Origin: a phage
NCBI GenBank assembly: GCA_024614665.1
Contig: GCA_024614665.1_4861.1
DNA: 64,000 bases
Reading direction: 5' to 3' (one strand)
Shown here: positions 1-64,000 of the stretch, piece after piece
Position numbering within the stretch: position 1 is the first letter of the stretch
Layout: every line of letters starts with the position of its first letter
The notes under the pieces: generated by a model
What the model was told of the DNA's origin: nothing
Seen by the model: the letters and a program-made list of their open reading frames with translations, nothing else
Database searches by the model: none
Program-made: the position numbers and the translations under genes

Positions 1-305
1 ATACTCAGCTTACGGCTAGCGATATACTCTTCGTCTAACCGCCAGGCTTGTTCAGGAGGCACATCTAATCCAACGAGCAGATCCTTCTCATCTATCTCGA
101 GATACGCACCGTAATCACCAACCACCACACGGTTCCAACGTAGGCACACAGACACGCCACCTATTGTAGCAGTCCTTACCTTATCGAACCCGTTTAAGTG
201 TTGCTGATAAACTGACAAAGCTTCTTCACGCACTTTCTTGGGCAATGGTCGGTATCGATACCGTGCTGCCAAGCCCTCGATATACGCCAATATAGGATGC
301 TGCAT
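1..305 (-). CDS. hypothetical protein, 3'-partial (runs off window start); begins MQHPILAYIEGLAARYRYRPLPKK
   Basis: Minus-strand frame open from ATG at 305..303 through position 1 with no stop (translated by hand); absent from ORF track because it has no in-window stop; lies just downstream of terminator 322..353. Confidence 0.4.
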   Translation of the reverse strand, partial: MQHPILAYIEGLAARYRYRPLPKKVREEALSVYQQHLNGFDKVRTATIGGVSVCLRWNRVVVGDYGAYLEIDEKDLLVGLDVPPEQAWRLDEEYIASRKLS

Positions 306-321
306 ACAGCCCCCAGTGAAG

Positions 322-353
322 AAAAAAAGAGGGGCCGAAGCCCCGTCTTTTTA
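322..353. terminator. bidirectional rho-independent terminator
   Basis: GC hairpin GGGGCCGAAGCCCC (332..345) with A-run upstream and T-run downstream on the plus strand, so a U-run follows the hairpin on either strand; abuts stop of the 351..932 gene. Confidence 0.55.
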
Positions 354-932
354 ACACGTCGCGCCAAGTTCCGAACAGGGATCACCATCTTCCCAGTCGA
401 AAGCTGACATGCGTGCCCAGTTAAGTTGAATATCCACTTTATCGATTCGACTCAGTCGTACTGCACGATCTTCATTGGTAGCCCATTGCCAAATCTTATC
501 TTCATCGTACTTCGTCGAAATGCCCGATGTTGCTTCGCGGAAGTGGTCATCGGTACGCATATACGCATTCCCTTTGAACACATCCAACCGCGAAAAGCCG
601 TTCTCATAACCAGTCGCCATACCGTCATTATACAACTTACGATATTCCGGCATGGCAACGAGGAATGGCTGTAAAGCAGCATTGGCGAACTGGAATTCAC
701 CCAACTCTTCGATCTGTCTTACCATCTCCACCGCATCGCTATAACGTAATTTACGTGCGGTACTGAATGTTTCACGGAAACGCTCCAGTGAGATTAAGTC
801 CTGACAATGTTCTTTTACACGGTCAACGAGATCGGGTGCCAGGCTAGACAGCGAAAACGATTCTTTGAATACGCTGAGTGCCCCGCTACCTTCGGTCTGT
901 TTCGTCCACACCGTGCTACCTTGTAGCCACAT
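351..932 (-). CDS. hypothetical protein (193 aa), immediately downstream of the beta-prime-like gene
   Basis: ORF track; 13-nt spacing from upstream stop; followed by terminator; no motif recognised. Confidence 0.5.
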   Translation of the reverse strand: MWLQGSTVWTKQTEGSGALSVFKESFSLSSLAPDLVDRVKEHCQDLISLERFRETFSTARKLRYSDAVEMVRQIEELGEFQFANAALQPFLVAMPEYRKLYNDGMATGYENGFSRLDVFKGNAYMRTDDHFREATSGISTKYDEDKIWQWATNEDRAVRLSRIDKVDIQLNWARMSAFDWEDGDPCSELGATC

Positions 933-945
933 TACAATACTCCTA

Positions 946-1200
946 TTAGCCCATCACCGCTTCCAACGGAATGCCTTCTTCATCGTCCTCATCTGCCTCA
1001 ATAAGGAACTGGTTCTGCATACTGATTAGCTCGTTATGTAAAACCATGCCGTGTTCTACGCGGTCCACATCAGTAGAAGACATAAAGCCGTTATCTGGAC
1101 GGAATTGGAGCGCCAACTTCATCTCAGTTTCATCGACTGGCAAACGTACCTGGAACTGGTCACCATCGAAATCCTGTTTGTCCACCGTACACCGTTTCCG
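946..1200 (-). CDS. RNA polymerase beta-prime-like N-terminal module, exon 2 (catalytic DFDGDQ motif); 5' boundary approximate
   Basis: Translation ..KRCTVDKQDFDGDQFQVRLPVDETEMKLALQ matches the bacterial beta-prime region D ([23 protein letters not shown]); ORF track starts it at a GTG (1185) with no RBS, consistent with an internal exon; acidic C-terminal tail. Confidence 0.65.
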   Translation of the reverse strand, partial: RKRCTVDKQDFDGDQFQVRLPVDETEMKLALQFRPDNGFMSSTDVDRVEHGMVLHNELISMQNQFLIEADEDDEEGIPLEAVMG

Positions 1201-1559
1201 TATACAGCAGGTGTGCTAAGACACCCTCCTTATCTCTCGACAAGGCACAGACTATATCTTCACCATAGCTTACGCCTTAGGTGTTCTCCCACTTCGAAGT
1301 CCACTAGGACCCCTACTCGCATTTCAGCGATAGTCGTTGAACATTCCTCTCACGAGGCTTCGCTGCTGATTACCCATTATCACAACCCTTAGCACTATTG
1401 TTTAGCATAGGTCATCGTATCTGTTGTTTCAGACTTTCGTCCCCATTTCTGGTAGATACGCTTTAGGGTTTCCCAGCAATTCAGGAGAATACACATCGGA
1501 GGTTTCCCGTCCGATGGGGCTCTTTTCGAACCGTTAGCCATCTTTATCACACGGTCAGA
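1201..1559 (-). ncRNA. group I self-splicing intron (no homing-endonuclease ORF); boundaries about +/-25 nt
   Basis: Minus strand carries the canonical core elements in canonical order: P-like GAATTGCTGGGAAACC (1466..1481), Q-like AATCAGCAGCG (1361..1371), R-like GTTCAACGACTA (1331..1342), S-like AAGATATAGTC (1250..1260); interrupts beta-prime homology between region C and DFDGDQ; in-frame stops at 1395..1397 and 1216..1218 inside it. Confidence 0.6.
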
Positions 1560-2897
1560 GATACGCAGCGAACACTGGTTAACATCGGTAACAACTTCGT
1601 CGATGAACAGCGTCTGAATAGACAACTGTACCAGCGTTGGGTTACGTAGCGGTATAACCATGATCCCAAGACCGCCTGGGGATTCACGAATCAGTTCTTT
1701 AAAGATTTCGTCTACAAGCGGGTCATACTGCATTGCCGCTTTTGCGACGATACGTTCACACTGCCGCGACGAATAACCCCGGCGTAGCAGTTTGTTCTCG
1801 ATGTGGGTCGACATCAACCCAACCATCCAACGCCATGGTGCTTTTAACTTCCAGGCATCGTGTGGTTCTGAGATAGGTGAGATGGTTGCACGACCACCGA
1901 ACGGAATATGGGTGGAACCCAATTTCGCACGATAGTCACCCGGTTTACCTTCCATAGACTCACGACGGAAGTCCATGTGGAAGTACGTTAACTGACGGTT
2001 CGCTTTCAAAGCGCGACTAATCAGAAAACGCGGTTCGATCGCTTTACGCCGCGTATAAAGTAACGCGATATTTTTCACCGCATCAATAGCACCCGTGAAC
2101 ACTGGGTCTACCATGACACCACGACGACCTTCCTCAGTAACGATAAGTTTAGAGGAGATTAGCGGTAAGTGTCTTGGGAAGAATGCATGGCGTTGCGTTT
2201 CGAATAGCTCCTTCCATTGTAAACGTAAGCGTTCGCCTTCAGCGGCGTTATGCCGATTAGGTGCGAAGATTTCCTTCCAGGCTTCTGGCGTGGTAAGGAT
2301 GTTAAAGATACTAACGTGGTTATCAACCAGATTGCGCAAGCCACGAACGAAACCATGTTCTTCCAATACACGTTTCACAGCATGTGCGCGTTTACCGTCT
2401 GGTTCTTCTATAAGGTAATACGGGTCAATCATCCACATCATCAAGTCATTACCGCGTTCGATAGTGACCTTGTTACGTTCAAACTTCTTCAACTTGCTAT
2501 TAAAGAAAGCATTGAACATTGCCCAGAATCGTGGGTTGACGAAGTTACCCATTTCATCAGGTGCACGTAACCATACATCGGATTCAATTCGATGTTCAGT
2601 TACAACATAGCCACACGTCGGACACTTACAACCGAGATTGTAACGATGCGCGATCGGTGCCGGACAATCCAAACTACAAATCGGTGCAGAGTTCAGTTCT
2701 TCGTCAACGATTCTGTTCTGTACCATGCGATCGATAAGTTCAGCAACCTCGATCGCATCCCCGTTAACAGCGACATCGTTAATAATAGTGGGTGGTTTAA
2801 TACCTTTGGCAGCAGCTTCTATTTGCAAATCGGACAAATAGTTATCCTGACTAACCAACCGGCCGGATATTCCGTAGAATTTTGGTACCTTTCTCAC
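1560..2897 (-). CDS. RNA polymerase beta-prime-like N-terminal module, exon 1; 3' boundary approximate
   Basis: Cys cluster CSLDCPAPIAHRYNLGCKCPTCG (Zn-finger-like); GKPGDYRAKLGSTHIPFGGRATISP matches region B ([27 protein letters not shown]); VIPLRNPTLVQLSIQTLF matches region C (VLLNRAPTLHRLGIQAF); ORF track extends it to 1395 but the last ~55-65 codons are intronic read-through. Confidence 0.65.
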
Positions 2898-2979
2898 TCT
2901 GTCAACCTCAACAAAAAAAGAGGGAAGGACGGAGGCGTTAGCCCCCGTCCGTTTCCTAACTACTCAGTAACCGATTCGA

Positions 2980-4833
2980 TTACAGTTTGAAGTTGCTCAG
3001 AGACACGCCCAGACCGAAATCGGAACCGCTTGCAGACAGGCCGTTGCCAGACAGCGTGAAGTCTTCCCCACCGTTGTTGAAGAACAGAGAGGTCGCCATC
3101 GTGTTGTAGGCATTTACACCAGTCATAGACCAGGTGCAGTTGTTACGGACGAAGTCCAGCAGGCATTTACCGAAGATCGGGTTGATAGCCATATCCAGAG
3201 ATTCACCGGTAGCTTGCGGTGCTTTGGATGCGAACAGAGAAGCGGCCAGTTTCAGCATGTAGATACGCTGCTGACGCTCGTTCAGTTCACGGTGGCTGTA
3301 GGACTGTGCGTTCAGGTAGCTATAGACGTCGTTCGCGTTATCACCCAGTTTGGTAACAACGGAAATCAGGTCCATATCCTGGAAGCTGCGTTTCTGTGCA
3401 GTACCGGTGTAAACACCGGAAACAGTCGGTACGGCTGCTTTCACGATGTGGCTGCAATGGATGGTACCATTGAAGGCATCGCCCAGCTGTGCTTTCAGTG
3501 CAGAAGCAAATACTGCAGTGAAGCTGGTCGCTGCAACAACTTCGCCGTTCTGATCACGCGGGGACATGGAATTCAGAATAGCGAGCAGCTGTTTCAGAGA
3601 GTTGTCGTAACCGACCGCAATTTCAGACAGCATAGTAGACAGACCACCCAGGCCGTTACCGGCACGATGGCTAACTACCAGTGCTGCTTCACGCGGTGCG
3701 AACATATCCAGGCAACCTTCGATAGCTTCACGGCTACCGTCGATTTTGGATACATCAGGACGAGCGTCAGCACCCCAGGACAGGTATTCTGCCACACGGG
3801 AGAACTTGCGATCTTGTTTGTTCAGGCGTTTCACAAACAGGTCACGCCAGCCACCGATTGCCGCGATTTCTGCAAATGCAGCCAGCAGCAGCAGTTGACG
3901 TTCATACGGTGCCATTGCACCTTCAGTTTGAGAATCGACCAGACTTACTACGATTTCAGCCTGCAGCTGTTTCAGGTCGTAGACGCCGTTAACGACAGGT
4001 TTCTGACCGGTGAAACGCATATTGACGAAACCGGTACCGGATACACGCGGATACACCTGTACCTGATTGGTGTCCAGCAGAGTCGGAGTGGCATCGGTTA
4101 CGTTGCTTGGGCTGTGCTCAACGGTGATTGCGAAATCAGCACGCTGTGCGTGGCCGTTAGCATCCACAACCGCGCCATCTTCCAGCGGCATTACTGAGGC
4201 CTGATAACGGTCATGCTTACGCAGGTTCAGTGTACCCAGGTAGCCTGCGATACGACCGAAGATACCCATCATCATCTGACCCATCAGGGTACGTGCCCAC
4301 TCAGCATCCAGAACTTTACCCAGGTCTGGTACGGAGTTGATGATCATGAAGTTCGCATTGGTCAGACCATGCGCTTCCATGATGTTTTTCTGTACTACTG
4401 CCAGCACGTCTTTGTTGAACAGTTCAGTGATGGTGTAGTAGTCTTCCTGGCCGTTGTTGGTAGTTTCTTTCAGACGCAGAGACTGACCGCGTTCAAAGAA
4501 GATGATACCGTACAGCCAGTGGCCCTGCCATTGGCCTGCGACGTACGCCGCGGAACCCATTTCGTTACCCACGCCGACGATGGTGCCCCAGCGGAATGCG
4601 TTGAGGTATTCGTTGCTTTTCTTCAGCTCATCCAGGAGGTTGGTGAAGTGCATTGCATAAGTGCTGATGTTGCGGATGCCAAATGCGTTATCGAATTGGC
4701 TGACAGTAGAAGTACCCGGCACAGCAGTTTGCACTTTTACAGTCTCGTTGCCCAGACCGCCCAGTGGTGCGGTGTCTTGAGTCTGAGTGTTGTTCTGCTG
4801 AGCGTTGTTGTTAGAGTCAACGATTTTTACCAT
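2980..4833 (-). CDS. 617-aa protein with strong codon bias; candidate major structural or phage-nucleus shell protein (function unassigned)
   Basis: Long ORF with markedly host-optimal codon choice; sits directly upstream of the RNAP beta-prime gene; the long antisense ORFs across it are typical of highly biased genes. Confidence 0.6.
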   Translation of the reverse strand: MVKIVDSNNNAQQNNTQTQDTAPLGGLGNETVKVQTAVPGTSTVSQFDNAFGIRNISTYAMHFTNLLDELKKSNEYLNAFRWGTIVGVGNEMGSAAYVAGQWQGHWLYGIIFFERGQSLRLKETTNNGQEDYYTITELFNKDVLAVVQKNIMEAHGLTNANFMIINSVPDLGKVLDAEWARTLMGQMMMGIFGRIAGYLGTLNLRKHDRYQASVMPLEDGAVVDANGHAQRADFAITVEHSPSNVTDATPTLLDTNQVQVYPRVSGTGFVNMRFTGQKPVVNGVYDLKQLQAEIVVSLVDSQTEGAMAPYERQLLLLAAFAEIAAIGGWRDLFVKRLNKQDRKFSRVAEYLSWGADARPDVSKIDGSREAIEGCLDMFAPREAALVVSHRAGNGLGGLSTMLSEIAVGYDNSLKQLLAILNSMSPRDQNGEVVAATSFTAVFASALKAQLGDAFNGTIHCSHIVKAAVPTVSGVYTGTAQKRSFQDMDLISVVTKLGDNANDVYSYLNAQSYSHRELNERQQRIYMLKLAASLFASKAPQATGESLDMAINPIFGKCLLDFVRNNCTWSMTGVNAYNTMATSLFFNNGGEDFTLSGNGLSASGSDFGLGVSLSNFKL

Positions 4834-5018
4834 TTTAAATATTCCTTAATAGTGATTGCAATCATAGTTCGGTTCGCAGAGATAATATCTGCCTGTAATT
4901 TCATGGAATGCAAGTATGCCGTCGCTTACTTACAAGGCACATAGTCCAGACATTTCTCAGGAACTGTCACATAGATAATATCAATCTGAGATATTTTTGA
5001 CTGTGACTGACTTCCTAT

Positions 5019-6107
5019 GTGGAATCTAAGGAGTCTGCCATGTTCAGCCAAGCCGAGTTAAACCAAGTGGCCATAAAGGGTCACAGCACGGACCCCTCCG
5101 CTATAACATTAGCGGCTCACGTAAAAAACAACAGCCAGCGTATACGCAACTACTTCGAACAGCTTAATCGCAGTGCTGGTAATGGCCATTTGTTGCAACA
5201 GGTGTTGTCTGCCATCGGCTATGCCGGTGAACCAGAGTACGAAGACATCGAATGGGCTTGCCGTCGCAAGCTTGTTCAGATCGGTAACGCCTTACGCTTG
5301 ACGTCTGTTGGTGAGTACGGTCAAATCTTTAATAGCAAGTTTATCCAGGGCCAAGATGAGGTAATCTCTCTCGTAGCCCGCCCAGTAAATCCAGACCTTT
5401 CGTTCCGCGACTACACCCCCGCCCGTTACCTCTACCATGAGTATACCAACCTCAATTGGAAGTTCGGTGACGGACGGCCCCGAGGTGTTACGGTGATCGA
5501 AATCAACCTGGTTGCTTTGCTTTGGCAATATGTCAAAGGCCAGCAGCACTACAGTCGCGGTACCGAACCTATTGCCACACCTGTGTATCTCCAACGACAT
5601 GTGATCTCTCGCATGTTGCCGAGCTACATGGATATCGCCTTTGTAAATATACATCGTGCGATAGCCTTCGGGAAAGAGATTGAACCGGATGAAACATTAC
5701 GTGTCATTCCTGTTCCGCCGCTTCAAGCTTTAGCTGTGAAGCACGCAAAAGGCATCCGTAGTAAACTACTGGCTGCCAACCCGTTACCGGGACAAGTCTT
5801 AAACAACATCCCATTGTTCTTCCAACACCCTGATGAAGAAGGCCACACTGCACTGGAACTGATTGTCTTTCGAGAACCAGGTCAAACACTGCAGAACACC
5901 TGGCACCAGAACATGGTGAACTGGTACTGGGCACTGTTTTGTCTTCAATACAACCAGGGGAATATGGAGAAACACAAACGTACGATGTTGGTTGATTTGG
6001 CGCGTTATGTGGACTCTAAAGTCCTCACACGTTTGACCAAATCCTTCTATAACTTCATCCAACGCGATTTGATTATCCCGTTGATGACAGAGCTAGAAGA
6101 AAAATAA
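5019..6107 (+). CDS. hypothetical protein (362 aa)
   Basis: ORF track; ATG preceded by AAGGAG; divergent from the 2980..4833 gene across a 185-bp intergenic region; followed by terminator. Confidence 0.55.
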   Translation: MESKESAMFSQAELNQVAIKGHSTDPSAITLAAHVKNNSQRIRNYFEQLNRSAGNGHLLQQVLSAIGYAGEPEYEDIEWACRRKLVQIGNALRLTSVGEYGQIFNSKFIQGQDEVISLVARPVNPDLSFRDYTPARYLYHEYTNLNWKFGDGRPRGVTVIEINLVALLWQYVKGQQHYSRGTEPIATPVYLQRHVISRMLPSYMDIAFVNIHRAIAFGKEIEPDETLRVIPVPPLQALAVKHAKGIRSKLLAANPLPGQVLNNIPLFFQHPDEEGHTALELIVFREPGQTLQNTWHQNMVNWYWALFCLQYNQGNMEKHKRTMLVDLARYVDSKVLTRLTKSFYNFIQRDLIIPLMTELEEK

Positions 6108-6157
6108 GACTTACTCTCTCCTCGCGAACACTCTTTCGAGTATTCATACTATATACA

Positions 6158-6200
6158 AAAACTACACACTTCGGTGTGTAGTTCTTTTTTTTATTTTTTG
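6158..6200 (+). terminator. rho-independent terminator
   Basis: Hairpin CTACACAC-TTCG-GTGTGTAG (6162..6181) followed by a long T-run. Confidence 0.65.
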
Positions 6201-6208
6201 TCTGTCTA

Positions 6209-6406
6209 TTATTTTATCGTCTCCGTAAAATCACTTGCGTATGGTTTACCCCACACAGTGATTTTACGTTTCCGTTTGGCATCCAATGCCGTGATATGCA
6301 CCGTTTCGCCTGCCTGATGTAACTCAATATCCACGCAACCCCGTTCTTCGAGGTCGCGACGGATTGCGGTTATCATCTCTGTGGACTTCCCGCTATTTCG
6401 ATACAT
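6209..6406 (-). CDS. small ORF (65 aa) with P-loop-like SGKSTEM motif
   Basis: ORF track; NSGKSTEMITAIRR resembles a Walker A segment; overlaps the next ORF in another frame. Confidence 0.25.
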   Translation of the reverse strand: MYRNSGKSTEMITAIRRDLEERGCVDIELHQAGETVHITALDAKRKRKITVWGKPYASDFTETIK

Positions 6407-6674
6407 ACCCTTCCACCCGCACGTTTAAACCACCTATTGCTGCAAACCAACCGTCGAGAGGATTGTCAAATTGCTTGTCAATAGACACAACCGGTTTCAT
6501 GGTTTTCCAACGATCATCGCGTGGCGACACCGAACCTTCACACGATGCCAGTGTTTGAAACTGCGTTGGCAAAGACAACACATGCTGCCGTACCAGGTTA
6601 GGCTGGCTGTGCAAATAGAGCTGTCGCCAGCCCCAGTTATTTGCTTTACTGTTTCGTTTCGACACAATGTTCAT
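6393..6674 (-). CDS. small hypothetical ORF (93 aa)
   Basis: ORF track only; several overlapping small ORFs in this interval. Confidence 0.2.
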   Translation of the reverse strand: MNIVSKRNSKANNWGWRQLYLHSQPNLVRQHVLSLPTQFQTLASCEGSVSPRDDRWKTMKPVVSIDKQFDNPLDGWFAAIGGLNVRVEGYVSK

Positions 6675-6778
6675 CCTTTAGATAAGATAACCAAAGATTG
6701 AGTAGCGCCGTCGGTACCGGTGCTGGGTCCACCCACGTAACGGTTATTGTTTGTGGTACACACGATCGTGACTTATTC

Positions 6779-9058
6779 TTACTCCTCCGCTTCTTCCCCA
6801 TCTTCTTCCTCTCCATCACGTTCAGATTTCTTAACGTACTCACCACTACCTAATTCTTCCTTGACGGAATCTACAGACTCACCGTAGTAATCCGAAAGCA
6901 GACGAGTTCTGTTCTTGTCCATCATGAACACACCCAGACATTCCAGAATGTGATAGTAAGGTTCTACTGTGGAGAATGCGCTTCGACGTGTGTCTGCAGC
7001 ATCAATCAGCTCCGGCGGAATACCGAAGTTTTCCACCAGGAACTCTGGCAGTATCAGAGTGCGATAGGTACGATAGTTGTTTTCTTCGAACCACCGTGTT
7101 GCGGTGGTCTTAATCATCGGGTCTTTAATGTTTTCCAGCCACTCTTTAACGGCTGTTTTGTTCTCCAGGTTTACCGGAAGTTTCACGGCGTCATAAGGCG
7201 GTTCGTCCAGGTAGCCGTACTTCGGTCCAAAGATAGCGTTGTACATGCGGTGGTAATGGTAACTCTTTTCATCATCTTCAGAGTACGCACTACGGTCTTT
7301 GACGTTGGTTGTTTTCAGGTAGCCTGCTTTACCAGCGCGAATAGAATCCACCACAACGTGCTCAATTGCAGCAACCTTTTCCAGCAGAGGCAGAATCTTA
7401 ATCTTGTCACCACGTGCCACGATCTCACAGAGTTCTTTAATCGTGCGTTTGAACTCTTTCATGACCACCGGAGGAATGTTCGACGTACGTAAAGACACGC
7501 CCTTAACTTCTAACTCAGGGTCAGACTTCAACTGCCCTTCCTGGCCAGTGATGATGGAGAAATAGTGTTTTGCTTTCGTGGTTAACGCAAAGGAGTCGAA
7601 CTTAAATTCGTTCTTCATTGCGTACAAAAACAGACGCTCTTTCGCCACACCGATATTCGCCGACATACTCGCCATCAGATGACGTAAGTGCTGGGTTGCG
7701 ATATAAATCATCGCATCCGATACGCGCGTAGCTTCACGACCGTAATGTTGACCGGTATACCACTGCGCCCACCACTGTGCAGTCATCATCGTGGAGTCGG
7801 TATCAGATACCACGCCAACACGACGAACCACGTCAGGCATCCTGGCAATGTTGATTGGCAGGTTTTTGGTGGTCAGGATATTACGAATCAAGCACGCGTA
7901 CTTACCGATGGTTTTCTGCAGATACACAGCTGAGCGAATCAGCTCTTTGTATTTTTCCTGCTTATCCCACGGTTCCGCTTTGTTCGTGTTTTCGTCTTTG
8001 AGTTTAACGTCAGAGAACGACTTACCTAATGGCACGATATCAGTACGGAACTGCGAGATAATGATCTGCATGTCACCGTCGATAGAGCGCTCAGCAGCAT
8101 CCCAATCAGTGATCTCGTCTTCCATCTCCTCGGCAATCAGCGCACCGATAAATCCACGCATGAATTCATCGTTATATTTCGCCAGGTGGTAGAAGTCACC
8201 CATGTAGACAAACGCTGCACGTACCAGCGGGCTACAATTACCGACGTAGTGACGAATGAACTCCACCCCTTCCTCGTTACGGAAGTAAAACTCTGCAGAG
8301 TACATAACCACTTCCATAACCTCGTCCACAGTTGGGTAGTGGAGGTTATAGAGTTCCATACACTTCTTGAACTCCGCAAAGTTAGTCAGTGTACCGATAG
8401 AGAGTAGGTGGTCGATGACACGAGACGGCGTGTCGTAGTGACGATTACCGCCCAGTAGTCGTTCGTTGCCCGCATTACCGAATGATGTAGCTGTACGGCA
8501 GGTTGACGTCAATACAGAGTGTGAAGACTGGTTAAAGATTACCGTGTACGGTGATGAGAATGCACCCGACATCCCGTTGTTCAACGTCTTAACAGCGTTC
8601 TGTTCGTTCTTTTTGTTAATACGTAAAACTTCGTTTCCTGCAGCACCGGCTGCATACATCTCTTTCTTAACCACCGCACGCTTACGCACGTTCTCTGCCG
8701 TAAATTCAGCAAGCTTAGAACGCTTGACGTGTTCCGGCAAATAGAAAGTCAACGACGGTGCAGAAATGATCTGCTTATCAATCACTGTACGGAACAGTTT
8801 ATCTACCGTGGTGTATTTTTCTTCGCGATCGCCGGTCTTTTGATTGCGCACCCACATCTTACACACGGGGAATTCGTGTACTAACTCACCACCAGGTTGG
8901 AACATTTCTTCGACCTGCTGTCGACAGAACTCCAAAGAATATTTCCCGTTGGTGACGGTATGAATGTAGAGCGCCAGTTGTTCGTAGTACGCATCGATAA
9001 CGTCAATGTCGCGATGATACTCGTCTTGACTAAGACGAAATGGTGAATTGTAGTCCAC
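6779..9058 (-). CDS. large protein (759 aa); possible divergent RNAP beta-prime C-terminal-like module; acidic C-terminal tail
   Basis: Weak resemblance only: VGVVSDTDSTMM...QWYTGQHYGREATRVSDAMIYIATQHLRHL versus the beta-prime segment around the bridge helix ([29 protein letters not shown]); genomic context with beta-prime N module. Confidence 0.5.
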   Translation of the reverse strand: MDYNSPFRLSQDEYHRDIDVIDAYYEQLALYIHTVTNGKYSLEFCRQQVEEMFQPGGELVHEFPVCKMWVRNQKTGDREEKYTTVDKLFRTVIDKQIISAPSLTFYLPEHVKRSKLAEFTAENVRKRAVVKKEMYAAGAAGNEVLRINKKNEQNAVKTLNNGMSGAFSSPYTVIFNQSSHSVLTSTCRTATSFGNAGNERLLGGNRHYDTPSRVIDHLLSIGTLTNFAEFKKCMELYNLHYPTVDEVMEVVMYSAEFYFRNEEGVEFIRHYVGNCSPLVRAAFVYMGDFYHLAKYNDEFMRGFIGALIAEEMEDEITDWDAAERSIDGDMQIIISQFRTDIVPLGKSFSDVKLKDENTNKAEPWDKQEKYKELIRSAVYLQKTIGKYACLIRNILTTKNLPINIARMPDVVRRVGVVSDTDSTMMTAQWWAQWYTGQHYGREATRVSDAMIYIATQHLRHLMASMSANIGVAKERLFLYAMKNEFKFDSFALTTKAKHYFSIITGQEGQLKSDPELEVKGVSLRTSNIPPVVMKEFKRTIKELCEIVARGDKIKILPLLEKVAAIEHVVVDSIRAGKAGYLKTTNVKDRSAYSEDDEKSYHYHRMYNAIFGPKYGYLDEPPYDAVKLPVNLENKTAVKEWLENIKDPMIKTTATRWFEENNYRTYRTLILPEFLVENFGIPPELIDAADTRRSAFSTVEPYYHILECLGVFMMDKNRTRLLSDYYGESVDSVKEELGSGEYVKKSERDGEEEDGEEAEE

Positions 9059-9102
9059 GTCTGGCCCCTTGGTTTTTACTCAGCTATAAGACTTGCGGGA
9101 TA

Positions 9103-9142
9103 CGTGAAAAAAGAAAAAAAATAACCCACTCCGAAGAGTGGG
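9103..9142 (-). terminator. rho-independent terminator
   Basis: Minus strand hairpin CCCACTC-TTCG-GAGTGGG then T-run; follows stop of 9149..9559. Confidence 0.55.
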
Positions 9143-9148
9143 CTTACT

Positions 9149-9559
9149 TTAACCGGCAATACTCTCAACGATTTCAAAATCGACATCATTGAAACCGTTG
9201 GCAGCCAGGGCGCGCTTAAGGTCGTCAATCTCCTGTTTGTTATCCAGGGTGACGGTAAAGCGCACTTTCGTGTTTTCGATAATCTGAACATCACGAATCC
9301 AGGCATCAGCAGCGACTTTGGGTTTGCCATCAACACCTTTAAAAATCAGATACGTGTATTTGTTCACGTTATCTTCTGGCTGAGAAACAATGGAAGAGTA
9401 GATATTCTTCTGCTCCGCCATCACATCCATATAGCTTTTGGCCATTTCATAGCCAACGCCGGTTGCCAGAATAATTACACGCGTCTCTTGCCCTTTCAAA
9501 GGGGTGTCGTAAACAATGTTAACTTTTTGCCCAGCGACCAGTGTGCGTAAATCGAACAT
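9149..9559 (-). CDS. hypothetical protein (136 aa)
   Basis: ORF track; tightly packed same-strand array. Confidence 0.5.
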   Translation of the reverse strand: MFDLRTLVAGQKVNIVYDTPLKGQETRVIILATGVGYEMAKSYMDVMAEQKNIYSSIVSQPEDNVNKYTYLIFKGVDGKPKVAADAWIRDVQIIENTKVRFTVTLDNKQEIDDLKRALAANGFNDVDFEIVESIAG

Positions 9560-10158
9560 TATTCCTCCTCAGGAACATCAATAAGCAGCCTCATATCCAA
9601 AGCATTGGTTAACGGTGTCTTCGGGAAGTCCACCTTCAGAACCAACGTACGGATAGCGCCATTATGCGCCTCTAAGAACATCTTCACCGGCTCAACATAA
9701 TGCGCCATAACTGCCTCCGTTACGGCGGTCGCCATTAGATCCAACGTATAGTGCTTGAGCGTGGCCCAGTGTGAGCTGTCTTGCTCTTTGTACATCAACG
9801 CTAAATCTAACAATGGTGTCAGCCCGTTAAAATGTGACTCAGTGCTGGCTTCCATTGCAACATTAAACTTCCACCGACGGTACTCGTCAGTCAGTAACGT
9901 AAAGAAGTCGTGCAAGAACGTAAGGTCGGTGCGAGCCAACATGCAACGAAACTCGTACGTGTAGCTGGTCAGCGTTTCACGTATAAGTTCGTGCATCTCG
10001 TCCTGGTCCAATTCTTTTACAGGTATCTCCACGGTGATACGCGGTAGGCGGACTACGGTGTCAACCACCAAATCCAAAAACCGCATACCGTCCGGAAGAT
10101 ACCCCACGACCCCCAAGTCCACATTAATCAAGTGGTTGGCGATCACCTTGTAGATCAT
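9559..10158 (-). CDS. hypothetical protein (199 aa)
   Basis: ORF track; start/stop overlap with neighbour. Confidence 0.5.
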   Translation of the reverse strand: MIYKVIANHLINVDLGVVGYLPDGMRFLDLVVDTVVRLPRITVEIPVKELDQDEMHELIRETLTSYTYEFRCMLARTDLTFLHDFFTLLTDEYRRWKFNVAMEASTESHFNGLTPLLDLALMYKEQDSSHWATLKHYTLDLMATAVTEAVMAHYVEPVKMFLEAHNGAIRTLVLKVDFPKTPLTNALDMRLLIDVPEEE

Positions 10159-10167
10159 TCGTACTCC

Positions 10168-10599
10168 TTAACATTCAACACAGATGAGTGCGTTGCCAAT
10201 TTCATTCATAAGGAGTGAAACCTTTGTCTTTTTTGCTCCGTCTTCTGGAGTCAAGCCAGCCATGCCCCACACACGTTCTATCACGGAAAGGATTTCATAG
10301 AACCGAACTTCATCCTTAATCCCACTGCTCATGTTGTAGCAGTTTAGAGGCAGTACCTTTTCAGTACCCCACATCCCGCGCAACTGTTCCAGTATCAACG
10401 CAGGGTCTGGGGGAATAAAAGTAAGAAAGTTCTCACCCTTACCTAGCCCATTAACAATAGAACGTACCGTTAATTCGGCGTAACTGGCCAGAAACAAATA
10501 AGCGACAGCGGGCTCGATCTCGCTAGTATCAGCAATCTCGGCCCGTGCCAACAACGACTCATATTTGAAGACTTCGCCTATGGTCATGTACAGTTTCAT
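10168..10599 (-). CDS. hypothetical protein (143 aa)
   Basis: ORF track; 4-nt overlap with upstream gene. Confidence 0.5.
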   Translation of the reverse strand: MKLYMTIGEVFKYESLLARAEIADTSEIEPAVAYLFLASYAELTVRSIVNGLGKGENFLTFIPPDPALILEQLRGMWGTEKVLPLNCYNMSSGIKDEVRFYEILSVIERVWGMAGLTPEDGAKKTKVSLLMNEIGNALICVEC

Positions 10600-11084
10600 T
10601 CGCAGATTAACACCACATCGTTAAAACTATCACCTACATACGTTTGATATCGCCCCGGATACAGCGACTCTATCAGTCCAGCAAAACCAGTTAAGTTTGT
10701 TAACTCTTCGACCAGCAAACTTACTGCAGCGCCGAAGGCTGCTTGATGTTGTTCGGACGAACCTTGTGCTGCCAGAAACGTCGTATCGACGGACGTTTCC
10801 TTAGCGAACTGGTCAACGGACAGACCATCGGTCACCAGCTCCCAATTGCCCAGAGGTTCAAGCGTGTCTTCCTGTAACAAATCAACCATCGTCGAAGGGT
10901 CACGAGTTTTCACACCGATGATATACGCAAACGCAAAACGTTGATAAAAATCACGTATCTGTGTTTCATCAATCTCCAGGTTACTGGCTTCCAGTACACG
11001 CAATGCCGCTTCACGAACATGCTCGTAAAACCGAGTCGCGCTATATTGGTTCGCAATATCCGCCACATCAAACAGAACGCTCAT
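10596..11084 (-). CDS. hypothetical protein (162 aa)
   Basis: ORF track; 4-nt overlaps both sides. Confidence 0.5.
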   Translation of the reverse strand: MSVLFDVADIANQYSATRFYEHVREAALRVLEASNLEIDETQIRDFYQRFAFAYIIGVKTRDPSTMVDLLQEDTLEPLGNWELVTDGLSVDQFAKETSVDTTFLAAQGSSEQHQAAFGAAVSLLVEELTNLTGFAGLIESLYPGRYQTYVGDSFNDVVLICE

Positions 11085-11590
11085 ACACGACCTCCGAGAT
11101 TACCGATAAGCAAATCGATAACAGGCAGAAGTTGTGGGGTGATTCGCTCGTACGCTTCCTGGCTGGCAAACTGTGGGAATTTATCACCACCATTATAGTC
11201 CAGTAAGAATTCGACATCCGCCGGATTATGCATTGTGTATTGTGCACCGACCCAACGACCGTAGTGAGTAAACCAATAAGGAGACTGCGCTACGGCAGTC
11301 ATATACGCTCGGCCGATGTTTTGAATTGCAGTGCCGTAGGTGATTACTTGCTCATTTTCCAGCACAACGCCGTGTGCATTCAGTGTACGAGAAACAAACC
11401 CAAAGGTGTTGTTCATCATAAACTTTAACTCACTACCAATGGTTCCACGTTCCACGAAGCTCATGGCGGTATTGATTATCGAGTTCAAATCGTCATTCAC
11501 TTCGCGGAGCACATCGTTTGGCGAAAACTCCGTTAACGGCCCAGCCAATAACTGATAGCCGGGGATATAAAAATGAGATCGCTCAATCAT
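11081..11590 (-). CDS. hypothetical protein (169 aa)
   Basis: ORF track; compact operon. Confidence 0.5.
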   Translation of the reverse strand: MIERSHFYIPGYQLLAGPLTEFSPNDVLREVNDDLNSIINTAMSFVERGTIGSELKFMMNNTFGFVSRTLNAHGVVLENEQVITYGTAIQNIGRAYMTAVAQSPYWFTHYGRWVGAQYTMHNPADVEFLLDYNGGDKFPQFASQEAYERITPQLLPVIDLLIGNLGGRV

Positions 11591-11990
11591 TGTAAGTAAC
11601 CCCTGTAGTCAACATTTTCCAAACACCGTCTCCTACATGCCAGAGGAGAAAGTCGGATTGTGGTAAATAAGTCATGTCCTCGTCGATTGCTTGCCAGATG
11701 CAATCGGTGTCCCGTATCAACAACTCAAATCGACAAAGAGCCCAATATTTTGCCGATGTGGTTGGAGTAATGATTGGGTTATCGTGAACATACTCCATAA
11801 AGAACTGGCGTATCATGCTATCGATAACGCCATATTTTTTCCGCAGAACATGCAACCGAACAATTTGCTCGATATAGTCGTCAAGCTCTACCGCAGCATC
11901 CTGGTAATCGATGCCGAGATTCTCTTTGACGAGAGCGGTGAGTCGGCAAGTCAATCGCACGAACTCAGTATAAACCGTCATCATAGACAT
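11583..11990 (-). CDS. hypothetical protein (135 aa)
   Basis: ORF track; compact operon. Confidence 0.5.
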   Translation of the reverse strand: MSMMTVYTEFVRLTCRLTALVKENLGIDYQDAAVELDDYIEQIVRLHVLRKKYGVIDSMIRQFFMEYVHDNPIITPTTSAKYWALCRFELLIRDTDCIWQAIDEDMTYLPQSDFLLWHVGDGVWKMLTTGVTYND

Positions 11991-12273
11991 CTGTTACCTT
12001 ACGTGGAATGAAACGGAGAATTCTGTCTGCCTGATTATAATGATACCGATACCCTTTCGGAGGAATGCCCATTTCCTCACAGATAGCACGATGAACGTGT
12101 GACGCGATGGTGTGGATTTCCCGCGAATGACTTCTGGGACGATAACACCTAACAATCAGTGAGACTGTTTCTGTGTCCCACGCACCGTGTTCTGTAAATG
12201 TCGGAATCATGTATTCGAGCATACAGAGAATGATATGCTTCAACCCCGTGTTAACATCATACATGCTGAACAT
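11965..12273 (-). CDS. hypothetical protein (about 102 aa; start moved to internal ATG)
   Basis: ORF track ORF 11965..12432 overlaps the upstream gene by 146 nt; internal ATG at 12273 removes the overlap. Confidence 0.4.
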   Translation of the reverse strand: MFSMYDVNTGLKHIILCMLEYMIPTFTEHGAWDTETVSLIVRCYRPRSHSREIHTIASHVHRAICEEMGIPPKGYRYHYNQADRILRFIPRKVTDVYDDGLY

Positions 12274-12286
12274 GATGTCGCTGGGG

Positions 12287-12850
12287 TCATTCAATATCCT
12301 GACGTATGCCGTCGAGGCAATGTGATCGATCAGTACCAGACGGACGATATCGTTTGTTTGGGAAGCATTGGCGGTAGTGGATGAATCTGATGTCTTCTCC
12401 AATTTGTAACTCCAGAGATTGCACCTGCCCACGACGGGTTATGTGTGGTTCCAGTTTAATCGTCGCATAACGATTAAACGGGTGTTTGGCGGCCTTCACA
12501 GCATTCTCCACAAGCGCATGGATACTGTCCAGGAAACTGTTGTAACAGTCTTCGAATGCCAATCCGATAAGATATTCGGTAGAACGTAAAATCGCTACGG
12601 TCTCCTTCGTCTTATTAACCGGAGTACCCAAACCGCCGCTGGAAACGTGTGTACGTTCCACAGGAACTGTTTTCGGTGGAAGTATGATCTGGTCAGCCAC
12701 CAACATCATCGTGAGATTAAAAGCGTCAGTATAAGGTTCCAGCAAAGGTTCCATACGTGCATTAGGCATTTCCGGAACGGAGTAAAAGATATCTTCGAGC
12801 GCAGTGTGTAACAGTTGTACAGTTAACATCTCGCGTTCTTTTTGGCTCAT
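12287..12850 (-). CDS. hypothetical protein (about 187 aa; start moved to internal ATG)
   Basis: Internal ATG at 12850..12848 forms an ATGA overlap with the stop of the 12847..13167 gene (translational coupling). Confidence 0.45.
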   Translation of the reverse strand: MSQKEREMLTVQLLHTALEDIFYSVPEMPNARMEPLLEPYTDAFNLTMMLVADQIILPPKTVPVERTHVSSGGLGTPVNKTKETVAILRSTEYLIGLAFEDCYNSFLDSIHALVENAVKAAKHPFNRYATIKLEPHITRRGQVQSLELQIGEDIRFIHYRQCFPNKRYRPSGTDRSHCLDGIRQDIE

Positions 12851-13167
12851 CCGCAGAGCGGTAGCGTACTGGGAAGCATCGACAGGCCCCCAGAAGCTAG
12901 AATGAACCGCAGCTGGTTCGAGGTATATTCTGACCACGTTTGCACAACTCCATTTTTGTAATGAAAGGGATAGCTATGGTTTCGGCCCAACGCCGAAATA
13001 ACAAACCACGCTTCCGTGCCAAAATAACTTTCGGCAATGCGTATCCACTCGCGTGGAAACTCATGCGTGCCGGGATAAATGACTTCTTGTATCGCGCACA
13101 GTAACGTGTCCGCAGGCACAATCTGTTCATTTGTCCCTGGAGAGAAATTAAAGAACATGCGCGTCAT
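12847..13167 (-). CDS. hypothetical protein (106 aa)
   Basis: ORF track. Confidence 0.4.
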   Translation of the reverse strand: MTRMFFNFSPGTNEQIVPADTLLCAIQEVIYPGTHEFPREWIRIAESYFGTEAWFVISALGRNHSYPFHYKNGVVQTWSEYTSNQLRFILASGGLSMLPSTLPLCG

Positions 13168-13330
13168 CGAGAAATGCTCCTTAAGGATAATTCACGAAGA
13201 TAATATCTATGCAAAATTTCTTCGAGTATGGTGCGCACATAAAGGTCGTAAAACGTATTTTAATGTCAGGTAATGGGATAGCATTACCCGATGGTATGAG
13301 TTGTCCTACGAGCTTCATAGGAGCCTTAGA

Positions 13331-14143
13331 ATGAATGTTATCGACTACTGCCTGCGTAAAATCAGACAGCATATCCCTGCCCCGATTCTACAGGCGGCTT
13401 TTGTTCCAGAAAACCTCAAGTTACTGGGAATTGCAAGCTCTGTAGATAACGAAATTCAACAACGCGTTATTCGTGAAATTCTGGTCCCTGAAATCTCCAG
13501 AATGGGGCAGTATCAAGAAGTAGATTTGCAAGGTGTTCCTTGGGATAACGACACGCAAGATTATTTCAGTCGCGTGTACTATCTCGACGACATCAAAACA
13601 GGCGGTCGCCCTATTCTGGACGCCCATATCTCTGTAACACCTGTTGCCGGGCAGGCGTACACCATGCCACCTGCCGGTTCGTATCTGGACGGTGCAACCT
13701 CCGGTGTACTGGCGTCCACTCAACAAGTGGTTGATAGCCAATCGGCGATGCCACGTATCGCCTCGCCAGAAGTTGAGGTGCTCGGTCCGAATACCATTCG
13801 TATCAAAGACCCAGGCATGTTCGTTTACTCTACCAAACTCGTGGTGAAGTACGAACTGTCCCAGGAGATGAACGAAATCAAACCAGCATTCTATCCGGTT
13901 GTAGGTGAGCTGGCAGTCATGGCTGTTAAGCAATATATCTACAACACCATGATCTTCGACATGGACTCTGGTAAACTGGAAAACGGTATGGAGTTCGGTG
14001 CCTTCAGAAACGTTATTGAAGGTTACTCGGACGCAGGTCAAATGTTCGAAGACACCTTGCCGAAAATGCAGCGTTGCCTGGTCCACAACGACAACATCGG
14101 AAACCGTTGGAACTACATGAACGGTGGACGCTTCAAGTCGTAA
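13331..14143 (+). CDS. hypothetical protein (270 aa), opposite orientation to flanking block
   Basis: ORF track starts at a TTG at 13301; in-frame ATG at 13331 has AGGAG 8 nt upstream; terminator directly after stop; the antisense ORF 13421..14146 has atypical composition. Confidence 0.5.
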   Translation: MNVIDYCLRKIRQHIPAPILQAAFVPENLKLLGIASSVDNEIQQRVIREILVPEISRMGQYQEVDLQGVPWDNDTQDYFSRVYYLDDIKTGGRPILDAHISVTPVAGQAYTMPPAGSYLDGATSGVLASTQQVVDSQSAMPRIASPEVEVLGPNTIRIKDPGMFVYSTKLVVKYELSQEMNEIKPAFYPVVGELAVMAVKQYIYNTMIFDMDSGKLENGMEFGAFRNVIEGYSDAGQMFEDTLPKMQRCLVHNDNIGNRWNYMNGGRFKS

Positions 14144-14200
14144 CAAAAAAAAAAGAAAGATTCCGTACCTCTACGCAAGTAGAGGTACTTCTTCTTTTTT
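14144..14200. terminator. bidirectional rho-independent terminator
   Basis: Hairpin GTACCTCTAC-GCAA-GTAGAGGTAC (14165..14188) with A-run upstream and T-run downstream; between convergent genes. Confidence 0.65.
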
Positions 14201-14588
14201 AACCGGCAACACCCAGCACATCCTTAAGATGATGGGTAATACCTGACGTCCACGCCTCACCTTCACGCACGATTTCCGGTTGAGCGTTAACCAGTCGGCG
14301 GAGAGAAATTGTGTGTTCCGCTAAACCCGCTACGGGAAACACAGGTGGAACGGTGGCTTGTTTGACATAATCGACGACATCGTTGAAGCCTTCGTTAGAA
14401 GACCAATCAATTTCTACACCGTCGCAGACATCTAATTGACGCGTGTTATTCTCTTCATCGGGGTGGAAAGTAAAACCCCATTGAATTGTATCCAGGAGAC
14501 CACGGTCAAGTTCGTTGACCACTTTAATTTTCTTGAGGGTATCCGGATGCGCCATAATCACGTCCAGCGGACGCAGTTTGTTTTTCAT
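14199..14588 (-). CDS. hypothetical protein (129 aa)
   Basis: ORF track. Confidence 0.5.
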   Translation of the reverse strand: MKNKLRPLDVIMAHPDTLKKIKVVNELDRGLLDTIQWGFTFHPDEENNTRQLDVCDGVEIDWSSNEGFNDVVDYVKQATVPPVFPVAGLAEHTISLRRLVNAQPEIVREGEAWTSGITHHLKDVLGVAG

Positions 14589-14655
14589 CGAGCATCTCCT
14601 TTGGAATCTATTACAGCACAGACTCCCTACAAGATAGGTGCCTGCCGTAAAAAAG

Positions 14656-15072
14656 TCAGTGTAAGGTTCCGAGGGTTTTATAGTGTTTATAATTCATTGC
14701 GTGGATGCTGTCTAACACAATGGCGAATACTTCCTCATAAGGTAGTCGTTTCTGCATAACTGCAGCACACATCGAATCGAATAAAGAAGGCATTAATTGC
14801 GGCATTTCATTTAACGCCGATGATTCGCTACGGGATAAACACTCGCTTGTGTTTATTGTTGGTGTGTTTGGCCCAGTGTAGATAGCCACAGCCTCTACCA
14901 CATCTAGTGAGTCGAGCCACGGCTGGAATTGGGGCAACTGCATTAGCACTGGAAAGACCTCACTTGCAAGTATTCTTGAATAACTGCACTGCGGTCTTAA
15001 AGTCGTGGGTAATTTATTTTCTTCCAATGCTTTAAATAAATCTTTCGTCTGGTAGTAGCACTGCGTAATCAT
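14656..15072 (-). CDS. hypothetical protein (138 aa)
   Basis: ORF track. Confidence 0.5.
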   Translation of the reverse strand: MITQCYYQTKDLFKALEENKLPTTLRPQCSYSRILASEVFPVLMQLPQFQPWLDSLDVVEAVAIYTGPNTPTINTSECLSRSESSALNEMPQLMPSLFDSMCAAVMQKRLPYEEVFAIVLDSIHAMNYKHYKTLGTLH

Positions 15073-15105
15073 GGTAACTTCCTCCTATAAGATTCTGAGG
15101 CAGTC

Positions 15106-15143
15106 GTGAAAAAAGAAAAAAAAGAGGGAACCGAAGTTCCCTC
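15106..15143 (-). terminator. rho-independent terminator
   Basis: Minus strand hairpin GAGGGAA-CTTCGG-TTCCCTC then T-run; follows stop of 15158..16105. Confidence 0.6.
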
Positions 15144-15157
15144 AAAAGCATCGACTA

Positions 15158-16105
15158 CTAATCAAACTGAAAATCGTACACGCTAAGCCATTGCTCACGT
15201 GGAAACAAATTATAAACTTCCTCAGGGATGTGGAGTACCAACCATCTAGCTCCGTTACCGCCAACGTACCAGGAAGCGTACGGATATATAGAATCCTTCG
15301 GTGGTGCTAACGGAGAAGGTAATTGCTGAGCCCCATAAACGATGCTACCGACCATCTCGCCGTCCGGTAGGACTGCCGCAACCATCCAATTCGCGGGATA
15401 ATAGGTTCCAGCATCGGGAGTCGCTAAATAACGCAAGTATAAGTTATCTGGCTCAAACCGCTTGCGTAGAGTTAAGAATAAACACAACTCATACGGTTCG
15501 ATGTTCAATCTGGTGTTCGGGAGACTGTGCTCTTTATACCAGTTTGCATAACCTGCCTGCAGTGCTCTGATTGCCAGGATTGGTTTGTCTATATCCACAG
15601 GTAGCTGGAGTGGTGTAACGTTCAAATCTGCGGCGGTTGGAAACATTACCGGTTCAGGATTGATGAGCTGGTTATACGCTTCCCGTAAACGATTCATCTT
15701 GATGCGTAATGCACCGTTCGTTAACACCAGCCTACGTCCATGGTTTTCATCTGCCGCACGTTCCGTAAAAAGTGCATCGCCGAAGTGGCGAACAAACTCA
15801 ATGCTTAGGAACTTGGTGTGGTACGTAGGTGATGTGTACTCAATGAACTCATTCTGTCTGAATCCAAAATGGTGGAGCAATTCGCCGTTGGTCCATTTGA
15901 ACACAAATCGGAATTCGAAGTTCTTGTACTGTAGCGCATCTTTTACAGCACGTATCGCTTCCCAAGCGTCGAAGTTCGTTCTGTATAACGAACCAAAAGG
16001 GAAGAATCTGCGAGGTAAGAAAGGTCGAATGCGGGTTGCTTCTGCGAGGCTGAAGCCATCCTGGTTTAATCCTTCGATAGCGCTAGGATTACTTGGTCTG
16101 TACAT
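15158..16105 (-). CDS. hypothetical protein (315 aa)
   Basis: ORF track. Confidence 0.55.
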   Translation of the reverse strand: MYRPSNPSAIEGLNQDGFSLAEATRIRPFLPRRFFPFGSLYRTNFDAWEAIRAVKDALQYKNFEFRFVFKWTNGELLHHFGFRQNEFIEYTSPTYHTKFLSIEFVRHFGDALFTERAADENHGRRLVLTNGALRIKMNRLREAYNQLINPEPVMFPTAADLNVTPLQLPVDIDKPILAIRALQAGYANWYKEHSLPNTRLNIEPYELCLFLTLRKRFEPDNLYLRYLATPDAGTYYPANWMVAAVLPDGEMVGSIVYGAQQLPSPLAPPKDSIYPYASWYVGGNGARWLVLHIPEEVYNLFPREQWLSVYDFQFD

Positions 16106-16195
16106 GATGCATACCTTTTATAGTCGAGTTGGGAGAATTCAGATGAGGATTTCTCATCTCACTTAGGTAATATCTATCTGTGGATATTTGGAATG

Positions 16196-16239
16196 CAAAA
16201 AAAAATAAAAGAGTTGTCCTCACTCCGAAGAGTGAGGAC
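16196..16239 (-). terminator. rho-independent terminator
   Basis: Minus strand hairpin GTCCTCACTC-TTCG-GAGTGAGGAC then long T-run; downstream of stop at 16330. Confidence 0.6.
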
Positions 16240-16329
16240 TTCCCTGGTGTTGGCATGTAAATCTACAAGGTCTTACAAGGTCAGACGAGGGCTAATCGTC
16301 AGGAACATAGCTACTGGGCGTTAGCTAAT

Positions 16330-17151
16330 TCAGCGAAGGGCGTCGGTAGTCTTACCGTGAGAGTTAACCACGTAGACTTCGTCGCCTTTATAAAACAGTT
16401 CGTACAACGCACCGGTACTGATCTGGTTATCAGGATCGTATCCAGATTCTTCTTCGATGCACATTGCGCCAATCAGTTCATCGACTGACCGGTCGCCAGG
16501 GCGAGCGCCTTTTAAAACAGTGACAACGCACTCACCATTAACCCATTGTGAGTGTTCCTGGACATCAGTGAACTCGATAGATGGACCAGGCTCTAATTTG
16601 GCTTGTTGCAGTTCTTCCTGAGTGTAGACAATAATCGCCATGTCGCTATCAGGAGACGGCTTGTACCAACCTAATTTTTCTAAGGGCGTACCGAAACCAA
16701 CGAGTTCGCCGCAGATACTATCCATGGCTTCCGGTTCACATAAATTTGTCGCCAGTACCAAGATAGCGTTGCCCTTATTATCTAGCACGTAGCTAATAAA
16801 CTCGCGTGCGTTGCAGTTAAACACCTCGACCGTTTCCAAATCGGGGATAATAAGGTTGGGGAAAAGCTGCCTCAGGTATACGTGAGCATAAAGCTGACTT
16901 GTAGACAGGCGCTGCTGCCAGCTACAATAATCAGACAAATGCATGGTGTTCGGATCAGGCACATCAGGGGCAACGCGTTTTAACCCCGGATTAAGGGCTA
17001 ACTTTTCATCACCGACAACGATGTCGAAGCGCTCGTTCTCGAGCATTTTTAATGCCTCGCGGAATACACGAGACTTACGGTCACCGATACGAACCTTTTC
17101 ATGTTCGGTAATGATACGGTCACCATCAATCACACGTTTAACTGTAAACAT
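16330..17151 (-). CDS. hypothetical protein (273 aa; start moved to internal ATG)
   Basis: ORF track ORF 16330..17523 has a 124-codon Pro/Gly/Arg-rich N-terminal extension with non-protein-like composition that abuts the tRNA-like elements; ATG at 17151..17149 (MFTVKRVIDG) has AAGGA RBS. Confidence 0.5.
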   Translation of the reverse strand: MFTVKRVIDGDRIITEHEKVRIGDRKSRVFREALKMLENERFDIVVGDEKLALNPGLKRVAPDVPDPNTMHLSDYCSWQQRLSTSQLYAHVYLRQLFPNLIIPDLETVEVFNCNAREFISYVLDNKGNAILVLATNLCEPEAMDSICGELVGFGTPLEKLGWYKPSPDSDMAIIVYTQEELQQAKLEPGPSIEFTDVQEHSQWVNGECVVTVLKGARPGDRSVDELIGAMCIEEESGYDPDNQISTGALYELFYKGDEVYVVNSHGKTTDALR

Positions 17152-17526
17152 GTTGCTTTCCTTCTTACTACTATTGCTGCTTCTATTGGTAGTCCACGAC
17201 ATATCCCTCGTGGGTGGGTTCGGTGTGTAACCGAATAAGTTTTTCTGTTCCCAGGGCAACGCACCAGGCTTAATTGATTTAGTTGGCAAACCAGGAACAG
17301 AAAAGGGTGAACAGACCAGGGCGCGAGGTGGCTCTGTAAGGATGCGTAAGAAAAACCCAAACGGCCCTGGTCTGTAATTTGGCCCGAAGTCACCGTGTCG
17401 GAGGACAGCCCATGCAGGTAGGCGGCAATGGACACGGTGACCGCGGAAGTGGTTCGTGTTACCCTTGACCCGTGTGTGGATACGCGTCTTATTTCGAATG
17501 CCTTCGGGATAAGGATAACACAAATG

Positions 17527-17606
17527 GGGCGAGCAAACGGACGGATTCGAACCGTCGAAATATCCGATTATGAGTCGGGTGTTAATTCCTCTAACTTCGC
17601 TGCTCT
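17527..17606 (-). pseudogene. tRNA-like element (degenerate): T-arm GACGG-TTCGAAT-CCGTC and anticodon-arm-like CCGA-CUCAUAA-UCGG (CAU), but no pairable acceptor stem
   Basis: Hand folding of minus strand; anticodon loop identical to elongator tRNA-Met loops; acceptor stem cannot be formed and the variable region is 6 nt. Confidence 0.35.
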
Positions 17607-17675
17607 TGCTTTGACCGGTCTCGAACCGGCGACCTTCCTCAAAGAGGTTGCTCTACCTACCTGAGCTACAAAGCC
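17607..17675 (-). pseudogene. tRNA-like element (degenerate): canonical acceptor, D-arm and T-arm but anticodon arm shortened by about 4 nt
   Basis: Minus strand GGCTTTG-TA-GCTCAGGTAGGTAGAGC...GCCGG-TTCGAGA-CCGGT-CAAAGCA; only 13 nt where a 17-nt anticodon arm is expected; G1-A72 mismatch. Confidence 0.35.
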
Positions 17676-18450
17676 ATTGTAAGGTGCCGGTGCATCCCGG
17701 CGTGTGTTAGTGCAGTCAGCTCCCTCGGGCCTATCTGCGGCAACACGTTGCCCGGCGCACCGACATATACCACAGTAACCTCGTAAAGTCACTCTGGTAT
17801 TGTTCGTTGCATATTACTAAGTTATCACGTAAACGATTTCACCACTTCCAATAATTAACCTAAATTCATTTCTGAATGCAGGTGATGGACTTCTTCTTCT
17901 GAGCCTGGCCATAAGGTCAGGTCTTAGCGTCTCCAAGCACCACCCGCTATCACGTACATTCGTGGCGTACCGGCCGTATGAGGTACCGCGCCTACGGTGA
18001 CACACAGTCACCCTAACACTGGGAACTCAATCCCATTTGATTATCAGATTGTGGATTTACAGGCGTAGCGTAGCGGCTTAATGGGCCGGTGCTTGCCTGT
18101 CCCCTAGGGACGGTTGTCGTGGAGACGCCAGTCTGTAAGTGGGGCCCTTACGGGAAAACCCATCGCCTGTAAACCAAACATGACTGAATACCCAGAACCG
18201 GACGTTTGAAATCAACATCCTGATGTACTGGAGTATTTCATGCATAAACGTGTCTCGTATCGAATGAGGTTATGACCGGTCAGATACCCAGCATCCTGTA
18301 CAAGCGACCTGGTGCTTTGTGTACCTGGCTGCTACGGATTTATCGGTTTACCGTAGGTCTGAGCTGCTACCGGCTCATGCGGGACATCAACCCGCACAAT
18401 CTGAGTAAGTATCATGGCTCGAATAGGGTTAGTGGGCCGAAGCCCACTGT

Positions 18451-18693
18451 TTAGCCAGCATTGAACGATTCATGAACGACGGTCCCAGCAGGATAGTGCG
18501 TAGTGCCGATAAGAGTAACGGTCAGGGTAAGCCCTTCATCCCAGCGCTCTTTCGGTAACCAGCGGCAGTCCATCCAATGACCACAGTCGGGAGGAATTGC
18601 ACACGCGGCTTGCTCCGTAGGAGCCGCCACGATTATGGAATCAAATTCATCGTACCCGATATCGTCAGTTCGTTCTAGCAAGTACAAATTCAT
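18451..18693 (-). CDS. hypothetical protein (80 aa)
   Basis: ORF track; AGGAG RBS 6 nt upstream of ATG. Confidence 0.45.
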   Translation of the reverse strand: MNLYLLERTDDIGYDEFDSIIVAAPTEQAACAIPPDCGHWMDCRWLPKERWDEGLTLTVTLIGTTHYPAGTVVHESFNAG

Positions 18694-18757
18694 GTTGTTC
18701 TCCTACAGTTGACAAATCTGTGTCTTCTGTGTTGAACCTGAATTCGTTGGCTAAATG

Positions 18758-18833
18758 TGGCGGGGGCACGAGGTTTCGAACCTCGAACCTTCGGTTTTGG
18801 AGACCGGTGCGCTACCAATTGCGCCATACCCCC
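18758..18833 (-). tRNA. tRNA-Trp (anticodon CCA), 76 nt, CCA encoded
   Basis: Hand-folded cloverleaf on minus strand: acceptor GGGGGTA/TGCCCCC, D-arm GCGC-AATTGGTA-GCGC, anticodon arm CCGGT-CUCCAAA-ACCGA (as in E. coli tRNA-Trp except a C27-A43 mismatch), T-arm CGAGG-TTCGAAA-CCTCG, discriminator G, CCA. Confidence 0.8.
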
Positions 18834-18926
18834 AGAATTCTTTAAACGTGTTTATACGGATGCGCTACCCCGTTATCGCAGGCGATTGATGGGGTCAAGC
18901 TTGCGTGCTTCTGACTCCCGCATGAT

Positions 18927-19418
18927 TCACCTCCGTAGTTCGTAAGTGCTAATCTCACCACCGGTGTAGATATCGCATTCGGACGCAATCTCAACAGCAC
19001 GAACCGCATTCGCGCCCATCTTCATCGCACCCAACGCGTACTCGTAACCGCTTCCGGTTGCCAGAGGTGGTGTGGCTTCACTCCACCACAACGACACGTC
19101 GTCTTCACGCTTCCCACCGACTATCGCTTTCCCTGAGGCCAGAAGCATCAGGAAAGTAAAATCCATCTTCGCAGGTAACTGCGAGCTTTGTGTTAACCCC
19201 TTGTAGCCGGGTCTCAAGCGGATAGTTTCCAGCAGGGCCAATTGTCCTGTGATGTCGCCGCTTACCCCGAACACCACAATTCGTTCACCGGTAATCCACC
19301 ACTCCTCGTCAGGAGGACAGACGAATAACTTCTGGGTATTCAGGTTGCAGATATTCGACCCACGGGTTAACTGGCCGTCAGCAGCTAAGACTTTTCCATC
19401 GAACGCTATCGTGGTCAT
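18927..19418 (-). CDS. HslV-like Ntn-hydrolase peptidase (proteasome beta-type, 163 aa)
   Basis: N-terminal MTTIAFDGKVLAADGQ matches HslV [20 protein letters not shown] with Thr directly after Met; C-terminal LATGSGYEYALGAMK...ASECDIYTGGEISTYEL matches HslV IAIGSGGPYAQAAARA...AGDICIYTNHFHTIEEL; no HslU-like ATPase in window. Confidence 0.6.
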   Translation of the reverse strand: MTTIAFDGKVLAADGQLTRGSNICNLNTQKLFVCPPDEEWWITGERIVVFGVSGDITGQLALLETIRLRPGYKGLTQSSQLPAKMDFTFLMLLASGKAIVGGKREDDVSLWWSEATPPLATGSGYEYALGAMKMGANAVRAVEIASECDIYTGGEISTYELRR

Positions 19419-19949
19419 GATTTAATTCTCCGTTTGGTTTATCATACCTCACGCAGAATCTGTAAATTTTAATCAGCCAGGTACCGTCGTTTCTCAACGG
19501 GAGTACCCACCCCTCTCGTCTGTTCCGAGCCGCCAAGATTTGGACCAACCTCCTCGTCGGAGTTATCCCCCAAGTCTGCGGTTCTACACGCAGACCCCTT
19601 TTCGACGCAACGCCGAATTCGAATCAGTTTTGGCCCGACGCCAGAGCGGAATCAGCGATAACTATCGGAGGTAAGTTCAACGACGTCTCTCCGCTGCCCA
19701 GTCCTCTGGCGCTGCCACGGTCAACTCGGATTTTGTCATGGGTGCGCAGTCGACTTTCTCGACACTCTCGCAAACCGAACTACGCCCGACGTAGCACCGT
19801 CGGCAGGTCGGTTATTTACCGAGTACCTGAATGGGTGGTGATTGTCGGAATCCCCGCCGACGCTCACCGGTTCTGTTCCACGGCGAAAGTTTTCCAGAAC
19901 ATAATAAATCACGCAGTGTTAGATTGCGCTTTGTCGAAGACACCACGGT

Positions 19950-19990
19950 AGGTATTTTCGAAAAAGCGTCCTGGGTAACAATCCCAGGAC
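19950..19990 (-). terminator. candidate rho-independent terminator inside ORF-free region
   Basis: Minus strand 8-bp stem GTCCTGGG/CCCAGGAC with 7-nt loop followed by GCUUUUUCG; no protein gene upstream of it. Confidence 0.35.
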
Positions 19991-20349
19991 TTGGAGCCCT
20001 AGCGTGCAGGGTTTAAAAGTGATTGGACCATTGGCGCGGTCAATCGCTATTCGCATATAACAACAAACTCACGTAATCAAAAAATTACCGGCTCGAGGCG
20101 TAGGCGTCCAGGAGCCGGTGAGTCACACAGCAGTGAGTCCCTCTGCGGGGATTTTCGTGGAGCTTGTCGTTGGAATAAAAATCCGTCCCCGGACGGGTTG
20201 GTGGTGTGGGTCGACTTGTCAGAGTCTGCCGTCCAGGGAGGCGGCCACCGAAGCTATGGGTTTTGGACATCGAGTGGTGGTCTGAACACACGATAGGGAA
20301 ACCACGTAAAAAATACACAGGGTACCCAAACCAGGACGTCTGTCCGATC

Positions 20350-20545
20350 ACGATCTCTTAATAAGGATCACGCGCGCGCCCGCACGCGTTTTAAGATCTT
20401 AATATATTAATATATTTATTTATATAAATAATTATAATAATTAAATATAATACCTAAAGGTATTATTATATTTAATATTATTATATATTTTAAAAGATCC
20501 TGGAGGATACGGGTGTGCGCACGCGCACGCGTATAAGGAAAGGGT
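20350..20545. promoter_or_regulatory. AT-rich quasi-palindromic element flanked by alternating purine-pyrimidine GC tracts (candidate origin/unwinding element or promoter hub)
   Basis: About 100 bp of nearly pure A/T (20396..20495) with an inverted repeat around TTAAATATAATACC/GGTATTATTATATTTAA; flanked by CACGCGCGCGCCCGCACGCG (left) and GTGTGCGCACGCGCACGCG (right). Confidence 0.35.
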
Positions 20546-21121
20546 CTTCGACCCGATCCACAGGATCGATCTAAAAAACAATCTAAGTGATTGTTTTAAA
20601 AAGAAATTTTGAGAATTAGATTAAATTATCCCCTAAGGGGGATTTTAGAGTGAGTTAAACAACCCAAAGAACTCGTAAGTAACCGACAGTGTGTGTCGGT
20701 TACAGAACGATCCAGTTTTCACCCAGACATGGCACGAAGTGCTACCCAACGTGTGATCGTCGTCGCCGGCCGCGACCGTCACCTCGGAGCCGAAACGGGA
20801 ATGGCACTCTCGCGCTCTCAACGGCCCGCTGGCGCGATTTTCCGGTAGGGGGAACCCAAGTGTACTGGGTCAGGTATAAATCTCGTTCTAGCGCTTTCTA
20901 GAGCGTTTTTAATAACTGGTTAAAAAACATACAATCCTGAATCCACATTCCCTGAATTTCCTCGCCCCGACAAAAATAAATTCTCTGTCTCGATACATAA
21001 CCCCCTCTAAAACGCACGTAACCGACCCTAGAAAACGATAAACTGCCAAAAACGAGCTACCCTACATCCAGACCACTTAATCGTTTTCTGACGTCTCCTA
21101 GACCCCCTTTAACCGGCCGGT

Positions 21122-21184
21122 TAAAAAATAATCAAAAAAAAATAAAAAAAATAAGATTGGCGTACTCCCCGAAGAGAGTACGCC
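21122..21184 (-). terminator. rho-independent terminator
   Basis: Minus strand hairpin GGCGTACTCTC-TTCG-GGGAGTACGCC (11-bp stem, UUCG loop) then very long T-run. Confidence 0.7.
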
Positions 21185-21191
21185 TAGTGAC

Positions 21192-21701
21192 TTAACACTT
21201 GATGGTATAGCCATCAAGGCCAAGGTGTACTGGTTTTATCCATAACCCTGGCTCCCCGAAAATATTCAGGTCGTAAGTTTGGTAATGCATGATCTTTGCA
21301 GGAACATGCACACCCATGCGCTGCAGAAATTCCCAGACGGCGATGTAGCGTTCACGTGTGATGAACATTAACCCGGAGTCGAACCCGGAACCGATGTCTA
21401 AGAAATTACCAAGAGAACTGTCAAAACTTGACACACCATCTTGAGTAAGTGCGACCAACCCTTTAGTTAAATCTCTGTGGTTGTCAATGAAGTTACAGAG
21501 ATCTACGATGGTTATTTGACCGTAAATACGACGGAGGACGGCAGCAACAGCCAAAATCTCGCTGGTATTTCCGTAGTCACCTAAAGGGTTATGGTCCATC
21601 ATCGCAGTAATTATGCTTGTGTCACAGAGGTCGATTAACCGCTGGTCGTGTACCACCAGGTTAAGACCTTGCCCCACCCGCATGGTTGGCGCAGTAAACA
21701 T
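21192..21701 (-). CDS. hypothetical protein (about 169 aa; start moved to internal ATG)
   Basis: ORF track ORF 21192..21746 overlaps the upstream gene; internal ATG at 21701 (MFTAPTMRV) removes the overlap. Confidence 0.45.
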   Translation of the reverse strand: MFTAPTMRVGQGLNLVVHDQRLIDLCDTSIITAMMDHNPLGDYGNTSEILAVAAVLRRIYGQITIVDLCNFIDNHRDLTKGLVALTQDGVSSFDSSLGNFLDIGSGFDSGLMFITRERYIAVWEFLQRMGVHVPAKIMHYQTYDLNIFGEPGLWIKPVHLGLDGYTIKC

Positions 21702-21711
21702 AGGATGCTCC

Positions 21712-22845
21712 TTACGTTTTGACTGACTGTGAAGGTAATCTGGCATCGTACATTAAAAAGATTTCCAGCAGGCTCATACCCGTCGCGTAAAAGATTTGGT
21801 CTGTGATGACACTCACTAACGCTTCCGGGTCTATTGCATCTACCGCAAAATCACTGTCGAACTGCCAGAACTCGACGTCATCCCCCTTTTCAAACATTGC
21901 GGCATATAGTCCAGGTTTTACACCACGCCGGAACGAAAAGAGTTTTGCGTCAGACTCAGTGTCCTTACCATAGATTTCCCCATCAGTCCGTGTGATCGCT
22001 GCACGTTTACACCGAGTTACCGTAAGGAGCGCACGGTTTGCAGATGCTTGCGATTTAAACGGATAGGGGCCATCGTATGTCGGGACATTCTGGTCGCCTA
22101 AGGCATCAAGTGCCTTACTCCGATAGACTACCGGAGACTTAAAATTACACAGTCGATTCCCTTCGGTAAACATTGTGTATTCGACCTTAACGTCGGTACC
22201 GACGAGGTCAGCAGGGGACACTTTGTAGTGTGCTAATTGTCCCTGCACGCGGCGAGAAAGCATCGATGCCAGGAACGTGTGGTTGCCCTGTGTGCGCAAG
22301 ACATACCCAAACTCTGTGCAGTCGATGATACGAGCGTCCATACGTCGTACAGGCTCCAGCCGGTAAGTCACATCATTCGCTTCGATAAGAAACTGACTGA
22401 TGCTAACATCGCGAGATCGATGTTTGATTGCTTCAAACACTTCACCCGCTTCCAGAATGGCTGGTTCAATTACATTGACCTGGAATGGGAGGGGTTTCGT
22501 CGGCCGTTGACCCATTGTTGTCACTGTCATCGAACGTAGCCATGGATCGTCCTCGCTAGGGTCATTGGAAAGCCAATGTGTTAACCAGCGAGAAAGGTTC
22601 TGTGGAATCGTTGCGGTAGAATATAAAATCACGGTACCCATTATGCCTGCATCGGCCAGCAAGCGTGCGAGTACCGTGTTCATCGAATCGTATTTACCAT
22701 TTCGAAGAATAGGTAATCCTCCGACCTGGACCATTTCGCAGATGACGCCGTGCGGCAGCACCCACATCTTCACTTGTTGGGCAGAATGTATCTGTCCCGT
22801 GCGTAGCTTTTCCTGCCACGCGTGCTTACGTTCATAGTTCATCAT
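21712..22845 (-). CDS. hypothetical protein (377 aa)
   Basis: ORF track. Confidence 0.55.
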   Translation of the reverse strand: MMNYERKHAWQEKLRTGQIHSAQQVKMWVLPHGVICEMVQVGGLPILRNGKYDSMNTVLARLLADAGIMGTVILYSTATIPQNLSRWLTHWLSNDPSEDDPWLRSMTVTTMGQRPTKPLPFQVNVIEPAILEAGEVFEAIKHRSRDVSISQFLIEANDVTYRLEPVRRMDARIIDCTEFGYVLRTQGNHTFLASMLSRRVQGQLAHYKVSPADLVGTDVKVEYTMFTEGNRLCNFKSPVVYRSKALDALGDQNVPTYDGPYPFKSQASANRALLTVTRCKRAAITRTDGEIYGKDTESDAKLFSFRRGVKPGLYAAMFEKGDDVEFWQFDSDFAVDAIDPEALVSVITDQIFYATGMSLLEIFLMYDARLPSQSVKT

Positions 22846-22917
22846 TGGGTAAAATCTCCTTCAGGTATACTCTCAGTATGATAACATATATCCGTAAATT
22901 TTTAGAGGTTTAGCGCC

Positions 22918-24294
22918 ATGTCTGAATTGGTTTATGATTTCAGTGCCGGTTGTTATCGTGATACCGGAGCGAAGGTTGCCGTCGAATCATTCGGACGTGA
23001 CCCATTCTTCGACGATGACACGTATTCTACGGGCTTGTATTACGACTATGGTTTTGGCGGTTACGTTCCGATGGGGCTGGTAGTTGCTGCAGAAGCCATG
23101 AAGAATGACCGATTACGTAAAGTGTTTGACGAATGTTTTAAACACGTCGTTATCGATCGTCGTTTTGCAAAGCAAATTCAACTTCACGTGGATAACATTC
23201 TTAAACGTGAAGGCAATGTGGAGTGGCTAGGGTCTAATCTATTAGGCGTCCACACCATTCGTTTCTACGATTCTGACCGTAACCGCTTTTTTGAAGATGT
23301 CTTGAAAGTGGATGAAGATTATCTGTTCGAGATGATTAAAGAATCAGGTACGATTAACACCGACTGGGCAGTGGCGGGTGATCCGTATAACCTCTCTACG
23401 GTGTATACTCTACATCGAATGATGTCGAAATTCGCCGATCGTGAAATCCACGCCGCGGCGGTATCGTTAGTAACGCTTCTGCAATTCAAATTCTACTCCA
23501 GTATATATTATCACTTCTTCCCCAAGCCGGTCGACATGGCCGCTGCCGACGCCGCATACTCGATGTTGTCGTTAAAGTTCGATATCCGTCGTTTAGGCAA
23601 CTGGGGTCTGCACATGCAGGAGCGTTCAGAATACTTCTGTTCTCCGGAGTACCCAAACTACGACGCGGTTAAACGTTTTGATACGCCAGACCTGGTATTG
23701 CGTTTTATCACCGACCTGAACACCCGTACCAAACAAACCGTGAAGGACTATTACGCGGTGCTGGACAAAGTGCGTCGTGATAACAGTCGTGTGATTACGC
23801 AGTCAACCCGAATTGAGTTAGACGGCGAATCGATTATCCGTGACAAAGTGGGTGCACTGGATATCGCTAAGCAGAATCTGTTCGATGCGTCTTACGATAT
23901 CAACAATCTTTACAAAGAGCAATTAGCAAAAGTGGTGTTGGAGCTAGTACCCAAAGCATCTCCCGCGGCACTGAAAACTTTGCTGGCGTATATTGCAAGT
24001 CTACCGCTTGGCAAAAAGCGCGATGAGATTAACGCTATCATGGAGGACACGCTATCGCACGCGTTCGACGAAATTGTTACTTCTCGTCTGAACTTTAACG
24101 ATGCGAGTACGGTTCTACTGCGTATGCGTTCGTTGTACCAGGCTTCGAAGTCCCCCAATCCGTACGTGTTATCGTTACGTGAACGTATTGAGAAACTGGC
24201 TGCACGAGAAACACATATCCGCCATGAAGCCGCATTGGCCGCTTTGCGTAATGCGTTGTTGTTGTACTTCTTGATCCGCTCTTTGCAGAAATAA
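22918..24294 (+). CDS. hypothetical protein (458 aa)
   Basis: ORF track; divergent from the 21712..22845 gene; followed by strong terminator. Confidence 0.55.
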   Translation: MSELVYDFSAGCYRDTGAKVAVESFGRDPFFDDDTYSTGLYYDYGFGGYVPMGLVVAAEAMKNDRLRKVFDECFKHVVIDRRFAKQIQLHVDNILKREGNVEWLGSNLLGVHTIRFYDSDRNRFFEDVLKVDEDYLFEMIKESGTINTDWAVAGDPYNLSTVYTLHRMMSKFADREIHAAAVSLVTLLQFKFYSSIYYHFFPKPVDMAAADAAYSMLSLKFDIRRLGNWGLHMQERSEYFCSPEYPNYDAVKRFDTPDLVLRFITDLNTRTKQTVKDYYAVLDKVRRDNSRVITQSTRIELDGESIIRDKVGALDIAKQNLFDASYDINNLYKEQLAKVVLELVPKASPAALKTLLAYIASLPLGKKRDEINAIMEDTLSHAFDEIVTSRLNFNDASTVLLRMRSLYQASKSPNPYVLSLRERIEKLAARETHIRHEAALAALRNALLLYFLIRSLQK

Positions 24295-24346
24295 AATAAA
24301 ATGCCACCTCTCCAGTTTCGGAGAGGTGGCTACGTCGTATTTTTTC
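24288..24346. terminator. bidirectional rho-independent terminator
   Basis: Hairpin GCCACCTCTCC-AGTTTC-GGAGAGGTGGC (24303..24330) with A-rich run upstream and T-run downstream; between convergent genes. Confidence 0.65.
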
Positions 24347-24360
24347 GAGTTAAAGTTGAT

Positions 24361-24603
24361 TCAGGCGAGTGCTCCCGATACGGCAACTTGATGTAGGGTA
24401 TACACAACGTGTAGCCCCGCGGTCGATAGTCCACCGATAAGCAATACGCCAAAGCTACAGGTGATCTGTCCGAGCCGCATTGTGCGTGTGCAGACATCGT
24501 GGCTTTGTGCGTGGATGCGTATTACTTCGATGGTGTGGCGTAAGCCAAAGTACAGGCAAATCCACATTACCATCACGATTGCATAGTAGAGTTGAGTCAT
24601 CAC
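24361..24603 (-). CDS. small hydrophobic protein (80 aa, two predicted transmembrane segments)
   Basis: ORF track; hydrophobic stretches LYYAIVMVMWICLYFGL and ITCSFGVLLIGGLSTAGLHVVY; ATGA overlap with upstream gene. Confidence 0.4.
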   Translation of the reverse strand: MMTQLYYAIVMVMWICLYFGLRHTIEVIRIHAQSHDVCTRTMRLGQITCSFGVLLIGGLSTAGLHVVYTLHQVAVSGALA

Positions 24604-26711
24604 TTCATCCTCTGTCGTTGGATTAGCTCTTTCAAGCTTTCCATCGATGCGACGTTACGAACGTCAGTGTTGAGTTGAGAGACGAGCGCTTGAATACGAT
24701 TCTTGTACATGAGCTGTTGTACCGGGTCGGCTACAACTTGACTCTGTCTAATCATCGTTTCAATTTGCCCCATCAGTTGTTGTTGCTTTTCTTCTTCCTC
24801 GACTGCAGCCTCTTCATCGAATTCACCTGCCATGCCCCCGAGCATATTGCGGTTGCGCATCATCAGTCGGCTGTTACTTATACCGTAGTGGCCTAAGTTG
24901 TTGCCGAACAGAAGTAACCACATTGCCAGAAGCCAGGATATTACCAGGTCATCGTGACCGGATGCACGGTGGTCTATGCGCCCGTTTCGTTCGACGAGAC
25001 CGAGGATTTGGTCGATCAATTCGCCTGACCGCAGTAAGTCCGCAGAAAGACGCAACGCCGTGGTAAATACTTCACCATACAACTTACGGCGTTTATCCTG
25101 GTCGGTTGAGAAACCGATGTATTTACGGAATTTGTCCCAGAAGCGCTCTGGACTGCCCACAGGGCCACGATGGAACTCTTTGTAAAGTTCATCGTTCCTT
25201 GAGTAATCCTGGGTCACTTTCACGTACAAACGACGATGCAAATCGCGAACCTTAGATTGCAGCTGCAGTATGATGGCATCTGCTACCGAGGAGCCGGTAG
25301 ACCGTCGTTCCAGAATGAGTACCGTGTTCGGATATTCGATCATGAAGTCTGCTAAGTGAATCGCAAACCCGATGACGTTCGTTTCGTTCACGGTGAGCTT
25401 GCCGGCATATTCGGCAGTGACAGAGTTGACGATTGACATGGCAATGGCGTCACGTCCAACGGCTTCGGAGGTATCCAAACCGATGATGTGGCGGTCTTGC
25501 ATTTTAACCAGCATCTGTTCTTCAGTGTAATACCAATCCGTTACGTAGTTGGAAGCAGAGATAATTTTCTGTGCTGCCCGAATACGCGAGGCGTTCATAC
25601 GTCTTGCATCATCGCCTGAGAACGGTTTGTTGTAACCACCGGTTGTCCATTCACCACCGAAGTCACGGCGGATTTGGTCTGGTGTACCTGGGGCGTTCGC
25701 AATCATATCTGCGAGTTCTTCGTCCGTGGTACCGAGTTGGCGGTGGTTGTATTTCACGTAGAACATGATACGTGGAATCTTCGCAGTAGAGCCTTTGCGA
25801 ATCATGTCAATCAGTTGTGCACGAGTCGGAATGTCGATATACCGTTCATCCCACGAAATCCCCGACGTCATCAGGCTGTACATGTACTCACCTTCTTCTG
25901 TCGCCAAATCCCCAGGTGTTGTTGCGAAGACGTTGCCGTATGGAACACCTTCGGCTTCGTTAATACGACGCGCCGCAGTACCCGATGCTAGTGCAGCGGG
26001 GAGGATATGGTGGATGTTGTTGGTAAACGGTCCTTCATCCGAGAACAGGCGTCCGGCTGTGAGTCCACGGCCTACCCCGTTCGCAGCTTCCTTATCGTTT
26101 TGACCGATGCCGGTGATAAGTTTGTTACCCTGCGCTAGACATGCAAACGTCTCACGGTTATCAGGATCGTCCGGATGATGAGGCCAGAGGTAATCCGGTA
26201 ACGCGTTACGCAGTTGTTTCATTTTGTTGATAGTTTCTTCACGCAGGGCAGGACCCTTCGTGATAAGAATCGTACGTGAGTTCTCCAGGAAGCGCATCAG
26301 CCACAATAGCAATGCGGACATCCCGACAGTTTTACCATGCTGACGGAGAAACTCGATAGCGGCGTCGATGTTGTTGAAGAAAATCCAATACATCGAAAAG
26401 TTACCGCGGTCTAGACGAAACGGCATCCCGTTTTTTACACCATCCGCAGGGACACGGACACATTCACGGAAGAAGTACCATGGGTTTTCCGCGCACTCCG
26501 TAACAATCATCGCTTTTTGTTCGAGTGTTAAATCCGGGCTAAATGGATCAACACCACGGAGTTCGGGATTGTGTAATGCCAGGTGGACGTACCAATGCTG
26601 GACACCTAATCCTTGTAGTGTTGTGGCGAACTGAAGGAAGTGCACATTTGGTGTGACATCGTCAACAATCGCGCCAGGATAGTGTCGCCAATCGTTTTTT
26701 CGCAGTATCAT
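24600..26711 (-). CDS. putative terminase large subunit (703 aa)
   Basis: Walker A-like LRQHGKT (compare T4 gp17 SRQLGKT), candidate Walker B RLFSDEG; size and position next to structural genes; not confirmed by search. Confidence 0.4.
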   Translation of the reverse strand: MILRKNDWRHYPGAIVDDVTPNVHFLQFATTLQGLGVQHWYVHLALHNPELRGVDPFSPDLTLEQKAMIVTECAENPWYFFRECVRVPADGVKNGMPFRLDRGNFSMYWIFFNNIDAAIEFLRQHGKTVGMSALLLWLMRFLENSRTILITKGPALREETINKMKQLRNALPDYLWPHHPDDPDNRETFACLAQGNKLITGIGQNDKEAANGVGRGLTAGRLFSDEGPFTNNIHHILPAALASGTAARRINEAEGVPYGNVFATTPGDLATEEGEYMYSLMTSGISWDERYIDIPTRAQLIDMIRKGSTAKIPRIMFYVKYNHRQLGTTDEELADMIANAPGTPDQIRRDFGGEWTTGGYNKPFSGDDARRMNASRIRAAQKIISASNYVTDWYYTEEQMLVKMQDRHIIGLDTSEAVGRDAIAMSIVNSVTAEYAGKLTVNETNVIGFAIHLADFMIEYPNTVLILERRSTGSSVADAIILQLQSKVRDLHRRLYVKVTQDYSRNDELYKEFHRGPVGSPERFWDKFRKYIGFSTDQDKRRKLYGEVFTTALRLSADLLRSGELIDQILGLVERNGRIDHRASGHDDLVISWLLAMWLLLFGNNLGHYGISNSRLMMRNRNMLGGMAGEFDEEAAVEEEEKQQQLMGQIETMIRQSQVVADPVQQLMYKNRIQALVSQLNTDVRNVASMESLKELIQRQRMK

Positions 26712-26755
26712 ACAATCTCCATACCTCCACCCCCGAAGGGGTGGAGGAAGGTTTG

Positions 26756-28399
26756 TTACTCGATGTGGTGCGCCAGCATTGGCGTAGCCGCGAGGTTAAG
26801 CGTATCCGTAGGAGTGCGACGAATCCAGCGAATAACTAACGAATCGTCCAGAGCGATACGATAATCTACCGTTTGCTCATTTAACCACTCATCGATGCTG
26901 TGGGTGTAAACCTTACCACCGACATGCACCTCAAAGTGTGTAGGCTCGGGAGCCTCAGATTCATTACGACGATCGTAGAGTGGATAAACCGGCTCATACA
27001 ACGCTTTAAGCCACTCGGCTTTAGAGGCACAACCACAACGAAGGTTCAGCGTGGAGTAGTTGACGTTAGAGTATTTGAACTCTGCCCAAATTTCATTACC
27101 ATAGACCAGCCCATCAGGCAGGTACTCGATAAGGAAGTTGGTGTTCAACTCGTTACCTGGGTTAACCAGTGTGATAGCGAAAGACTGCGCCTGGATGAAT
27201 GCACGGAACTGTGGATTCACTTTGCTGATATCCACCTGCACGTTCAGACGCTGTTTCACACCCATCAATAGTGGGTCGAAAGTAGTCCCTGTGGTGTACT
27301 GGATGTTTGCGGTCGCGTCGTAGACTTGGCCGCGAGTCAGGTTGTACAATAGGAACGACAGACGATAGCCACGGTTCGCATCCAACCAACGCGGAACCAC
27401 AAACAGCTTCATGGAGTACGCCCCATCAACAGTTTCGGTCACAGCGGTATAGTCTTTGACAATCGTATCTTTAACGATATCGGTGCCACCGTAGGTTTCA
27501 CCACGGGCCAGCTGATAGCTTAACTGGCAAGGTAACTCATTACCGGCGTTTGACGCAATGTAGAATGTGTCGTGAGCACCAGAGTTGCGCAGACCGTTAA
27601 ACTTCACACGCGAGCCATCAATAGGTAGGCGTTTGGTTCCGTCGCTGTACTGGATGTCACACCACAGCGGAATAGATTCCAGCGGGATGTTAATCGGCAG
27701 CGTCAGCGTAGTACCGTTGTCGTCTACCAGGAACGGAGAAACCAGTTTAATACCTAGCACAGTGCGAGACGGAGTCTCTTGCGCCATCACCAGATTGGTC
27801 TTGATGATGTGACCGTGAGCGATCTGAACAACGTTACCGACGTCGGAGTAGACTAGGAAGGTACACTCTTCGCCGTTACTGACTTCGGCCAGGCAGCTCC
27901 CAGGAATCGCTTGCTTCACCACGGTTTCTGCGTCAGCCGCACTGATAGTCTGCACCGGCAGATAGTTCTTTTTCAGAACCCCGTCTTTGTAATAACCAGA
28001 CAGGATTTCCGCATCATCGTTTACAGATGAGCCACGCAAGATACGCACACCGTCGATATCGGGACCGTTGAAAGTGACGGCATCATCGATGACCATCGTC
28101 GGTGGAAGTTTGGTGCTGTCCACGTAGACGCGATATCTGTCAGAGCGTAGTGGGTAGTGACCATTAAGACGCCCGTCTTGGTTTGCCACACCAACGCCAC
28201 CGAACGGTTCTGTTTCCCACGACGGTACCGAATAGTTTACGCTAACCACACGGTCAAAACCGGAGGTCATGTCGTTCACGATAAGGTCACGTGGGTTAGG
28301 TACGTAACCTGTTGGTTTGTTTGGTTCGTACAATTCACTCGGGTCCCAGACTTCGAACCCGCGATCCTTGTCGATTAATTTGGACGCAATCTTCGCCAT
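26756..28399 (-). CDS. hypothetical protein (547 aa), likely virion-associated
   Basis: ORF track; context in structural block. Confidence 0.5.
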   Translation of the reverse strand: MAKIASKLIDKDRGFEVWDPSELYEPNKPTGYVPNPRDLIVNDMTSGFDRVVSVNYSVPSWETEPFGGVGVANQDGRLNGHYPLRSDRYRVYVDSTKLPPTMVIDDAVTFNGPDIDGVRILRGSSVNDDAEILSGYYKDGVLKKNYLPVQTISAADAETVVKQAIPGSCLAEVSNGEECTFLVYSDVGNVVQIAHGHIIKTNLVMAQETPSRTVLGIKLVSPFLVDDNGTTLTLPINIPLESIPLWCDIQYSDGTKRLPIDGSRVKFNGLRNSGAHDTFYIASNAGNELPCQLSYQLARGETYGGTDIVKDTIVKDYTAVTETVDGAYSMKLFVVPRWLDANRGYRLSFLLYNLTRGQVYDATANIQYTTGTTFDPLLMGVKQRLNVQVDISKVNPQFRAFIQAQSFAITLVNPGNELNTNFLIEYLPDGLVYGNEIWAEFKYSNVNYSTLNLRCGCASKAEWLKALYEPVYPLYDRRNESEAPEPTHFEVHVGGKVYTHSIDEWLNEQTVDYRIALDDSLVIRWIRRTPTDTLNLAATPMLAHHIE

Positions 28400-28401
28400 G
28401 A

Positions 28402-30915
28402 TTAACCCTTGATTATCAGATACTGATTAAGCTGCACTTCGCCATTCAGATAACGTTCATTGACGCGGTCTAAGAAAGCAAAGCCAAGTTCGTTGATTTC
28501 TACCGTTTCGTACTTCACATGCGGATGCAGTTTCACAAACGCTTTATCGTAACCGATATAGGCCGGGTCAAACGGCAGGAGGTCTTTATAACGCTCCATG
28601 ATGTTATCCAGCTGTGACGTCGAGATACGATACTCTGGATCGTCTTCCCGCAGAATCAGAATACCTTGCAAGTAGTCCCACAAGATCTTGTTCAGGGTTG
28701 GCGAATAGAGGTGATACAGATACGGCAACGGTACCGGGTTAACCGGTGGGGGTGTCGGGAACCAGTTAGACAGATAAGCCTCGACGCGTGTATCCAAATC
28801 ACGGGCAGTGTCGCGCAAGTCGTACGTATCGCCGCTTACCAGCGTCCGCAACGGAATAGTCGGATCGTCGACCGAGTATGGGAACCCGTCTTGTACGATG
28901 TCGACACCTACAGTGTTGTCTTCACGGAACACGACTTCGTCACGCAATAGCAGTGAACCACCACCCACGACACGAATCACTTTGTCGTCACGGCAATCAA
29001 ACTGGCTGTTATTAGACAGCAGTCCGCTTGACACGAAACCGTGTTTAGGAATACGGAGTTCACCGGTCACGCCACGACAACGCACTGAGATTTTATTTGT
29101 ATCCCCGTCCGCCATCCATGCTTTACAAACCACCACGATTTCCGGCCAGCGGGTGTGGTAATCGATACCGTGCACCAGTGGGTGGTTGTTCAACCACACT
29201 TCAACCGTTTCCATCGGTAGCCACAGCGTGCGCTGCTGCCCGTCTTGGTTACGTGCTACAATCGGAATACGTATCTGACCTTCCGACACCTTAACATCTA
29301 CTTCGAAGAACAGATGGAAGTCGTCGTAAATCACTGTCGGGTGACGTCGTGTCCGATCTACGGTCCAGGTGATTTTATTTCCGTCGCGGGTATAATCCGT
29401 TCCTTCCTCGGCTTTGTAGTAGTCGTTAGTTGGAACTTCCCCGACGACCATTCGAATCCAGAGCCCAACGTTTGAACCTGGCTCAATTTCAAAGTCAGGT
29501 GCGTTGTCAACAACCTTCACCGCATCCGAGACTTCGCCTGCAATAGCCTCGATGATTCGTGCTTCTGGATTGCGAGGGATGTAAACATCGTAGCCTGCAT
29601 TACGGTGATGTTCTAACAGCAACCCATCGGCATCGTACTCGTATACAGTTGACAGCGTTGCCAGTAAGTCGGGCAGAGTACCACGATAACCACCGGATGT
29701 AAGTTCCAGACGCTGTGGAGTGTCGGCACTGTAACGTGCGGCGGCATTGTAGCCGTACGCGTCAGTGCAGAGATCGCGTGTGATGTTCCGGAGTTTGGCT
29801 GCCGCTAACCGATTCGCTGCCGATTCTTCGAGCGCTGCTGCGGTCCACTCCGGTACGTTGGAGTTTGCCCCCACCATCGCACCGATGATTTGCTCGTCGT
29901 TAAGACGATAGAGATCGTGCGTGTGGGTGGAATTATACAGCGGCTTCAGGTCAAGGAAATCGTCACGTATCAATAAACGAATCGTTAGTTCGTCGATATC
30001 ATTCATCGGGGTATTGAACGCGGTGCGGTACTTCGAAATCCGCATCGAAGGAATCGATAGATCGTTCCACGTCAATTGTCGTACGGCCAGATGGCGGTGA
30101 CGATGGTAGTAACGCCCCTCACCTTTCCACAACAACTGAATTTCACAGTCGTTGTTGAAAATCCAAACGCCGTCCCCTTTTGGAATGTGCAGCAAGTATT
30201 TTCGTGTTTGGTCAAGCGTTGAGTAGAACGTTTGCAAATCCCCACAACGGTATTCAACCACACGACGAATACGTCCATCGACACGGATTTCAACATCATC
30301 CCATGCTTTGATATCCCCAGGTTTAGGATCGACAATCATCTTTCCGTTTACCCAGAAATCGACATAGCCGATTTTCTGGCTCTTCAATAGATTATAACGG
30401 TCTAAGACGATCTGGATCTGTTGTGGGTTCGGCGGATTATACGGTTCGATGAACGTCGGTTTAACAACAGGAGCGTTTTCACCGCCATCATTACCGGCAT
30501 AAATGCGCAGATAACATGGCGTGTCGTCTAACCACTTGTAGCGTTCCGTTTGCGGAATCGCCATGTAAATCTGACCAGAGAGTGTCCGCCAGAAATACAC
30601 AGAGTTCGACGGGATAATTGTCCCATCTTCGTTGTACACCTGCATCCACGCATGGAAGTTATTTACACACGTAGTAAGTTTCTTCCAGCGCTCAAGAGGG
30701 ATGCTCAAGTTGCCGTAGTTGAGGTGGAGCTTGTCAATTACAAACGCGTGCCACCACCCCTCGCCCGGTAAAGGAATCGGATTACGCCCGTGCTTGAAAA
30801 ACCCGATCGCTCCGGTCTTTTCAGTTAATCGAAAAGGCGCAATGTTCAACACCCCATCGAGGTACGGACGCTGCCACGCATTTTTAACGGCGTGAGCGAC
30901 CAGCCAGTTCTCCAT
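28402..30915 (-). CDS. hypothetical protein (837 aa), likely virion-associated
   Basis: ORF track; context in structural block. Confidence 0.5.
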   Translation of the reverse strand: MENWLVAHAVKNAWQRPYLDGVLNIAPFRLTEKTGAIGFFKHGRNPIPLPGEGWWHAFVIDKLHLNYGNLSIPLERWKKLTTCVNNFHAWMQVYNEDGTIIPSNSVYFWRTLSGQIYMAIPQTERYKWLDDTPCYLRIYAGNDGGENAPVVKPTFIEPYNPPNPQQIQIVLDRYNLLKSQKIGYVDFWVNGKMIVDPKPGDIKAWDDVEIRVDGRIRRVVEYRCGDLQTFYSTLDQTRKYLLHIPKGDGVWIFNNDCEIQLLWKGEGRYYHRHRHLAVRQLTWNDLSIPSMRISKYRTAFNTPMNDIDELTIRLLIRDDFLDLKPLYNSTHTHDLYRLNDEQIIGAMVGANSNVPEWTAAALEESAANRLAAAKLRNITRDLCTDAYGYNAAARYSADTPQRLELTSGGYRGTLPDLLATLSTVYEYDADGLLLEHHRNAGYDVYIPRNPEARIIEAIAGEVSDAVKVVDNAPDFEIEPGSNVGLWIRMVVGEVPTNDYYKAEEGTDYTRDGNKITWTVDRTRRHPTVIYDDFHLFFEVDVKVSEGQIRIPIVARNQDGQQRTLWLPMETVEVWLNNHPLVHGIDYHTRWPEIVVVCKAWMADGDTNKISVRCRGVTGELRIPKHGFVSSGLLSNNSQFDCRDDKVIRVVGGGSLLLRDEVVFREDNTVGVDIVQDGFPYSVDDPTIPLRTLVSGDTYDLRDTARDLDTRVEAYLSNWFPTPPPVNPVPLPYLYHLYSPTLNKILWDYLQGILILREDDPEYRISTSQLDNIMERYKDLLPFDPAYIGYDKAFVKLHPHVKYETVEINELGFAFLDRVNERYLNGEVQLNQYLIIKG

Positions 30916-30925
30916 AGTGGGCCTC

Positions 30926-31831
30926 TTACTTGATGTTCAGTGGTTTGGTGTTTTGATTCAACAGAAGGTTGTAAGTGAATTCAAACTTATCGCGTTTCTT
31001 AGCGGTGTCTGACTTCTTCACAATCCCACCTAACCGACTGCGGTTAAACATGTTATTATCCAGACAAGCCTTAATCATAACGAAGAGGCTAGGCGGATAT
31101 TCGATGGCGCTAGTAGCGAGTTGTTTTTCATAACTCACCCCGAAGAAGCTGGTATTCAACATCTGCTGCAGAGACAGAATGCTCAGGTCACGCACCCGCG
31201 GAGTGATATCTGCAGCCTGCACCATTTCGACGAATTCTGCGATATTACGCGGGAAAAGATATTCTGTGTGGCCTGTCACTGATTCAAACAGTTCCGCAGG
31301 TAAGCCTAATTGCTGCTCCAGCATCTGCTGCAAACGTAACGCTTTCACGTCATCTTCGACGTGGTTATAGAACTGCCCCACTGAGAATAATGCAGCCAAC
31401 GCTTTGATTTGCCCACTTTGATATGGAGCAAGTGCAAACGTGTGGGTAATCGCATCCGACACCCATTTGCTGAAAATCTCATGGTGGTAGGGCATCTGTG
31501 CCATCAGTGCAGCAAGCTTACCATTACTCCGTTTCCACACCAATTCCCAGCGAGCCTGGTCGAGACGCAATGCGTGTTCGACTGGGTTTCGTATTTTTAG
31601 CTCGTTGGTCTTATCCAGCGTGGTAAACGTGGCTGCGTATACATAAACGTCGTCGCCGATAACAATCGGCAAAGGAAACGGTTTTACATCAGCGGTCTCA
31701 ACAACGTAATGAACTTCATCGGACTGCGAGACAGTTTGGTTAAGTTTACGGGCTAATTCCAGGTCTGCCTTGGTGCGAGTAAGGTCGATTGCATTAAAGG
31801 GATTACCGCTGTAAGCGTTTTCGAGTGCCAT
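30926..31831 (-). CDS. hypothetical protein (about 301 aa; start moved to internal ATG)
   Basis: ORF track ORF 30926..31993 overlaps the divergent sheath gene start; internal ATG at 31831 has AAGGA RBS. Confidence 0.45.
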   Translation of the reverse strand: MALENAYSGNPFNAIDLTRTKADLELARKLNQTVSQSDEVHYVVETADVKPFPLPIVIGDDVYVYAATFTTLDKTNELKIRNPVEHALRLDQARWELVWKRSNGKLAALMAQMPYHHEIFSKWVSDAITHTFALAPYQSGQIKALAALFSVGQFYNHVEDDVKALRLQQMLEQQLGLPAELFESVTGHTEYLFPRNIAEFVEMVQAADITPRVRDLSILSLQQMLNTSFFGVSYEKQLATSAIEYPPSLFVMIKACLDNNMFNRSRLGGIVKKSDTAKKRDKFEFTYNLLLNQNTKPLNIK

Positions 31832-31888
31832 GAGTATGATCCTTAGTATGACCATCAGGTCTTTAAGACGAATATATGGAGACGTTCC

Positions 31889-33934
31889 ATGACTTTTATT
31901 CCACGAAACGGCGCGCCGTTGAATAACAAGCAAGGTTGGCAGGATAACTCTGTCCCCGAGCTTGTGCGTACCCCTACGGGTGACGCAATTCATAAGCCGC
32001 TGATCTTCACCTTTGCCGCGCGCGGGGTAGACAACGAGGCGTTCCCGTTAACCGGGGATAATGCACTGTCTCTGCTTGGTCGCAATGTCTTTGACTTGCG
32101 AGGCCCCTACGCGACGTTCAACACGCCCTATCAGGCGATGTTCAACGCCAACGCAAACGAGTGTATGTATCAGCGCTTGATCCCTGAAGATGCGAAGACC
32201 GCAAGTGTTCGCGTATTCGCCGACGTACTCGAAACGAAAGTTCCGTCCTACGACCGCGACAGCAACGGGATCGTTCAGTACGACAACTCGGGCAAGCCCA
32301 AGATCAAAGAACAAGTTGACGGTTTGGTAATCGTCTTCCGTTCTGTCGTAATCGACGAAACTACCCCGGCCATCGGCGCAGGTGTGGTTATCGACGGGAC
32401 GATGACTGGCGAAGGCGGCACGAAATCGAAGCTGTATCCGTTGTTCGATATCGCAGGCCCGTATGCGGGTGCTGACGTCAACGGTTTCGGTTTCAAACTG
32501 ATCCCACTCAGCGAGAAATCCAGCCCGGCTCTGACCTCCTCCTATCAAAATGAAGTCGGTGGTCGTGTTTACACCCTGCAATGGTTCGAAACCCTGGCAG
32601 GTGTGACTTCTCCGGTAGTGTGGAAAACTCTCACTGGCATGAGTAGCATCAATTTTAGCTTTAAGCCCGATGCATACTATCAGCCGATGAGAACGCAACT
32701 CGACTTCGAAGTTGTTGTTGCGGATGCATATCGTCAGACGATGCCTGACATTGGCGAGCTGCCAGATTATGGTCCTTTCGAGCAGTTCTATCTGTATCGC
32801 GAGAACCTGGAAACTGTACTGGGATTGGCTCAGGCCGCTATCACGACTGAAGCGCCTACTGACCCGTATATGGTTGACATCTTTGGCGGCTACGATTTAC
32901 TGGGCCAGCCTTACGATGGTCTTCAGGTAAACCCGGCTACTGAAACCGGTAAAGTTGTGTTCTCCTCATCCAACATCCACTACCTGCAAGGTGGTAGCGA
33001 TGGTACCATGAACAACGACGTTTACGACGAACTCGTTCGCCGTGAAATGTTGCTGTTCCCGGATGGCGGTAAAGTCCGTTACGACAACGAGCTGAAATAC
33101 TCGCTGGGTTGTTTCTGGGACTCCGGCTTTAGCTTCGATACTAAAGCTGCGCTCGTGAACTTCATCGGTCGTTCACGTAACACCTTCTTGACGCTGGCGA
33201 CTCACGTTTACAGCCAAGGCCGTAACGATGAGCAGGCAGAAGAAAGTGCAAAAATCGCCCTGATCGAATTGATCACAGCGGTACCGGAATCTGCCTATTA
33301 CGGCACTCCGGCTGCACGTGGTATGGTCACCGGCCAATCGGCGTTCATCAAGAACTCTTCCTACAAGAAGCCTGTTCCGATGAACTATTCCCTGGCGAAC
33401 TTCTTCTCGAAGTACCTGGGTGCTGCTGAAGGTCGTGCAAAACCGGCTTATCGTTTCAGCCGTGGCGAACTGACGATTATCGAAGATCTGACTGACCTGA
33501 GTATGCCGTGGAAAGGCAACGAAGTGTATGCATCTGACTGGGATGTGTCGCTGATCACTGCCCGTTCCTACGACTACTATCGCTTGTTCATTCCGGCGAT
33601 TCAGTCAATCTACAGCGAAGATCGTTCTGTACTGAACAACGCCCTGTTCAACTTCATGATGACCTACGTCTATCGTGTTTCCGACCGTGTATGGGCGGAC
33701 ATGTCTGGCGAAGCGGCCATGACGGATGATGAACGTGCGAAGATGATTGAGAACAAAATTATCGAACGTCTGGAAGGCCGTCTCGATAACGTTGCTGTCG
33801 TCACTCCGAAGGCGTACTTCACTGCAGACGATAAATCCAATGGTTACTCTGTGACGCTGGACCTGATCGCTGAAGGCGGTGTGCTGCTCACCCAGTTCAA
33901 CACCACTATCAAAGTTTACCGTCGGGAGAGCTAA
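31889..33934 (+). CDS. putative tail sheath protein (681 aa)
   Basis: Inference from size, strong codon bias, and an immediately following 291-aa gene plus strong terminator (sheath-tube arrangement); no motif verified. Confidence 0.4.
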   Translation: MTFIPRNGAPLNNKQGWQDNSVPELVRTPTGDAIHKPLIFTFAARGVDNEAFPLTGDNALSLLGRNVFDLRGPYATFNTPYQAMFNANANECMYQRLIPEDAKTASVRVFADVLETKVPSYDRDSNGIVQYDNSGKPKIKEQVDGLVIVFRSVVIDETTPAIGAGVVIDGTMTGEGGTKSKLYPLFDIAGPYAGADVNGFGFKLIPLSEKSSPALTSSYQNEVGGRVYTLQWFETLAGVTSPVVWKTLTGMSSINFSFKPDAYYQPMRTQLDFEVVVADAYRQTMPDIGELPDYGPFEQFYLYRENLETVLGLAQAAITTEAPTDPYMVDIFGGYDLLGQPYDGLQVNPATETGKVVFSSSNIHYLQGGSDGTMNNDVYDELVRREMLLFPDGGKVRYDNELKYSLGCFWDSGFSFDTKAALVNFIGRSRNTFLTLATHVYSQGRNDEQAEESAKIALIELITAVPESAYYGTPAARGMVTGQSAFIKNSSYKKPVPMNYSLANFFSKYLGAAEGRAKPAYRFSRGELTIIEDLTDLSMPWKGNEVYASDWDVSLITARSYDYYRLFIPAIQSIYSEDRSVLNNALFNFMMTYVYRVSDRVWADMSGEAAMTDDERAKMIENKIIERLEGRLDNVAVVTPKAYFTADDKSNGYSVTLDLIAEGGVLLTQFNTTIKVYRRES

Positions 33935-33937
33935 TAG

Positions 33938-34813
33938 ATGGCAATCAAAGATCGTCTCATTTTGCCTGATCAGGGTCTGCACGTCGACGGCGGCCAGTAC
34001 GATATGGTCAACGCGTTCTCCTCGGGCCAAAACGGCCCGGTTGGACAGGTTGGCAAGTTCGTTACTAACGCCTCTCGTCTGCGTCGTAACGTCATTGCGC
34101 GCGTCATGGAATTCCCTCGTTGGGTGGATTACATGCCGAACCCGCAGATGTGGCGTCAGGCTATCAAGTCCTTTATCGAGGTTCACTCCGAGATTACTGG
34201 CTTGGATAAAACCCTGAGCCATGCGGCTGTTGAAACTCAGCAGGGTCGTAACAACCGTACCCAGTATGAAGCTGGTCTGGTAACGGAAGCACTGTCCTCT
34301 GTTACCTTCACCACCCCGGATAAACTCGGGAAGGTGTACCAGAACATGCTGTGGGCGTGGCTGGTTTACGGTGTTTGCGATCCCCAGACTGGTCACCCAG
34401 GTCTGGCCGCAATCAACCCGAACGTTCCTGACCACCTGCCGGATATGTACAGCATGACCGTGCTGTTCATCGAACCGGATGCATATCAGCGTAAACCGCA
34501 GAATGCGTGGTGGTTAACGAACATGATTCCGGAAACCGCTGGCCAGGATATCGGTGAGCGTGAAACCAACACCGGTCCGCAGATTAACGAACTGTCAATC
34601 GCCTTTACCTCCCAGCAATGGACAGGTTGGGGTCCGATGCAGGCCGCTGCGAAAGAGCTGGATCGTATGAAGCTGTACGGTCTGCGTCCTTACGAACGCA
34701 AACTGTGGCTTACTCCGTCTCAGCAGACCGACGGTATCAACCCGGACGTCAACGCAACCCCAGGTGGTTACAACTCTGTCTCCGACGAGCAGATGGCCAA
34801 CCAGATGCGCTAA
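33938..34813 (+). CDS. putative tail tube protein (291 aa)
   Basis: Inference from position 3 nt after the candidate sheath gene, size and codon bias. Confidence 0.35.
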   Translation: MAIKDRLILPDQGLHVDGGQYDMVNAFSSGQNGPVGQVGKFVTNASRLRRNVIARVMEFPRWVDYMPNPQMWRQAIKSFIEVHSEITGLDKTLSHAAVETQQGRNNRTQYEAGLVTEALSSVTFTTPDKLGKVYQNMLWAWLVYGVCDPQTGHPGLAAINPNVPDHLPDMYSMTVLFIEPDAYQRKPQNAWWLTNMIPETAGQDIGERETNTGPQINELSIAFTSQQWTGWGPMQAAAKELDRMKLYGLRPYERKLWLTPSQQTDGINPDVNATPGGYNSVSDEQMANQMR

Positions 34814-34871
34814 GACAAAAAAAACAAGCGTTACCTCTCTCCATTTGGAGAGAGGTACGTTTTATTTTTTC
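34814..34871. terminator. bidirectional rho-independent terminator
   Basis: Hairpin GTTACCTCTCTCC-ATTT-GGAGAGAGGTAC (34829..34859) with A-run upstream and T-run downstream; between convergent genes. Confidence 0.7.
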
Positions 34872-35404
34872 GGTTGGCCAGCATCGATCTCACGCTGCGC
34901 ATTGGCACGAATCAGCAAGTTCTTGATTTGCAGCAATAATAGATAGGTTACGAGCACATCGAATTCAGACGGCGGTTGAACATCGCCCAAGTCGGGGTGG
35001 GCAATCTTCCAGAGAGACATCCCGTCTTTATAACCTTGTCCTGATTCTGCCGCGAGAATGTCGTTGGCGGACATGCTAATGAGTTCGTGTTCCAGTTGAC
35101 GGAGTACATCGTCACCCAGCTCTACTTGCAACAGGCACTTAAAGCGGATGATAAAGCCCGCGATAATACGACCGCTACTACCTTTGGTGATCGTGTCGAG
35201 AAAACGTTGGTAGCCGTTGATGGTGTGCGGAATAATCTCAACCGGATATTCGGCAATGGTTTCGAAAGCATCTTCCAGTATAGCTTTCATGGACAATGTA
35301 AACACGTCACCGATCTGATTGATGTGGCGGATAATGTCTTCACGTTTCATATCAGATGGAATCGGTTTGATATCGTCCTGACCGAGAGTATTAAGTTGCT
35401 TCAT
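34862..35404 (-). CDS. hypothetical protein (180 aa)
   Basis: ORF track. Confidence 0.5.
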   Translation of the reverse strand: MKQLNTLGQDDIKPIPSDMKREDIIRHINQIGDVFTLSMKAILEDAFETIAEYPVEIIPHTINGYQRFLDTITKGSSGRIIAGFIIRFKCLLQVELGDDVLRQLEHELISMSANDILAAESGQGYKDGMSLWKIAHPDLGDVQPPSEFDVLVTYLLLLQIKNLLIRANAQREIDAGQPKK

Positions 35405-35410
35405 TGTAGC

Positions 35411-35451
35411 TCCAAAATCAAAAAAAATAGGGCAGTCATAAGACCACCCTA
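35411..35451 (-). terminator. candidate rho-independent terminator
   Basis: Minus strand 7-bp stem AATAGGG/CCCTATT with 15-nt loop followed by T-run; after stop of 35509..35997. Confidence 0.35.
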
Positions 35452-35508
35452 TTGTTTACTGCTTCCGACCGAGTAGCTCAGCGAGTTACTTTGGGCTGGA
35501 CGGAATCA

Positions 35509-35997
35509 TTATTCGTCGTCTTCGTCTTCTTCATCAGTTGCCATCATGGACTTGGCAAACTCTTTACGCAGCTTGCCTTCCAACGCTTTAGACTTCGGAG
35601 AACCGAAACCGTAAGAGATGGACGCTGCCCATTCTTTCTGAGTTGGGTTTTCAGTAACCGGGCGAGAGAACACGGTAGAGAATGCTGCGTTACCGATATC
35701 GAGCGTTAAGTCCAGTGCACCGATTTCGCTATCCGCTTTTGCACGGTCGGCAATCAGACCACCGGCAACGCCACCGAACAGTTCAGTGAAGTTTGCGTCG
35801 TGCTGTCGCAGAGCGTCAGCGTCTTCCAGTGTGAAGCGATAGTCCACATCCCCAACTTTCGTTACCGGGAGCGTGGAAGTATATAGCTCGACGAGCGGCT
35901 CAGCGTTCAGCGCCAGGTCTTCGGACAGGGTTGCTGCCGGCGTGTCCAGTTCAGCGATCAGTTTGTGCAGTGCTTTCATTGAAGTTACTTCAGCCAT
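35509..35997 (-). CDS. hypothetical acidic protein (162 aa)
   Basis: ORF track; acidic C-terminus. Confidence 0.5.
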   Translation of the reverse strand: MAEVTSMKALHKLIAELDTPAATLSEDLALNAEPLVELYTSTLPVTKVGDVDYRFTLEDADALRQHDANFTELFGGVAGGLIADRAKADSEIGALDLTLDIGNAAFSTVFSRPVTENPTQKEWAASISYGFGSPKSKALEGKLRKEFAKSMMATDEEDEDDE

Positions 35998-36023
35998 CTT
36001 AATATTCCTTAAGGTCAGTGTGA

Positions 36024-36695
36024 TTAATCGTGTGAAAGACGAGCTTCGAGGTCGTCGATAATGGTATCTGTGAAATAGCTAATATCTAGCTGCTCCACGA
36101 AATCCCTGCGTTCCAGAATGCGCTCTGCGAAGAGCGTACCGTACCAACTAGGGACATTACTAACGCCGTTGCGTCCGAACTTCTGCTGGACATGACCAAC
36201 GGCATGGAATTTTGCATCACCTTTGCTTTTACCCTGTTCACGGGCAAACAGATAAGAACGGTGCATGTAATTGCTCACGTCATCTACAGACGGTATACCA
36301 CGGTCAGCTGCGGCAACTATCTCAGAGACAATCCCGTTGTAGTTCCCTTTGTGAGAACTGCGGTGTTCTAAGACTGCATGGGCAATCGTCAAACATTCAT
36401 CATCGGTAAGTTTATACTTACGTTTGAGCACTGGCTTGTTATCCAGTATCCAGCTATACCCTTTGATGTGGTGCGACGCACGGTCTTCTTTGGTAGAGAA
36501 GATGTCGTGAGCTGCCACCGCAATCAGTATCAGCTTCAGGTGTTCGGTTTGCCCAAGCATATACGCGATACGAATCGCATTTGATTTAACTGAGTTGATG
36601 TGATCCATGCGATGCGCACTATCGGTATAACGATAGAAGTCGCGGAATTGACGAACCAGTTTTTCCCAAAGTTTGTTGAGTTCAGTGCCCTGCAT
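36024..36695 (-). CDS. putative HD-domain phosphohydrolase (223 aa)
   Basis: His...His-Asp...His pattern typical of HD-domain metal sites (MDHINSV, LIAVAAHDIF, SHHIKG); assignment by motif only. Confidence 0.4.
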   Translation of the reverse strand: MQGTELNKLWEKLVRQFRDFYRYTDSAHRMDHINSVKSNAIRIAYMLGQTEHLKLILIAVAAHDIFSTKEDRASHHIKGYSWILDNKPVLKRKYKLTDDECLTIAHAVLEHRSSHKGNYNGIVSEIVAAADRGIPSVDDVSNYMHRSYLFAREQGKSKGDAKFHAVGHVQQKFGRNGVSNVPSWYGTLFAERILERRDFVEQLDISYFTDTIIDDLEARLSHD

Positions 36696-36729
36696 GTAAA
36701 TATTCCTTACGGTAATGGTCGATTAACTA

Positions 36730-37119
36730 CTACGAGAATGTGTGATAACAACGTGTCAGTGTAACTTTCACGTTATCAGAATGGTCTTCGTTGGTATACA
36801 CCACCGGCCAGATAATGTTATCAGACGAAAGCGTCTTTGATAACCCTTCAATCAATTCCTTCATTGAGGTTCCCTTCAGCCGATGGGTCGTACGCCACCT
36901 GTGTGACGTCATACGGCTATAAACCACCATATCTGGTGTAAGGGTACTACTTTCCTCTTTAATCTCCTCTAAACGCTTCTCCTCGCTTTCTACGAAGCTT
37001 AGTAAAGCATCTGGATTTCGAACAAACTCACCGAAACGATCGTCTCGGCGCAAGCCACAAAGAACCCATAGCGTAAATGGATCTCTGCACGCATCTACCA
37101 ACCCCTCTGCGATTTTCAT
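36730..37119 (-). CDS. hypothetical protein (129 aa)
   Basis: ORF track. Confidence 0.5.
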   Translation of the reverse strand: MKIAEGLVDACRDPFTLWVLCGLRRDDRFGEFVRNPDALLSFVESEEKRLEEIKEESSTLTPDMVVYSRMTSHRWRTTHRLKGTSMKELIEGLSKTLSSDNIIWPVVYTNEDHSDNVKVTLTRCYHTFS

Positions 37120-37173
37120 TTTATTCCTTCCTACACAGTCAAAGGATTTGTACGATTCGTTATTTTTGAGAGA

Positions 37174-37572
37174 TCAGATCAGCTGCTCGGCGCGCAAACG
37201 TCTCAAAGTGTTCGTTGCTGTAATAAGAACATCTTGCAGCTCTTGTATTGCTTCGCCATCAAAGTACGCTTTAAGATGCAGGTCGCTGGTGATGAGTCCG
37301 CCGTATTTGTAAGGCAGGTCTGTAATATCACAGACGATGGGATTTTCTGCTCGCCACTTTTCATCAGCAATGAGAATAAGAAACTTCCAGGCGTTTTGAT
37401 TGTCGAGCGCTTCGCCGGTTTCTGGCTTGTAGAGTTCTTTTAAACGTTTATCGCGCTCAGCGATAAGGTATTCGTCATCAGTCAACAGACGAATTAAATC
37501 GGCTTCGTTGCTCTCGGCTTTAGCACAAAGCATCATGGCAACAAAGGGGTCTTGGCGTAGTTGGTTAGTCAT
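37174..37572 (-). CDS. hypothetical protein (132 aa)
   Basis: ORF track. Confidence 0.5.
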   Translation of the reverse strand: MTNQLRQDPFVAMMLCAKAESNEADLIRLLTDDEYLIAERDKRLKELYKPETGEALDNQNAWKFLILIADEKWRAENPIVCDITDLPYKYGGLITSDLHLKAYFDGEAIQELQDVLITATNTLRRLRAEQLI

Positions 37573-37661
37573 TGTAAATACTCCTTCTGGGTAATAGTCG
37601 ATTAAAGCGTTAACGTGTAACGCTCACCTAAGTAATATATATCTCAGTTCTTTTTGAATGC

Positions 37662-37710
37662 AATTAATAAAATAAAAAGGCTCACCCGTATCCGAAGATA
37701 GGATGAGCCT
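37662..37710 (-). terminator. rho-independent terminator
   Basis: Minus strand imperfect hairpin GGCTCATCCTATC-TTCGG-ATACGGGTGAGCC then T-rich run; follows stop at 37719. Confidence 0.5.
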
Positions 37711-37718
37711 AGTGGAGC

Positions 37719-38267
37719 TTAGACTTGCAGTAGTGTCCCCGAGTGAGTAATCGGGTCATTGTAGAACGCTTCACACTGGAGGCAAATGCCATCAATGTTC
37801 GGTTCTTCAGTTCGCGACCATATTGCCGCGCCACCTTGCAAAATCCATTCTCGACAGTTACGACCATAATCGTCGACAAGCAAATTACCTCGCGAGGCGT
37901 AAGCTTTCTTCTGCCCTGAACTTTCGGTGACGATGACTTTGTCAGCTGGTACCCCAAAGTGCTTCATGAACCACCGTTGTTTTGAATCCACAACCAATTG
38001 GTGGTCGTAGTGATCTTCTGACCCAGAGGTGAGTATTGCCCAACTGTCGCAAAGTCTATCTACCGTTTCCAGGATTCGCTCTACACCCTCAATTGGTTCG
38101 AGTTTGTAAAACAGGTCAGGATCGTTCTGATACATCGAACGAACCAAACTACGACGGCGGAGTTCAGGTAATGCGTTAAACTCTTTAATCGTCATTCCGG
38201 GAAAATGTGTGGATAAAACGTATTTACGCCAGCGTGCAAAAACGCCATCGCTATCCAGATAAAACAT
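37719..38267 (-). CDS. putative HAD-superfamily 5'(3')-nucleotidase-like phosphatase (about 182 aa)
   Basis: N-terminal MFYLDSDGVF matches HAD motif I (DxDG); later LVDDYG; start moved from ORF track 38306 to ATG at 38267. Confidence 0.4.
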   Translation of the reverse strand: MFYLDSDGVFARWRKYVLSTHFPGMTIKEFNALPELRRRSLVRSMYQNDPDLFYKLEPIEGVERILETVDRLCDSWAILTSGSEDHYDHQLVVDSKQRWFMKHFGVPADKVIVTESSGQKKAYASRGNLLVDDYGRNCREWILQGGAAIWSRTEEPNIDGICLQCEAFYNDPITHSGTLLQV

Positions 38268-38320
38268 TTTCTTGTCCTTATTTTGTTCCCCAACACATGA
38301 AACCAACGTCGTGTAAAAAA

Positions 38321-38665
38321 CTACATTTGCTTTATTGCCATATTCGAACGATACGGCTCAGTGAGTAGAAAGTAAGTACGGCGATAGTCGATTGTCACTC
38401 CAGCCTCTTTAATGTCGCAATAGAGTGCCATGATATCTAGCGACGCGATTCCGGAGATAATGTTATTAACCTTGCGTTTTGTATCAAAACGTTCCGATAA
38501 GATTTCGGCAAGCACTTCCTTACCAGCCTTTCCTTGGATGGCGTAGATCGCTAACGCTTTCAGTTCTTCCGGCGTCAAACAACGAAGGGTCGGAGGTATT
38601 GCGATGTTAACGACCTTCATGCGTCCCCCTACTGTAGTGGTTTTTAGTTGTGATTTGCAGACCAC
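38321..38665 (-). CDS. hypothetical protein (114 aa)
   Basis: ORF track. Confidence 0.5.
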   Translation of the reverse strand: MVCKSQLKTTTVGGRMKVVNIAIPPTLRCLTPEELKALAIYAIQGKAGKEVLAEILSERFDTKRKVNNIISGIASLDIMALYCDIKEAGVTIDYRRTYFLLTEPYRSNMAIKQM

Positions 38666-38675
38666 GAACTAGGCA

Positions 38676-39305
38676 CTACGGTGTAACGACGTATTCGTTC
38701 AGTGCGTTATCAAAAGCAGTACGCGCAGTGGCGACCGCCTCCGAGACCTTAACTTCACCGCGCTCCCAGTTGACGCTGATAATCAGTCGATAAAATTCGC
38801 CGGCTTTCAGCAGTTGACTGGTAGACAGGCGCACATCTTGTCCGAAACTTAAGTGATAGACAAAAACGTGGCCGCCGTTGCGAAGTTCTGACAACCGCAT
38901 CTCGCCCAGGTAAATCGGTTTGATATCCCAGTTCGACATGCGGTGCGGTACAATCCATACTTCACCCGCCCGATTCGGTTCCTGCGTCAGGTTGACCGAA
39001 GGCTGCGCTACATCACGTTCATCAAAACCGTAAAGATACAATCGTGTGGGTATTTCGATTGCAGAGAAGTTGTGACGTGCACCCTTAATCGCTCGCTCTA
39101 AATCTACCGAGCAGCAAATCCTGGGCACGGTCTTGTCTTCATCTGGCGCGCACGAAAGTGGGATACGCGGCGAAAACGTCGGTATCTTACACTTGCTTAA
39201 ATGCAGCGGCTGTTCAGTCAGTTTACGCAACGTCAACTTTTTGGCGACGTGCGGCATCTGGCGTTCACACCACCGCTCTAATGACGGGTCGATATGTTCT
39301 GCCAT
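38676..39305 (-). CDS. hypothetical protein (209 aa)
   Basis: ORF track. Confidence 0.5.
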   Translation of the reverse strand: MAEHIDPSLERWCERQMPHVAKKLTLRKLTEQPLHLSKCKIPTFSPRIPLSCAPDEDKTVPRICCSVDLERAIKGARHNFSAIEIPTRLYLYGFDERDVAQPSVNLTQEPNRAGEVWIVPHRMSNWDIKPIYLGEMRLSELRNGGHVFVYHLSFGQDVRLSTSQLLKAGEFYRLIISVNWERGEVKVSEAVATARTAFDNALNEYVVTP

Positions 39306-39308
39306 TTT

Positions 39309-40112
39309 TTACCAGCTCCTTACACCCATGCCCATTACCCGCAGATTGGACACTTTCGGAGCCAGCTGCAGGTATTCCTGCGCGAGTTGCTGGAGAGCAC
39401 CACGACGGGACTCAGTGGCAACAGCGCTGGTCGTTGTCGGATTGTACAGAATGTCTTCCAACACTTGACGACTGATAGGGCGGTCGACGTAAGTGCGAGT
39501 AGATTCCTGTGCCACTTTACTACCGCGTTGAATCGCAGAGTATTTGTTACAGATTTGCAGGCCATCTTCAATAACCCAGTCAAAGGTGACCAGTTTATCG
39601 ATACGGCGTACGATAGTCGTACCCAGACGACCTTCACGAACGATAGCACGCAGTGAGAAACACACGTTCTGATGTGGGTTCTCTAGTGCTTCCGCCAGAA
39701 GCGGACCACGTTCACGGTTAGGTTTAATCCAACCCCAGATTTCCATTACCGGCAGACCGTTACACATCTGGTCGGTCGGCTTCACTTCTACTTCGCGAAT
39801 GTGCATACACACGTTACGCGTTTCGATCCATTCGTTACGTTCGATCCACTGGGCTTCGCTCATGCCTTGTTCGTATTGCGGATGGTCTTCTTCACCGAAG
39901 AGATTCCCCGCCAAAACTTTACGCATGAAAACGTTAGAGCGCTCGAAGACATGTTTTGACTCGTTATAGGCGTAGTAAATATTCTCAGAGTTGAAAATAT
40001 TCAGTGCACCTAACAGGACGTAGTAATACCCGTCCGCATCTTTCTTTAGCGTTGCCCCTTTATTGACCCCAGCGAGTGCCACGCAGTTATAACGTAGTGA
40101 CAAGTTTTCCAT
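39309..40112 (-). CDS. hypothetical protein (267 aa)
   Basis: ORF track. Confidence 0.5.
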   Translation of the reverse strand: MENLSLRYNCVALAGVNKGATLKKDADGYYYVLLGALNIFNSENIYYAYNESKHVFERSNVFMRKVLAGNLFGEEDHPQYEQGMSEAQWIERNEWIETRNVCMHIREVEVKPTDQMCNGLPVMEIWGWIKPNRERGPLLAEALENPHQNVCFSLRAIVREGRLGTTIVRRIDKLVTFDWVIEDGLQICNKYSAIQRGSKVAQESTRTYVDRPISRQVLEDILYNPTTTSAVATESRRGALQQLAQEYLQLAPKVSNLRVMGMGVRSW

Positions 40113-40174
40113 TGGTTTCCCCAGTTGTTATTACCGAGGCGGGTTATTGGGGACGTACAATAACCCTACCTCAG

Positions 40175-40903
40175 TTACCTCATATACAAATCCTCGAGTG
40201 GCTCTGCACGTACCGGATCGACCTGGAGTGCAGAACGGATACCCTGTTTCAGCTCCACATCTGCAATCTTGGCCAACCTGGAAGTTTTGTTCAATGAACC
40301 TGAACGCAGCGGAATAAACTGCACCCGATTCATCAAATCGCTGTCTTTTTTCAGGGTGTAGCGGAAATACGTCCGCGGGTCGCCAACCTTACGCTGTGTG
40401 TGGGCAGCATAACAGTCAGCGGTGATCTGGTCGTTAAAGACCGTAAAGCCGTTCCACGTCTTAGTGTCAGACAATAGCTCAGCGTCATCTACTGCGGTAT
40501 ACCAGAAAGGCCGGTTGCCGAAGTCGTAGATGTACGAAGCGATGTTGTAGACTGGCGAGGATAGCACTTGCAGCATTCGGTTGGGGAACACCACCGTGCC
40601 GGGGTCAAAACGGAACTCGTAATACGGCACACCCTGAACATCAATTTCCTCAAACGCCGACGGGGTAATTTCAATGAACGTCGTGACGTTCGATACCCCG
40701 TAGGTTTTGCGGTCAGTGGAGATAGCGAAAATACCGACGATTTCTACTTGCGAAGAAATTACCGCCAGCTCTTTAGCCACGAAGCCAACAGGGATGTAAA
40801 TGTAACATCCCCCTTTGGTGATGGTGGCCGTGCCTTGGTCCACTAAATCTGCATGAATTTTCGTCGCGTCACGACGTGCTGTTTCAATGGCGCTCACGAC
40901 CAC
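40175..40903 (-). CDS. hypothetical protein (242 aa)
   Basis: ORF track. Confidence 0.5.
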   Translation of the reverse strand: MVVSAIETARRDATKIHADLVDQGTATITKGGCYIYIPVGFVAKELAVISSQVEIVGIFAISTDRKTYGVSNVTTFIEITPSAFEEIDVQGVPYYEFRFDPGTVVFPNRMLQVLSSPVYNIASYIYDFGNRPFWYTAVDDAELLSDTKTWNGFTVFNDQITADCYAAHTQRKVGDPRTYFRYTLKKDSDLMNRVQFIPLRSGSLNKTSRLAKIADVELKQGIRSALQVDPVRAEPLEDLYMR

Positions 40904-40912
40904 CTCTCTTTA

Positions 40913-42388
40913 TTAAACTTTGCTCGGTACAGAAATAACCACACCGCCACAAATCCAATCCAGAACGTAGTTAATCATCCAGTCGGTCGCTACCTCGTCA
41001 GGTTGACGGTTAGCAATCATACCACGATGAATATCCAGCATCAGCTTGGACAGCTCGTACTCACCAAAGACTTCGGTTGCTGAGACTTTGATAACGAACT
41101 CTGTGATGTCGGTGGTGTCGGTGGTGAAGAACTCGTCGATGAAGCTCGCCGTCGAACGCTTAATGAGTTCTGGCGTTGCTACCTGACCGTCTTCTCCACG
41201 CCAGAACAGTTCAGGATCGGTTGCATCGATGGCCACGTTAAACGCTTGTTTCAGTGACTGGCGATTGCGTGTTACCCAATTGCTATCGAGCTTAGCACGC
41301 TGAATCGCGGAACGGTGGCTCCAGGCAGCGATGTAGTCTTTCTGTTTTTCCAACAGTGAAGCTACACGCGTGGAGACATTGGTGTCACCTTCGTCCAGTT
41401 GGTAAATAGCGCCCAGTAACGCTTCAACGCTACCGCCTTTTTCCAGATAGTCATCCATAACTTCCTGGCAGATATACACTTTCTTCTCAACGTTGTCGTA
41501 TCCGAAGACAATGTTACCGGTCTTGATGCGGGTAACGATGTTCTGGGTGTAGGCGTAAACCCAGCCGATATAGCTGTAATGCAATGGCAGCATCTGTGCT
41601 TTCCACTGCCCGCTATTCAGACCAGAGTCTTTCCACGGCATTTCCAGGTAGTAGCCAGAAAGCAGCATAAACAGAATGTTGCGTTTCAGGTTGTGTGGTG
41701 CCTGGTCGCTTACCGGAGAGAGCATGTTCCCTTCGAGCATGGTGCGAACGGCTTCGTTGATGCTCCAACCCAGAGCATTCAGCAGTTCTTTAACCAGATC
41801 GTCGTAAGCTTTGCTGCCGGTTTCTGGCAGTTCGATATCAGCAGGGACGTTAGCTTTAACCGCGGGATGTGTGGTACCGTTACCCAGCGGGTTCTCTACC
41901 GAATCAATTAATGCTTGTACCACCGGGGAGTTCAACGCCGGGTCCATACCTGCCGGTACGAGTGCCCACTCTTCGCTAACTGCCTGGTTTTCAATACCCT
42001 GGTTGTTTTGGATGACCAGCTGAACAAACGGCTGAATAACGTTACGGGCAAAGTCAAGCATACCCTGACAACGCTGGATGGCCATGCGCTTCAGTTCAAA
42101 CAGCGTTGGTTCGTGGTCTTCGACGTTCAGCGTTTCTGGACCCGCTGCCGTATCCGCGATTACAGACGCTTCGCCCGTGCCAGCTTGCGGCGTTTTCAGT
42201 GCAGTGATATCCGGCAGAGACTGGAAGAACTCTTCGTCAGTTATCTGCGTATCGAAAACGCTCTGCTGCGTAGTCGCTTTTGTCAGTAGACCAACAGGAC
42301 TGTCAACGTCAGCTTCCAAACGAATCTGGTGTTGTTTCGCCAGTTTCATTGCGTTGGTGACAGCATTAAGTGAATATAAGTTGATCAT
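40913..42388 (-). CDS. hypothetical protein (491 aa)
   Basis: ORF track. Confidence 0.55.
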   Translation of the reverse strand: MINLYSLNAVTNAMKLAKQHQIRLEADVDSPVGLLTKATTQQSVFDTQITDEEFFQSLPDITALKTPQAGTGEASVIADTAAGPETLNVEDHEPTLFELKRMAIQRCQGMLDFARNVIQPFVQLVIQNNQGIENQAVSEEWALVPAGMDPALNSPVVQALIDSVENPLGNGTTHPAVKANVPADIELPETGSKAYDDLVKELLNALGWSINEAVRTMLEGNMLSPVSDQAPHNLKRNILFMLLSGYYLEMPWKDSGLNSGQWKAQMLPLHYSYIGWVYAYTQNIVTRIKTGNIVFGYDNVEKKVYICQEVMDDYLEKGGSVEALLGAIYQLDEGDTNVSTRVASLLEKQKDYIAAWSHRSAIQRAKLDSNWVTRNRQSLKQAFNVAIDATDPELFWRGEDGQVATPELIKRSTASFIDEFFTTDTTDITEFVIKVSATEVFGEYELSKLMLDIHRGMIANRQPDEVATDWMINYVLDWICGGVVISVPSKV

Positions 42389-42678
42389 GCCTGACCCCCG
42401 TTTTTGGTGCTGATGGAATCCTGGATGCGACCAGTAATGCGCGCACCCACCATATCAGCGATGTCTCGTTTCAGCAAACGCTGATCGCCCATGCGGTCAG
42501 ACAGGCCATTGCTGCCCTTCAGCAGTCCGTGAATAATTTCGGTGGCCAATTCAACCGCATTGCCCAGAACAACAAAGTTCATGCGTTGCTGTGGGGAATA
42601 ACCTTCCGTTTCCGGATTCGTGCTATTACGACCCACCGGAATCCCATGCTGCTGCTTGAGCGTATCTAAAATTCCCAT
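42385..42678 (-). CDS. hypothetical protein (97 aa)
   Basis: ORF track; ATGA overlap with downstream gene. Confidence 0.45.
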   Translation of the reverse strand: MGILDTLKQQHGIPVGRNSTNPETEGYSPQQRMNFVVLGNAVELATEIIHGLLKGSNGLSDRMGDQRLLKRDIADMVGARITGRIQDSISTKNGGQA

Positions 42679-42725
42679 TATTAACTCCGGAGTTTATTTA
42701 CCGGGCGGGAGCGACCCGCCCTACA

Positions 42726-45700
42726 TTAGTTGATTTTAGCCGGCAAGGCTGGGACGTCTTCACCATCTAAGATGCGTCCGATGTTCTCCCCACCACGATA
42801 CCCGACAGCGTTGGTGGTTCCGATGCGCATGATAGAACCTACGATACGTGCGTCGACGGAATCACGACCAAAGATAATGTCGAGTTCCTGCCCGTCTTCC
42901 GTTTTGTTGGTTCCATACATCACTTCCTGAACCGTCGTTTTCAGCTGGTTAGCAATAACCATCTTATCCGCTGCTGCCATCTCTACCCGGTGTGTGATGT
43001 AGAATCGGACACACAGGCTATTGTACGCTAACGGCACCCCCTCAACACGAAAATCACCGTTGACTCGACCGTCCTTCGGCTCGTCACGTTTGAGAGCCAG
43101 CGCAGTCTTCCGACGTATACGGTCGTATTTACGAACCATCTCCGCCAAAGACGGGGTCATATCTTCCAACTCGCCGTGGTAAACCACTTCGATTTTGTCG
43201 ATAAACCCACGAACACCAGAGCGTGGTGCAAAGGAGCTTAACTCACGCAGCGTCTCCGCTGCTTCTTTACTGAACCCGCTCATATCGCCAGTCAGGTTGT
43301 CGGTGAAGGTGCATAGAATTGAATCCACGTCTACGTGGTCCCCTTCTTTTACCATCTCCAACAGGTTCTGGGTGAATGTCATTGTGACTTCTTTGAGTTT
43401 GGTAACATCGGCTTCGGCCTTAGCAGCGAACCGCTCACTAATGGCGTTGGAGTCCTCAATTACTTCTTCCCCTTCAATCAAAGCGACAGTTGCCAGTATC
43501 CCGTTTTTAAAACTGACCTGCGTTGGATCATAGATGTCTGGTTCAAAGTGTTGTTCGTTGTACGTGATAACGGCACCGGCAGGGAGTTTATCTCCGCGCT
43601 TCCATTTCGTTACCAGGGTGTGTGGGTAGTAAGTCCCTTCGTGCGGACCGAACCAACGACCCAGTGGGAAAGCTTCTTCCTCCCCGTCGTCGTATTTGAT
43701 TTTAACGTGGTCGTTAAGAACCTCCACAATCTTGCCAGGTTTATCGATTACGCGTGCGTGCTTCACAGAAGTACGGTGTGCCACGAACTTTTCTTGCTCG
43801 GTACGATACGGTGTGGTGGTTGCGCCAACACAACTGGTCGCAGAACCGAATTGAATCCCAACGAAGTTCTGACGCTTAGCATCGTCCATCAGGGTATCCG
43901 GCACCAAGCCATCAATAAACGACAGCGCCTCACCCGGCTTCAGTTTATCGAGGTCCTTTTTAAAGGTCGTGCCGTCCACGGTATCGTAGCGCGGGTTGTT
44001 TGTTGCAAAGGCGGTGATACCTACGTCGCCGTTATCGACCGTGTTACCGGAGACAATCCCCAGGTCGCTCGGTTGGAATTCACGGGTACTGTAGACCATG
44101 GTTTTGCGGTTACGACCGCCTGTACCGCCCATGGTAACGACATCCTTTTCTTTGATGTTCTGTACCGGGTTTGCGCCAGGTGCCAGCAAAACAGACGGGT
44201 CGGAGTTAATTGCACCCCACACCATGTCCTGTGTCAGCTCAAACTTACGATTCGAGTTAGGCGCGTTGTTGTAGTTACGCATCGCCCGCACCATCGCGGT
44301 GTAGATGTGATACGAAATACGTTGGTTCCCGATGAACATCATTTCGTCACCGTTAATTTCCGGTAACGTGTGGTCCGTCTGCAGCAGTTCGTTAGAACGC
44401 TCCAGTAAGCCGATAAAGGTTTCCGGCTCGCCCATTTTCCTGAGGATACGCGCGTGCATGTCGTCAACAAATGCGGTCCGCATCAGCTTCAGCTCTTTGA
44501 TGTAGCGTGGTGTTAGCCCATCTGCATCGCGTAACAGGTTCAGGTAAATGTCTTCCCGGTCAACTTCCGACTCGGTATACGTGGTAAAGTGTTTAATGTA
44601 ACGGTCTAAGCCGTTGACAATCATCCTCTGTTGATCGTTCTCGCAGACAATTGCAATTTTCGCATCCTGGAGACGAATAATGGAGTCGAACTGACCTTTA
44701 TCGATACGTTGTCCGACAGAGAGAACCTCGTAACTGATACCGAAGTGTTTCAACATCCCGGTTAATCCGAGATAGTACGCAAACACAAAGCCCAGCGAGA
44801 TTGATTTACCCATCAGTGACAATTCAGTCATTTCACGTGGAGCCTTAGCGGTGTCCACGCCAAAGACTTCGGCGAGTGTACCCAGTGGTTCGGTCTTATC
44901 CTTATCCACTCGATAGAGCTGGGAGTTTTTATCCATACCGACGATGACATGACTCCGCGGTTTCTTCGCCACAGGTACCAGCTCGACACGGTCCGCATCT
45001 GCCAGTTGCCCTTCGTTAAAGAATACCGCTTTCTGTTTAATGTCAAAGTTCCATTGGTACCCAATTGCGTTGAACGTTGCTACACGACGCGCTACTTCGG
45101 TATATTGGCGCGGCAGTTTAGACAGCGGATCGAACACATTCGCCAGTTTTGCATCAGTGATTTCGGTGTTCTTTGGATCGACTGCACGAGTAATAATCGC
45201 GTTAGTGAGCCAACGTCCGTAATCATTGACGACTTTATCGCTGCGACGGACAAAGTTCTTCCCGTAGGCAGTGGTTAACGCTACAGTATCGTGGGACACT
45301 TTACGGATAGGAACATCGACGCGCTGACGACGCATTGTATATTCCACACCATTTGCAACCCAAGTACCGTCTTCGGTTAATGCAGGAATTGAGAAACGTA
45401 CCGTGGTTGGTTCTCCGCCAATCGGCTGAATACGCAACGTGTGGTGTTCGATATTCCCGGTAACGGAAATCTCTTTCTCAACAGTGTGATTGTGAATCGC
45501 CAAACCGAGACGCTGAGATGACGCCACTGCACCCAGAACATCTTTCGGGAAGATTTCCTGGTTGTACTGACGAATGATTTGGTCGGTGGTATTTTCCGCC
45601 CAGGCTTCATCCGTAACTAAGCGTTCAATCTTCTTAGGCTCGGCTTTAACTTCGAGTTTCTTCGGATCAATGGTCAGACCTTCGCCGTACGTCTCTTTAG

Positions 45701-46931
45701 GATTGTACGGGTTGGGTAAGTTTACGAAACGTTTAGAAGATTCGTTCAGGAACTGATACGCTTTGGCGGTGACGCGGCCCGCTTCTGCCAGACGCTCAAC
45801 TTCCTGTTTAATCACAGCATCGTGTGGGATGGTGCGTTCTACGACGATGGTGGTTGGTTTGACATCTTCTTTCGGCGCTTCGATGACCAGATCTTCTTTC
45901 TCATCGAACTCATGATCGTTCAATGTGTCGTCGGCGTTGTCGCTTTGTGTTGCTTCATCGTCGACGATATCGAGGGTTTCTTCCGGTTTACTGGCAACGG
46001 TATCAACAGCATCGTCGTCCTCACCCAGATGTACGCGTTCGTCCCCTTCCGGTGTAACGAACTCGTCATCTTCGTAGTCGGTAGACGGCGGTGTGGTCAT
46101 CACAGTAGTCAGTGTACGGTAGAACATTCTGCCCATCTGCACGTCAGTCAAACGACCACCGGCAGACTTACGCATTCTTTCAATTACACCCATGTTCATG
46201 GATGTAAAACCACCGTTGTGCGTGAAGATAAAGTTCACACGTGACAGCTGGTTCATGTCCATACCGTCAAACAGGGTTGCTTGCTGATCGCCGTAAGCCC
46301 AACCGAACAGTTCCAGTAACCACAGGAGATTAAAGTCCTTAAAGCGCTCCAGTTTGGTTTTAACACGATCGTTATACGTCGTTTTAAAACGATCGAAAGA
46401 AGGCAGTACGTTACCCAGTTCGATGATGTAGTAGTTCTGACGCATGTACTCACGTGAGTCAGTTTTCATCTGGTTAGTTATCAGCAGCTGAATGTTGTGC
46501 AGACGTTCGTACCAGGACATCAGAGTATCAGGGTAGAAATAATGCGGCAGCATCGGGGTGTAGTTTTCGATGAGCAGCACTTTTGGATCGGAACGTACCA
46601 CGCCGTCTTCAATCATGCGACGAATACGACGGTTGTTACGATGGTACTGGAAGATTTGACGTTCTTGGCCAACAACCGGTTTCTTACGCGGATGGCCGAT
46701 AATGCCGTCTTCAGGCAGCTGGAAGTGGTGGCGAATCATCGCCGGTTTTTCCAGCTGGCCAAAACACGGTGTAGTTAACGGCGGCGCTAAAACCACCTGG
46801 TCTAAATCGATGGTGTGGTAGATAGAACCACGTGGGAGCTGGAGCTTCTCCAGCGGGATAATACGCGGGCGACCGAACTCATCGGTCTTGCGCACGGTAA
46901 AGCGCTGGTTAAACTGTTTCAGAAAAATCAT
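42726..46931 (-). CDS. multisubunit RNA polymerase beta-like subunit (1401 aa; N-terminal/central module with long acidic insertion)
   Basis: TMGGTGGRNRKTMVYSTREFQPSDLGIVSGNTVDNGDVGITAF resembles the bacterial beta Rif-region segment [44 protein letters not shown]; C-terminal GEMEVWAL-type region not present; adjacent to beta-prime N module. Confidence 0.55.
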   Translation of the reverse strand: MIFLKQFNQRFTVRKTDEFGRPRIIPLEKLQLPRGSIYHTIDLDQVVLAPPLTTPCFGQLEKPAMIRHHFQLPEDGIIGHPRKKPVVGQERQIFQYHRNNRRIRRMIEDGVVRSDPKVLLIENYTPMLPHYFYPDTLMSWYERLHNIQLLITNQMKTDSREYMRQNYYIIELGNVLPSFDRFKTTYNDRVKTKLERFKDFNLLWLLELFGWAYGDQQATLFDGMDMNQLSRVNFIFTHNGGFTSMNMGVIERMRKSAGGRLTDVQMGRMFYRTLTTVMTTPPSTDYEDDEFVTPEGDERVHLGEDDDAVDTVASKPEETLDIVDDEATQSDNADDTLNDHEFDEKEDLVIEAPKEDVKPTTIVVERTIPHDAVIKQEVERLAEAGRVTAKAYQFLNESSKRFVNLPNPYNPKETYGEGLTIDPKKLEVKAEPKKIERLVTDEAWAENTTDQIIRQYNQEIFPKDVLGAVASSQRLGLAIHNHTVEKEISVTGNIEHHTLRIQPIGGEPTTVRFSIPALTEDGTWVANGVEYTMRRQRVDVPIRKVSHDTVALTTAYGKNFVRRSDKVVNDYGRWLTNAIITRAVDPKNTEITDAKLANVFDPLSKLPRQYTEVARRVATFNAIGYQWNFDIKQKAVFFNEGQLADADRVELVPVAKKPRSHVIVGMDKNSQLYRVDKDKTEPLGTLAEVFGVDTAKAPREMTELSLMGKSISLGFVFAYYLGLTGMLKHFGISYEVLSVGQRIDKGQFDSIIRLQDAKIAIVCENDQQRMIVNGLDRYIKHFTTYTESEVDREDIYLNLLRDADGLTPRYIKELKLMRTAFVDDMHARILRKMGEPETFIGLLERSNELLQTDHTLPEINGDEMMFIGNQRISYHIYTAMVRAMRNYNNAPNSNRKFELTQDMVWGAINSDPSVLLAPGANPVQNIKEKDVVTMGGTGGRNRKTMVYSTREFQPSDLGIVSGNTVDNGDVGITAFATNNPRYDTVDGTTFKKDLDKLKPGEALSFIDGLVPDTLMDDAKRQNFVGIQFGSATSCVGATTTPYRTEQEKFVAHRTSVKHARVIDKPGKIVEVLNDHVKIKYDDGEEEAFPLGRWFGPHEGTYYPHTLVTKWKRGDKLPAGAVITYNEQHFEPDIYDPTQVSFKNGILATVALIEGEEVIEDSNAISERFAAKAEADVTKLKEVTMTFTQNLLEMVKEGDHVDVDSILCTFTDNLTGDMSGFSKEAAETLRELSSFAPRSGVRGFIDKIEVVYHGELEDMTPSLAEMVRKYDRIRRKTALALKRDEPKDGRVNGDFRVEGVPLAYNSLCVRFYITHRVEMAAADKMVIANQLKTTVQEVMYGTNKTEDGQELDIIFGRDSVDARIVGSIMRIGTTNAVGYRGGENIGRILDGEDVPALPAKIN

Positions 46932-46949
46932 ACATGTGCCTTATGGGTA

Positions 46950-48563
46950 TCATTTCAACAGCGCAGCAGTCGTTCTTTTAATCACGTTGTTAACCGGATT
47001 GATTTTGAAACTGCCGTCTGTTGCAAACCAGTAGTTTTTCGAACTGACCCACTTCCGATTTTCCTCGAGCGCTTCGGTTGACATCGGGCAGTTTGCTGAG
47101 CCGGTGTCACCATCGTAGTCACCACCCAATCCACCTAATCGGGATGGATGTGGTGCCATGGATTCCACAAAGGTTTTCACGGTACGGTCAGGGAAGCTAA
47201 TTGCACCCTTCTCTTTTAACGTGACCCAATCGTCTTCCAGTTCATGCAAATAGAGGGAAGAGGTGGTGGTCTCCAATCTTATGGTCGAGGAGTAAGTCGA
47301 ACCGCGTCCCGTAACCGGATAACGCGTGATGAACGAGAAGTAGTCATTCCAAATATCGTAACCTGACAAATAGAGGAGTTCTGCTAAGCTCAGTCCGCGG
47401 ACAAGCTTACGGTCACGTCCTTCCGGCAGGTCTTCAATATCGTAAAAGATTTTGAAGCTGCGTTTGTCCTGGTAGATTAATGCCACGTAATGGTCCGGAT
47501 CAATCATCAGCGGTTTATGTCGAAGCTCGCGCGCTTCCATTCTGTTGATGAGTGTTTCGATGCCATCGTCGGTAGTGAAAAGGTCATACACCCGCCCGGA
47601 GACTTCCAGGAACTCACGCTTGAGTGTTTTGGTGTTAACGCCGTATAAGTTGCCGTCCCCTGCCCGGATGTTACTGAGGTAACGTTCACGGATGTGGTAT
47701 TGAGCCACAGGCAGTAATGCCTTCAGGGTTTGGTACAAACCGATACGGGTATCCGTTGGACGAATCGCATCTTCGCGACCCATGACCTTGGAACCGGTTG
47801 AGAATGAAGACAGTACGTTACGCGTACCGTTCATTAACTTACGTGACGTCACTTTACGACGTGCAAAACCACCTTTACCGTCTTGGATGTTGAAAAAGTA
47901 CATCCAGATGTCATTAAAGGTTTGTTGGAGCTTCCAGCGAACCGGGTCAGTCAGTTCCGTTCGCGTACTGCGGTCGGGGATTGCACGTGCCAGAGAAATC
48001 AGACGGCGGTAGAGTCCGCCAATCTCTTCTTCTTGGTCGCGGCCATCCTGACGAATGACCAAATCACGTAATCCCGCAGGCAGAACCAGCACATAGCGGC
48101 TGAGACTGACCGGACGGAACTTATTGAAGAAATCGACTGTCTCGTCGCGACGCATTGATTCGTTGCGTCCTGGCGTCAGTTGTTCGTAGTAGCGTAGGAA
48201 GAAGTTGAAGCCGGTGTCTGCACCTTTATCACTGGGCAGAGCCGGCTCGAAATCTTTTTCTTTCTCATTCCAGATAGCGAATCGCTTCCCGGAACAGATT
48301 TCTTCGTACAGCTGTTTCAGCTGGAACAGTGCCAAACAAACGGTCGGCGAAATGATATCCAGTTTGATATCAATGTACGAGAACGTTGAGTCTCGTGCCT
48401 CGCTCCCTGTGAGGCCAAATATTTCAGTTGAATACAGTCCTTCAGGGTGAAAGTTTTTCGTCAGTCCCTGAAAGGTGTCTGTTGTTGTAACTGGTTTTAA
48501 ATGCGACACCAGGGACTTGTTGACGTTTAACAGGTAAAAGTCAACCCAGTTTAGCTTTCTCAC
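46950..48563 (-). CDS. multisubunit RNA polymerase beta-prime-like N-terminal module (537 aa; paralog with DYDGD)
   Basis: [35 protein letters not shown] matches [67 protein letters not shown] matches region B; [13 protein letters not shown] matches region C; GGDYDGD matches NADFDGD; no Zn-finger cysteines. Confidence 0.7.
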   Translation of the reverse strand: [537 protein letters not shown]

Positions 48564-48592
48564 TTTTAAGCTCCTGAATTGGAAGAAACATT

Positions 48593-51500
48593 ATGGCAAA
48601 AAGAGGCAAAGACGGTTTCGATGATATCGACTTAGATAGACTCGATGACTGGGATGATTTCGGTGAACCACCCCGTCCCAAAGACGAGAAAAAACGAAGC
48701 CCGATACTTAGTACCCTGAATGTTGCCAGGAAGTCGGCGTTGTCAACTATCTGGCCAGAAGGGAAACGCGACCAAGTTATCCTCAAGGGGATGCCTAAGC
48801 CGGCAGCTGATGCATACGAGGGCTATCAGTCAGCGGCAGCTGCAGCAAAGGATATTTACGCCCATACGAAAGGGGAGCTTGAGAAGACCGAGCGCACGCT
48901 GAAGATGCAAGCGCGCCAACTCGGTCCGACGATGAAGAAATACTTGCCTGATGCGGTTACTAAGCGCATCGACAAGTGGTCAAAATCTGACCAGTTGGAT
49001 TACCAAAATTACGATCCTAATCAGGCGTTGATGGATCGTGAACTGGGCGACGTTTTCTCAGGTGTGCCAAAGGACGCCGAAGAACAACGTCAGCTGCAGG
49101 ACAGCATGGTAGAGGATAAGCTCCGCGACAGCATCAAAGAGATGCGTGCGGATGCAATGCACCAAACCATGATTGGGATGGCGAAAGACATTAACCTGCT
49201 AACCGGGTTAAGCCGCGGGGTATTCTTAAACATCGAGCGTAAGAAACTCGAACTGCAATACCGTACCCTGTTTGCCATCCAAGACATCGTGAAGATGAAG
49301 CAGTCGGAGTTCGATCGTAATACGCCTGCTTTAGAAGCCATCGTGAAGAACACGGCATTGCCGGATTACGCGAAGGAAGATTTCTCAGAAGTCCGTTGGG
49401 CGAACGTTAAACGCCAGGCTGCGGAATGGATGAACCCGTTGCGGTATGCTGACGGGTTTATGGACATGATTCGCGAAAATACCAAGAAGAAAATTTCTGG
49501 TATATTTGGCGAAGGTCGCGGTTTGTTAGAATCTGTTCTCGGCATGGGCGTTGAAGATGATTTCGGCATGAGCGACAGCTCTTCGTTGACTGCTGAACGT
49601 CGCAAAACAAATGCTCGCGATAAAGCAACTGCATGGGGTAGCGGATTCCTTGCGAAGAAACTACTCGGTCCACAAATCGAGAAACTCCAGAAATGGACTC
49701 GCGAGGAGATGGAGAAAAATCCAGAGGTCATGAAACGCCTGCAGAAGGGCGCGTTCACCTTTGGTAATCTTTCCTCCATCTCGAACTCAGCCATCGCAGG
49801 CGAAACGCAAGGACCGTTGGCGGATTTGTTCCGGGTGCTGAATGAACTCGGTATTGTCCAACCGTTAAACCGTGAGAAAGCCTTCCTTGACGAACGTAAT
49901 GGCGAAACGTTAAGCCGTTCGGCGAAATTTGACCGTAAAGCATATCTTAGCCTGGTTGAAGTTATTCCTGCCTGGCTGGCAGAGATTAACAAATCTGTTC
50001 GTCGGGGTTATGGCGAACATGCCGACCTGGAATACGACATCACTAGTCGTGGGTTCGTAGACCGTAAAGTGGTCGGTAACCGCGTACGCAAGGCGGTTGC
50101 AAACGATGAACAACGCCTGCGTCTCCAAAATTCCATTAACAGCACTGTGGATTTTGTTGACCGCGGCAAAACGCTCTCGCAGAAGGATCGACAGCATCTC
50201 GCCGACTATATCGAGTCGCGAGCCTCGCAGGGCCGCGCATTCGACGTAGAAGCGATTCTGAAAGACCCGATGCATCTTCATCGGTATATGCCAGGAAACT
50301 CCGCAGAACGCATTAAGGAAGCCTTACAGGGGCATTCTGATAGCCTAACCGGTGGTAGTAACGAATTAAGTAACGAACTGGCTCGTAAAATCTCCACAGT
50401 ACAATCGTCTATCACCCAGCGTCAGGCAGTTATTGACGAAGCGGTGAACATTTACGGCGAACGTGCGCTGCGTGATGCAGGTATATTCAACTACGACGCA
50501 AAGAGTGACACCTTCGGCGTAGATAAAGACCTCTCCGATCCCTACACCTTGTTTAATGACTTGGCGATGGGTAAGACACGCAGTGGTCGTGCACTGACTC
50601 GTGACCAGGAGATTCAACGTAAACTGCAAAACGGTTCAGCGTTAGGCGACTACTTGCGCCGGATGAACCAAGGGGCAAATGGTGGTGTCGATGACACGTC
50701 GTTGCCGCCGGCTTTACGTGGCGGTGGTAAAGGCCGCGGAATGTCGCCTCGGCAGTTAGCCGCAGTTCTCTACGGTGAAACCTCGACTAACTTTGTTGAA
50801 TTGTTGAGTCAACGTAACCGCGGCGAAGAAGCACCACGGAATAACTTTGACGGCATCATCGAAGCGATTCGGGGTAATAACAACAGTGACACCCTCCAGA
50901 AAATTCTGGAACACGTCAGAAGTATGGACGAAGAAGGGGTTCTCCTGGCTTCGTTAGCAGGGGGTGCTGGTTCTGGTGACGAAGAGATGGGACCACCTCG
51001 TCCTGGTGGTGGTAGCGGTGGCGGTAAACGCCGCCGTATTATCATCGGTGAGGATGGGCTTATTCGTCGTTGGGGCGGTGTGTTGTTCGACACTGCAGCA
51101 GGAATCGGTGGCTTTGCAAAACGTGGTGTTAAAGGTGCCTGGAATAAACTGAATCAGTTCGGTGGCTGGGCACGCGGTAAAATCGCAGGGATGGGCGGCG
51201 GAGAAGGTCCTGGTTTCTTAACCCGGATGCGTGGCCTTATCAGCGGTAGTGTCCGTGGGGGCTTTGAAGCGGTAAGTTCCTTCGGTAAAGGACTACTGGG
51301 TATCCGCGACATTTACGATGACCACGGTAATGTTGTTCTGCAAGGTGCACGTCTGGAAGCTGGAGAATACTACCAGGTCATTGATGGTAAAATGGTTCAG
51401 CTGAAAACGCTGGACGACATCAAACTGGGGAGTGATATTGTTGACTCCGCAGGTAATCTGGTATTAGCAGCCGCTGACTTAGCCGCTGCGGGTAAACTCC

Positions 51501-54500
51501 GCTACTATAAAGGCGGGAAAATCCAAGCACTGACCCAAGGTCTGGCCAGTAAGATTGGCTTAGGCTTTAATAAAGTGGCTAAGCTACCGAAACGGTTCCT
51601 GGATTTCCTGTCGCCAAAAGCGGGCAGCATCGTTGGTAAGATTAAGGACTGGCTGAACGAGATTCCGGAAGGCGAAGAAAAGACACGTCTCCAGAAAGCG
51701 TTCAACCGCGTAACGAGCTTACCGGGTAAAGTGCTCGGTTTTGCGAAACGTGGTGTCGACCGTCTGAAAGACATGATTACCGACAACCCACTGACGCGTT
51801 GGTGGAAAGGCCGTAAAGATGGTGGGGGAGGTGGTTTCAGTCTCTTCTCATCGACCGGCAAGAAAACCAACCACATTCTTATCCGTATCTACAAACTGTT
51901 GAACCAACGTTTACCGGGTGATCCGGAAGACGAAAGTTGGACAGAAGAAATGGAGAAGGGTGTCGGTGGCGGTGGTAGTACGATCGGCCGTGCAGTTCGC
52001 GGGGCGTATAATCGTGCGAAAGCGTCATTGTCTGAACGTTTTGGTGGACGTTGGTCAAGAACAAAAGCGTTCTTTGGTCGTGGACGTGACCGCCTGCGTG
52101 GTTGGTTCAGTGGTTTCCGAGGCCGGGCTGGGGATATGCTCGATGGATATCGTGGAGCACGACACGACATTGCTACACGTTACGAAGTTGAACGTCGGTT
52201 GGCTGGACGTGATGATGATGTTGCTGAGTTTTATCGCAGTCATTTGAACGCGAAAGGTGGCCTTTCTGGCCGTAAAGTCTACGGTGATGCGAAGGAAGAC
52301 CTTGAGACCGCCCGTGATGCAGCAGGGAGAGTTATTAACAAAGGGAAGAATGCTGCCAAGTCTGCAGGTGCAAGATTGTTTGAACGCTTGGACCGAATGA
52401 TTGGCTTGCAAGAGATGTCGTGGTTTAACACCATGCGCGAATCAGTATCCCGTGCAGGTGGTGACGATGGCATTATTCGTACCATGTTTGCGAAGTTCGG
52501 TAAACGTAACAAGCCGCCTGAAGGTGATGAAAAACGCGACTACTTTAACTTCTTCAAACGTTGGCGTGAGAAACGTAAGGAGAAGAAAGAGAAAGCGCAG
52601 GGCTCCAAAGGGAAATCTGGCGGTCTGTGGGATATGGTGAAAGGCTTACCTATCATCGGTCCCATCGTCAGTATCTTGGGAACTGTGGGTAATATACTCG
52701 GTTCTATCACGAAATGGGGTGTGTTAAAACCCGTAGGCCTTTTAGGGAAGGCTGCGTGGAATGTTGGTAAGTTCGCAGTAACCCGCTTGGCGGCACCCGC
52801 GGTGTCCGCTGTGGCAACTGCGGCATCTGCCGTCGTGACCGCGGTGGGTTGGCCGGCAATTCTCATCGGTGGTGCGATCGCCGCGGCAGGTTACGCCGCG
52901 TACAAAATCGCAACGACTACCTATACCCAGTACCTGGATAAGATGCGTTTAGCTCAGTACGGTTTCCGTGATTACGATAAGTGGTCGTCGGACGACGGGG
53001 CGAAAGCGCGTTACTTAGAAGACGCATTGCGTGAGTATGTGTCTTACGCGGAAGATGGCCAAGCCAGTCTCCGTGGGCTAAGTGGAAAAGACGTTCAGAA
53101 GTTAGCTGAAGGATTCGGTATCAACGTTGAGGAAAAAGGCGAGATGTTGGCCTTCCAAGCGTTTATGCTTCAGCGCTTCATTCCGATTTATCTCCGTTGG
53201 ATTACGGCACTGAAATCAATGCCGAACAGTATCCAGTTGGCTGACGTCGGCGATGCGAAGAAAGTATCGAAAGAGGACATGCAGACACTCTTCAACAAAA
53301 TGAAGATGACTAAGGATGCAAAAGCGTTCTCTTCGTTAACTGACCCACGCAAAGTCAACCAAGGTTTCTTCTCGAAAGCTTGGGACGTTGTAACCTTTAC
53401 ACCGAAGGAGTTTTTGAGCGGTGAAGAGGTTATGGAAGTGCAGAATGAAGTCGAGCGTGCGATCAAGTTCAGAATGGACGATAAGAAAGCACGTAAGTAC
53501 GGAATGGCACCGGCCGTGGAGGGGATTAAATCCGCTGGCGTTGATGAAGCTATCAACAAACTCGGACAGCTGGATAACGAACGTAACAAAAATCTGGCGA
53601 AGGTAGAAGGTTGGGAAGACGGAACAGAGCAGGTTCAGATTCAGGTAGACTGGAATGCGGTGCTCGACCAGAAAGACATGAATGCGATGGAGTCGGTACG
53701 TTGGAAGACTTATGGTTTTACCACCATCGATAACGCCACTCGCACCATGATCACGGTATTCGAGAAGAACGTCATTAAGGACATTGACGTGAAAACCGCA
53801 AGCTACAAAGGAGATTGGAAGAAAGCAATCGCCTCGATGGTTCCAGACGCTATCGGTACACCGAAAGAAGATCGTTTGAAACGGTGGTTCTTTGACCGTT
53901 TCTTACCGGTATTCATGACGTATTTGGTTGGGGTGAAGCGTTACCTGCCAACAGCCGATCCGCTGAACTTGAAACTGACCGGCGGCTACCTGTACGAAAT
54001 CAGTCTGATGATGTCAACAGCCTACAGCTTGAAAGGCGGTATAAGACAGTCGGTGTGGGAAGTGAATATCAACCCATTAGGGGGTGAGGCTAACACGAAC
54101 CCATCGTCCATCAAAGCCGAACTGGAAACGCTGAAGCTGCTGTCAAAAGAAGCTGACCTTGCCGTGCGTAACATGATCAAAGCCATTAAAAATAATGGCA
54201 AGCGTGCACGCTGGAAGGATCGTAACAAGAACCGCAGTTCTCTGGAAGTCACCGGTGAAGATGATGAAGACTCGAACATCAGTTCGGGAGATTCTTTGTC
54301 ATCCGACGGTGCTCGCGCCTCAGGTTATATCCCAACGGGTACAAGCGGTGGCGTACCGGGTAACTTAGGCCAAGTCGTCGATGCGGTTGGTGGTGTGCGG
54401 AACTACGCTGCAATGACCACGGGTTCGTCTTCGATTAACCTGAGTGATGTGAAAGACGGTGATTATAAGTCACTGGCTGAAAAATACCCGATAGAAATGT

Positions 54501-55714
54501 TGGGTAGAAAGGGTGCGTTGAACGTTCCAAATATCAAAGCACTGATTACCGATGCAGCGAACATGATGGGCGTGCCACCTGCAGTGGCGTTAGCAATGGC
54601 TAAGGCGGAGTCTGGATTTAACTACACCGCTAAAAACCCGTATGCTTCGGCGTCTGGGTTGTTCCAGTTTGTTAACGGTACGTGGGACGGGATGATGAAG
54701 GGGTATTCGCGGAAGTTCGGTATTCCGCGTGTTAACCAGATGGACCCGTGGGCGAATGCTATATTGGGTGTACAGTTCATTCGTGACAACATCCAACAAG
54801 CACAACGTGACCTGGGTGGTAAAGCACCACCTCCAGCCGTGGCTTATTTGTATCACTTCCTGGGTGCAGGCGGCGGTAAGAAATTCCTGGAAGCATGGAA
54901 GCGTAATCCGAATATGGCGGCATCAAGTGCTCCTGGGATTACATCTGCAATACTGAGAGGGAATGCCAACGTCTTCTACAGCAACGGTCGTATACGTAGC
55001 GTAGACGGGGTTATTCAGGAACTGAACCGCCGCATGGGCGCAATTTCCGCCAACGAAGTCGCTGCCGATCCGAGTAAGACGAAGGATATGGTTGCAGGCT
55101 TGTCGCCTAATTCACCAACCAACCCGGCAGCAGCAATGGGTGCACCGGCCGCTAATGATCCGAGTCTGTCGCCAGCAGATAACCTGCCGGCAGATAATGC
55201 TAATCGTCGTGATGACGCATTGACGCAGAAAGGGGCCATGGCGGCACAAGATGCAATGGCTACCGCCGCAGGTAATGTAGGACCAGCAGCACCTACACCA
55301 ACTACAGGTGGTTCCGGAACATCCGATGCCTCAACAACAGCCGAAACCGTAGCGTCGCAAGCTGCAGCAGAAGGATTGTCTGCAACGGATGTTGCTAAAG
55401 TGAAAGCAGGCGCGGAAGCGCAGGTTAACGCAGCAGCTCGTCCAGTTGCCGCTCCAACTTCTGATGCTACAGCATCGACGCCAACGCTGAATGGTGACCC
55501 GATAGATGTTCAGCAGCTCAAGGTACTGATTCAGTCTCGCGATTACTTGAAAGAGATTCGTGATATTTTGAAATCAAATCCGAGAGCAGCAAACGACACG
55601 CGTGGTGGTAGTATCCAGCAAGCGGCAAATGTGGCTCCTCCGGGCTCAGCTGCACGCAGGCAGGAAATAACCCAACCGACACCGTCGTTAAACGTAAGTC
55701 GGAAAGCAAGCTAA
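48593..55714 (+). CDS. giant virion-associated protein (2373 aa) with lytic transglycosylase domain
   Basis: SLT-type motif AMAKAESGFNYTAKNPYASASGLFQFVNGTWDGM at about 54560..54900; multiple Gly-rich linkers, Arg/Gly-rich segment, long hydrophobic segment, Ala/Pro/Thr-rich C-terminus; AGGAG-like RBS. Confidence 0.7.
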   Translation: MAKRGKDGFDDIDLDRLDDWDDFGEPPRPKDEKKRSPILSTLNVARKSALSTIWPEGKRDQVILKGMPKPAADAYEGYQSAAAAAKDIYAHTKGELEKTERTLKMQARQLGPTMKKYLPDAVTKRIDKWSKSDQLDYQNYDPNQALMDRELGDVFSGVPKDAEEQRQLQDSMVEDKLRDSIKEMRADAMHQTMIGMAKDINLLTGLSRGVFLNIERKKLELQYRTLFAIQDIVKMKQSEFDRNTPALEAIVKNTALPDYAKEDFSEVRWANVKRQAAEWMNPLRYADGFMDMIRENTKKKISGIFGEGRGLLESVLGMGVEDDFGMSDSSSLTAERRKTNARDKATAWGSGFLAKKLLGPQIEKLQKWTREEMEKNPEVMKRLQKGAFTFGNLSSISNSAIAGETQGPLADLFRVLNELGIVQPLNREKAFLDERNGETLSRSAKFDRKAYLSLVEVIPAWLAEINKSVRRGYGEHADLEYDITSRGFVDRKVVGNRVRKAVANDEQRLRLQNSINSTVDFVDRGKTLSQKDRQHLADYIESRASQGRAFDVEAILKDPMHLHRYMPGNSAERIKEALQGHSDSLTGGSNELSNELARKISTVQSSITQRQAVIDEAVNIYGERALRDAGIFNYDAKSDTFGVDKDLSDPYTLFNDLAMGKTRSGRALTRDQEIQRKLQNGSALGDYLRRMNQGANGGVDDTSLPPALRGGGKGRGMSPRQLAAVLYGETSTNFVELLSQRNRGEEAPRNNFDGIIEAIRGNNNSDTLQKILEHVRSMDEEGVLLASLAGGAGSGDEEMGPPRPGGGSGGGKRRRIIIGEDGLIRRWGGVLFDTAAGIGGFAKRGVKGAWNKLNQFGGWARGKIAGMGGGEGPGFLTRMRGLISGSVRGGFEAVSSFGKGLLGIRDIYDDHGNVVLQGARLEAGEYYQVIDGKMVQLKTLDDIKLGSDIVDSAGNLVLAAADLAAAGKLRYYKGGKIQALTQGLASKIGLGFNKVAKLPKRFLDFLSPKAGSIVGKIKDWLNEIPEGEEKTRLQKAFNRVTSLPGKVLGFAKRGVDRLKDMITDNPLTRWWKGRKDGGGGGFSLFSSTGKKTNHILIRIYKLLNQRLPGDPEDESWTEEMEKGVGGGGSTIGRAVRGAYNRAKASLSERFGGRWSRTKAFFGRGRDRLRGWFSGFRGRAGDMLDGYRGARHDIATRYEVERRLAGRDDDVAEFYRSHLNAKGGLSGRKVYGDAKEDLETARDAAGRVINKGKNAAKSAGARLFERLDRMIGLQEMSWFNTMRESVSRAGGDDGIIRTMFAKFGKRNKPPEGDEKRDYFNFFKRWREKRKEKKEKAQGSKGKSGGLWDMVKGLPIIGPIVSILGTVGNILGSITKWGVLKPVGLLGKAAWNVGKFAVTRLAAPAVSAVATAASAVVTAVGWPAILIGGAIAAAGYAAYKIATTTYTQYLDKMRLAQYGFRDYDKWSSDDGAKARYLEDALREYVSYAEDGQASLRGLSGKDVQKLAEGFGINVEEKGEMLAFQAFMLQRFIPIYLRWITALKSMPNSIQLADVGDAKKVSKEDMQTLFNKMKMTKDAKAFSSLTDPRKVNQGFFSKAWDVVTFTPKEFLSGEEVMEVQNEVERAIKFRMDDKKARKYGMAPAVEGIKSAGVDEAINKLGQLDNERNKNLAKVEGWEDGTEQVQIQVDWNAVLDQKDMNAMESVRWKTYGFTTIDNATRTMITVFEKNVIKDIDVKTASYKGDWKKAIASMVPDAIGTPKEDRLKRWFFDRFLPVFMTYLVGVKRYLPTADPLNLKLTGGYLYEISLMMSTAYSLKGGIRQSVWEVNINPLGGEANTNPSSIKAELETLKLLSKEADLAVRNMIKAIKNNGKRARWKDRNKNRSSLEVTGEDDEDSNISSGDSLSSDGARASGYIPTGTSGGVPGNLGQVVDAVGGVRNYAAMTTGSSSINLSDVKDGDYKSLAEKYPIEMLGRKGALNVPNIKALITDAANMMGVPPAVALAMAKAESGFNYTAKNPYASASGLFQFVNGTWDGMMKGYSRKFGIPRVNQMDPWANAILGVQFIRDNIQQAQRDLGGKAPPPAVAYLYHFLGAGGGKKFLEAWKRNPNMAASSAPGITSAILRGNANVFYSNGRIRSVDGVIQELNRRMGAISANEVAADPSKTKDMVAGLSPNSPTNPAAAMGAPAANDPSLSPADNLPADNANRRDDALTQKGAMAAQDAMATAAGNVGPAAPTPTTGGSGTSDASTTAETVASQAAAEGLSATDVAKVKAGAEAQVNAAARPVAAPTSDATASTPTLNGDPIDVQQLKVLIQSRDYLKEIRDILKSNPRAANDTRGGSIQQAANVAPPGSAARRQEITQPTPSLNVSRKAS

Positions 55715-55723
55715 TCGTAGGGG

Positions 55724-57985
55724 GTGGCAACACCCCCTAATCATCTTACAGAGAGGTTTTACGTGGAAGCAAGACAACTAAAAGATTCAGGATGGGTAAC
55801 CGGCCTGTTTGGCGGTACAACCGCACAACGCGATGAGCGTTTCCTGGGTTTGCGTCGTTACTCTAACGCGATGCTCTCGTTTGAAGATACCACGATGGGT
55901 GGTTCGCAAGCGTTAAATGCGCCGCCGCAGTTTACGATGTTTGCTGATCCGAGTTCAACAGGTGCCTTTGCACAACCTGATGCAGGTCGTGGTTCGTACT
56001 CAAAGTACGTTAAAGGTCAAGACCAACGTGGTTCCTATCGTCTAGGGACTTTCTATTACGAAGCTATTAACCAAAACAGTTTTTATCTTCATTGTCGTTT
56101 CGGTAAACCTCGATATATCGGGGTCGCTGCATTCTTCGCGAATATGTACGATTCCAACCTAGCGTATCTGGCACGCACAGGTGATTACCCAGGTATGTTA
56201 CGTGCGATGGGGACGTATGTTGCCGCCGCAGCAATATGGGCCGCAGTAGGTACGGTTGCCTTTGCGGTTATTCTGATTACGCCACGTATGTTGAAGATGG
56301 TGCTGAACAAGCAGACTTCTCGCTACTACTACGTGAAACCGACAATGCACTTGTATCTGCGCGCTGTGCAGAATATGGTCAACACCCAGTTAGTTTATCG
56401 TCGATTAGTACCAACGGGTGTGTTAGGGACTTTCCAGCTTGCTAATGCTGTAGATGGGTCTGAGAAAGGCGGTACTGCTAATAAGTACAACGGCGACCGT
56501 AAAGAGTGGTACTCCATGCTGCCAGAAATCTGGACAGCTGATGGTGAGTTCGATATCTATCGAATGATTAACCGCTACCAAACTTTGGCCAACTACCAGG
56601 CGAAAACCATCGATAAGATTCGTAAAGAGTCGAGTAACGAAGAGGACATGGCTCGCCGTTTGCGAAACTTCTATCTGGAAGCGACGTACTCAACAACCCA
56701 TTTGGAAAAAGCTGCGCAGTACGAGGTTTCTTTACGTAACCTTGAATACGTAGCCAAAGCTGGTAAAGGGTACGATGCTGGTTTTGAAAACGTCGACAAC
56801 AAAGAAGACGAACTGGTAGCAGGGATGAATGGAAGCATTCAGGATGCTCAGTCACAAGGAGGTAAAGCTGAAAACTTCGAAAACGAAGGTGACGTGCAAC
56901 GTAAAGAGCTTGCCGATCGCATGGCGCAGGTTGAAAAGAACCAGGCTCAGGTTGCTAAAAGTCAGACTGAAGCAAACTCGATGGATGAGAACAATCTCGA
57001 CATTGGGAAAATTGAAAACTGGATGGACCAAGGTCAGAAAGAATCTGTCGGTAGCGTCTTTAAAGACTATATCGATATTTTAGATGGCGCTATGGATGGC
57101 CTAACTTCGAACATCGCTTCGGAGATACGTAACGGTTCGCAATGGATTACTTGGCGTGTTGATGGGCGCGATACCGTAGGGCGTTCGTTCTCCAACACCA
57201 CCAAAGAACCTGAAATCTCTGGCACGGTTAACTCCGCCACGCAGAAAGCACGTTCTTTGGAAGTAAACCTCTCCGGTGGTAAGACTGGTTTCGACGCAGT
57301 CGATGGTCTCATTACTGGGCTGAAGTCCGCCTTTACAGGCGCACTCGATTTCTTACATTTATCAGGGATTATGTCACTGTACAACTCGTCGGTGATTGAC
57401 TTCCCGGAAGTGTGGGACTCCTCAGACACCTCAGGTGACGATATCTCGCTAAGTATTCCCCTTCGCTGTTGGTCGGGTAATGACTTAGATGTGTTTCAGG
57501 ATCTGATTGTCCCGTTGTCGTTCTGGTTAGCGGCAGTTTGTCCGTTAGCAACCGGTAAACAATCGTTTACACACCCGTTCTATCTGGAGTGCTATTCTCG
57601 CGGTCGTTATTCCATGCGTAATGCCATGGTAACTAACCTGAGTCTCCAGTTCGGTACAGGTGGTTTAGGTTGGCGTGCTGACGGTCTGCCGTTGTCGTGT
57701 GATATACAGGTAACTATTCGTGACCTGTCGCGTGTTATGTACATGCCGATTGTAACTGATATTGGTGTGTTTGATGATGATAACAAGTTCAGTGAATTTA
57801 TGTCTGTGTTGGGCGCTGCCACACTTTACGAGCGTACCAACGGCATCGCGCAGGCTAAAATCAATGCGTCTATCTGGGCGCAGAACTGGGCAAGTGCTTG
57901 GTCGCAGGGTAGCATCGTCAACGCCGCCTTAGATATCATACCAGCCCGACAAATCGCGAACATTTTCCTACCACAAGCGCGTTAA
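55724..57985 (+). CDS. hypothetical protein (753 aa), likely virion-associated, with one hydrophobic segment
   Basis: ORF track; 9-nt spacing after the giant gene; hydrophobic stretch AAAAIWAAVGTVAFAVILI. Confidence 0.55.
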   Translation: MATPPNHLTERFYVEARQLKDSGWVTGLFGGTTAQRDERFLGLRRYSNAMLSFEDTTMGGSQALNAPPQFTMFADPSSTGAFAQPDAGRGSYSKYVKGQDQRGSYRLGTFYYEAINQNSFYLHCRFGKPRYIGVAAFFANMYDSNLAYLARTGDYPGMLRAMGTYVAAAAIWAAVGTVAFAVILITPRMLKMVLNKQTSRYYYVKPTMHLYLRAVQNMVNTQLVYRRLVPTGVLGTFQLANAVDGSEKGGTANKYNGDRKEWYSMLPEIWTADGEFDIYRMINRYQTLANYQAKTIDKIRKESSNEEDMARRLRNFYLEATYSTTHLEKAAQYEVSLRNLEYVAKAGKGYDAGFENVDNKEDELVAGMNGSIQDAQSQGGKAENFENEGDVQRKELADRMAQVEKNQAQVAKSQTEANSMDENNLDIGKIENWMDQGQKESVGSVFKDYIDILDGAMDGLTSNIASEIRNGSQWITWRVDGRDTVGRSFSNTTKEPEISGTVNSATQKARSLEVNLSGGKTGFDAVDGLITGLKSAFTGALDFLHLSGIMSLYNSSVIDFPEVWDSSDTSGDDISLSIPLRCWSGNDLDVFQDLIVPLSFWLAAVCPLATGKQSFTHPFYLECYSRGRYSMRNAMVTNLSLQFGTGGLGWRADGLPLSCDIQVTIRDLSRVMYMPIVTDIGVFDDDNKFSEFMSVLGAATLYERTNGIAQAKINASIWAQNWASAWSQGSIVNAALDIIPARQIANIFLPQAR

Positions 57986-58007
57986 TATACCATAGAGGTA
58001 GTGCGTT

Positions 58008-58559
58008 ATGAGTTTATTTGGAAAGACCGCAAAAGAGCTGGTTTACGATCTCATCGTGTCTCAGAATCCTGGACTGACTGGTAAGGGCGTGACCATCGAT
58101 AAATTGTCGTTCGGTAACCCGGCACACATCACCGCAGCCGATCCTGACCCAGAGCAATACACCAGACTGAACACCAACCTTGATGTTTCTGGTATCATTG
58201 AGAAGGGTACGTTCGGTAAGATGGGTCTTACTTATCGACGATTGGACGTAGCACATTTGTTTGAGAACGTCGTGTTGTCTGTCGATGGCACCGGCGTGTC
58301 GACCGCTGCCGATCTTGTTCCCTTGCTGCGAACCAAATACAATTGGTTAATCGACGCAACCGAGATTTACGCGACAGAATCAATGACTTCCCCCACGAAA
58401 CACAATCTGCGTTTCAATGGAAAGTCGCTGGCGTGGACAGGTACGGTTGAGGTTTATTTGACCGAAGTTCCGAGCGATGGTGTCGATATCAGTAAACTGA
58501 TTACCGTTACTGAGTTGAACGGTTTGGTTTATGACGTTTCCGACATGGCTCAAGCGTAA
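58008..58559 (+). CDS. hypothetical protein (183 aa)
   Basis: ORF track; followed by terminator. Confidence 0.5.
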   Translation: MSLFGKTAKELVYDLIVSQNPGLTGKGVTIDKLSFGNPAHITAADPDPEQYTRLNTNLDVSGIIEKGTFGKMGLTYRRLDVAHLFENVVLSVDGTGVSTAADLVPLLRTKYNWLIDATEIYATESMTSPTKHNLRFNGKSLAWTGTVEVYLTEVPSDGVDISKLITVTELNGLVYDVSDMAQA

Positions 58560-58616
58560 CAAAAAAATAAGTAATGCGAGTACCCCTAACGGGGTACTCG
58601 TTTGCTTTTATTTTTA
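58560..58616. terminator. bidirectional rho-independent terminator
   Basis: Hairpin GAGTACCCC-TAAC-GGGGTACTC (58578..58599) with A-run upstream and T-run downstream; between convergent genes. Confidence 0.7.
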
Positions 58617-59051
58617 GCGTTCGATAATCACTTTTACGATATCTTCTACCGGAGGGTAATACCACAACACCACACTGTTTCGTCCCAAGTCTTTTGGAAA
58701 CGTTTGGCAATATGCAATGTCGGTGCCGAAGCGCTCAGAGAGCTTTAAAACGTTCTCTGGGAACTGACAACCACCACGCCAGTCGTGCGTATAGAGTACC
58801 TGCTGTAATAATTTCACATTAGCATCGAAGAAGTACAGATTTTCTACCGGCGCAATGTGAGGTACCGGAATTGGTGTGTCGGTGAGTACGAACTCCAAAC
58901 CACCGCATTGTTCTGAACGCTCCGCTAGGAATTTCAGATGCCATGGCATTAGACCGTGGTCTTCCCAGACGATATTGTTGACCAGTAAACGATCAACGTA
59001 TTCGTCGTAATCAACCGTGAACAGTTTCTTCGCCATCGGTAAACGCCTCAT
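58614..59051 (-). CDS. hypothetical protein (145 aa)
   Basis: ORF track; start uncertain (overlaps upstream gene by 41 nt). Confidence 0.45.
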   Translation of the reverse strand: MRRLPMAKKLFTVDYDEYVDRLLVNNIVWEDHGLMPWHLKFLAERSEQCGGLEFVLTDTPIPVPHIAPVENLYFFDANVKLLQQVLYTHDWRGGCQFPENVLKLSERFGTDIAYCQTFPKDLGRNSVVLWYYPPVEDIVKVIIER

Positions 59052-59952
59052 CTTTTACAGTAAGGGAACCGTTTACTTCGATTTCAGCAGCAGTCATGTC
59101 TGCTTCTTTAACGAAGATACCGTCCGCGTTCAGGAAACCCTTACGGTCTTTGATTTCATCCCACGCCAAGGAGAAGCACTGTTCCAGAGTCATATCGTAC
59201 GCAATAGCCAGCGCATTGGCGTATTCGACCATCTGAGCGAAGTGACATTCGATCATTACCGCGTCGCTGTTCTCGAAGTGTTTATATTCGAGTTGCTTAG
59301 CTGAGTCGATGCCTGCCTGATCCCAGATATAATCAACCGCACAAGTAAGATGGAAACGCATTTTGTGGAACAGGTAATGACTGTTCCCGGCGTGTGGTTT
59401 CTTTGAACGTGCGTCGTTGACGTATGTGCTGATATCGGTTGAGTCAAACTTAATGAGTTCCATCAAGTTAACCAACACGACCAGAGCATCACCGATACCG
59501 TCCATGATGTAACGACGTTTGTTTTTACTGATACCGGTTGCCGCTTCACCGTCTTCTTCGTAGAGTTTGGTGGCTTGGCTATACCAGACGCCGTTATCCA
59601 GAATACCACGCGCTTTAGACCAACCCATAACGTTAGTAATACATTGTGGGATGGTGTACAAAGGTACGTAACGCGGACGATCAACCGTACCACGATACTC
59701 GACACCTTCCAACGTCCACGGCATTTCGAAATCATTTATTTCCAAACTCTGGTCGCCTGTGAATACTTTACCTTCGACGTAAGTGTGACCGGTTTCACTG
59801 TTCACGCACAGGGTGTACAGTTTCTCAAAGGACCACGGTTCAACAAACTGACGTTGGCAGAATCCAGCCAGAAGCTCATTAATCTGTGCCAGGTACTGGT
59901 TAGGTTCAACAATAACGTTATACGGAATCTGGATAATGAAACGGTCGCCCAT
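59011..59952 (-). CDS. hypothetical protein (313 aa) with possible MazG-like NTP pyrophosphohydrolase segment
   Basis: Weak motif resemblance only (KLYEEDGEAA ... IMDGIGDALVVLVNL resembles the EExGE / ELGD helices of MazG-type enzymes). Confidence 0.3.
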   Translation of the reverse strand: MGDRFIIQIPYNVIVEPNQYLAQINELLAGFCQRQFVEPWSFEKLYTLCVNSETGHTYVEGKVFTGDQSLEINDFEMPWTLEGVEYRGTVDRPRYVPLYTIPQCITNVMGWSKARGILDNGVWYSQATKLYEEDGEAATGISKNKRRYIMDGIGDALVVLVNLMELIKFDSTDISTYVNDARSKKPHAGNSHYLFHKMRFHLTCAVDYIWDQAGIDSAKQLEYKHFENSDAVMIECHFAQMVEYANALAIAYDMTLEQCFSLAWDEIKDRKGFLNADGIFVKEADMTAAEIEVNGSLTVKDEAFTDGEETVHG

Positions 59953-59967
59953 TTTGATAGCTCCTTA

Positions 59968-60006
59968 AACAAAAAAATAAGTAGGGTGTCCATATGGACA
60001 CCCTAA
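59968..60006 (-). terminator. candidate rho-independent terminator
   Basis: Hairpin TAGGGTGTCC-ATAT-GGACACCCTA with T-run on the minus strand. Confidence 0.45.
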
Positions 60007-60014
60007 TACGTATT

Positions 60015-60203
60015 TTAAATCTTGCACGCACCACCGGTGCAGTTGTCGTCGTCTTTCGACGGGTCAACGCCACCTTCCACACCTGCGTCAGGGTCAAGTC
60101 CAGGGATAACCATCTCGTCATCCGGAGACATGTTTACATCCGCACCTAACCCATCACGATACATGAACGTTGTGGCTTGCCCACGACCGAGTTCTCCAGC
60201 CAT
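60015..60203 (-). CDS. small acidic ORF (62 aa)
   Basis: ORF track only. Confidence 0.3.
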   Translation of the reverse strand: MAGELGRGQATTFMYRDGLGADVNMSPDDEMVIPGLDPDAGVEGGVDPSKDDDNCTGGACKI

Positions 60204-60215
60204 ATTTTCCTCTAC

Positions 60216-60695
60216 TTAATTAATCAGGTGTATCACAACGTCTGGCGTTACTACGTCGACCAGACTGCGATAGATTTTATCGTAACTGAACTTGTTGAAG
60301 AAGAAACCCGCTTCATCGACAATAACCAAGCCGAATTTCTCGTAGCCGGATATACCAGCACCCGTCGCGCGTTTCCAACCCTCAGGCAAGTAGTTACAGT
60401 GCACGGTCAGCCAACCGTTCCCAGCGGCTTTTTCATGGAATTTCTCCACCACTTCGCTCCGTAACGCTTCATTGTGAACCAGATACAGAACGCTGCCGTG
60501 GAACTTTGCTGACATATCAACAGCGTGTGTTGTAACGCCTTTCTGACGACCAGCGCCATAGCGGATAGTGCGGAACTCGCTCAGTGCAATATGCGGTAAA
60601 AAGCCACAGCTACGGGCTTCATCGGAGTCCAGTTCGATAAGACCTTTGGACAGTTCTTTTACTACGGCGCGATAATCGATCCGAGTTATAGACAT
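60216..60695 (-). CDS. hypothetical protein (159 aa) with Walker B-like LVIVDEAG
   Basis: ORF track; no clear Walker A. Confidence 0.45.
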   Translation of the reverse strand: MSITRIDYRAVVKELSKGLIELDSDEARSCGFLPHIALSEFRTIRYGAGRQKGVTTHAVDMSAKFHGSVLYLVHNEALRSEVVEKFHEKAAGNGWLTVHCNYLPEGWKRATGAGISGYEKFGLVIVDEAGFFFNKFSYDKIYRSLVDVVTPDVVIHLIN

Positions 60696-60706
60696 CTGTT
60701 TTCACC

Positions 60707-61504
60707 TTATTTGTAGTTAACCATATACGGCGCGCCCTGCTTAGTAAAGCCAACCGTCAGCTTGCTCGCCTCTTCTTTTACCCATGCGGGTAATTCTTCA
60801 CGGAATGCCGGGTTCAGGAACCAAATCTGCTCATAGCGCCCGTCAATCTTTTCAACAACACGTTCCCAACCTTCGACGTACGTCAACGAGAACCATTTAA
60901 AACGCGCATGGCGTGCCCAGTAGTGGTATTCGATGGTTCGACCGACGTGAGTCAATACATCAATCAGAACTTGGTAGAAGCTCGGCTTTCCGATGACATG
61001 GGTATACTCGAAGATAACAGACTCTTCGCCAGGGACGAAGTTATCTTCAAAATTCTTCTCCCCTGTTAAAGGTACCATTATCGTGTCGTTGTTGATACAC
61101 AGCAACCAGTGCTTATTCGAAAATATCGGCGTGTCGCCTGAGAAACGAGCCCAGCGATAATTTTCAATCGCGACGCCAATCTGTGGCCGTAATGTATCGA
61201 CCACCTTCGCTATCGCTGCAGGGTCTATCGGCTCATAGACCAGACAAATCGCTTGCACTTGCTCTCTTTCCTGCTCAGGTTCCGCAGGTCGTGGTCGCCG
61301 CCCCAGCATCAAAATCCCACTAAGATTAGTTTCCCCAATCTCAATGATTTCTATTTCGCTAGTAGGAAGCTGCCGTTTAGCGTCCTCCATGTCGACGGCT
61401 CCTAATAACCCGTATTCGTAGTCGTCGAATTCCACCGTGTAGAATTCATCGGAGAACGCAAAGAGTTTCATCATCTTATTTCTCCATTGTTTTAAAGAGA
61501 ACAT
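60707..61504 (-). CDS. hypothetical protein (265 aa)
   Basis: ORF track. Confidence 0.5.
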   Translation of the reverse strand: MFSLKQWRNKMMKLFAFSDEFYTVEFDDYEYGLLGAVDMEDAKRQLPTSEIEIIEIGETNLSGILMLGRRPRPAEPEQEREQVQAICLVYEPIDPAAIAKVVDTLRPQIGVAIENYRWARFSGDTPIFSNKHWLLCINNDTIMVPLTGEKNFEDNFVPGEESVIFEYTHVIGKPSFYQVLIDVLTHVGRTIEYHYWARHARFKWFSLTYVEGWERVVEKIDGRYEQIWFLNPAFREELPAWVKEEASKLTVGFTKQGAPYMVNYK

Positions 61505-61739
61505 CTACGCTATTACGGAGCATATTCAGTTCTTCTTCTTTCTTACGCAGCAGCATTTCAGGAGCGTTCTTTGCAAACTCTTTCAGTGCCATTTGGACGA
61601 CATGCGAATCGGTTTCGTCCGGGAACAGAGCTTTTAATGCGACCCATTCTTCCGCGGTGAATACGTCGCCCTTGCGGACATTACGCTGTTGTGGCAGTCG
61701 AATTGTTTTACTGAGACGGTCTGTCATAACTCCACCCAA
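61476..61739 (-). CDS. hypothetical protein (87 aa)
   Basis: ORF track. Confidence 0.4.
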   Translation of the reverse strand: MGGVMTDRLSKTIRLPQQRNVRKGDVFTAEEWVALKALFPDETDSHVVQMALKEFAKNAPEMLLRKKEEELNMLRNSVDVLFKTMEK

Positions 61740-62260
61740 ATCAGTTTAAAGGTATTACCTTCTAAGCCAGTAGGATGGATAATCATCGCTTCGGTATAGA
61801 TAGGCTCTTCTTCCGCAATACGGTGCTCAGCTGCTAAGCCTGAAAGGTGCATGTAGAGGTCTTCATCCATATCCCCGTTAAAAGACGAAGTCAGGATAAA
61901 GGGTGTGGACTCAGCGATTTGCAAAAGCGTTTCTTTGCTAATCTGTATTTCCATTGTCCGACGCCGTTCCATCCAGCTACCTTGCTCGTGGATATATGGG
62001 TCGGTATTAATGCGAACGACAGGTTCCGTAGACACACCCAGACCACGCGACATCATCTGGATAGCCAGAAGCGTCCACCATTCTTGTTCGGATATCGGGA
62101 AACCGATAGCCTTCATTGTACCGTCCGGTTGTGGAACGTGTAATTGTCCACGATGTTCGTCTGGAAGCTCGATGATCTTCTGTCCGTTGATAGGAATAAA
62201 CGGCGATTCGTCCGTAGCAACCGCCGCTTTAGGCTTGAAGGGAACGATGTTGTCAACCAT
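61724..62260 (-). CDS. hypothetical protein (178 aa)
   Basis: ORF track. Confidence 0.5.
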   Translation of the reverse strand: MVDNIVPFKPKAAVATDESPFIPINGQKIIELPDEHRGQLHVPQPDGTMKAIGFPISEQEWWTLLAIQMMSRGLGVSTEPVVRINTDPYIHEQGSWMERRRTMEIQISKETLLQIAESTPFILTSSFNGDMDEDLYMHLSGLAAEHRIAEEEPIYTEAMIIHPTGLEGNTFKLIWVEL

Positions 62261-62272
62261 AAACGCTCCTAA

Positions 62273-63310
62273 TTAGATAGCGACTGGTGCTTTAATTGGG
62301 TCGTGTGATACATAATCCCGGATCTCAAAATCTTCGAACTTATAATCGAAGATAGATTCCGGTTTACGCTTGATGACCAGTTTCGGTAAAGGTAAATGTT
62401 CGCGCGTCAGCTGCAGCTTGGCCTGCTCCAGATGGTTGGAGTACAGATGCACATCGCCGCCACTCCAAACGAAATCGCCCGGCACCATGTTAACTTGCTG
62501 TGCTACCATGTGTACGAGTAATGCGTAAGACGCGATGTTGAACGGTGTTCCCAGGAAGAAGTCTTGGGAACGTGCGTACAGTTGACATGAAAGAACGCGG
62601 CGAGGTATTTCAAGTGCGTCCATCTCAACGTGGAACACTGTGTCATCTGCTACAGCTTCATTACTAAAGCGGGAATCGTTAAATTGATCTGGAAGGTTCT
62701 TTTCAAACCAATCAAGACGCTCGTCGATAGACAGCTCACGAGTGTAGAACTGAAAGAACGCATGACACGGAGCTAACGCCATTTGATCCAACTCACCCAC
62801 GTTCCATGCGCTGACAATAATACGGCGACTGTCAGGATCGTTACGCAGCTGGTCAATCACCTTAGAGATCTGGTCGTGCTCTTTCAGAAGTACACGCGCA
62901 TCGAACATTTGTGAACCGTCGTCCGCGTCGCCATAATCCGCGTATCCAGCAGCTTGCAGTTTCTCGAGTAAAGCTGCATTTTTCTTAGGCACCAGTTTCA
63001 CATCTTTCCAACGTCTCCATTGTGCACCATACAGGGGTCCAAGGTTCCCATTCTCATCTTGCCACTCCCGCCAAATGGTAACGCCGTTATCTTCCAGATA
63101 TTTGGTGTTGGTATCACCACTAAGGAACCACAGCAATTCATGGATAATAGAACGCAGGTGGAGTTTCTTAGTCGTGACTAACGGGAAACCTTTACGCAAA
63201 TCAAAACGCATCTGGCGACCAAAGACAGAAAGCGTCCCCGTTCCAGTACGATCGCCTTTAACATGACCCTCGTCCAGAATGTTCTGCATCATCTCAAGAT
63301 ATTGTTTCAC
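62273..63310 (-). CDS. thyA: thymidylate synthase family protein (ThyA-like, about 345 aa with two insertions); could equally be a dUMP hydroxymethylase-type homologue
   Basis: [31 protein letters not shown] matches E. coli ThyA N-terminus [31 protein letters not shown] if translation starts at GTG 63310; active-site [12 protein letters not shown] and [30 protein letters not shown]-terminal KAPVAI conserved; two insertions of about 40-45 aa. Confidence 0.8.
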
Positions 63311-63312
63311 AA

Positions 63313-64000
63313 TTATTTTCCTTTCAATAAATTCAAAATGTCTCTTAAATCGTCGTTCGCACAAATGTTTACAGCGTTACCATCGAACTTAACATCAACA
63401 CGAGGGTTACGATTGAACAACATTTGTTTTCTTACTATCCACGGTTCAAAGTGCGCCTTGAGAAGCTCTTGCAGCTTTTCGTTCATAATGTCCTCCATCC
63501 GCAGCAATAGCTGCGGCATGGCGACTTCACCGTTATGTTTGGTTTGTAAATCATTCGATGTGGCCAAAAGGCAATTTACAATAATGTCGTGAACTGACTC
63601 GTTGGTTTTGTACACCGCCTGATAGGTTTGTTTCGCCAAATCGTTGTCGGGTAACGGCAACGTTGCTTTAAGCAGTTCGCCGAGCGTGCTTAATGTTTCG
63701 GGAGTCTTAACGAGCTTACGATGACCGTTAAAAACAACGCGGTCAAACTCCAGCCCGCAGCGACACGCTAACAATTGATACTGCCTCATCAACTTACGAA
63801 GCAGCGCGCTGTAACTCTTAGGGTCGTGTTCTGGTTCTCGCAAAACAACACTAACGGCCTCGACCGCAATTAACATGAGTTGCTGCAGCTGCCCTTCTTT
63901 CGTTCCAGTTGTAGTACGAACGGATAGCGCGTCACTCAGCGGAACGATAATATCGCCGAAGTTAGAATGTGGACCGAGGTGTAGCAGCGCGGCAAATGTC
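63313..64000 (-). CDS. hypothetical protein, 5'-partial (frame open to window end)
   Basis: ORF track starts it at ATG 63876, but the same minus-strand frame is open with no stop from 64000; stop at 63313..63315 is 3 nt upstream of the thyA GTG start. Confidence 0.45.

Follow-up and report, generated by a model that had tools for sequence, protein, structure and literature searches.

Two abutting tRNA-like elements in an SPN3US-like jumbo phage, probably retained from an ancestral tRNA operon whose canonical members were deleted

Two abutting tRNA-like elements of an SPN3US-like jumbo phage, i.e. an anticodon-less element (E1) and an atypical tRNA(CAU) (E2), probably belonged to an ancestral tRNA operon of jumbo phages as its two non-canonical members and were retained when its canonical tRNAs were deleted. 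In the sequences compared, the folds of both are kept across three phage genera. The window, i.e. the whole stretch of 64,000 nucleotides that was analysed, shows 98–100 % identity in this region to the Salmonella phages SaP7, SPN3US and SEGD1, which are jumbo phages of about 240 kb, and we assign it on this similarity to an SPN3US-like jumbo phage of the genus Seoulvirus. The features of the locus are listed in Table 1.

Table 1. Features of the E1–E2 locus and its surroundings (positions in the window)
Feature	Position	Strand	Details
tRNA-Trp(CCA)	18758–18833	minus	canonical, encodes GCCA; called by ARAGORN; Rfam 65.6 bits; context, outside the pair
ACAAU leader	17676–17680	minus	directly 5' of E1; U at −1; reads ...CCUUACAAU followed by GGCUUUG
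E1	17606–17675	minus	acceptor 5' strand GGCUUUG 17675–17669; D-arm 17666–17650
E1 mini-hairpin	17647–17637	minus	CCUC-UUU-GAGG; triloop 17643–17641
E1 T-arm	17630–17614	minus	GCCGG-UUCGAGA-CCGGU; canonical
E1 3' end		minus	acceptor 3' strand CAAAGC 17613–17608; A72 unpaired 17607; A73 17606
E2	17528–17605	minus	acceptor 5' strand GAGCAGCG 17605–17598; A8 A9; D-arm 17595–17581
E2 anticodon arm	17579–17563	minus	CCCGA-CUCAUAA-UCGGA; CAU 17572–17570; C27·A43; then variable region UAUUUC
E2 T-arm	17556–17540	minus	GACGG-UUCGAAU-CCGUC; canonical
E2 3' end		minus	acceptor 3' strand CGU(U)UGCUC 17539–17531; GCC 17530–17528; then C, not A
Structured non-coding RNA region	17388–17526	minus	directly downstream of E2; in relatives downstream of tRNA-Asn

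The first-pass annotation had described two tandem tRNA-like elements with canonical T-arms at this position, and both points are borne out. Two matches to the Rfam tRNA model RF00005 lie on the minus strand and abut, i.e. E1 at 17606–17675 (38.1 bits, E=1.9e-4) and E2 at 17532–17603 (30.6 bits, E=0.022; both E-values for the whole window), so that both reach the gathering score of 29 and exceed it slightly, while the other cluster tRNAs score 45–76 bits. By default, ARAGORN calls only tRNA-Trp near the pair and misses E1 and E2. The relaxed mode, to which the first-pass annotation had pointed, returned E1 as Lys(ttt) and E2 as Met(cat) at -ps80, both below the default threshold and with poor folds; since -ps60 gave many spurious calls, such modes show no more than the sub-threshold status of the two elements. 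The pair had also been described as lying next to tRNA-Trp. This tRNA is in fact located 1,083 nt upstream of E1 on the same strand, with an 80-aa ORF and about 775 nt in between, and an Rfam scan of positions 17000–19200 at E≤10 found no additional tRNA-like relics between the two. A search with a D-arm pattern matched an unrelated tRNA-Trp, and Rfam matches to Plastid-ycf2 and psbI-rps4 on the opposite strand, far under threshold, were dismissed as reverse-complement tRNA artefacts.

Evidence for descent from a larger operon is given by synteny. Machinavirus, Erskinevirus and the Seoulvirus phages SPAsTU and pEa_SNUABM_29 carry a cluster of up to 11 tRNAs at the same locus, with 8–11 in the related genera. 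The order in these clusters always ends with E1, E2 and tRNA-Asn(gtt), and the gene that comes next downstream is the same. SPAsTU matches the window down to position 17682, then carries 1,007 nt containing tRNAs Tyr, Glu, Asp, Ile and Gln, which are absent from the window, and resumes exactly at the E1 leader, while MET_P1_082_240 has kept tRNA-Asn directly after E2. These two comparisons indicate that the layout of the window arose by deletion of canonical tRNAs on both sides of the pair. In phages of the Proteus phage 7/SPLA5c type, the sequence upstream of E1 contains a pair of ACAATGG repeats enclosing some 258 nt that are missing from the window. The leader ACAAU itself is a recurrent inter-tRNA spacer motif of this phage group, and related clusters have it as 'CCA-AACAAU' ahead of several of their tRNAs. 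In Asesino, where E1 is absent, ACAAU abuts the first G of E2, which opens the 8-bp acceptor helix.

E1 and E2 abut without a spacer wherever both occur, and the pair is present in all of the approximately 34 SPN3US-like records; blastn at a sensitivity for distant matches revealed no similarity to it beyond the SPN3US/Erwinia phage group. In the metagenomic contig L146, a pEa_6-type E1 is combined with a pSal-04-type E2, indicating that the two elements reassort as modules. Both are non-canonical in every relative, including the genera with full clusters. The 3'-CCA, for instance, is encoded by all 81 canonical tRNAs that ARAGORN calls in twelve related clusters and never by E1 or E2, the genomic 3' ends of which read GCAA followed by G (E1) and GCC followed by C or U (E2). 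Retention in the window amounts to two deletions that missed the pair and, taken alone, is weak evidence of selection. The loss of every canonical neighbour, together with the borderline tRNA scores and the missing default ARAGORN calls, would also be expected if E1 and E2 were neutral relics, i.e. tRNA pseudogenes of an eroding cluster without function in the window phage. We regard this as unlikely, considering that the same non-canonical features occur where the clusters are intact, that the pair is found throughout the SPN3US-like records, and that compensatory substitutions hold the helices of both elements, as set out below.

E1 follows the canonical tRNA consensus in its acceptor, D-arm and T-arm, but differs from it by a 3-nt loop, a G1·A72 mismatch followed by 6 bp, and the lack of an encoded CCA. 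Its anticodon arm had been noted as about 4 nt short, in agreement with the Rfam alignment, in which four model positions of the anticodon loop are deleted; position 27·43 is A27·A43. The 7-nt anticodon loop of canonical tRNAs, which has U33 and a purine at position 37, is present in E2 and absent from every E1 homologue compared, and E1 is unable to decode. The lack of an anticodon loop would fit a pseudogene, but the acceptor/T part of the element has not evolved like one. When the acceptor strands and T-arms of 14 distinct homologues were spliced into a minihelix, 11 of its 12 pairs formed in all 14 sequences and G1·A72 was unpaired in all of them, corresponding to 100 % paired cells apart from G1·A72 and 91.7 % overall. 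Double-sided, i.e. compensatory, changes were found at nine of the 12 pairs, and the set includes eight different acceptor helices, while G1·A72, A73 and the G that follows A73 are invariant.

The body of E1 between acceptor and T-arm is lineage-specific and falls into types A–F, of which types A–C have a standard D-arm. The SPN3US type combines a standard D-arm with a 4-bp/3-nt hairpin, SPAsTU has the same body with a 43-nt insertion, L086, pSal-SNUABM-04 and pEa_10/43 show other hairpins, and the body of pEa_6 and L146 is long and class-II-like. In pEa_8, ChrisDB, Caitlin, phiEaH2 and pEa_29, it consists of two compact hairpins with covariation of their own (CCCGG-UCGGU-CYGGG and UCGUC-loop-GACGA). 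Even near-identical SPN3US-like phages differ in the triloop, which is UUU, UUC or AUC, and at position 27, which is A or G. Five of the 70 sites of E1 vary among close relatives, a density that is no lower than that of the flanks in our own semi-global alignment. This similarity to the flanks is what neutral relics would show; against them, all five sites lie in loops or at the 27·43 mismatch or change GC to GU. Taken together, the comparison points to selection on E1 that is structural and confined to the acceptor/T minihelix.

For E2, the first-pass annotation had reported no pairable acceptor stem, which does not hold. Folded at minimum free energy, the dimer forms two independent cloverleaf-like domains, and E2 is a cloverleaf with an 8-bp acceptor of GAGCAGCG and CGU(U)UGCUC in which one U is bulged, its 5' strand starting at position 17605, i.e. 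two bases before the Rfam match. This helix covaries in the homologues. An alignment of 18 distinct E2 sequences, scored as a cloverleaf with an 8-bp acceptor and 22 pairs, had 91.7 % of the cells paired, compared with 80.8 % in shuffles and 30–50 % with slid partners, and double-sided changes at 13 of the 22 pairs; none of 500 shuffles equalled the observed values. Within the acceptor, six of the eight pairs covary and the terminal G-C is invariant. On the basis of this pairing and covariation, E2 would have an acceptor of 8 bp and an acceptor/T stack of 13 bp (8+5). The bulged U of the acceptor 3' strand is common to the window, pEa_29, L086 and Asesino. Across the family, position 8 is A or C and never U, C27·A43 and the CAU anticodon stem-loop are invariant, and the homologues score 31–48 bits against RF00005 in every genus. 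A Machinavirus subset (pEa_6, pEa_8, pEa_9 and ChrisDB) has a long covarying variable arm, compared with 6 nt in the window. A long-range pairing of ACAAUGG, 5' of E1, with CCAUUUGU, 3' of E2, was considered and rejected, as it is not conserved in relatives.

Between the window and MET_P1, E2 differs at nine sites, none of them disruptive (three compensatory pairs, two GC/GU changes, one bulge base and one tail base). Since these differences break no helix, they argue for ongoing structural selection within the Seoulvirus clade and against neutral relics. The picture differs in EC001, 1252 and Lh1B, the E2 of which carries an inserted base in the 3' strand of the T-stem and/or mismatches and has lost the Rfam match. 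These alleles have the appearance either of chimeras between the two intact ones or of early decay, and their lesions, which count in favour of a pseudogene, suggest that E2 may be dispensable in those SPN3US-clade phages. Several relatives have an additional canonical tRNA(CAU) of 65–69 bits, and E2 is therefore not required there as the sole CAU decoder. Two tRNA(CAU) per phage would be compatible with a Met identity for one and an Ile2 identity for the other, in either order.

As the first-pass annotation had stated, E2 has the tRNA-Met-like loop CUCAUAA, and C27·A43 is common to E2 and tRNA-Trp, marked as non-canonical by Rfam in both. Neither is a sign of degeneration. The exact anticodon arm of E2, CCCGACTCATAATCGGAT, was found at no fewer than 120 loci in IMG/VR, in 63 distinct tRNA-sized sequences from many phage types. 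Default ARAGORN called a tRNA(cat) at 115 of the 120 loci, and four of the five uncalled ones were E2s of jumbo phages. Considering that this arm sits in 115 ordinary tRNA(cat), C27·A43 belongs to the normal make-up of a tRNA(CAU) that is widespread among phages. E2 shares with such canonical phage tRNAs the exact 17–18 nt anticodon stem-loop, C27·A43, the T-loop and the cloverleaf, but departs from canonical tRNA by an acceptor of eight pairs, in the window with one U bulged out, by A8 where U8 is usual, and by the lack of CCA. The unusual part of E2 is its backbone and not its anticodon arm.

The suggestion that E1 and E2 are decaying tRNA genes thus holds in part. They are the remnant of a larger cluster, their descent from a syntenic tRNA locus is seen in E2 orthologues annotated as Met or Ile2(cat) at the penultimate cluster position, and there are the extra E2 lesions of EC001, 1252 and Lh1B. 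Outside these three E2 alleles, disruptive helix substitutions have not accumulated. Since the same oddities are found in genera with full clusters and the helices are kept by compensatory changes, simple decay does not describe E1 and E2, and neither is a canonical tRNA or evolves like a freely decaying pseudogene.

Directly downstream of E2 lies a further structured region, which aligns with 70–83 % identity to other genera, folds at −60.4 kcal/mol (z=−4.0) and has a closing helix of 13–14 bp with five covarying pairs. An ORF (16330–17523) runs through it, but in relatives, the open frame extends upstream by anything between 1 and 81 codons, which indicates that the region is non-coding; a search for related loci with the downstream protein found SPN3US itself only. 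The first-pass annotation had also considered the tRNA-like elements as parts of a larger RNA, and the three contiguous structures of the window, with spacers no longer than a few nt and all conserved across genera, may give this impression. That E1, E2 and the downstream region are domains of a single larger functional RNA is nevertheless highly improbable, because they occur separately. In MET_P1, SPAsTU and the other genera, E2 and the downstream element are set apart by a canonical tRNA-Asn, Asesino does without E1, the E1 type of L146 comes with another subtype of E2, and the two tRNA-like elements fold independently in the dimer. The downstream region is thus best regarded as a separable module, i.e. 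adjacent context of the pair.

How the pair may be expressed can be outlined as follows. All genes from 19418 to 14199 lie on the minus strand, and a search around the pair revealed neither a sigma-70-like promoter nor a terminator on the minus strand, suggesting that E1 and E2 are co-transcribed as a dimeric precursor in which no spacer separates them. Cleavage by host RNase P would occur between ACAAU and G, generating the 5' end of E1, and between GCAA and GAGC, generating the 5' end of E2 and, at the same time, the 3' end of E1. As neither element encodes CCA, the 3' ends would have to be completed by trimming through host exonucleases and by the host CCA-adding enzyme. Some dimeric tRNA precursors of T4 that lack an encoded CCA are matured in this way, by host 3' trimming and CCA addition. 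E2 would then mature to an atypical tRNA(CAU) with a 13-bp stack and A8 in place of U8, to be charged according to a Met or Ile2 identity. For E1, which does not decode and in which only the minihelix with G1·A72 and A73 appears to be selected, we propose a role as a tRNA-like processing module and/or as a released small stable tRNA-like RNA. What is conserved in E1 is exactly the portion that RNase P and the CCA-adding enzyme recognise, which fits a module for processing in cis as well as a stable RNA, and a role of E1 as a processing signal, as the first-pass annotation had considered, is plausible given that only the acceptor/T minihelix is conserved.

Several known systems offer parallels. 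Like E1 and E2, the T4 dimeric tRNA precursors and the T4 RNAs RNAC and RNAD lie inside a phage tRNA cluster with little or no spacer; E1 and E2 show no blastn similarity outside the SPN3US/Erwinia group. RNAC and RNAD, to which a released E1 would compare, have roles that are unknown (PMC3014915). The plant mitochondrial t-elements, which define mRNA ends (PMC1920247), the MALAT1 mascRNA and the tRNA-like RNAs of MHV68 have a degenerate anticodon domain but retain the minihelix, by which RNase P or RNase Z can take hold of them. E1 is conserved in the same manner, its minihelix being maintained in 14 sequences with eight different helices and its body being replaced between lineages, but those RNAs are eukaryotic or organellar, unlike the phage-borne E1, for which cleavage is predicted. 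With the mascRNA model of Rfam, the window gave no match and the relatives gave sub-threshold matches to other tRNAs only, so that mascRNA was rejected.

The acceptor/T stacks of tRNA-Sec and allo-tRNAs are of the 8/5, 9/4 and 8/4 type (PMC7609411). The predicted 8+5 stack of 13 bp would liken E2 to these RNAs, and the Machinavirus subset has its long variable arm in addition. In contrast, E2 of the window has a CAU instead of a UCA anticodon, a 4-bp D-arm with a 7-nt loop and a short variable region, which sets it apart from tRNA-Sec. YrlA, a bacterial Y-RNA-like RNA that does not decode, contains a tRNA-like acceptor/T/D module and occurs in Salmonella as well as in some phages. It was rejected as a candidate: its model (RF02553) has no match within 17000–19200 at E≤10, a Ro-binding helix is missing, and in relatives it reaches 23–29 bits on other tRNAs against a gathering score of 69. 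Initiator tRNA-fMet was likewise rejected for both elements, E1 having G1·A72, G2-C71, C3-G70 and A73 without a CAU loop or the GGG/CCC stem, and E2 having CAU with a paired helix end and the stem CCCGA.

A conserved minihelix combined with a lineage-variable anticodon domain would also be expected if E1, possibly together with other odd cloverleaf RNAs of the cluster, were an independent trans-acting small RNA with an anticodon domain that diversifies in an arms race; as a decoy or sponge, for example, it could occupy the tRNA-directed enzymes of the host or the tRNA-cleaving nucleases of defence systems. The triloop differences even between near-identical phages and the reassortment of E1 and E2 types agree with such a role, and there is precedent, as phage tRNAs counter tRNA-targeting defences through changes in the anticodon loop (PMC10264068) and the T4 tRNA region encodes stable RNAs without a known role (PMC3014915). 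We nonetheless consider this rather improbable, because variation limited to the loop is equally predicted by an unconstrained, dispensable domain, and a loop of 3 nt mimics the substrate of an anticodon nuclease poorly. Moreover, the neighbouring genes encode no recognisable partner: none of the proteins has a Pfam match, and all PHROGs are of unknown function except for an HslV-like peptidase. Retention of two non-canonical members of the ancestral tRNA operon, with E1 as processing module and/or stable RNA, is therefore the interpretation we favour.

The results correct the annotation of this locus, for which public labels vary. Most public records of SPN3US-like phages leave the site unannotated; in the SPN3US RefSeq record, E1 is 'tRNA-OTHER' and a hypothetical protein on the opposite strand covers both elements; the record of Proteus phage 7 has E1 as tRNA-Asp and E2 as tRNA-Ile; and the E2 orthologues in Erwinia and Salmonella jumbo phages are annotated as tRNA-Met(cat) or Ile2(cat). 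A search of the literature on SPN3US tRNAs, phage pseudo-tRNAs and tRNA-like cluster elements did not find a description of E1 and E2.

The presence of tRNA genes in phages is usually explained by codon supply or by the evasion of tRNA-cleaving defences. Here, in contrast, the ordinary tRNAs were discarded, while a fused anticodon-less RNA and an atypical tRNA(CAU) appear to have been kept by compensatory evolution. It is tempting to speculate, and we offer this as a tentative idea only, that the tRNA operon of SPN3US, Machinavirus and Erskinevirus phages holds an undescribed set of non-decoding cloverleaf RNAs, acting as tRNA mimics or making use of 13-bp-stack tRNAs, with E1 and E2 as the core that SPN3US-type phages cannot lose. 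Such a set may comprise E1, the approximately 80-nt 'EX', the 120-nt Erskinevirus 'tRNA-Ile(aat)' and the tRNA(CAU) with an 8-bp acceptor and no CCA, and as trans-acting mimics its members may target host tRNA-directed enzymes or defence nucleases. Amber mutant collections of SPN3US exist for genetics (PMC5105663). If E1 and E2 are made and processed, they would make non-decoding tRNA mimicry, or the punctuation of transcripts by tRNA-like elements, tractable in a nucleus-forming jumbo phage.

Directly 3' of E2, i.e. the atypical tRNA(CAU) that abuts the tRNA-like element without an anticodon loop (E1), the window harbours a conserved structured non-coding region, which in related phages lies 3' of tRNA-Asn and aligns at 70-83 % across three genera. 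The region folds at -60.4 kcal/mol (z=-4.0), with a closing helix of 13-14 bp (GUGUUAUCC.../...GGGUAACAC), five pairs of which covary, and a long second hairpin thereafter. It had no match in Rfam, and could be a further small RNA or else serve as 5' UTR for the gene that follows. In Salmonella phage 1252 (L133 1199-1738), the position immediately after E2 is occupied not by this structure but by an insertion of different sequence that includes a 540-nt CDS. On the opposite strand, an ORF runs antisense over both E1 and E2, and is probably a spurious gene call.

Features at and around the E1-E2 locus and in related phages or contigs (L-numbers, own coordinates)
Feature	Location	Strand	Basis or remark
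Conserved structured non-coding region	window 17388-17526	minus	alignment, folding, covariation
'tRNA-Ile(aat)', 120 nt	L142 1290-1409; L009 1360-1480; L042		as annotated in Erskinevirus records
E2 with long variable arm, Machinavirus subset	L008 1507-1603; L137 1508-1603; L139 1524-1618; L140 1508-1603		
Further tRNA-like element, ~110 nt, pEa_SNUABM_29	L141 about 1641-1750		after tRNA-Asn
78-aa ORF	window 17428-17664	plus	annotated in SPN3US and several relatives as hypothetical protein gp263
EX, ~80 nt	L002 (Proteus phage 7) upstream of E1; L006 1371-1457; L009 1091-1174; L141 1318-1401		cloverleaf fold
Conserved non-coding block	window 17883-18095	minus	71-77 % conservation with relatives
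Group I catalytic intron match, RF00028	window 1228-1537	minus	Rfam
phrog_17697 protein, downstream	window 16330-17151	minus	unknown function

Further unusual elements are found in the relatives. One more non-canonical tRNA-like element, located just upstream of E1, is the 'tRNA-Ile(aat)' of the Erskinevirus records, whose acceptor, D-arm and T-arm are normal but whose anticodon/variable region is longer by around 50 nt. The E2 of a Machinavirus subset combines the 8-bp acceptor and CAU anticodon with a long variable arm (a covarying stem of 5-7 bp with a GGC triloop), making it a putative class-II-like 8/5 tRNA(CAU). The additional element of pEa_SNUABM_29 possesses the acceptor GCUGUGU/ACACAGC, a T-arm and an encoded ACCA, and was not called by ARAGORN.

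The EX element, shared by Seoulvirus and Erskinevirus with 83-95 % conservation, folds into a cloverleaf with the acceptor GGGAGCG/CGUUCCC, three hairpins, a T-loop-like GGAUUCGUACC within the middle arm, and an arm with a GGAA tetraloop; it received no tRNA call. EX is absent from the window, and appears to have been lost by deletion between two ACAATGG repeats, the pair flanking the extra sequence upstream of E1 in Proteus phage 7-type phages.

Upstream, the conserved non-coding block has its counterpart in Asesino, Stratton, Caitlin and contig L086 immediately before the cluster's first tRNA, and may be a promoter or leader of the tRNA operon. Asesino gp9 seems to correspond to the adjoining small ORF (18078..18245), judging solely from the position at which this annotated CDS overlaps the blastn alignment. 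Elsewhere in the window, the group I intron match covers the full-length model (65.5 bits, E=2.2e-14).

The window's phrog_17697 protein shows 97.8 % identity to the SEGD1 and Proteus phage 7 orthologues and 81.7 % to those of SPN3US and SaP7, while its E1-E2 pair matches SPN3US and SaP7 at 99-100 % identity. Because the downstream protein is thus closer to one pair of phages and E1-E2 is near-identical to the other, sequence comparison indicates that the locus around E1-E2 was shaped by mosaic recombination.

Follow-up and report, generated by a model that had tools for sequence, protein, structure and literature searches.

A PPH-Type Proteasome-Like Threonine Peptidase in a Seoulvirus-Like Jumbo Phage and Its Relation to an HslU-Like ATPase

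The 163-amino-acid protein encoded at positions 18,927 to 19,418 of the window (the whole 64-kb stretch of phage DNA analysed here) fits the phage-specific PPH family of proteasome homologues, rather than true HslV, by the published features of that family. The residues expected to carry out catalysis are invariant or nearly so across the family, and conservation of this kind makes the protein almost certainly an active peptidase with an N-terminal threonine (Thr1) nucleophile. Comparison of related genomes indicates that the gene is maintained independently of a phage-borne HslU-like ATPase. Taking the explanation as a whole, we consider it probable that PPH is a peptidase that works independently of an unfoldase and serves an accessory function in host takeover or counter-defence.

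The kind of gene is known, and both an annotation and a family description of it already exist. The window shares 97-99% identity with SPN3US-like jumbo myoviruses (genus Seoulvirus), which are Salmonella phages. Among phage records the identity was 99.0% to SEGD1, 98.9% to SPN3US and 98.3% to SaP7, and no record was identical. The peptidase is 99.4% identical to SPN3US gp1, which RefSeq and several GenBank records annotate as "peptidase HslV family". The initial annotation had described an orphan HslV-like peptidase with no HslU partner. As written, that finding added nothing to existing annotation and literature; an HslV-like gene without an adjacent HslU gene in a related phage is already in print, having been remarked upon in the 2020 genome paper of pSal-SNUABM-04 (PMC7823757).

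The gene and its surroundings

The gene and its immediate context are as follows.

18927..19418, minus strand: coding sequence of the PPH-type proteasome/HslV-like N-terminal-threonine peptidase, 163 aa plus stop, orthologue of SPN3US gp1 (ACQ60_gp001)
19428..19431, minus strand: Shine-Dalgarno-like GGAG, 9 nt upstream of the peptidase ATG, read from the sequence
18758..18833, minus strand: tRNA-Trp (CCA), called by ARAGORN and scoring 65.6 bits with the Rfam tRNA model; context, not part of the peptidase

The open reading frame spans 163 codons on the minus strand, beginning with an ATG at 19418 and ending with a stop at 18927. It is a genuine gene with a good ribosome-binding site, and its product has no propeptide. 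The protein begins MTTIAFDGKVLAADGQ and carries GSG at residues 122-124 and DIYTGG at residues 149-154; the HslV-type motifs that had first drawn attention to it (the MTT start, AADGQ and GSG...DIYT) are all present. The tRNA-Trp gene lies 94 nt downstream on the same strand, and since no terminator-like site was found between the two, co-transcription of the peptidase gene with tRNA-Trp is plausible. A sigma-70 promoter scan returned 5 sites against 5.4 expected. This phage group transcribes with its own RNA polymerases, as described for phiKZ-like phages in the RAY preprint (bioRxiv 10.1101/2023.02.24.529968), and the scan is therefore uninformative as to where the transcription unit begins.

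Upstream of the peptidase gene is an ORF-poor stretch of 1.77 kb (19419-21191), in which at least six terminator-like hairpins lie on the minus strand (21184-21159, 20643-20628, 20554-20542, 20389-20370, 20196-20183 and 19990-19968), along with an AT-rich palindromic block at about 20400-20490. Across 17000-21800, 16 terminator-like sites were counted against 4.4 expected. No Rfam family matched within 19419-21191, and it contains the point, at about window position 20603, at which the SPN3US GenBank record arbitrarily begins. The stretch could be a source of small RNAs, or it could serve regulation or replication. Some relatives have additional DNA in this 5-kb region, amounting to about 0.8 kb in SPFM, SPLA5c and SPLA1a, and on one contig (ERR10789613; L019:9429-10004) a 191-aa ORF with no Pfam match lies directly against the start codon of the peptidase gene. 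The difference is an insertion polymorphism of the ORF-poor region.

On the downstream side, an 80-aa ORF (18451-18693) corresponds to phrog_5444, to which no function is assigned, and is followed by a second ORF-poor stretch of about 0.9 kb (17524-18450). Nothing was identified in the latter besides two adjacent tRNA-like elements at its 3' end, at 17532-17603 (minus strand, 30.6 bits) and 17606-17675 (minus strand, 38.1 bits), both weak and just above the Rfam tRNA gathering score of 29 bits; ARAGORN made no call on either. One tRNA of this area is annotated "tRNA-OTHER" in SPN3US, other relatives have tRNA-Asn, tRNA-Ile or tRNA-Asp annotated here, and the two elements may be degenerate or atypical phage tRNAs.

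The exact 163-aa protein was found on at least 25 contigs, mostly of about 220-243 kb, in assemblies of Salmonella enterica isolates or sequencing runs (SRA/ENA), and many more contigs, at least one E. coli assembly among their sources, carry near-identical variants that fall in the same 90%-identity cluster. Ten isolate or metagenome contigs with the identical protein were compared with the window, and none matched it exactly, the best having 224 mismatches in 20.5 kb. Recurrence of the protein in isolate assemblies indicates that Seoulvirus genomes are frequently sequenced along with cultured isolates, a pattern pointing to carriage, pseudolysogeny or contamination. Between the window and SPLA3 the peptidase codons differ by six synonymous and four non-synonymous changes, too few to show selection.

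Family assignment and catalytic residues

Model scores place the protein in the proteasome superfamily and outside HslV proper. It matches the phage family phrog_1040 over residues 1-162 (E 5.5e-38, 132 bits), but scores only 16.6 bits with the NCBIfam HslV models (TIGR03692 / NF003964; cut-offs 137 and 157.75), far below threshold, and, as a single sequence, 13.2 bits with Pfam Proteasome (PF00227), below the 22.4-bit gathering threshold. Single-sequence searches of PDB and Pfam gave marginal matches only, and a family profile was required. With that profile the proteasome beta5 subunit (E 2.6e-13) and HslV (E 6.7e-12) were about equally close, and Thr1, Asp17, Lys33, Gly47, Gly-Ser-Gly and Asp166...Ser169-Gly170 were all in register. 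Superfamily homology to the proteasome is therefore clear by profile and by fold despite the sub-threshold Pfam score. Alignment by hhalign with E. coli HslV, whose sequence agreed with PDB 5ji3 except for one mismatch, gave a probability of 97.2%.

The AlphaFold (AF2) model, a single-chain prediction, has high confidence (pLDDT 92.7, pTM 0.88) and adopts the alpha-beta-beta-alpha Ntn sandwich of proteasome type. One helix (56-67) lies between the halves of the sheet and is followed by a lower-confidence loop (68-86), and one strand after H4 forms the C-terminal end. At helix H2, some 25 residues are missing relative to residues 70-98 of E. coli HslV in both the MAFFT and the hhalign alignment. 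The description of the protein as HslV-like accordingly holds for the fold, and fails for HslV itself, given the low model score, the missing H2 and a beta5 subunit that is just as close.

These features agree with a family already described. The 22 new proteasome homologues that Fuchs, Alva and Lupas (2021) defined include PPH, represented by WP_042125023.1: proteins of about 140 residues from Caudovirales and prophages, with no propeptide and no S12/H5, and sharing only with RPC the absence of helix H2 (PMC8665760). Like PPH, the window protein is small, starts with MTT, lacks a propeptide, H2 and the C-terminal S12/H5, keeps the catalytic triad Thr1/Asp17/Lys33 and the oxyanion Gly47, and is carried by a tailed phage, the family occurring in tailed phages and prophages of Proteobacteria. 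Unlike a typical PPH, it is 163 aa long, has three insertions and carries Thr65 in place of a conserved tryptophan. With HslV (ClpQ; MEROPS T1B) it shares the threonine nucleophile directly after the initiator methionine, but it differs in falling below the model cut-offs, in the deletion of about 25 H2 residues and in a gene that does not sit beside hslU. It differs from 20S proteasome beta subunits (PF00227, especially beta5) in lacking a propeptide, H2, the C-terminal helix and an alpha-type partner; no second proteasome-like gene turned up when the window was searched with the protein itself. BPH differs from the window protein in its two retained apical helices and its long acidic pore loop, and Anbu in its long C-terminal helix; neither of the two is phage-borne.

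The residues on which activity would depend are encoded as follows, with conservation counted over 183 representatives whose pairwise identities lie below 50%.

19410..19415, minus strand: codons Thr2-Thr3; residue 2 is T in 181/183 and S in 2/183, residue 3 is T in 182/183
19377..19379, minus strand: codon Asp14, the Asp17 equivalent, aligned with D17 of E. coli HslV; D in 182/183
19329..19331, minus strand: codon Lys30, the Lys33 equivalent, aligned with K33 of HslV; K in 183/183
19257..19259, minus strand: codon Gly54, equivalent to the oxyanion-hole Gly47; G in 183/183
19047..19055, minus strand: codons Gly122-Ser123-Gly124, equivalent to Gly128-Ser129-Gly130; both glycines in 183/183, the middle residue S in 163 and T in 14
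18957..18974, minus strand: codons Asp149-Ile-Tyr-Thr152-Gly-Gly154, equivalent to Asp166...Ser169-Gly170 and aligned with RDAYSGG of beta5

Thr2-Thr3 align with Thr1-Thr2 of both beta5 and HslV, and Gly122-Ser123-Gly124 with the GSG of both. In the DIYTGG block the 183 representatives have D in 170 and N in 12, then T in 117 and S in 66, and the two glycines in 175 and 169. An alignment of 51 homologues, in which M1, T2, T3, D14, K30, G54, G122 and G124 were invariant, supplied the profile searched against 50%-identity cluster representatives. At E<=1e-30 it recovered 986 of these, nearly all of 138-155 aa and matching from residue 1; the MTT start was present in 179 of the 189 family members over which it was counted. 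The active-site alignment thus bears out the proposal of a proteasome-type Ntn peptidase with a Thr1 nucleophile, the Thr1, Asp17 and Lys33 equivalents all being intact. The window protein departs from the family at Thr65, where 161/183 members have tryptophan, and in three lineage-specific insertions (residues 38-47, 68-72 and 102-105), which account for its 163 aa against a family median of about 150.

PPH occurs in 321 phage records, including Jerseyvirus, 48-kb Klebsiella phages and jumbo phages, and the metagenomic contexts that were looked at were phage-like. Among predicted viral structures in BFVD, 42 clusters share the proteasome-like fold at E<=1e-3. Many of these matches are proteins of 170-280 aa from other large or jumbo phages, with those of Noxifer, Special G, Moabite and RP12 at 12-22% identity, and by these models several distinct proteasome-like lineages besides PPH appear to circulate in phages.

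HslU-like ATPase genes and the docking surface

The claim that the peptidase lacks an HslU partner holds within the 64-kb window, where no AAA+ partner was found by a Walker-A scan or by tblastn with E. coli HslU and gp132 of Erwinia phage ChrisDB. (The E. coli HslU query agreed at 97% with Salmonella HslU.) The claim does not extend to the genus, in which an HslU-like gene lies about 100 kb away and is intact, deleted or truncated. With the same two queries, tblastn found an AAA+ protein of 580-587 aa in many Erwinia jumbo phages. Its HslU-like AAA domain is split by a large insertion, and its identity to E. coli HslU is 44% over residues 1-105 and 38% over residues 245-409.

In SPLA3 the gene is intact (OR413581, 115433-117193; L004:3501-5261) and lies about 103 kb from PPH. 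In MET_P1_082_240 the match covers the whole query and is annotated hslU, and the more distant Salmonella phages STsAS and SPAsTU have a match at lower identity. The gene is cleanly deleted in SPN3US (NC_027402 103093-103184) and SaP7, in which the flanking gp150 and gp149 abut, and by the span of the match it is absent from SEGD1 and the better-assembled SPFM records. In JN03 (MT799840 105688-105915) a 75-aa N-terminal remnant with Walker A is followed by an unrelated 335-aa ORF, and Lh1B, EC001 and SPLA1a show the same pattern of a short-span match. The gene is thus polymorphic for presence, deletion and truncation among Seoulviruses that are otherwise 95-99% identical.

The peptidase does not follow this polymorphism. 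PPH is 96.9-100% identical across Seoulviruses with intact, deleted or truncated HslU-like genes, and at least 15 listed genomes in which the ATPase gene is deleted or truncated have kept PPH at 97-100% identity. At most 12 of the 202 Salmonella-phage records with PPH have an HslU-like match. Erwinia phage records hold the ATPase in 46 cases and PPH in 23. The small siphoviruses that make up most of the PPH family had no AAA+ neighbour at the loci looked at. Since PPH is kept where the ATPase is deleted or truncated, it does not depend on it.

Two published or database labels in this region call for comment. The pSal-SNUABM-04 paper places "HslV at ORF 116", which may in fact be the HslU-like gene, as its number matches that of gp116, the HslU-like homologue of phage RAY. 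Beside the HslU-like gene lies a 160-aa protein (L004:5342-5824 in SPLA3; gp149 in SPN3US), annotated through phrog_7478 as a "head maturation protease". We considered it as a second proteasome-like subunit and rejected it (hhalign 0.2%, no Pfam match); it has no similarity to PPH. The annotation itself looks doubtful, because the experimentally established SPN3US prohead protease, responsible for head maturation, is gp245 (PMC10052503).

The surfaces through which HslU and HslV engage are also incomplete. HslU's C-terminal tail inserts into a pocket between HslV subunits, formed in E. coli and H. influenzae HslV by Phe54, Phe57 and Gln114 together with Ala79 and Lys80 on H2 (PMC6429459), and the antepenultimate Phe441 of HslU (Tyr in some lineages) shows strict conservation and is critical for activation (PMC4106860). 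The H2 segment that would supply the Ala79/Lys80 part is deleted in PPH, and most family members have a gap where Gln114 would align. At the Phe54 position, which varies within the family, the window protein has L60, and the Phe57 equivalent is L63, also hydrophobic. At their C-termini the phage HslU-like proteins read ...HAWTENA in SPLA3 and ...TLRRISD in ChrisDB, and neither has an aromatic residue at the antepenultimate position. Judged by alignment, the tail pocket of PPH is incomplete and the phage ATPases lack the canonical docking tail, which weighs against docking of PPH in the manner of HslUV, whether to a host or a phage ATPase.

Proposed function and alternatives

If the peptidase works as we suppose, host methionine aminopeptidase would remove Met1, since a threonine at residue 2 is permissive. 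By analogy with proteasome and HslV chemistry, the exposed Thr1 hydroxyl would then attack peptide bonds, with its own amino group and the Lys33/Asp17 pair acting as a proton relay and the Gly47 equivalent forming the oxyanion hole. The enzyme would act in the infected cell without a dedicated phage unfoldase, and would probably cleave peptides, unfolded chains or a restricted range of proteins of host or phage origin. The peptidase is most likely accessory rather than core, SPN3US using gp245 instead for head maturation. Some features speak against the stand-alone explanation. Isolated HslV is nearly inactive without HslU (PMC6429459), and for that reason a stand-alone PPH might also need an activator; in addition, to judge from Thr65 and the three insertions, the window protein has diverged from its family.

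Gene neighbourhoods give a loose indication of context. In the Rhodobacter phage RcXuper (L009, 84291-92746) PPH directly follows RNA ligase and polynucleotide kinase genes and precedes NAD-salvage genes, and in Klebsiella phage VLCpiS13a (L007) a small "polynucleotide kinase" gene lies near PPH, with one small ORF between them. Together with the tRNA genes of the window, these cases suggest a loose, recurrent association of PPH with RNA-repair or counter-defence islands. No conserved gene neighbour of PPH was found among the other phages and the one metagenomic contig compared, and a PADLOC scan gave no match for PPH.

Several other readings of the protein deserve consideration. A more specific form of the stand-alone explanation, which we think unlikely, would have PPH, lacking H2 and assembled in a non-canonical way, destroy a particular host factor, such as an immunity or tRNA-targeting protein, with the HslU-like AAA+ protein, present or absent among Seoulviruses otherwise 97-99% identical, as an optional second module that alters its substrate range through docking of a kind other than that of HslUV. 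That the protein is instead a functional replacement for HslV, docking on the host HslU hexamer to redirect ATP-dependent proteolysis, was among the suggestions of the initial annotation and now seems improbable. The pocket residues that such docking would use are deleted, variable or mostly gapped in PPH, the HslV models score it far below their cut-offs, and the family stands equally near to proteasome beta5 and to HslV. We regard as similarly improbable a phage-encoded HslUV-like machine, in which PPH would be the proteolytic partner of the AAA+ protein encoded about 100 kb away and a relic in phages such as SPN3US that have lost the ATPase. That idea draws on the occurrence of the split-domain AAA+ protein in Machinavirus and, intact, in some Seoulviruses (SPLA3, MET_P1_082_240 and SPAsTU), all of which carry PPH, on its identity to E. 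coli HslU in both matching segments, and on the reported expression of RAY gp116 and its location in the phage nucleus (bioRxiv 10.1101/2023.02.24.529968). It has to contend, however, with a PPH kept at 97-100% identity where the ATPase is deleted or truncated, with genes that are never adjacent, with ATPase tails that lack the antepenultimate Phe/Tyr of HslV-activating HslUs and with the excess of ATPase over PPH in Erwinia phage records.

Proteasome homologues can also be monomeric ligases, connectase being an example (PMC8665760), and the loss of H2 may preclude stacked rings. PPH might then be a sequence-specific processing enzyme or a transpeptidase or ligase rather than a degradative enzyme, and its position beside RNA-repair and NAD-salvage genes in some phages, and near tRNA genes here, would suit a specialised accessory role; even so, we hold this to be quite unlikely. 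A decoy or scaffold in which catalysis is irrelevant, titrating host HslU or poisoning HslV rings by co-assembly, had likewise been proposed at the outset. Co-assembly with host HslV is conceivable between proteins of homologous fold. A decoy, however, would have no need of its catalytic residues, and conservation over the 183 divergent representatives is 99-100% for Thr1, Asp17, Lys33, Gly47 and Gly-Ser-Gly, while the HslU-docking surface is the least conserved part of PPH. We therefore give the decoy very little credence indeed.

The preferred reading, of an unfoldase-independent accessory peptidase, yields two useful corrections to the picture of this gene: it belongs to PPH rather than HslV, and its "orphan" status varies within the genus. 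Our literature search found no experimental study of any PPH or of SPN3US gp1. The significance of the gene rests on a widespread viral homologue of the proteasome with a putative biological role. PPH has been described as the proteasome family's first truly viral branch, and it is widespread, with 321 phage records and about 1,000 sequence clusters. SPN3US is a jumbo phage amenable to genetics, which makes gp1 a sensible place to start with this branch, and Seoulviruses that naturally carry or lack the HslU-like ATPase provide a comparison already to hand.

Follow-up and report, generated by a model that had tools for sequence, protein, structure and literature searches.

The interval 19420-20349 of the window, by which we mean the whole 64,000-nucleotide stretch of SPN3US-like Salmonella jumbo phage DNA analysed here, is probably the gene for a large, highly folded non-coding RNA that is read from the minus strand and would act, by analogy, in the manner of the GOLLD and ROOL RNAs. 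Our confidence differs between the parts of this explanation. That the structured minus-strand RNA is real we regard as highly probable; the transcript boundaries as placed below have about as much in their favour as against them; and a scaffold or assembly function of the GOLLD/ROOL kind, argued from analogy, is offered tentatively. In dozens of GenBank records the region is either unannotated or mis-annotated with spurious small ORFs, and coordinate 1 of several records falls inside the gap, which has hidden its continuity. The features are collected in Table 1; 19473-19990 of the window corresponds approximately to positions 550-1140, plus strand, of NC_027402.

The interval had been described in an earlier note as GC-rich and devoid of any credible gene. 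It is indeed richer in GC than the whole window, albeit by a modest excess (53.0% against 49.0%), and the absence of a gene is fully borne out. The ORFs of 88, 72 and 61 amino acids lie where they had been reported but are not conserved as ORFs. Substitutions sorted by position modulo 3 numbered 48/68/60 and 75/82/82 in the interval (p=0.12 and 0.77), revealing no codon periodicity, whereas the flanking 184-aa gene, which served as a control, gave 23/10/54 and 26/12/85 (p=8e-10 and 4e-21). Only 7 of the 21-24 indels in the interval are multiples of 3. Likewise, the reading frame of Machina gp279, the analogous annotated ORF, is broken by frameshifts in relatives of 92-94% identity. The protein-coding reading of the interval is thus ruled out by periodicity, indels and broken ORFs. 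Pfam searches with the four flanking proteins added no context.

Table 1. Features of the locus, in coordinates of the window
Feature	Position	Strand	Remarks
ORF-free gap	19419-21191		1.77 kb; the interval 19420-20349 is its left half only
Proposed core transcript	19465..20054	-	~590 nt; from G of the TATG motif to just past GCUGA; both ends inferred
Universally conserved 3' domain	19473..19721	-	~250 nt; covariance model R1; nine helices: H1, H1b, H2, H5, H6, H7, H8 and H9 (lower and upper stems)
Invariant GCUGA tail	19473-19477	-	directly after H9
Terminal hairpin H9	19478..19509	-	8-bp lower stem, 2x2 internal loop, 4-bp upper stem, GNRA tetraloop
Near-invariant 30-nt core	19510..19539	-	AUCUUGGCGGCUCGGAA(C)AGACGAGAGGGG; includes hairpin H8; ~1065-1094 of NC_027402
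Invariant hairpin H8	19515-19529	-	CUCG-GAAMAGA-CGAG
Helix H6	19573..19596	-	GGUCUGCG-UGUAGAAC-CGCAGACU on the RNA strand
Conserved UUCAGGU motif and long-range helix	19719..19831	-	GGUACUCGG (19819-19827) with CCGAGUUGACC (19719-19729); encloses a lineage-variable insert
Middle module	19912..19990	-	Ha, Hb, then single-stranded C(C)UAACAC (19916-19922)
Hairpin Hb	19928-19967	-	5' strand is the "U-run" after Ha
Hairpin Ha	19968-19990	-	GTCCTGGG...CCCAGGAC, then GCTTTTT
Candidate promoter P2	20052..20086	-	putative; T-run 20081-20086, TTACG, 11 nt, TTATATGCG; TATG 20057-20054
Hairpin with U6	20087..20119	-	ACCGGCUC...GAGCCGGU, then AAUUUUUU; internal terminator or structural helix
Lineage-variable 5' extension or upstream unit	20120..20313	-	62-76% identity, within Seoulvirus only
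Degenerate copy of the Ha module	20183-20196 (hairpin)	-	followed by AUUUUUAUUCC; in the 5' extension
Candidate promoter P1	20285-20313	-	motif scan; TTTTTTACG 20305-20313, N11, TCGTGTGTT 20285-20293
Island B	20344..20575		DNA element, not part of the RNA
tRNA-Trp	18758-18833	-	same strand as the RNA; ARAGORN; ~640 nt downstream of the RNA
Two weaker tRNA matches	17532-17675		Rfam; outside the interval
Spurious 88-aa ORF	20085..20351	-	two stops in 94%-identical SPFM4
Spurious 72-aa ORF	19733-19951	+	stops in SPAsTU and SNU29
Spurious 61-aa ORF	19831-20016	+	not a gene

Two separate models represent parts of the RNA: R1 the 3' domain, R2 the middle module. In the window R1 scores 248.5 bits; its scores in another 17 non-redundant phages are 143-240 bits. 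Counted over 18 homologues from Seoulvirus, Erskinevirus, Machinavirus and Wellingtonvirus, the four genera of giant Salmonella and Erwinia phages in which the RNA is conserved, 89.7% of cells in the 3' domain pair, as against 76.0% in shuffles (0/500) and 39-46% with slid partners, and 33 of 53 pairs have undergone compensatory change on both sides, as against 8-14 when partners are slid; these covariation counts, like those for the middle module below, come from alignments fitted to the model structure and are therefore biased toward pairing, a bias that the slid-partner controls and alignment-independent folds of single sequences lessen without removing. Helix H6 alone has compensatory changes at 6 of its 8 pairs, as in GUCUGCG/CGCAGAC, CCCAGCG/CGCUGGG and GUACACGG/CCGUGUAC. 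The terminal hairpin H9 is 96.8% paired and altered on both sides at 8 of 12 pairs, and its tetraloop occurs as GAGA, GUGA, GCGA or GGGA. Between these helices lies the core, which is identical at nearly every position in 18-19 sequences from the four genera and occurs once in the 64-kb window. A 1-nt indel within the core, where the window's lineage has one more C, is incompatible with coding constraint there. In the fold model, the loops of H2 and H6 and CCUAACAC are predicted to be reactive toward SHAPE and DMS reagents. A long-range pairing of G(G/A)CC at 19629-19632 with G(G/A)UC at 19543-19546 was rejected, as it shows no covariation and about half of the sequences would mismatch when compared by eye; a self-complementary (kissing) role for GGUC/GAUC is a weak lead.

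The same helices reveal which strand is the RNA. On the minus strand the modelled helices contain 119 G.U combinations and 27 A.C, an asymmetry that identifies this strand as the RNA; in H6, for instance, A.C mismatches of the plus strand are G.U pairs on the minus strand. RNAalifold gave -39.9 kcal/mol for the minus strand but -19.95 for the plus strand, whose helices show C.A mismatches. We therefore find it hardly credible that the interval is purely a DNA-level element, such as a protein-binding array or a structure of single-stranded DNA, or else a decayed protein gene, with no functional RNA. The interval does adjoin a probable cis-acting DNA site, and single sequences fold equally well on both strands (z=-4.5 and -5.0), which makes folding energy uninformative as a test of strand. 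Nevertheless, the compensatory changes and the excess of G.U over A.C indicate selection on a single-stranded minus-strand molecule, and an unsystematic look at the interval noticed no repeats of the binding-array type. A decayed gene is further contradicted by the lack of periodicity, the broken frames and the single-nucleotide indel inside the invariant core.

Farther toward the 5' end, the middle module is supported in the same manner. All 13 of 13 homologues, when folded alone, adopt the same two-hairpin shape of Ha and Hb. R2 finds one copy per phage, scoring 29-82 bits on the minus strand compared with 22-28 on the plus strand; 84.9% of the module's cells pair (91.5% in Hb) compared with 35-59% when slid, and double changes affect 10 of 22 pairs compared with 2-3 when slid. 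The long-range helix that lies between the module and the 3' domain is predicted by RNAalifold and displays a G-C to A-U change in SNU29; its arrangement was read by eye in the sequences of Machina, SNU4, L012, L023 and phiEaH2. Structure in 19722-19911 and in the 5' extension derives from RNAalifold with four sequences, a number with which no strand asymmetry is discernible over 19745-20330.

This fold gives a different meaning to two hairpins that had been taken for the ends of short RNAs. The minus-strand hairpin at 19968-19990 with its GCTTTTT is present and was caught by our terminator scan. It is, however, the internal helix Ha, and the supposed U-run is engaged in Hb, where it pairs to an A-run in every homologue having letters at those columns, consistent with covariation and with the 13 single-sequence folds. 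Some co-transcriptional termination at Ha is possible. At 19574-19596 the plus strand does contain the inverted repeat GTCTGCG/CGCAGAC, with CCCCTTTT after it; yet as a plus-strand terminator (19574-19604) it offers four T only and is not accepted by the scan, and it corresponds to the internal helix H6 of the minus-strand RNA. The idea of an unannotated non-coding RNA, with no protein, has thus survived, whereas short transcripts ending on both strands give way to one structured RNA of the minus strand.

The 5' end of the core transcript was assigned to 20054 because of the promoter-like TATG motif in P2. The layout of P2 equals that of the TTTTTT(C)ACG-N11-TCTTATAG sites at 15114, 14654 and 9112, which are located 42-66 nt upstream of genes and just after terminators. 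Late promoters of phiKZ read T-3ATG+1, and its middle promoters carry an AT-rich motif near -24 (PMC7598289); judged by this rule, which is taken from another phage, P2 has its T-run ~25-30 nt upstream of TATG. Within Seoulvirus, conservation of the block 20040-20079 reaches 86%, and 20047-20077 is 88% identical to phiEaH2. TAGTATG was rejected as a general promoter word, since it is not enriched upstream of genes in the window; the longer T-run...TATAG/TATG architecture fits better. All candidate promoters sit between the AT-rich element and the RNA, and a proposed origin of transcripts within that element found no support. The 3' end was placed where conservation and synteny stop, as relatives carry different genes right after GCUGA. 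From TATG to GCUGA the distance is ~410-735 nt in the other genera. The 5' part varies in length from ~190 to ~600 nt among genera, whereas the 3' domain is found in all; the 5' extension is missing from Machinavirus, where the unit is ~400 nt shorter. We found no transcriptome of SPN3US-like phages in the literature searched.

Several short minus-strand RNAs could conceivably be made here instead, each starting at a TATG-type promoter (~20283, 20054, perhaps 19900) and ending at the next hairpin with a U-run (20087-20119 with U6; Ha with U5), but this we consider unlikely. In essence, this transfers the earlier note's proposal to a single strand. The region does have an excess of terminator-like hairpins (17 in 16500-22000 by the terminator scan versus 5.7 +/- 2.2 in shuffles), and the hairpin at 20087-20119 is directly followed by a promoter-like motif, the same terminator-then-promoter layout that occurs between genes at 9.1, 15.1 and 16.2 kb. 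Both closing pairs of this hairpin covary in Seoulvirus (A-U/U-A/C-G and U-A/C-G), and phiEaH2 possesses an equivalent plus U9. This hairpin could be a true internal terminator that sets off an upstream unit, and more than one minus-strand transcript is therefore possible. Termination at Ha is harder to reconcile with the data. Directly behind Ha, the U5 never varies; an equally invariant CGA comes after it, and in every homologue the U5 forms base pairs within Hb, while genuine terminators of this phage have U-runs of at least 7 and no conserved sequence after them. In Machinavirus the promoter-like TATG lies only ~35 nt upstream of Ha, so that Ha cannot end a separate upstream RNA there; an RNA ended by Ha would measure only ~55 nt in Machina. 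A TATG-containing motif, UUUAGUAUGUUC at 19897-19907, could suggest a further start, but its GUUCUG is the predicted 5' strand of a hairpin, the motif is not present in Machinavirus and Wellingtonvirus, and TAGTATG is, as stated, no general promoter word. Spacing, too, favours a single unit: in three genera the core and island B are 790-850 nt apart despite sequence divergence.

At its other end, the one long RNA that we favour lacks a canonical terminator, and in each genome 20-50 nt separate it from the next gene, which leaves room for read-through or for a processed leader. Even so, it is very unlikely that the RNA is a giant cis-acting 5' leader, similar to a riboswitch or attenuator, for the gene immediately downstream. 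That gene differs between genomes (HslV-like in the window, unrelated inserted ORFs in SPFM4, SPAsTU and SNU29, other small ORFs in Machina and ChrisDB), and synteny breaks exactly after GCUGA. Moreover, ~0.6 kb with at least nine helices far exceeds known leaders. With no constant downstream gene and no match to a riboswitch family, the riboswitch/cis-regulatory leader class was rejected.

Comparison of genomes delimits where the RNA occurs. The whole gap is colinear with SPAsTU (70%) and pEa_SNUABM_29 (67%), whereas the HslV-like gene next to it can hardly be aligned as DNA, and conserved islands extend into Erskinevirus, Machinavirus and Wellingtonvirus. In Kwan and Wellington, a homing-type HNH endonuclease cassette that is not present in the 99%-identical L023 sits directly beside the core; these two phages get by with 634 nt inserted between H7 and the core, which means that not every phage strictly requires the RNA to be uninterrupted. 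The unique, near-invariant core and the HNH cassette beside it may be counted, at the level of sequence, as a sign of functional constraint. A 20-base core pattern retrieved 12 viral, 14 metagenomic and 3 genomic loci. A bacterial relative of the RNA was rejected because the eight loci concerned (L024-27, L031, L038-40; soil, Acidobacteriota, Acidimicrobiales) have no similarity beyond the seed and their number equals the chance expectation. The taxonomic range is very narrow, comprising four related genera and uncultivated relatives, and the near-invariant core provides a handy diagnostic marker for this phage clade. The syntenic Derbicusvirus phages CR5, Derbicus and Phobos yielded no RNA with R1 (filters off) or R2. 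As this related group does without it, the RNA is not essential to the chimallivirus lifestyle.

On the side from which transcription would come, the RNA is neighboured by island B. This element contains a 114-bp block of almost pure A+T (20388-20501), the sole such block in 64 kb, with a central palindrome and inverted alternating-CG flanks, and a dense cluster of GATC (8 in 250 bp versus 0.61 expected, P ~3e-7); its flanks are conserved in the four genera. Its sequence is suggestive of a DNA unwinding element with Dam sites or of a pac site. The Derbicusvirus phages that lack the RNA still have an AT-rich element with repeats here, which marks the locus as a conserved cis-acting DNA site. 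Might the RNA serve island B, either as a primer or activator for a replication origin there or as a packaging RNA that, like phi29 pRNA, works with the terminase? In all cases 440-850 nt separate the RNA from island B, and the gene for the terminase large subunit is nearby, ~4 kb away from the RNA. We nonetheless hold such service to be quite unlikely, given that inferred transcription heads away from island B and so would not prime there, that the Derbicusvirus element works without the RNA, that no Rfam pRNA match was obtained, and that island B is itself only a putative origin or pac site. GC skew on a 2-kb scale showed no clear switch at the gap.

In the mechanism that we propose, the phage's own non-virion RNA polymerase would start at the TATG-type promoter, with G at 20054 and perhaps another start near 20283; transcription would end at the invariant GCUGA near 19473, giving ~590 nt and up to ~810 nt. 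Its 5' part would be lineage-variable and partly built of duplicated modules. The product would be stable and act in trans by virtue of its three-dimensional fold, forming an assembly of RNA alone or of RNA with protein on the analogy of GOLLD and ROOL, rather than by antisense pairing or as a terminator, and the invariant core would be a binding or active site. A bolder version, which we regard as rather doubtful, sees here a large "ornate" RNA of a new class, with no earlier report from nucleus-forming jumbo phages, whose core and GNRA-capped 3' domain form a catalytic centre or a self-assembling RNA-only complex (compare the GOLLD/ROOL nanocages), with a role in genome replication/packaging or in translation control, encoded as it is beside an AT-rich, GATC-bearing element resembling an ori or pac site and beside phage tRNA genes.

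To our knowledge, very few non-coding RNAs of bacteria or phages exceed ~400 nt and have elaborate conserved folds: the rRNAs, RNase P, group I and II introns, tmRNA, OLE, GOLLD, ROOL, raiA and a handful more. Each of these large RNAs, as far as we know, has proved to be a ribozyme, the core of a ribonucleoprotein or, most recently, a self-assembling RNA cage. SPN3US is a genetically tractable model phage, and the Chimalliviridae form a phage nucleus, so that transcription is physically apart from translation. A further class of large RNA in SPN3US, within these nucleus-forming Chimalliviridae, would be notable.

None of the known classes compared here accounts for the RNA. The Rfam scan that the earlier note had suggested was run (release 15, cmscan) and found no known family in the interval: no match in the gap at the gathering threshold, at E<=5 over 16800-21400, at E<=10 over 19440-20340 or, in four other lineages, at E<=1. 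A group I intron at 1228-1537 of the window was, by contrast, picked up with this library. ARAGORN found only the tRNA-Trp, with no tRNA or tmRNA in the gap. A group I or II intron or a small self-cleaving ribozyme was rejected, as there was no Rfam match at E<=10 and no interrupted gene is seen in the flanks; membership in the GOLLD or ROOL family was likewise rejected, as the curated covariance models of Rfam 15 do not match. We found no description of this structured RNA in the literature searched. The IMG/VR screen of Fremin et al. has only motifs of 30-151 nt and may include fragments of this RNA.

Intrinsic terminators resemble the locus in their GC-rich hairpins with T/U-rich sequence, as at 19968-19990 (minus) and 19574-19604 (plus); here, in contrast, the stems covary as components of one bigger structure, the U5 takes part in pairing and the hairpin of the plus strand is not on the RNA strand. 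The pRNA of phi29, ~170 nt long, belongs to small protein-primed podophages and acts as an RNA assembly, a ring. It too is a structured phage RNA encoded beside a packaging or replication landmark; our RNA differs in matching no Rfam family, and any link to the jumbo-phage terminase would be hypothetical. The neighbouring genes and tRNA genes run in the same direction as the proposed RNA, an arrangement that recalls T4 species 1 and 2, stable RNAs of the T4 tRNA cluster (~120-140 nt) that are processed from a tRNA precursor. These are also phage-encoded and are co-located and co-oriented with phage tRNA genes, but the present RNA exceeds them in length several-fold, has a protein gene between it and tRNA-Trp and apparently possesses a (candidate) promoter of its own.

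The closest parallels are with GOLLD and ROOL. GOLLD is a large (>400 nt) multi-helix phage non-coding RNA near tRNA genes, with a conserved 3' part and a less conserved 5' part (PMC12286853). Our RNA shares this layout, which is a likeness of layout only and not proof of membership, since it has no homology to GOLLD in sequence or structure and the Rfam model is silent even at E<=10. It is also shorter (~0.4-0.8 kb), and a multimeric cage would be hypothetical in its case; and while GOLLD resides in prophages and phages of Lactobacillales, mycobacteria and marine bacteria, this RNA belongs to virulent nucleus-forming jumbo phages of Enterobacterales. From ROOL (Rumen-Originating, Ornate, Large) it is set apart by the lack of an Rfam match, by a fold in which no pseudoknots are established and by its very narrow taxonomic range. 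Nevertheless, both are ~0.6 kb long, both are encoded by phages or prophages near tRNA islands, and both have a complex fold supported by covariation and no identified protein partner (PMC12286853). The RNA described here would be a new way into the question, posed by GOLLD and ROOL too, of what purpose large phage RNAs serve.

The phage carrying the window is a Seoulvirus (SPN3US-like, about 240 kb) in the family of nucleus-forming jumbo phages, and Salmonella phages 1252 and SaP7 are 98% identical to the window. The window's longest stretch without ORFs is the gap 19419-21191, and the interval 19420-20349 makes up its left half; the gap is unannotated in nearly all GenBank relatives and contains coordinate 1 of several records (SPN3US, SEGD1, JN03, EC001). 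Immediately downstream of the 184-aa gene on the right border, a strong canonical terminator at 21150-21184 (-), with an 11-bp stem GGCGTACTCTC/GGGAGTACGCC and a long U-run, insulates the gap from transcription of the upstream operon. The interval had been described as GC-rich; it does exceed the window average, but only mildly (G+C 53.0% versus 49.0%).

The three ORFs listed in the earlier note are present, and its view that none is credible was upheld. When the interval was compared with SPAsTU and pEa_SNUABM_29 (SNU29), substitutions were spread evenly over codon positions (48/68/60, p=0.12, and 75/82/82, p=0.77, respectively), and only 7 of the 21-24 indels were multiples of three. In contrast, the flanking 184-aa gene, our control, showed 23/10/54 and 26/12/85 (p=8e-10 and 4e-21) and zero indels. 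The 88-aa ORF is interrupted by two stop codons in SPFM4 (94% identical), and the 72-aa ORF by stops in both SPAsTU and SNU29. ORFs called by other annotators over homologous DNA are probably just as unsupported. "Hypothetical protein" CDSs cover the RNA region in Asesino (gp288/289), Machina (gp279), ChrisDB (gp287, possibly gp288), phiEaH2 (two ORFs) and SNU29 (pEaSNUABM29_00166), at the relatives' loci L004, L006, L007, L009 and L003. These small CDSs are probably spurious; the one checked, Machina gp279, fails as a gene, being frameshifted in 92-94%-identical relatives and showing substitutions without codon bias.

Conservation of the whole gap exceeds expectation: it aligns colinearly, at 70% to SPAsTU and 67% to SNU29; the HslV-like neighbour is barely alignable at the DNA level in the same comparison. 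More distant genera retain three islands, A (about 19462-19721), B (20344-20546) and C (about 20844-20922). Island A, inside the interval, holds a near-invariant 30-nt core (plus strand CCCCTCTCGTCT(G)TTCCGAGCCGCCAAGAT), flanked by hairpins whose sequence differs while pairing is kept. The core shows signs of functional constraint. It is found a single time in the window, and a 1-nt indel between lineages excludes a coding constraint.

RNAalifold on 11 sequences gave -39.9 kcal/mol for the minus strand, with 46 pairs, 20 of them showing compensatory changes, versus -19.95 kcal/mol for the plus strand, where C.A and A.C mismatches fell in the same helices. We built a covariance model, R1, from an explicit structure of nine helices (H1-H9; 254 positions, 53 pairs). 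It matched 18 non-redundant homologues, every one at full length, with 143-249 bits. In the R1 alignment, standard pairs occupied 89.7% of cells, as compared with 76.0% after shuffling (0/500 shuffles were as high) and 39-46% on sliding the 3' partners by 1-3 columns. Both sides had changed at 33 of the 53 pairs (8-14 when slid), and the covariation score was 0.443 (control, at most 0.122). This alignment had been fitted to the model. Three checks are independent of the fitting and agree with it: the slid controls, MAFFT-only analyses and single-sequence folds. An 821-nt stretch folds far better than its shuffles (z=-4.5), as does its complement. Within the R1 pairs, G.U (119) outnumbers A.C (27), the signature of a single-stranded minus-strand molecule; a reading in which the interval acts as DNA only was ranked lower. 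Taken together, comparative sequence analysis shows a conserved, structured RNA predicted from the minus strand of the interval.

This RNA changes the meaning of the hairpins, which the earlier note had taken as ends of short transcripts on both strands. Terminator-like hairpins are indeed enriched around the gap (17 versus 5.7 +/- 2.2 in shuffles). The plus strand does carry the inverted repeat GTCTGCG/CGCAGAC with CCCCTTTT after it, but this repeat lies outside the set because only four T follow its stem. Rather than a terminator, it is helix H6 (19573-19596) of the minus-strand RNA, with compensatory changes at 6 of 8 pairs. Likewise present is the minus-strand hairpin at 19968-19990, with GCTTTTT behind it; its U-run, however, is paired, as the 5' strand of a second, long hairpin. 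The first hairpin (Ha) is immediately followed by the second (Hb, 19928-19967), in which the U-run pairs with ACAAAG or AAAAAG. Ha, Hb and a single-stranded C(C)UAACAC appeared in the lone-sequence folds of 13/13 homologues tested. A second covariance model, R2, found exactly one match per phage, on the RNA strand, with 84.9% of cells paired (35-59% slid) and double changes at 10 of 22 pairs (2-3 slid). Genuine terminators of this genome, unlike Ha and its U-run, have U-runs of at least 7 and nothing conserved downstream. Readings of the interval as several small RNAs or as a leader also ranked lower than a single RNA. The earlier observation is partly confirmed and its interpretation partly supported.

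Two classes of promoter-like motif recur between genes of the window, just downstream of terminators (see table). The class (A/G)ATATTAYCT..GTGAG resembles the phiKZ early consensus. Three copies of the other (15114, 14654, 9112) lie 42-66 nt upstream of genes, and it possibly serves the middle/late non-virion RNA polymerase. Both could be used for genome-wide annotation of transcription units. In phiKZ, T-3ATG+1 defines late promoters and an AT-rich motif near -24 defines middle promoters (PMC7598289). At least one such TATG motif precedes Ha in every genus; in Machina only about 35 nt separate the two, which places Ha inside the RNA there.

Borders of the gap and promoter-like motifs
Feature	Position	Strand	Remark
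HslV-like gene	18927-19418	minus	left border of gap
184-aa gene	21192-21746	minus	right border of gap
Early-type motif GATAT(AT)ATTAYCT, also (A/G)ATATTAYCT..GTGAG	16174, 13207, 4982, 4889	minus	intergenic reading
TTTTTT(C)ACG-N11-TCTTATAG	15114, 14654, 9112, 5128	minus	intergenic reading
P1	20313-20285		candidate promoter; architecture of TTTTTT(C)ACG-N11-TCTTATAG
P2	20086-20052		candidate promoter; same architecture plus canonical TATG, G at 20054

Downstream of an invariant GCUGA, which follows the terminal hairpin H9, inserted genes differ between genomes, and we infer the 3' boundary at this motif. The predicted RNA would then span 20054 to about 19465 in the window, a length of about 590 nt; a start at P1 would give about 810 nt, and other genera 410-735 nt. 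Despite sequence divergence, the core and island B lie 790-850 nt apart in Seoulvirus, Erskinevirus and Wellingtonvirus; the spacing is shorter in UViG L012 (about 640 nt), the SNUABM_4 group (about 600 nt) and Machina (438 nt). Upstream of P2 the RNA region varies between lineages. This part includes a degenerate copy of the Ha module (20183-20196) and may form a unit of its own, with its end at hairpin 20087-20119 plus U6.

Kwan and Wellington carry a 634-nt cassette immediately 5' of the core, and it encodes an HNH endonuclease. The Kwan cassette (locus L005, 1172-1805; gene KWAN_291) lies on the strand of the RNA, replaces 21 nt (cf. 3872-3892 of L023) and is missing from the 99%-identical UViG L023; R1 matches the two halves of the RNA flanking it. 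Homing endonucleases typically target strongly constrained sequence, and the cassette looks like a homing-endonuclease insertion into the RNA gene. The RNA thus tolerates splitting at that junction. Between H7 and the core, the tetranucleotide at 19543-19546 (-) reads GGUC or GAUC across homologues (GGUU in L012), all self-complementary if G.U is allowed. Such alternation was the basis for inferring intermolecular kissing contacts in OLE and GOLLD, and here is a weak hint of dimerisation.

Island B (20344-20575), kept in four genera, includes a 114-bp block of almost pure A+T (20388-20501) that has no counterpart in the rest of the 64 kb. It has a short central palindrome (AATACCTAAAGGTATT in the window, TATCCCTACGGGATA in other genera), inverted alternating-CG/CA flanks, conserved borders GATCTCTTAATAAGGATCACGCGCG and TTTTAAAAGATCCTGGAGGA, and 8 GATC in 250 bp versus 0.61 expected (P about 3e-7). 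Its sequence suggests either a replication origin, with an unwinding element and Dam sites, or a pac site; that the RNA itself is an origin or packaging RNA was placed below our preferred reading. The right half of the gap (20560-21191) is ORF-free and conserved, with 20680-20759 being 80-91% identical to SPAsTU and SNU29. It contains covarying hairpins (20627-20643, 20681-20701), a block conserved in Machina (20844-20873) and, at 20860-21160, more G.U pairs on the minus strand (70 versus 18); a second RNA or regulatory elements may lie there.

A core-pattern scan of IMG/VR, JGI metagenomes and 185,579 species genomes returned genuine matches only in jumbo phages of this clade. Eight other loci showed no similarity outside the seed, about the number expected by chance. 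In Derbicusvirus (CR5, Derbicus, Phobos), which is more distant, synteny is kept and the neighbouring 377-aa gene is 40-42% identical, but neither RNA module was found. The syntenic site carries a different AT-rich element (CR5 L043 5654-6200; L041 5720-6138; L042 5661-6211) with iteron-like repeats (GGGGGGATCAAGGGGGGATGGATAA..., repeated GGATAA and GAATGAATG), followed in CR5 and Phobos by an early-promoter-like ATATATATTACTT. This element suggests that a cis-acting DNA site is conserved at the locus, whether or not the RNA is present.

The Rfam scan proposed in the earlier note (release 15) gave no match to the RNA interval at E<=10 on either strand, nor to four other lineages at E<=1; the same library detects the window's group I intron and tRNAs. 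The intron (RF00028, 1228-1537 (-), 65.5 bits, full-length model match) overlaps the 3' end of a 500-aa ORF at 1395-2897 (-). Two adjacent weak tRNA-model matches (17532-17675 (-), 30.6 and 38.1 bits, without an ARAGORN call) sit in the ORF-poor stretch 16900-18450, upstream of tRNA-Trp; relatives annotate tRNA-Tyr nearby, and these may be degenerate or unusual tRNAs. The literature searched yielded neither a description of the RNA nor a transcriptome for these phages. A large IMG/VR screen lists motifs of 30-151 nt only, among which fragments of the RNA may occur.

In conclusion, the real feature of the interval is, as predicted from its conservation and covariation, a new family of large structured phage RNA. 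The proposed molecule would be a stable RNA whose fold allows it to act in trans; its putative functional centre would comprise the invariant core, where H8 sits in a multi-helix junction, and the GNRA-capped H9. It merits experimental follow-up in SPN3US. It fails the covariance-model test for membership in GOLLD or ROOL, and our claim is that it works like these RNAs, not that it is one of them. They are nonetheless its closest kind: large, ornate RNAs of unknown function, encoded by phages and prophages near tRNA islands, just as here tRNA-Trp, encoded by the same strand, follows about 640 nt downstream.

Follow-up and report, generated by a model that had tools for sequence, protein, structure and literature searches.

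A single-copy A/T-rich element as a candidate replication origin of SPN3US-like nucleus-forming jumbo phages

Replication origins coupled to Dam methylation, such as E. coli oriC, P1 oriR and V. cholerae oriCII, join an A/T-rich unwinding region to adjoining recognition sites, and carry clustered GATC sites with a Dam-family methylase available to them. The T7 primary origin and T4 oriF and oriG combine an A/T-rich unwinding element with phage-supplied RNA polymerases. Phages of the phiKZ group have neither DnaG nor AEP primases, and priming by RNA polymerase has been proposed for them (PMC7824862). In the literature searched, neither an origin nor a pac site had been published, the region presented here was not described, and the element within it appears to be new. 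It is a single-copy, cis-acting element of roughly 230 bp (positions 20346-20571), and it is our tentative first choice for the (main) replication origin of SPN3US-like nucleus-forming jumbo phages.

The window analyzed is a stretch of 64,000 nucleotides of phage DNA (GenBank assembly GCA_024614665.1, contig GCA_024614665.1_4861.1). Its best matches by megablast and blastn are SPN3US-type Salmonella jumbo phage records (95-100% identical), and its source is a phage of this type, a nucleus-forming Seoulvirus with a genome of about 240 kb. The SPN3US record JN641803 runs as the reverse complement of the window, with its position 1 at window 20603, and is without 57 nt (window 20604-20660) at its start/end junction. 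Whole-genome comparisons used a 240,413-bp genome joined from five pieces. The element sits in an ORF-poor gap of about 1.2 kb (about 19950-21190) flanked on both sides by minus-strand genes, the order in gene direction being gp263, gp264, the gap, the HslV-like gp1 and then tRNAs; the large terminase gene, gp260, lies about 4 kb upstream of the element. The neighboring genes encode a DNA-ligase-fold protein and proteins of unknown function, and no Rep or initiator family was detected among them. Terminator-like hairpins are enriched 5-fold in the gap (10 found vs 2.0 expected), mostly in gene direction. Two of them on the minus strand (20576-20643), AACAATC..GATTGTT followed by a T run and ATCCCCCTTAGGGGAT, lie directly upstream of the element in gene direction, and from their sequence it appears that they insulate the element against upstream transcription. 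A search of 19400-21300 with the covariance models of Rfam 15 gave no match beyond a chance-level one (E 0.31); a structured RNA was rejected on this result and because an RNA with 95% A/U is implausible.

No other site of the genome is as extreme as the element. Over 100 bp it reaches 95 A/T nucleotides, vs 73-74 at the next best site, in the window and in the 240,413-bp genome alike, and it contains pure A/T runs of 54 and 35 nt where the next longest is 21 nt. The weakest 100 bp by nearest-neighbor duplex stability also fall here, at -87.9 kcal/mol (z 8.6), the genome averaging -140.1; the site ranking second in instability has z 4.6. With 8 GATC per 250 bp, compared to 4 at the next best site, it forms the sole GATC cluster of a genome depleted of GATC about 2-fold (489 sites vs 937 expected). 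Its right tract is the longest perfectly alternating purine/pyrimidine run in the window (23 nt; the next is 16), and its three conserved boxes are single copy genome-wide, even allowing up to 4 mismatches. In the Erwinia phage Asesino, which belongs to a different genus, the element likewise has 96% A/T over 100 bp vs 75% at the next site, together with the highest GATC density of a genome that holds 361 GATC vs 960 expected. The original prediction set this region apart from other intergenic DNA, citing motifs that are all present where it placed them; in A/T content, stability and GATC the region is extreme not just across the window but across the whole genome, and the observation is considerably stronger than first stated.

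Read from the left, the element begins with an outer GATC pair (GATCACGATC, 20346-20355; most lineages have 2-3 GATC here) and the conserved, single-copy left box (GATCTCTTAATAAGGATCACGCG, 20352-20374, plus strand), followed by the left GC tract CACGCGCGCGCCCGCACGCG (20369-20388), a GC clamp whose length varies among relatives. The A/T core (20389-20495) is about 107 nt long and 94-95% A/T, is presumed to be a DNA-unwinding element, and has its G/C confined to AAGATCT and the central palindrome. That palindrome or hairpin, ATAATACCT-AA-AGGTATTAT (20447-20466), has 9-bp arms that extend to 27 nt at 78% complementarity, and its centre is 36.5 nt from AAAGATCC. A distal palindrome made of A/T only (20406-20441; arms 20406-20423 and 20424-20441, 89% complementary) lies roughly where other lineages have a second, GC-containing palindrome. 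The right box (TTTTAAAAGATCCTGGAGGATAC, 20488-20510, plus strand), also single copy, contains a GATC and the dyad TCCT-NN-AGGA. Beyond it come the right GC tract of alternating purines and pyrimidines (GTGTGCGCACGCGCACGCGTATA, 20513-20535, 23 nt), the conserved motif GTATAAGGAAAG (GTATAATGAAAG in Erwinia phages) with a small hairpin GGGTCTTCGACCC after it (20531-20554, plus strand), and the right outer GATC cluster (GATCCACAGGATCGATC, 20555-20571), in which positions shift among lineages and GATC is mostly kept.

Shorter motifs lie on the two sides: AAGGATCA at 20363-20370 and GAGGATAC at 20503-20510, AAGATCT at 20393-20399 and AAGATCC at 20494-20500. AGGATCACGCGCG and AGGATACGGGTGTGCGC form a direct repeat rather than an inverted one, and each side has one GATC box (AAGGATCAC and AAAGATCCT), the two in direct orientation. 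Since the flanks are not mirror images and AGGATCACGCG.. and AGGAWAYGGCGTGCG.. are direct repeats, the element has polarity. Thus the original description of a near-pure A/T core with an inverted repeat is borne out as to composition and palindrome, but the whole is not a true quasi-palindrome, as its flanks are different and direct. The proneness of the flanks to form Z-DNA, also part of that description, is conserved on the right only, where the tract exceeds the roughly 12 nt of GC-rich purine/pyrimidine alternation that marks such sequences; the left tract CACGCGCGCGCCCGCACGCG is not a continuous alternation but has a CC interruption, and its length is not conserved.

Related phages, which had been named as a check, carry the element in synteny in about 10 lineages, just beyond conserved genes of 1134 and 510 nt. 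These include Seoulvirus (SPN3US, MET_P1, SPAsTU), Erskinevirus (Asesino, phiEaH2), Wellingtonvirus and Machinavirus (including the ChrisDB/SNUABM_4 subgroup), a related jumbo phage of 222 kb catalogued as an Enterobacter ludwigii "plasmid", and two further metagenomic lineages. Across these lineages a neighboring protein is just 48-60% identical, and the intergenic DNA around the element is not conserved. Aligning the left box from 10 phages gives the invariant ATCT..TAATAA.GATC.CGC, with a left module (GATC-N2-)GATCTCKTAATAAGGATCACGCG; this box is missing in the ChrisDB/SNUABM_4 subgroup. Aligning the right box from 9 phages gives AAAAGATCCTG.AGGA.A.G, and the invariant right module TTTTAAAAGATCCTGKAGGAWAYG is followed by a GC-rich tract and GTATAATGAAAG. 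In Derbicusvirus (CR5, Derbicus, Phobos) the corresponding position is taken by an A/T-rich repeat element of another kind. A pattern scan of IMG/VR with the right box returned mostly chance matches, of which one Asesino-like relative survived filtering, and a comparison with plasmid origins found no homolog of the element, the sole match being a jumbo phage deposited as a plasmid.

Between the boxes, the composition of the core is kept (93-97% A/T) but its sequence and length (about 55-194 nt) are free to vary, which is what an unwinding element flanked by recognition sites typically shows. The left GC tract is shortest in SPAsTU (6 nt) and Huxley (8 nt), while SPN3US and Asesino have 18-20 nt. 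The right tract changes in sequence, yet it has an alternating purine/pyrimidine run of 15-25 nt in 10 of 12 phages. Close relatives differ by insertion or deletion of A/T units (17 extra nt in MET_P1; a core of 194 nt in the Enterobacter phage), which indicates slippage. Each lineage has 1-3 short palindromes in its core, and their sequences are specific to the lineage (ATACC/GGTAT, ATATC/GATAT, ATCCC/GGGAT, AAACCC/GGGTTT, TAATTATA/TATAATTA). Measured from where AAAGATCC starts, the palindromes of 7 of 10 lineages are centred at about 37-39 and 75-77 nt; the one at 37-39 nt is, outside SPN3US, ATATC/GATAT, ATCCC/GGGAT or TAATTATA/TATAATTA; a third dyad, TCTTTTAAAAGA, lies on the right box itself. 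This phasing fails in phiEaH2, the Enterobacter phage and L154, and so is a tendency rather than a rule. Folded as single-stranded DNA, the cores score modestly above shuffled controls (z -0.9 to -3.3), so that the cruciform potential claimed for the region amounts to short hairpins of modest strength.

In 10 of 11 phages the element holds 5-8 GATC sites per 280 bp, compared to 0.3-1.1 in the DNA beside it. The shifting of the outer sites among lineages points to selection for GATC as such. The phages also encode a candidate enzyme for these sites: SPN3US gp105 matches PF02086 (E 2.5e-52) and is a predicted D12/Dam-class methylase, with homologs at the syntenic position in Wellingtonvirus, Machinavirus and Asesino (gp121). 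Genomes of the group are 2-2.7-fold depleted of GATC.

Cumulative GC skew, another check named for the original prediction, shows no inflection at the element in its raw form; the raw curve rises monotonically and is uninformative because it simply tracks gene orientation. To obtain a residual skew, per-window skew was regressed on coding-strand occupancy (R2 0.41) and a two-replichore term was then added. For SPN3US, the best bidirectional origin lies at 237-240 kb with all window sizes (F 9.7-15; the element is at 240.4/0), the polarity is the usual one with a G-rich leading strand, and the cumulative residual bottoms out at about 5 kb and peaks at 113 kb. For Asesino, the best origin lies at 240-245 kb (F 3.4-6; the element is at 245.3 kb), with a cumulative minimum at 7 kb and a maximum at 117 kb. 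In two genera the residual skew thus points, weakly, to a bidirectional origin no more than 0-5 kb away from the element. We count it as weak, consistent support for three reasons: the genome-wide block-permutation p for SPN3US is about 0.07, the minus-strand tail-fibre block at 204-216 kb governs a free two-breakpoint fit to SPN3US (a gene-specific confounding), and SPN3US and Asesino share gene order, so that their skew tests are not independent.

A unique and easily melted site that is bounded by GC tracts, flanked by GATC-bearing modules, provided with dyads, accompanied by a phage Dam gene and close to a weak skew minimum is best explained as an origin. Of the functions listed in the original prediction, a replication origin is thus the one that fits best, through its unwinding-prone site, its GATC clusters and Dam, with the weak minimum of the residual skew in addition. 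It is quite possible, in our estimate, that the element consists of an unwinding region with flanking initiator sites, whose firing may be coupled to methylation and primed by RNA polymerase. From the arrangement we infer a sequence of events in which a phage protein would bind the GATC-containing boxes on both sides (left ..TAATAAGGATCACGCG, right TTTTAAAAGATCCTGNAGGA), and negative superhelical stress would then open the A/T core of roughly 100 nt, where the duplex is weaker than anywhere else in the genome. The core palindromes, usually at about 38 and 76 nt from the right box, may form extruded hairpins and so keep the bubble from closing, or may instead serve as additional sites for dimer binding. 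The GC tracts would limit the bubble, and the right alternating tract may also absorb or sense supercoiling. Firing could be tied to methylation state through the GATC clusters and the Dam-family methylase of the phage (as in oriC, P1 oriR and V. cholerae oriCII). Finally, as the phage group has no recognizable primase, a phage RNA polymerase may supply the primer. A bolder version, which we regard as doubtful, would make this the first cis-acting replicator of nucleus-forming jumbo phages (Chimalliviridae relatives), one that is primase-independent and Dam-licensed, with a GC-clamped, hairpin-bearing A/T core that a phage factor on the GATC-containing boxes would open, and with a conserved Z-prone tract as its sensor of supercoiling.

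Large lytic phages may depend mainly on recombination-dependent replication; a single dedicated origin may then be unnecessary, and this counts against an origin at this site. Also on that side of the account are the search for an initiator gene next to the element, which identified none, the weak and confounded skew, the absence of the left box from the ChrisDB/SNUABM_4 subgroup, the breakdown of the phasing in 3 of 10 lineages and the replacement found in Derbicusvirus.

Transcription offers other explanations for the same features. The phage promoter cAG-ATAGATATTATCT-nnGTGA, recovered by de novo k-mer analysis, has 25-32 sites of at least 15 bits, all of them gene-oriented with a ribosome-binding site downstream. 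Asesino has the same consensus, which by its sequence fits the published vRNAP early promoters of this phage group. Scored with the position weight matrix of this promoter, the element reaches 0.5-13.8 bits, no better than composition-matched shuffled cores in 9 of 10 phages, and the flanking CAG ... CTnnGTGA is missing. The cluster of early promoters that had been proposed for the region was accordingly dropped, for it contains no real copy of the promoter. Matches to sigma-70 promoters in the core are as expected by chance in A/T-rich DNA, and transcription in this phage group does not depend on the RNA polymerase of the host. It is unlikely, but deserves more weight, that the element marks a transcriptional boundary: a terminator or insulator between the gp263-264 operon and the next unit (small RNAs, the HslV-like gene, tRNAs), and/or a unique promoter for the non-virion RNA polymerase, with the boxes as regulator sites and the hairpins as bidirectional terminators. 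The ORF-poor 1.2-kb gap and its 5-fold excess of terminator-like hairpins would suit a boundary, as would the A and T runs beside the core hairpins, the conserved -10-like GTATAATGAAAG beside the right tract, and the absence, over more than 4 kb, of an early promoter dedicated to the downstream genes (gp1, tRNAs). A middle or late promoter would, moreover, escape detection, since those of this phage group are not recognizable by sequence (PMC7598289). Yet the early promoter is absent from the element, the boxes are single copy in 240 kb where promoter and regulator motifs usually recur, and the hairpins of the element, with 2-3 G:C pairs, are weak ones, the strong terminators being found immediately beyond it. 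A boundary would leave unexplained both the clustering of GATC in a GATC-depleted genome and an extreme, length-variable A/T core set within GC tracts.

It is rather more doubtful that the element is a pac site, at which terminase or an accessory protein would bind the boxes and make the first headful cut in or near the core, possibly gated by Dam as at P1 pac. In favor of this, gp260 lies about 4 kb upstream of the single-copy element, the phage encodes its predicted Dam methylase, P1 pac similarly has GATC clusters flanking a central region, and many GenBank records begin or end in or near the element. These ends, however, fall at the central palindrome or at A/T direct repeats (20405), so that they are assembly breaks and not physical ends of the DNA, and reading genome ends from record starts was rejected for this reason. 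In SPFM2 the two record ends overlap by the 17-nt palindrome, other records merely copy the SPN3US numbering, and the fragmented SPFM records are an artefact in which each 60-nt line was reverse-complemented separately. P1-type TGATCA/G hexamers make up only 6 of 65 GATC sites in 11 lineages, a pac site would not account for the need for an A/T core of 55-194 nt, and we know of no small terminase in this phage group, which also counts against packaging here. The terminase of SPN3US is T4-like and its packaging is thought to be sequence-independent and headful (PMC5694885, PMC5000459), a further argument against pac. All told, we found nothing that speaks positively for the packaging site of the original prediction and no support for its partition site. 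Less probable again is a site for architectural proteins (in anchoring or organizing the genome within phage nucleus or capsid, or as a signal for ejection or uptake), or, in a variant of this reading, a slippage-prone and nearly functionless A/T spacer. Dyads phased about 3.5 helical turns apart suggest a nucleoprotein array, and the indels of A/T units show the slippage that a spacer would undergo; but neutrality is disfavored by boxes, GATC clusters and a right alternating tract that stay conserved where proteins are 48-60% identical, and for an architectural site we know of no precedent and no candidate binding protein. Finally, a mimic or captured copy of the 13-mer region of host oriC, recruiting DnaA or SeqA, is highly improbable. 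The left box does match E. coli oriC 13-mer R plus its adjacent GATC at 16 of 18 positions (GATCTCTT-ATTAGGATC), and the element has a GATC cluster as oriC does; however, when shuffling preserves the GATCs, 156 of 2000 shuffled sequences equal or exceed the score (p about 0.08), and host proteins are largely barred from the phage nucleus (PMC13282480). In about 400 bp on each side in 10 phages there is no perfect DnaA box (TTWTNCACA), only scattered ones with one mismatch, none conserved in position, and the pieces that resemble oriC come in swapped order. A 14-mer of the Asesino right box, ACGCGCGTATAATG, is shared with the N15 telomere-resolution sequence; the full palindrome of an N15-type site is absent from the element, and this candidate was rejected.

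With these alternatives weighed, the element is the best candidate so far for the start of replication in these phages. At roughly 230 bp, with boxes, palindromes and GATC sites that can be mutated, it gives a testable handle on the initiation of jumbo-phage replication. If it is an origin, it would allow marker-frequency analysis and biochemical dissection of initiation inside the phage nucleus, make the initiator easier to identify, and possibly permit replicons or reporters to be maintained there. Should the primase-independent, Dam-licensed version be true, it could become a portable module for replicating foreign DNA in the phage nucleus. Should the element turn out to be a pac site or a transcriptional insulator, no cis-element of that kind would have been described before in the group. 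The element also explains the tendency of assemblies of these phages to break here.

Among the viral systems that invite comparison, the T7 and T4 origins share with the element the A/T-rich unwinding region and RNA polymerases supplied by the phage, and priming by RNA polymerase is made plausible by the lack of a primase in this phage group (PMC7824862). Unlike those origins, it has no early-class promoter directed into its core, and upstream transcription is apparently stopped before reaching it. Herpesvirus oriS and oriL also place a hairpin-capable, A/T-rich palindrome between recognition boxes, and act in a compartment to which the phage replication compartment, being nucleus-like, may be compared; but the boxes of the element differ from each other and are direct, its palindromes are short (5-10 bp arms) and number 2-3, and there is no homology. 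P1 pac and the element both have GATC clusters on either side of a centre, possible Dam control and headful packaging, whereas in the element TGATCA/G is not the repeated unit, the centre is an A/T tract of about 100 nt, the terminase is T4-like and there is no evidence of cleavage. The vRNAP early promoters of phiKZ-like phages are A/T-rich as well, and one half of the central palindrome, AGGTATTA, which reads AGATATTA in Asesino, is similar to their core AGATATTA, but PWM scores in the element are far lower than those of the promoters. The hairpin promoters of the N4 vRNAP are similar in shape to the hairpins of the element (stems of 5-8 bp, loops of 3-4 nt), but the N4 enzyme is an unrelated single-subunit polymerase.

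The likeness is closest to the Dam-coupled origins. In these and in the element an A/T-rich unwinding region adjoins recognition sites, GATC is clustered and a Dam-family methylase is at hand (phage-encoded in the case of the element), and GATC lies inside both of its boxes as it does in the 12-mers of oriCII and the 13-mers of oriC. The element differs in having no DnaA boxes, no recognizable iteron array and no identified initiator gene. Compared to the iteron origins P1 oriR and oriCII in particular, it has one box per side, with halves duplicated only in L154, and no array of at least four. Its core is far more purely A/T than that of any of these origins and is bounded by GC tracts, and its site of action would be a proteinaceous phage nucleus closed to most proteins of the host. 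Because each of the named origin and pac families lacks a counterpart here for at least one of its defining features, the element would appear to work like a Dam-coupled origin while standing outside that family.

The element, an A/T core between GATC-bearing left and right boxes and a candidate replication origin, also occurs in relatives whose database labels conceal what they are. The 222,441 bp circular sequence NZ_CP134650.1, deposited as "plasmid unnamed1" of an Enterobacter ludwigii isolate from a gull cloaca, is the genome of an SPN3US-related jumbo phage: it encodes a homologue (57% identical) of gp263, a minus-strand gene upstream of the gap in gene direction, and shows the same synteny with the element present. 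A carrier state or pseudolysogeny could account for its presence in E. ludwigii, as could a contaminated culture. JBOFYW010000579.1 (222,728 bp; GCA_051654845.1), binned within a metagenome-assembled genome as "Shewanella sp.", is a near-complete jumbo phage genome of the SPN3US group, whose element holds two palindromes; measured from the right box, they lie at 39 and 76 nt. Shewanella is doubtful as the host of this phage.

Some deposited records themselves depart from the window sequence. Aligned to the window, nucleotides 1-5000 of LR535901.1 (Salmonella phage SPFM1) fall into successive 60-nt blocks, every one reverse-complemented in place; this pattern is a line-by-line reverse-complement artefact of the deposited record, and it has corrupted the gene calls as well. 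The records of SPFM5-10, 12, 14, 15 and 20 probably carry the same artefact. The SPN3US reference (JN641803/NC_027402) lacks 57 nt at its start/end junction, window 20604-20660, including the conserved hairpin ATCCCCTAAGGGGGAT.

Terminator-like hairpins are dense in the 1.2-kb ORF-poor gap that holds the element (window 19950-21190), with 10 found versus 2 expected. The gap also has blocks conserved with the Seoulvirus SPAsTU, including 47 identical nt around GTAACCGACAGTGTGTGTCGGTTAC; example sites of hairpins or conserved blocks are window 20672-20718, 20089-20119 and 20183-20196. These features may represent small non-coding RNAs of the minus strand; Rfam families gave no match in the gap. 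Phage 1252 has an annotated 576-nt CDS corresponding to window ~19415-19990 (minus strand); in the window this stretch is split among short ORFs, pointing to a pseudogene or frameshift, or to a sequencing error in the SPN3US lineage. Elsewhere on the minus strand, Rfam identifies a full-length group I intron match (RF00028, 65.5 bits, window 1228-1537) and two tRNA-like sequences not detected by ARAGORN (window 17532-17603, 30.6 bits; window 17606-17675, 38.1 bits), one of which the SPN3US annotation calls "tRNA-OTHER".

An early-type promoter with the consensus aaa-N-tttCAG-ATAGATATTATCT-nnGTGAg recurs in about 25-32 copies in SPN3US (for example, at record coordinates 4427, 7390, 15614, 23810, 28969, 56294, 65413, 72486, 94239, 113986, 165687, 223277 and 238181), many followed by a common leader consisting of a short hairpin and then AATCGACTATTA. 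The Erwinia jumbo phage Asesino has the same motif. Across the whole genomes, GATC is under-represented 1.9-fold in SPN3US and 2.7-fold in Asesino, even though both encode a Dam-class methylase.

At the syntenic position, Cronobacter phage CR5 and Erwinia phages Derbicus and Phobos (Derbicusvirus) have a different conserved A/T-rich element, containing CATTCATT repeats, a palindrome AATTGAT..ATCAATT, and ATCCCCCCTTGATCCCCCCTT. This element may act as a functional counterpart of the SPN3US-type one, with a different specificity.
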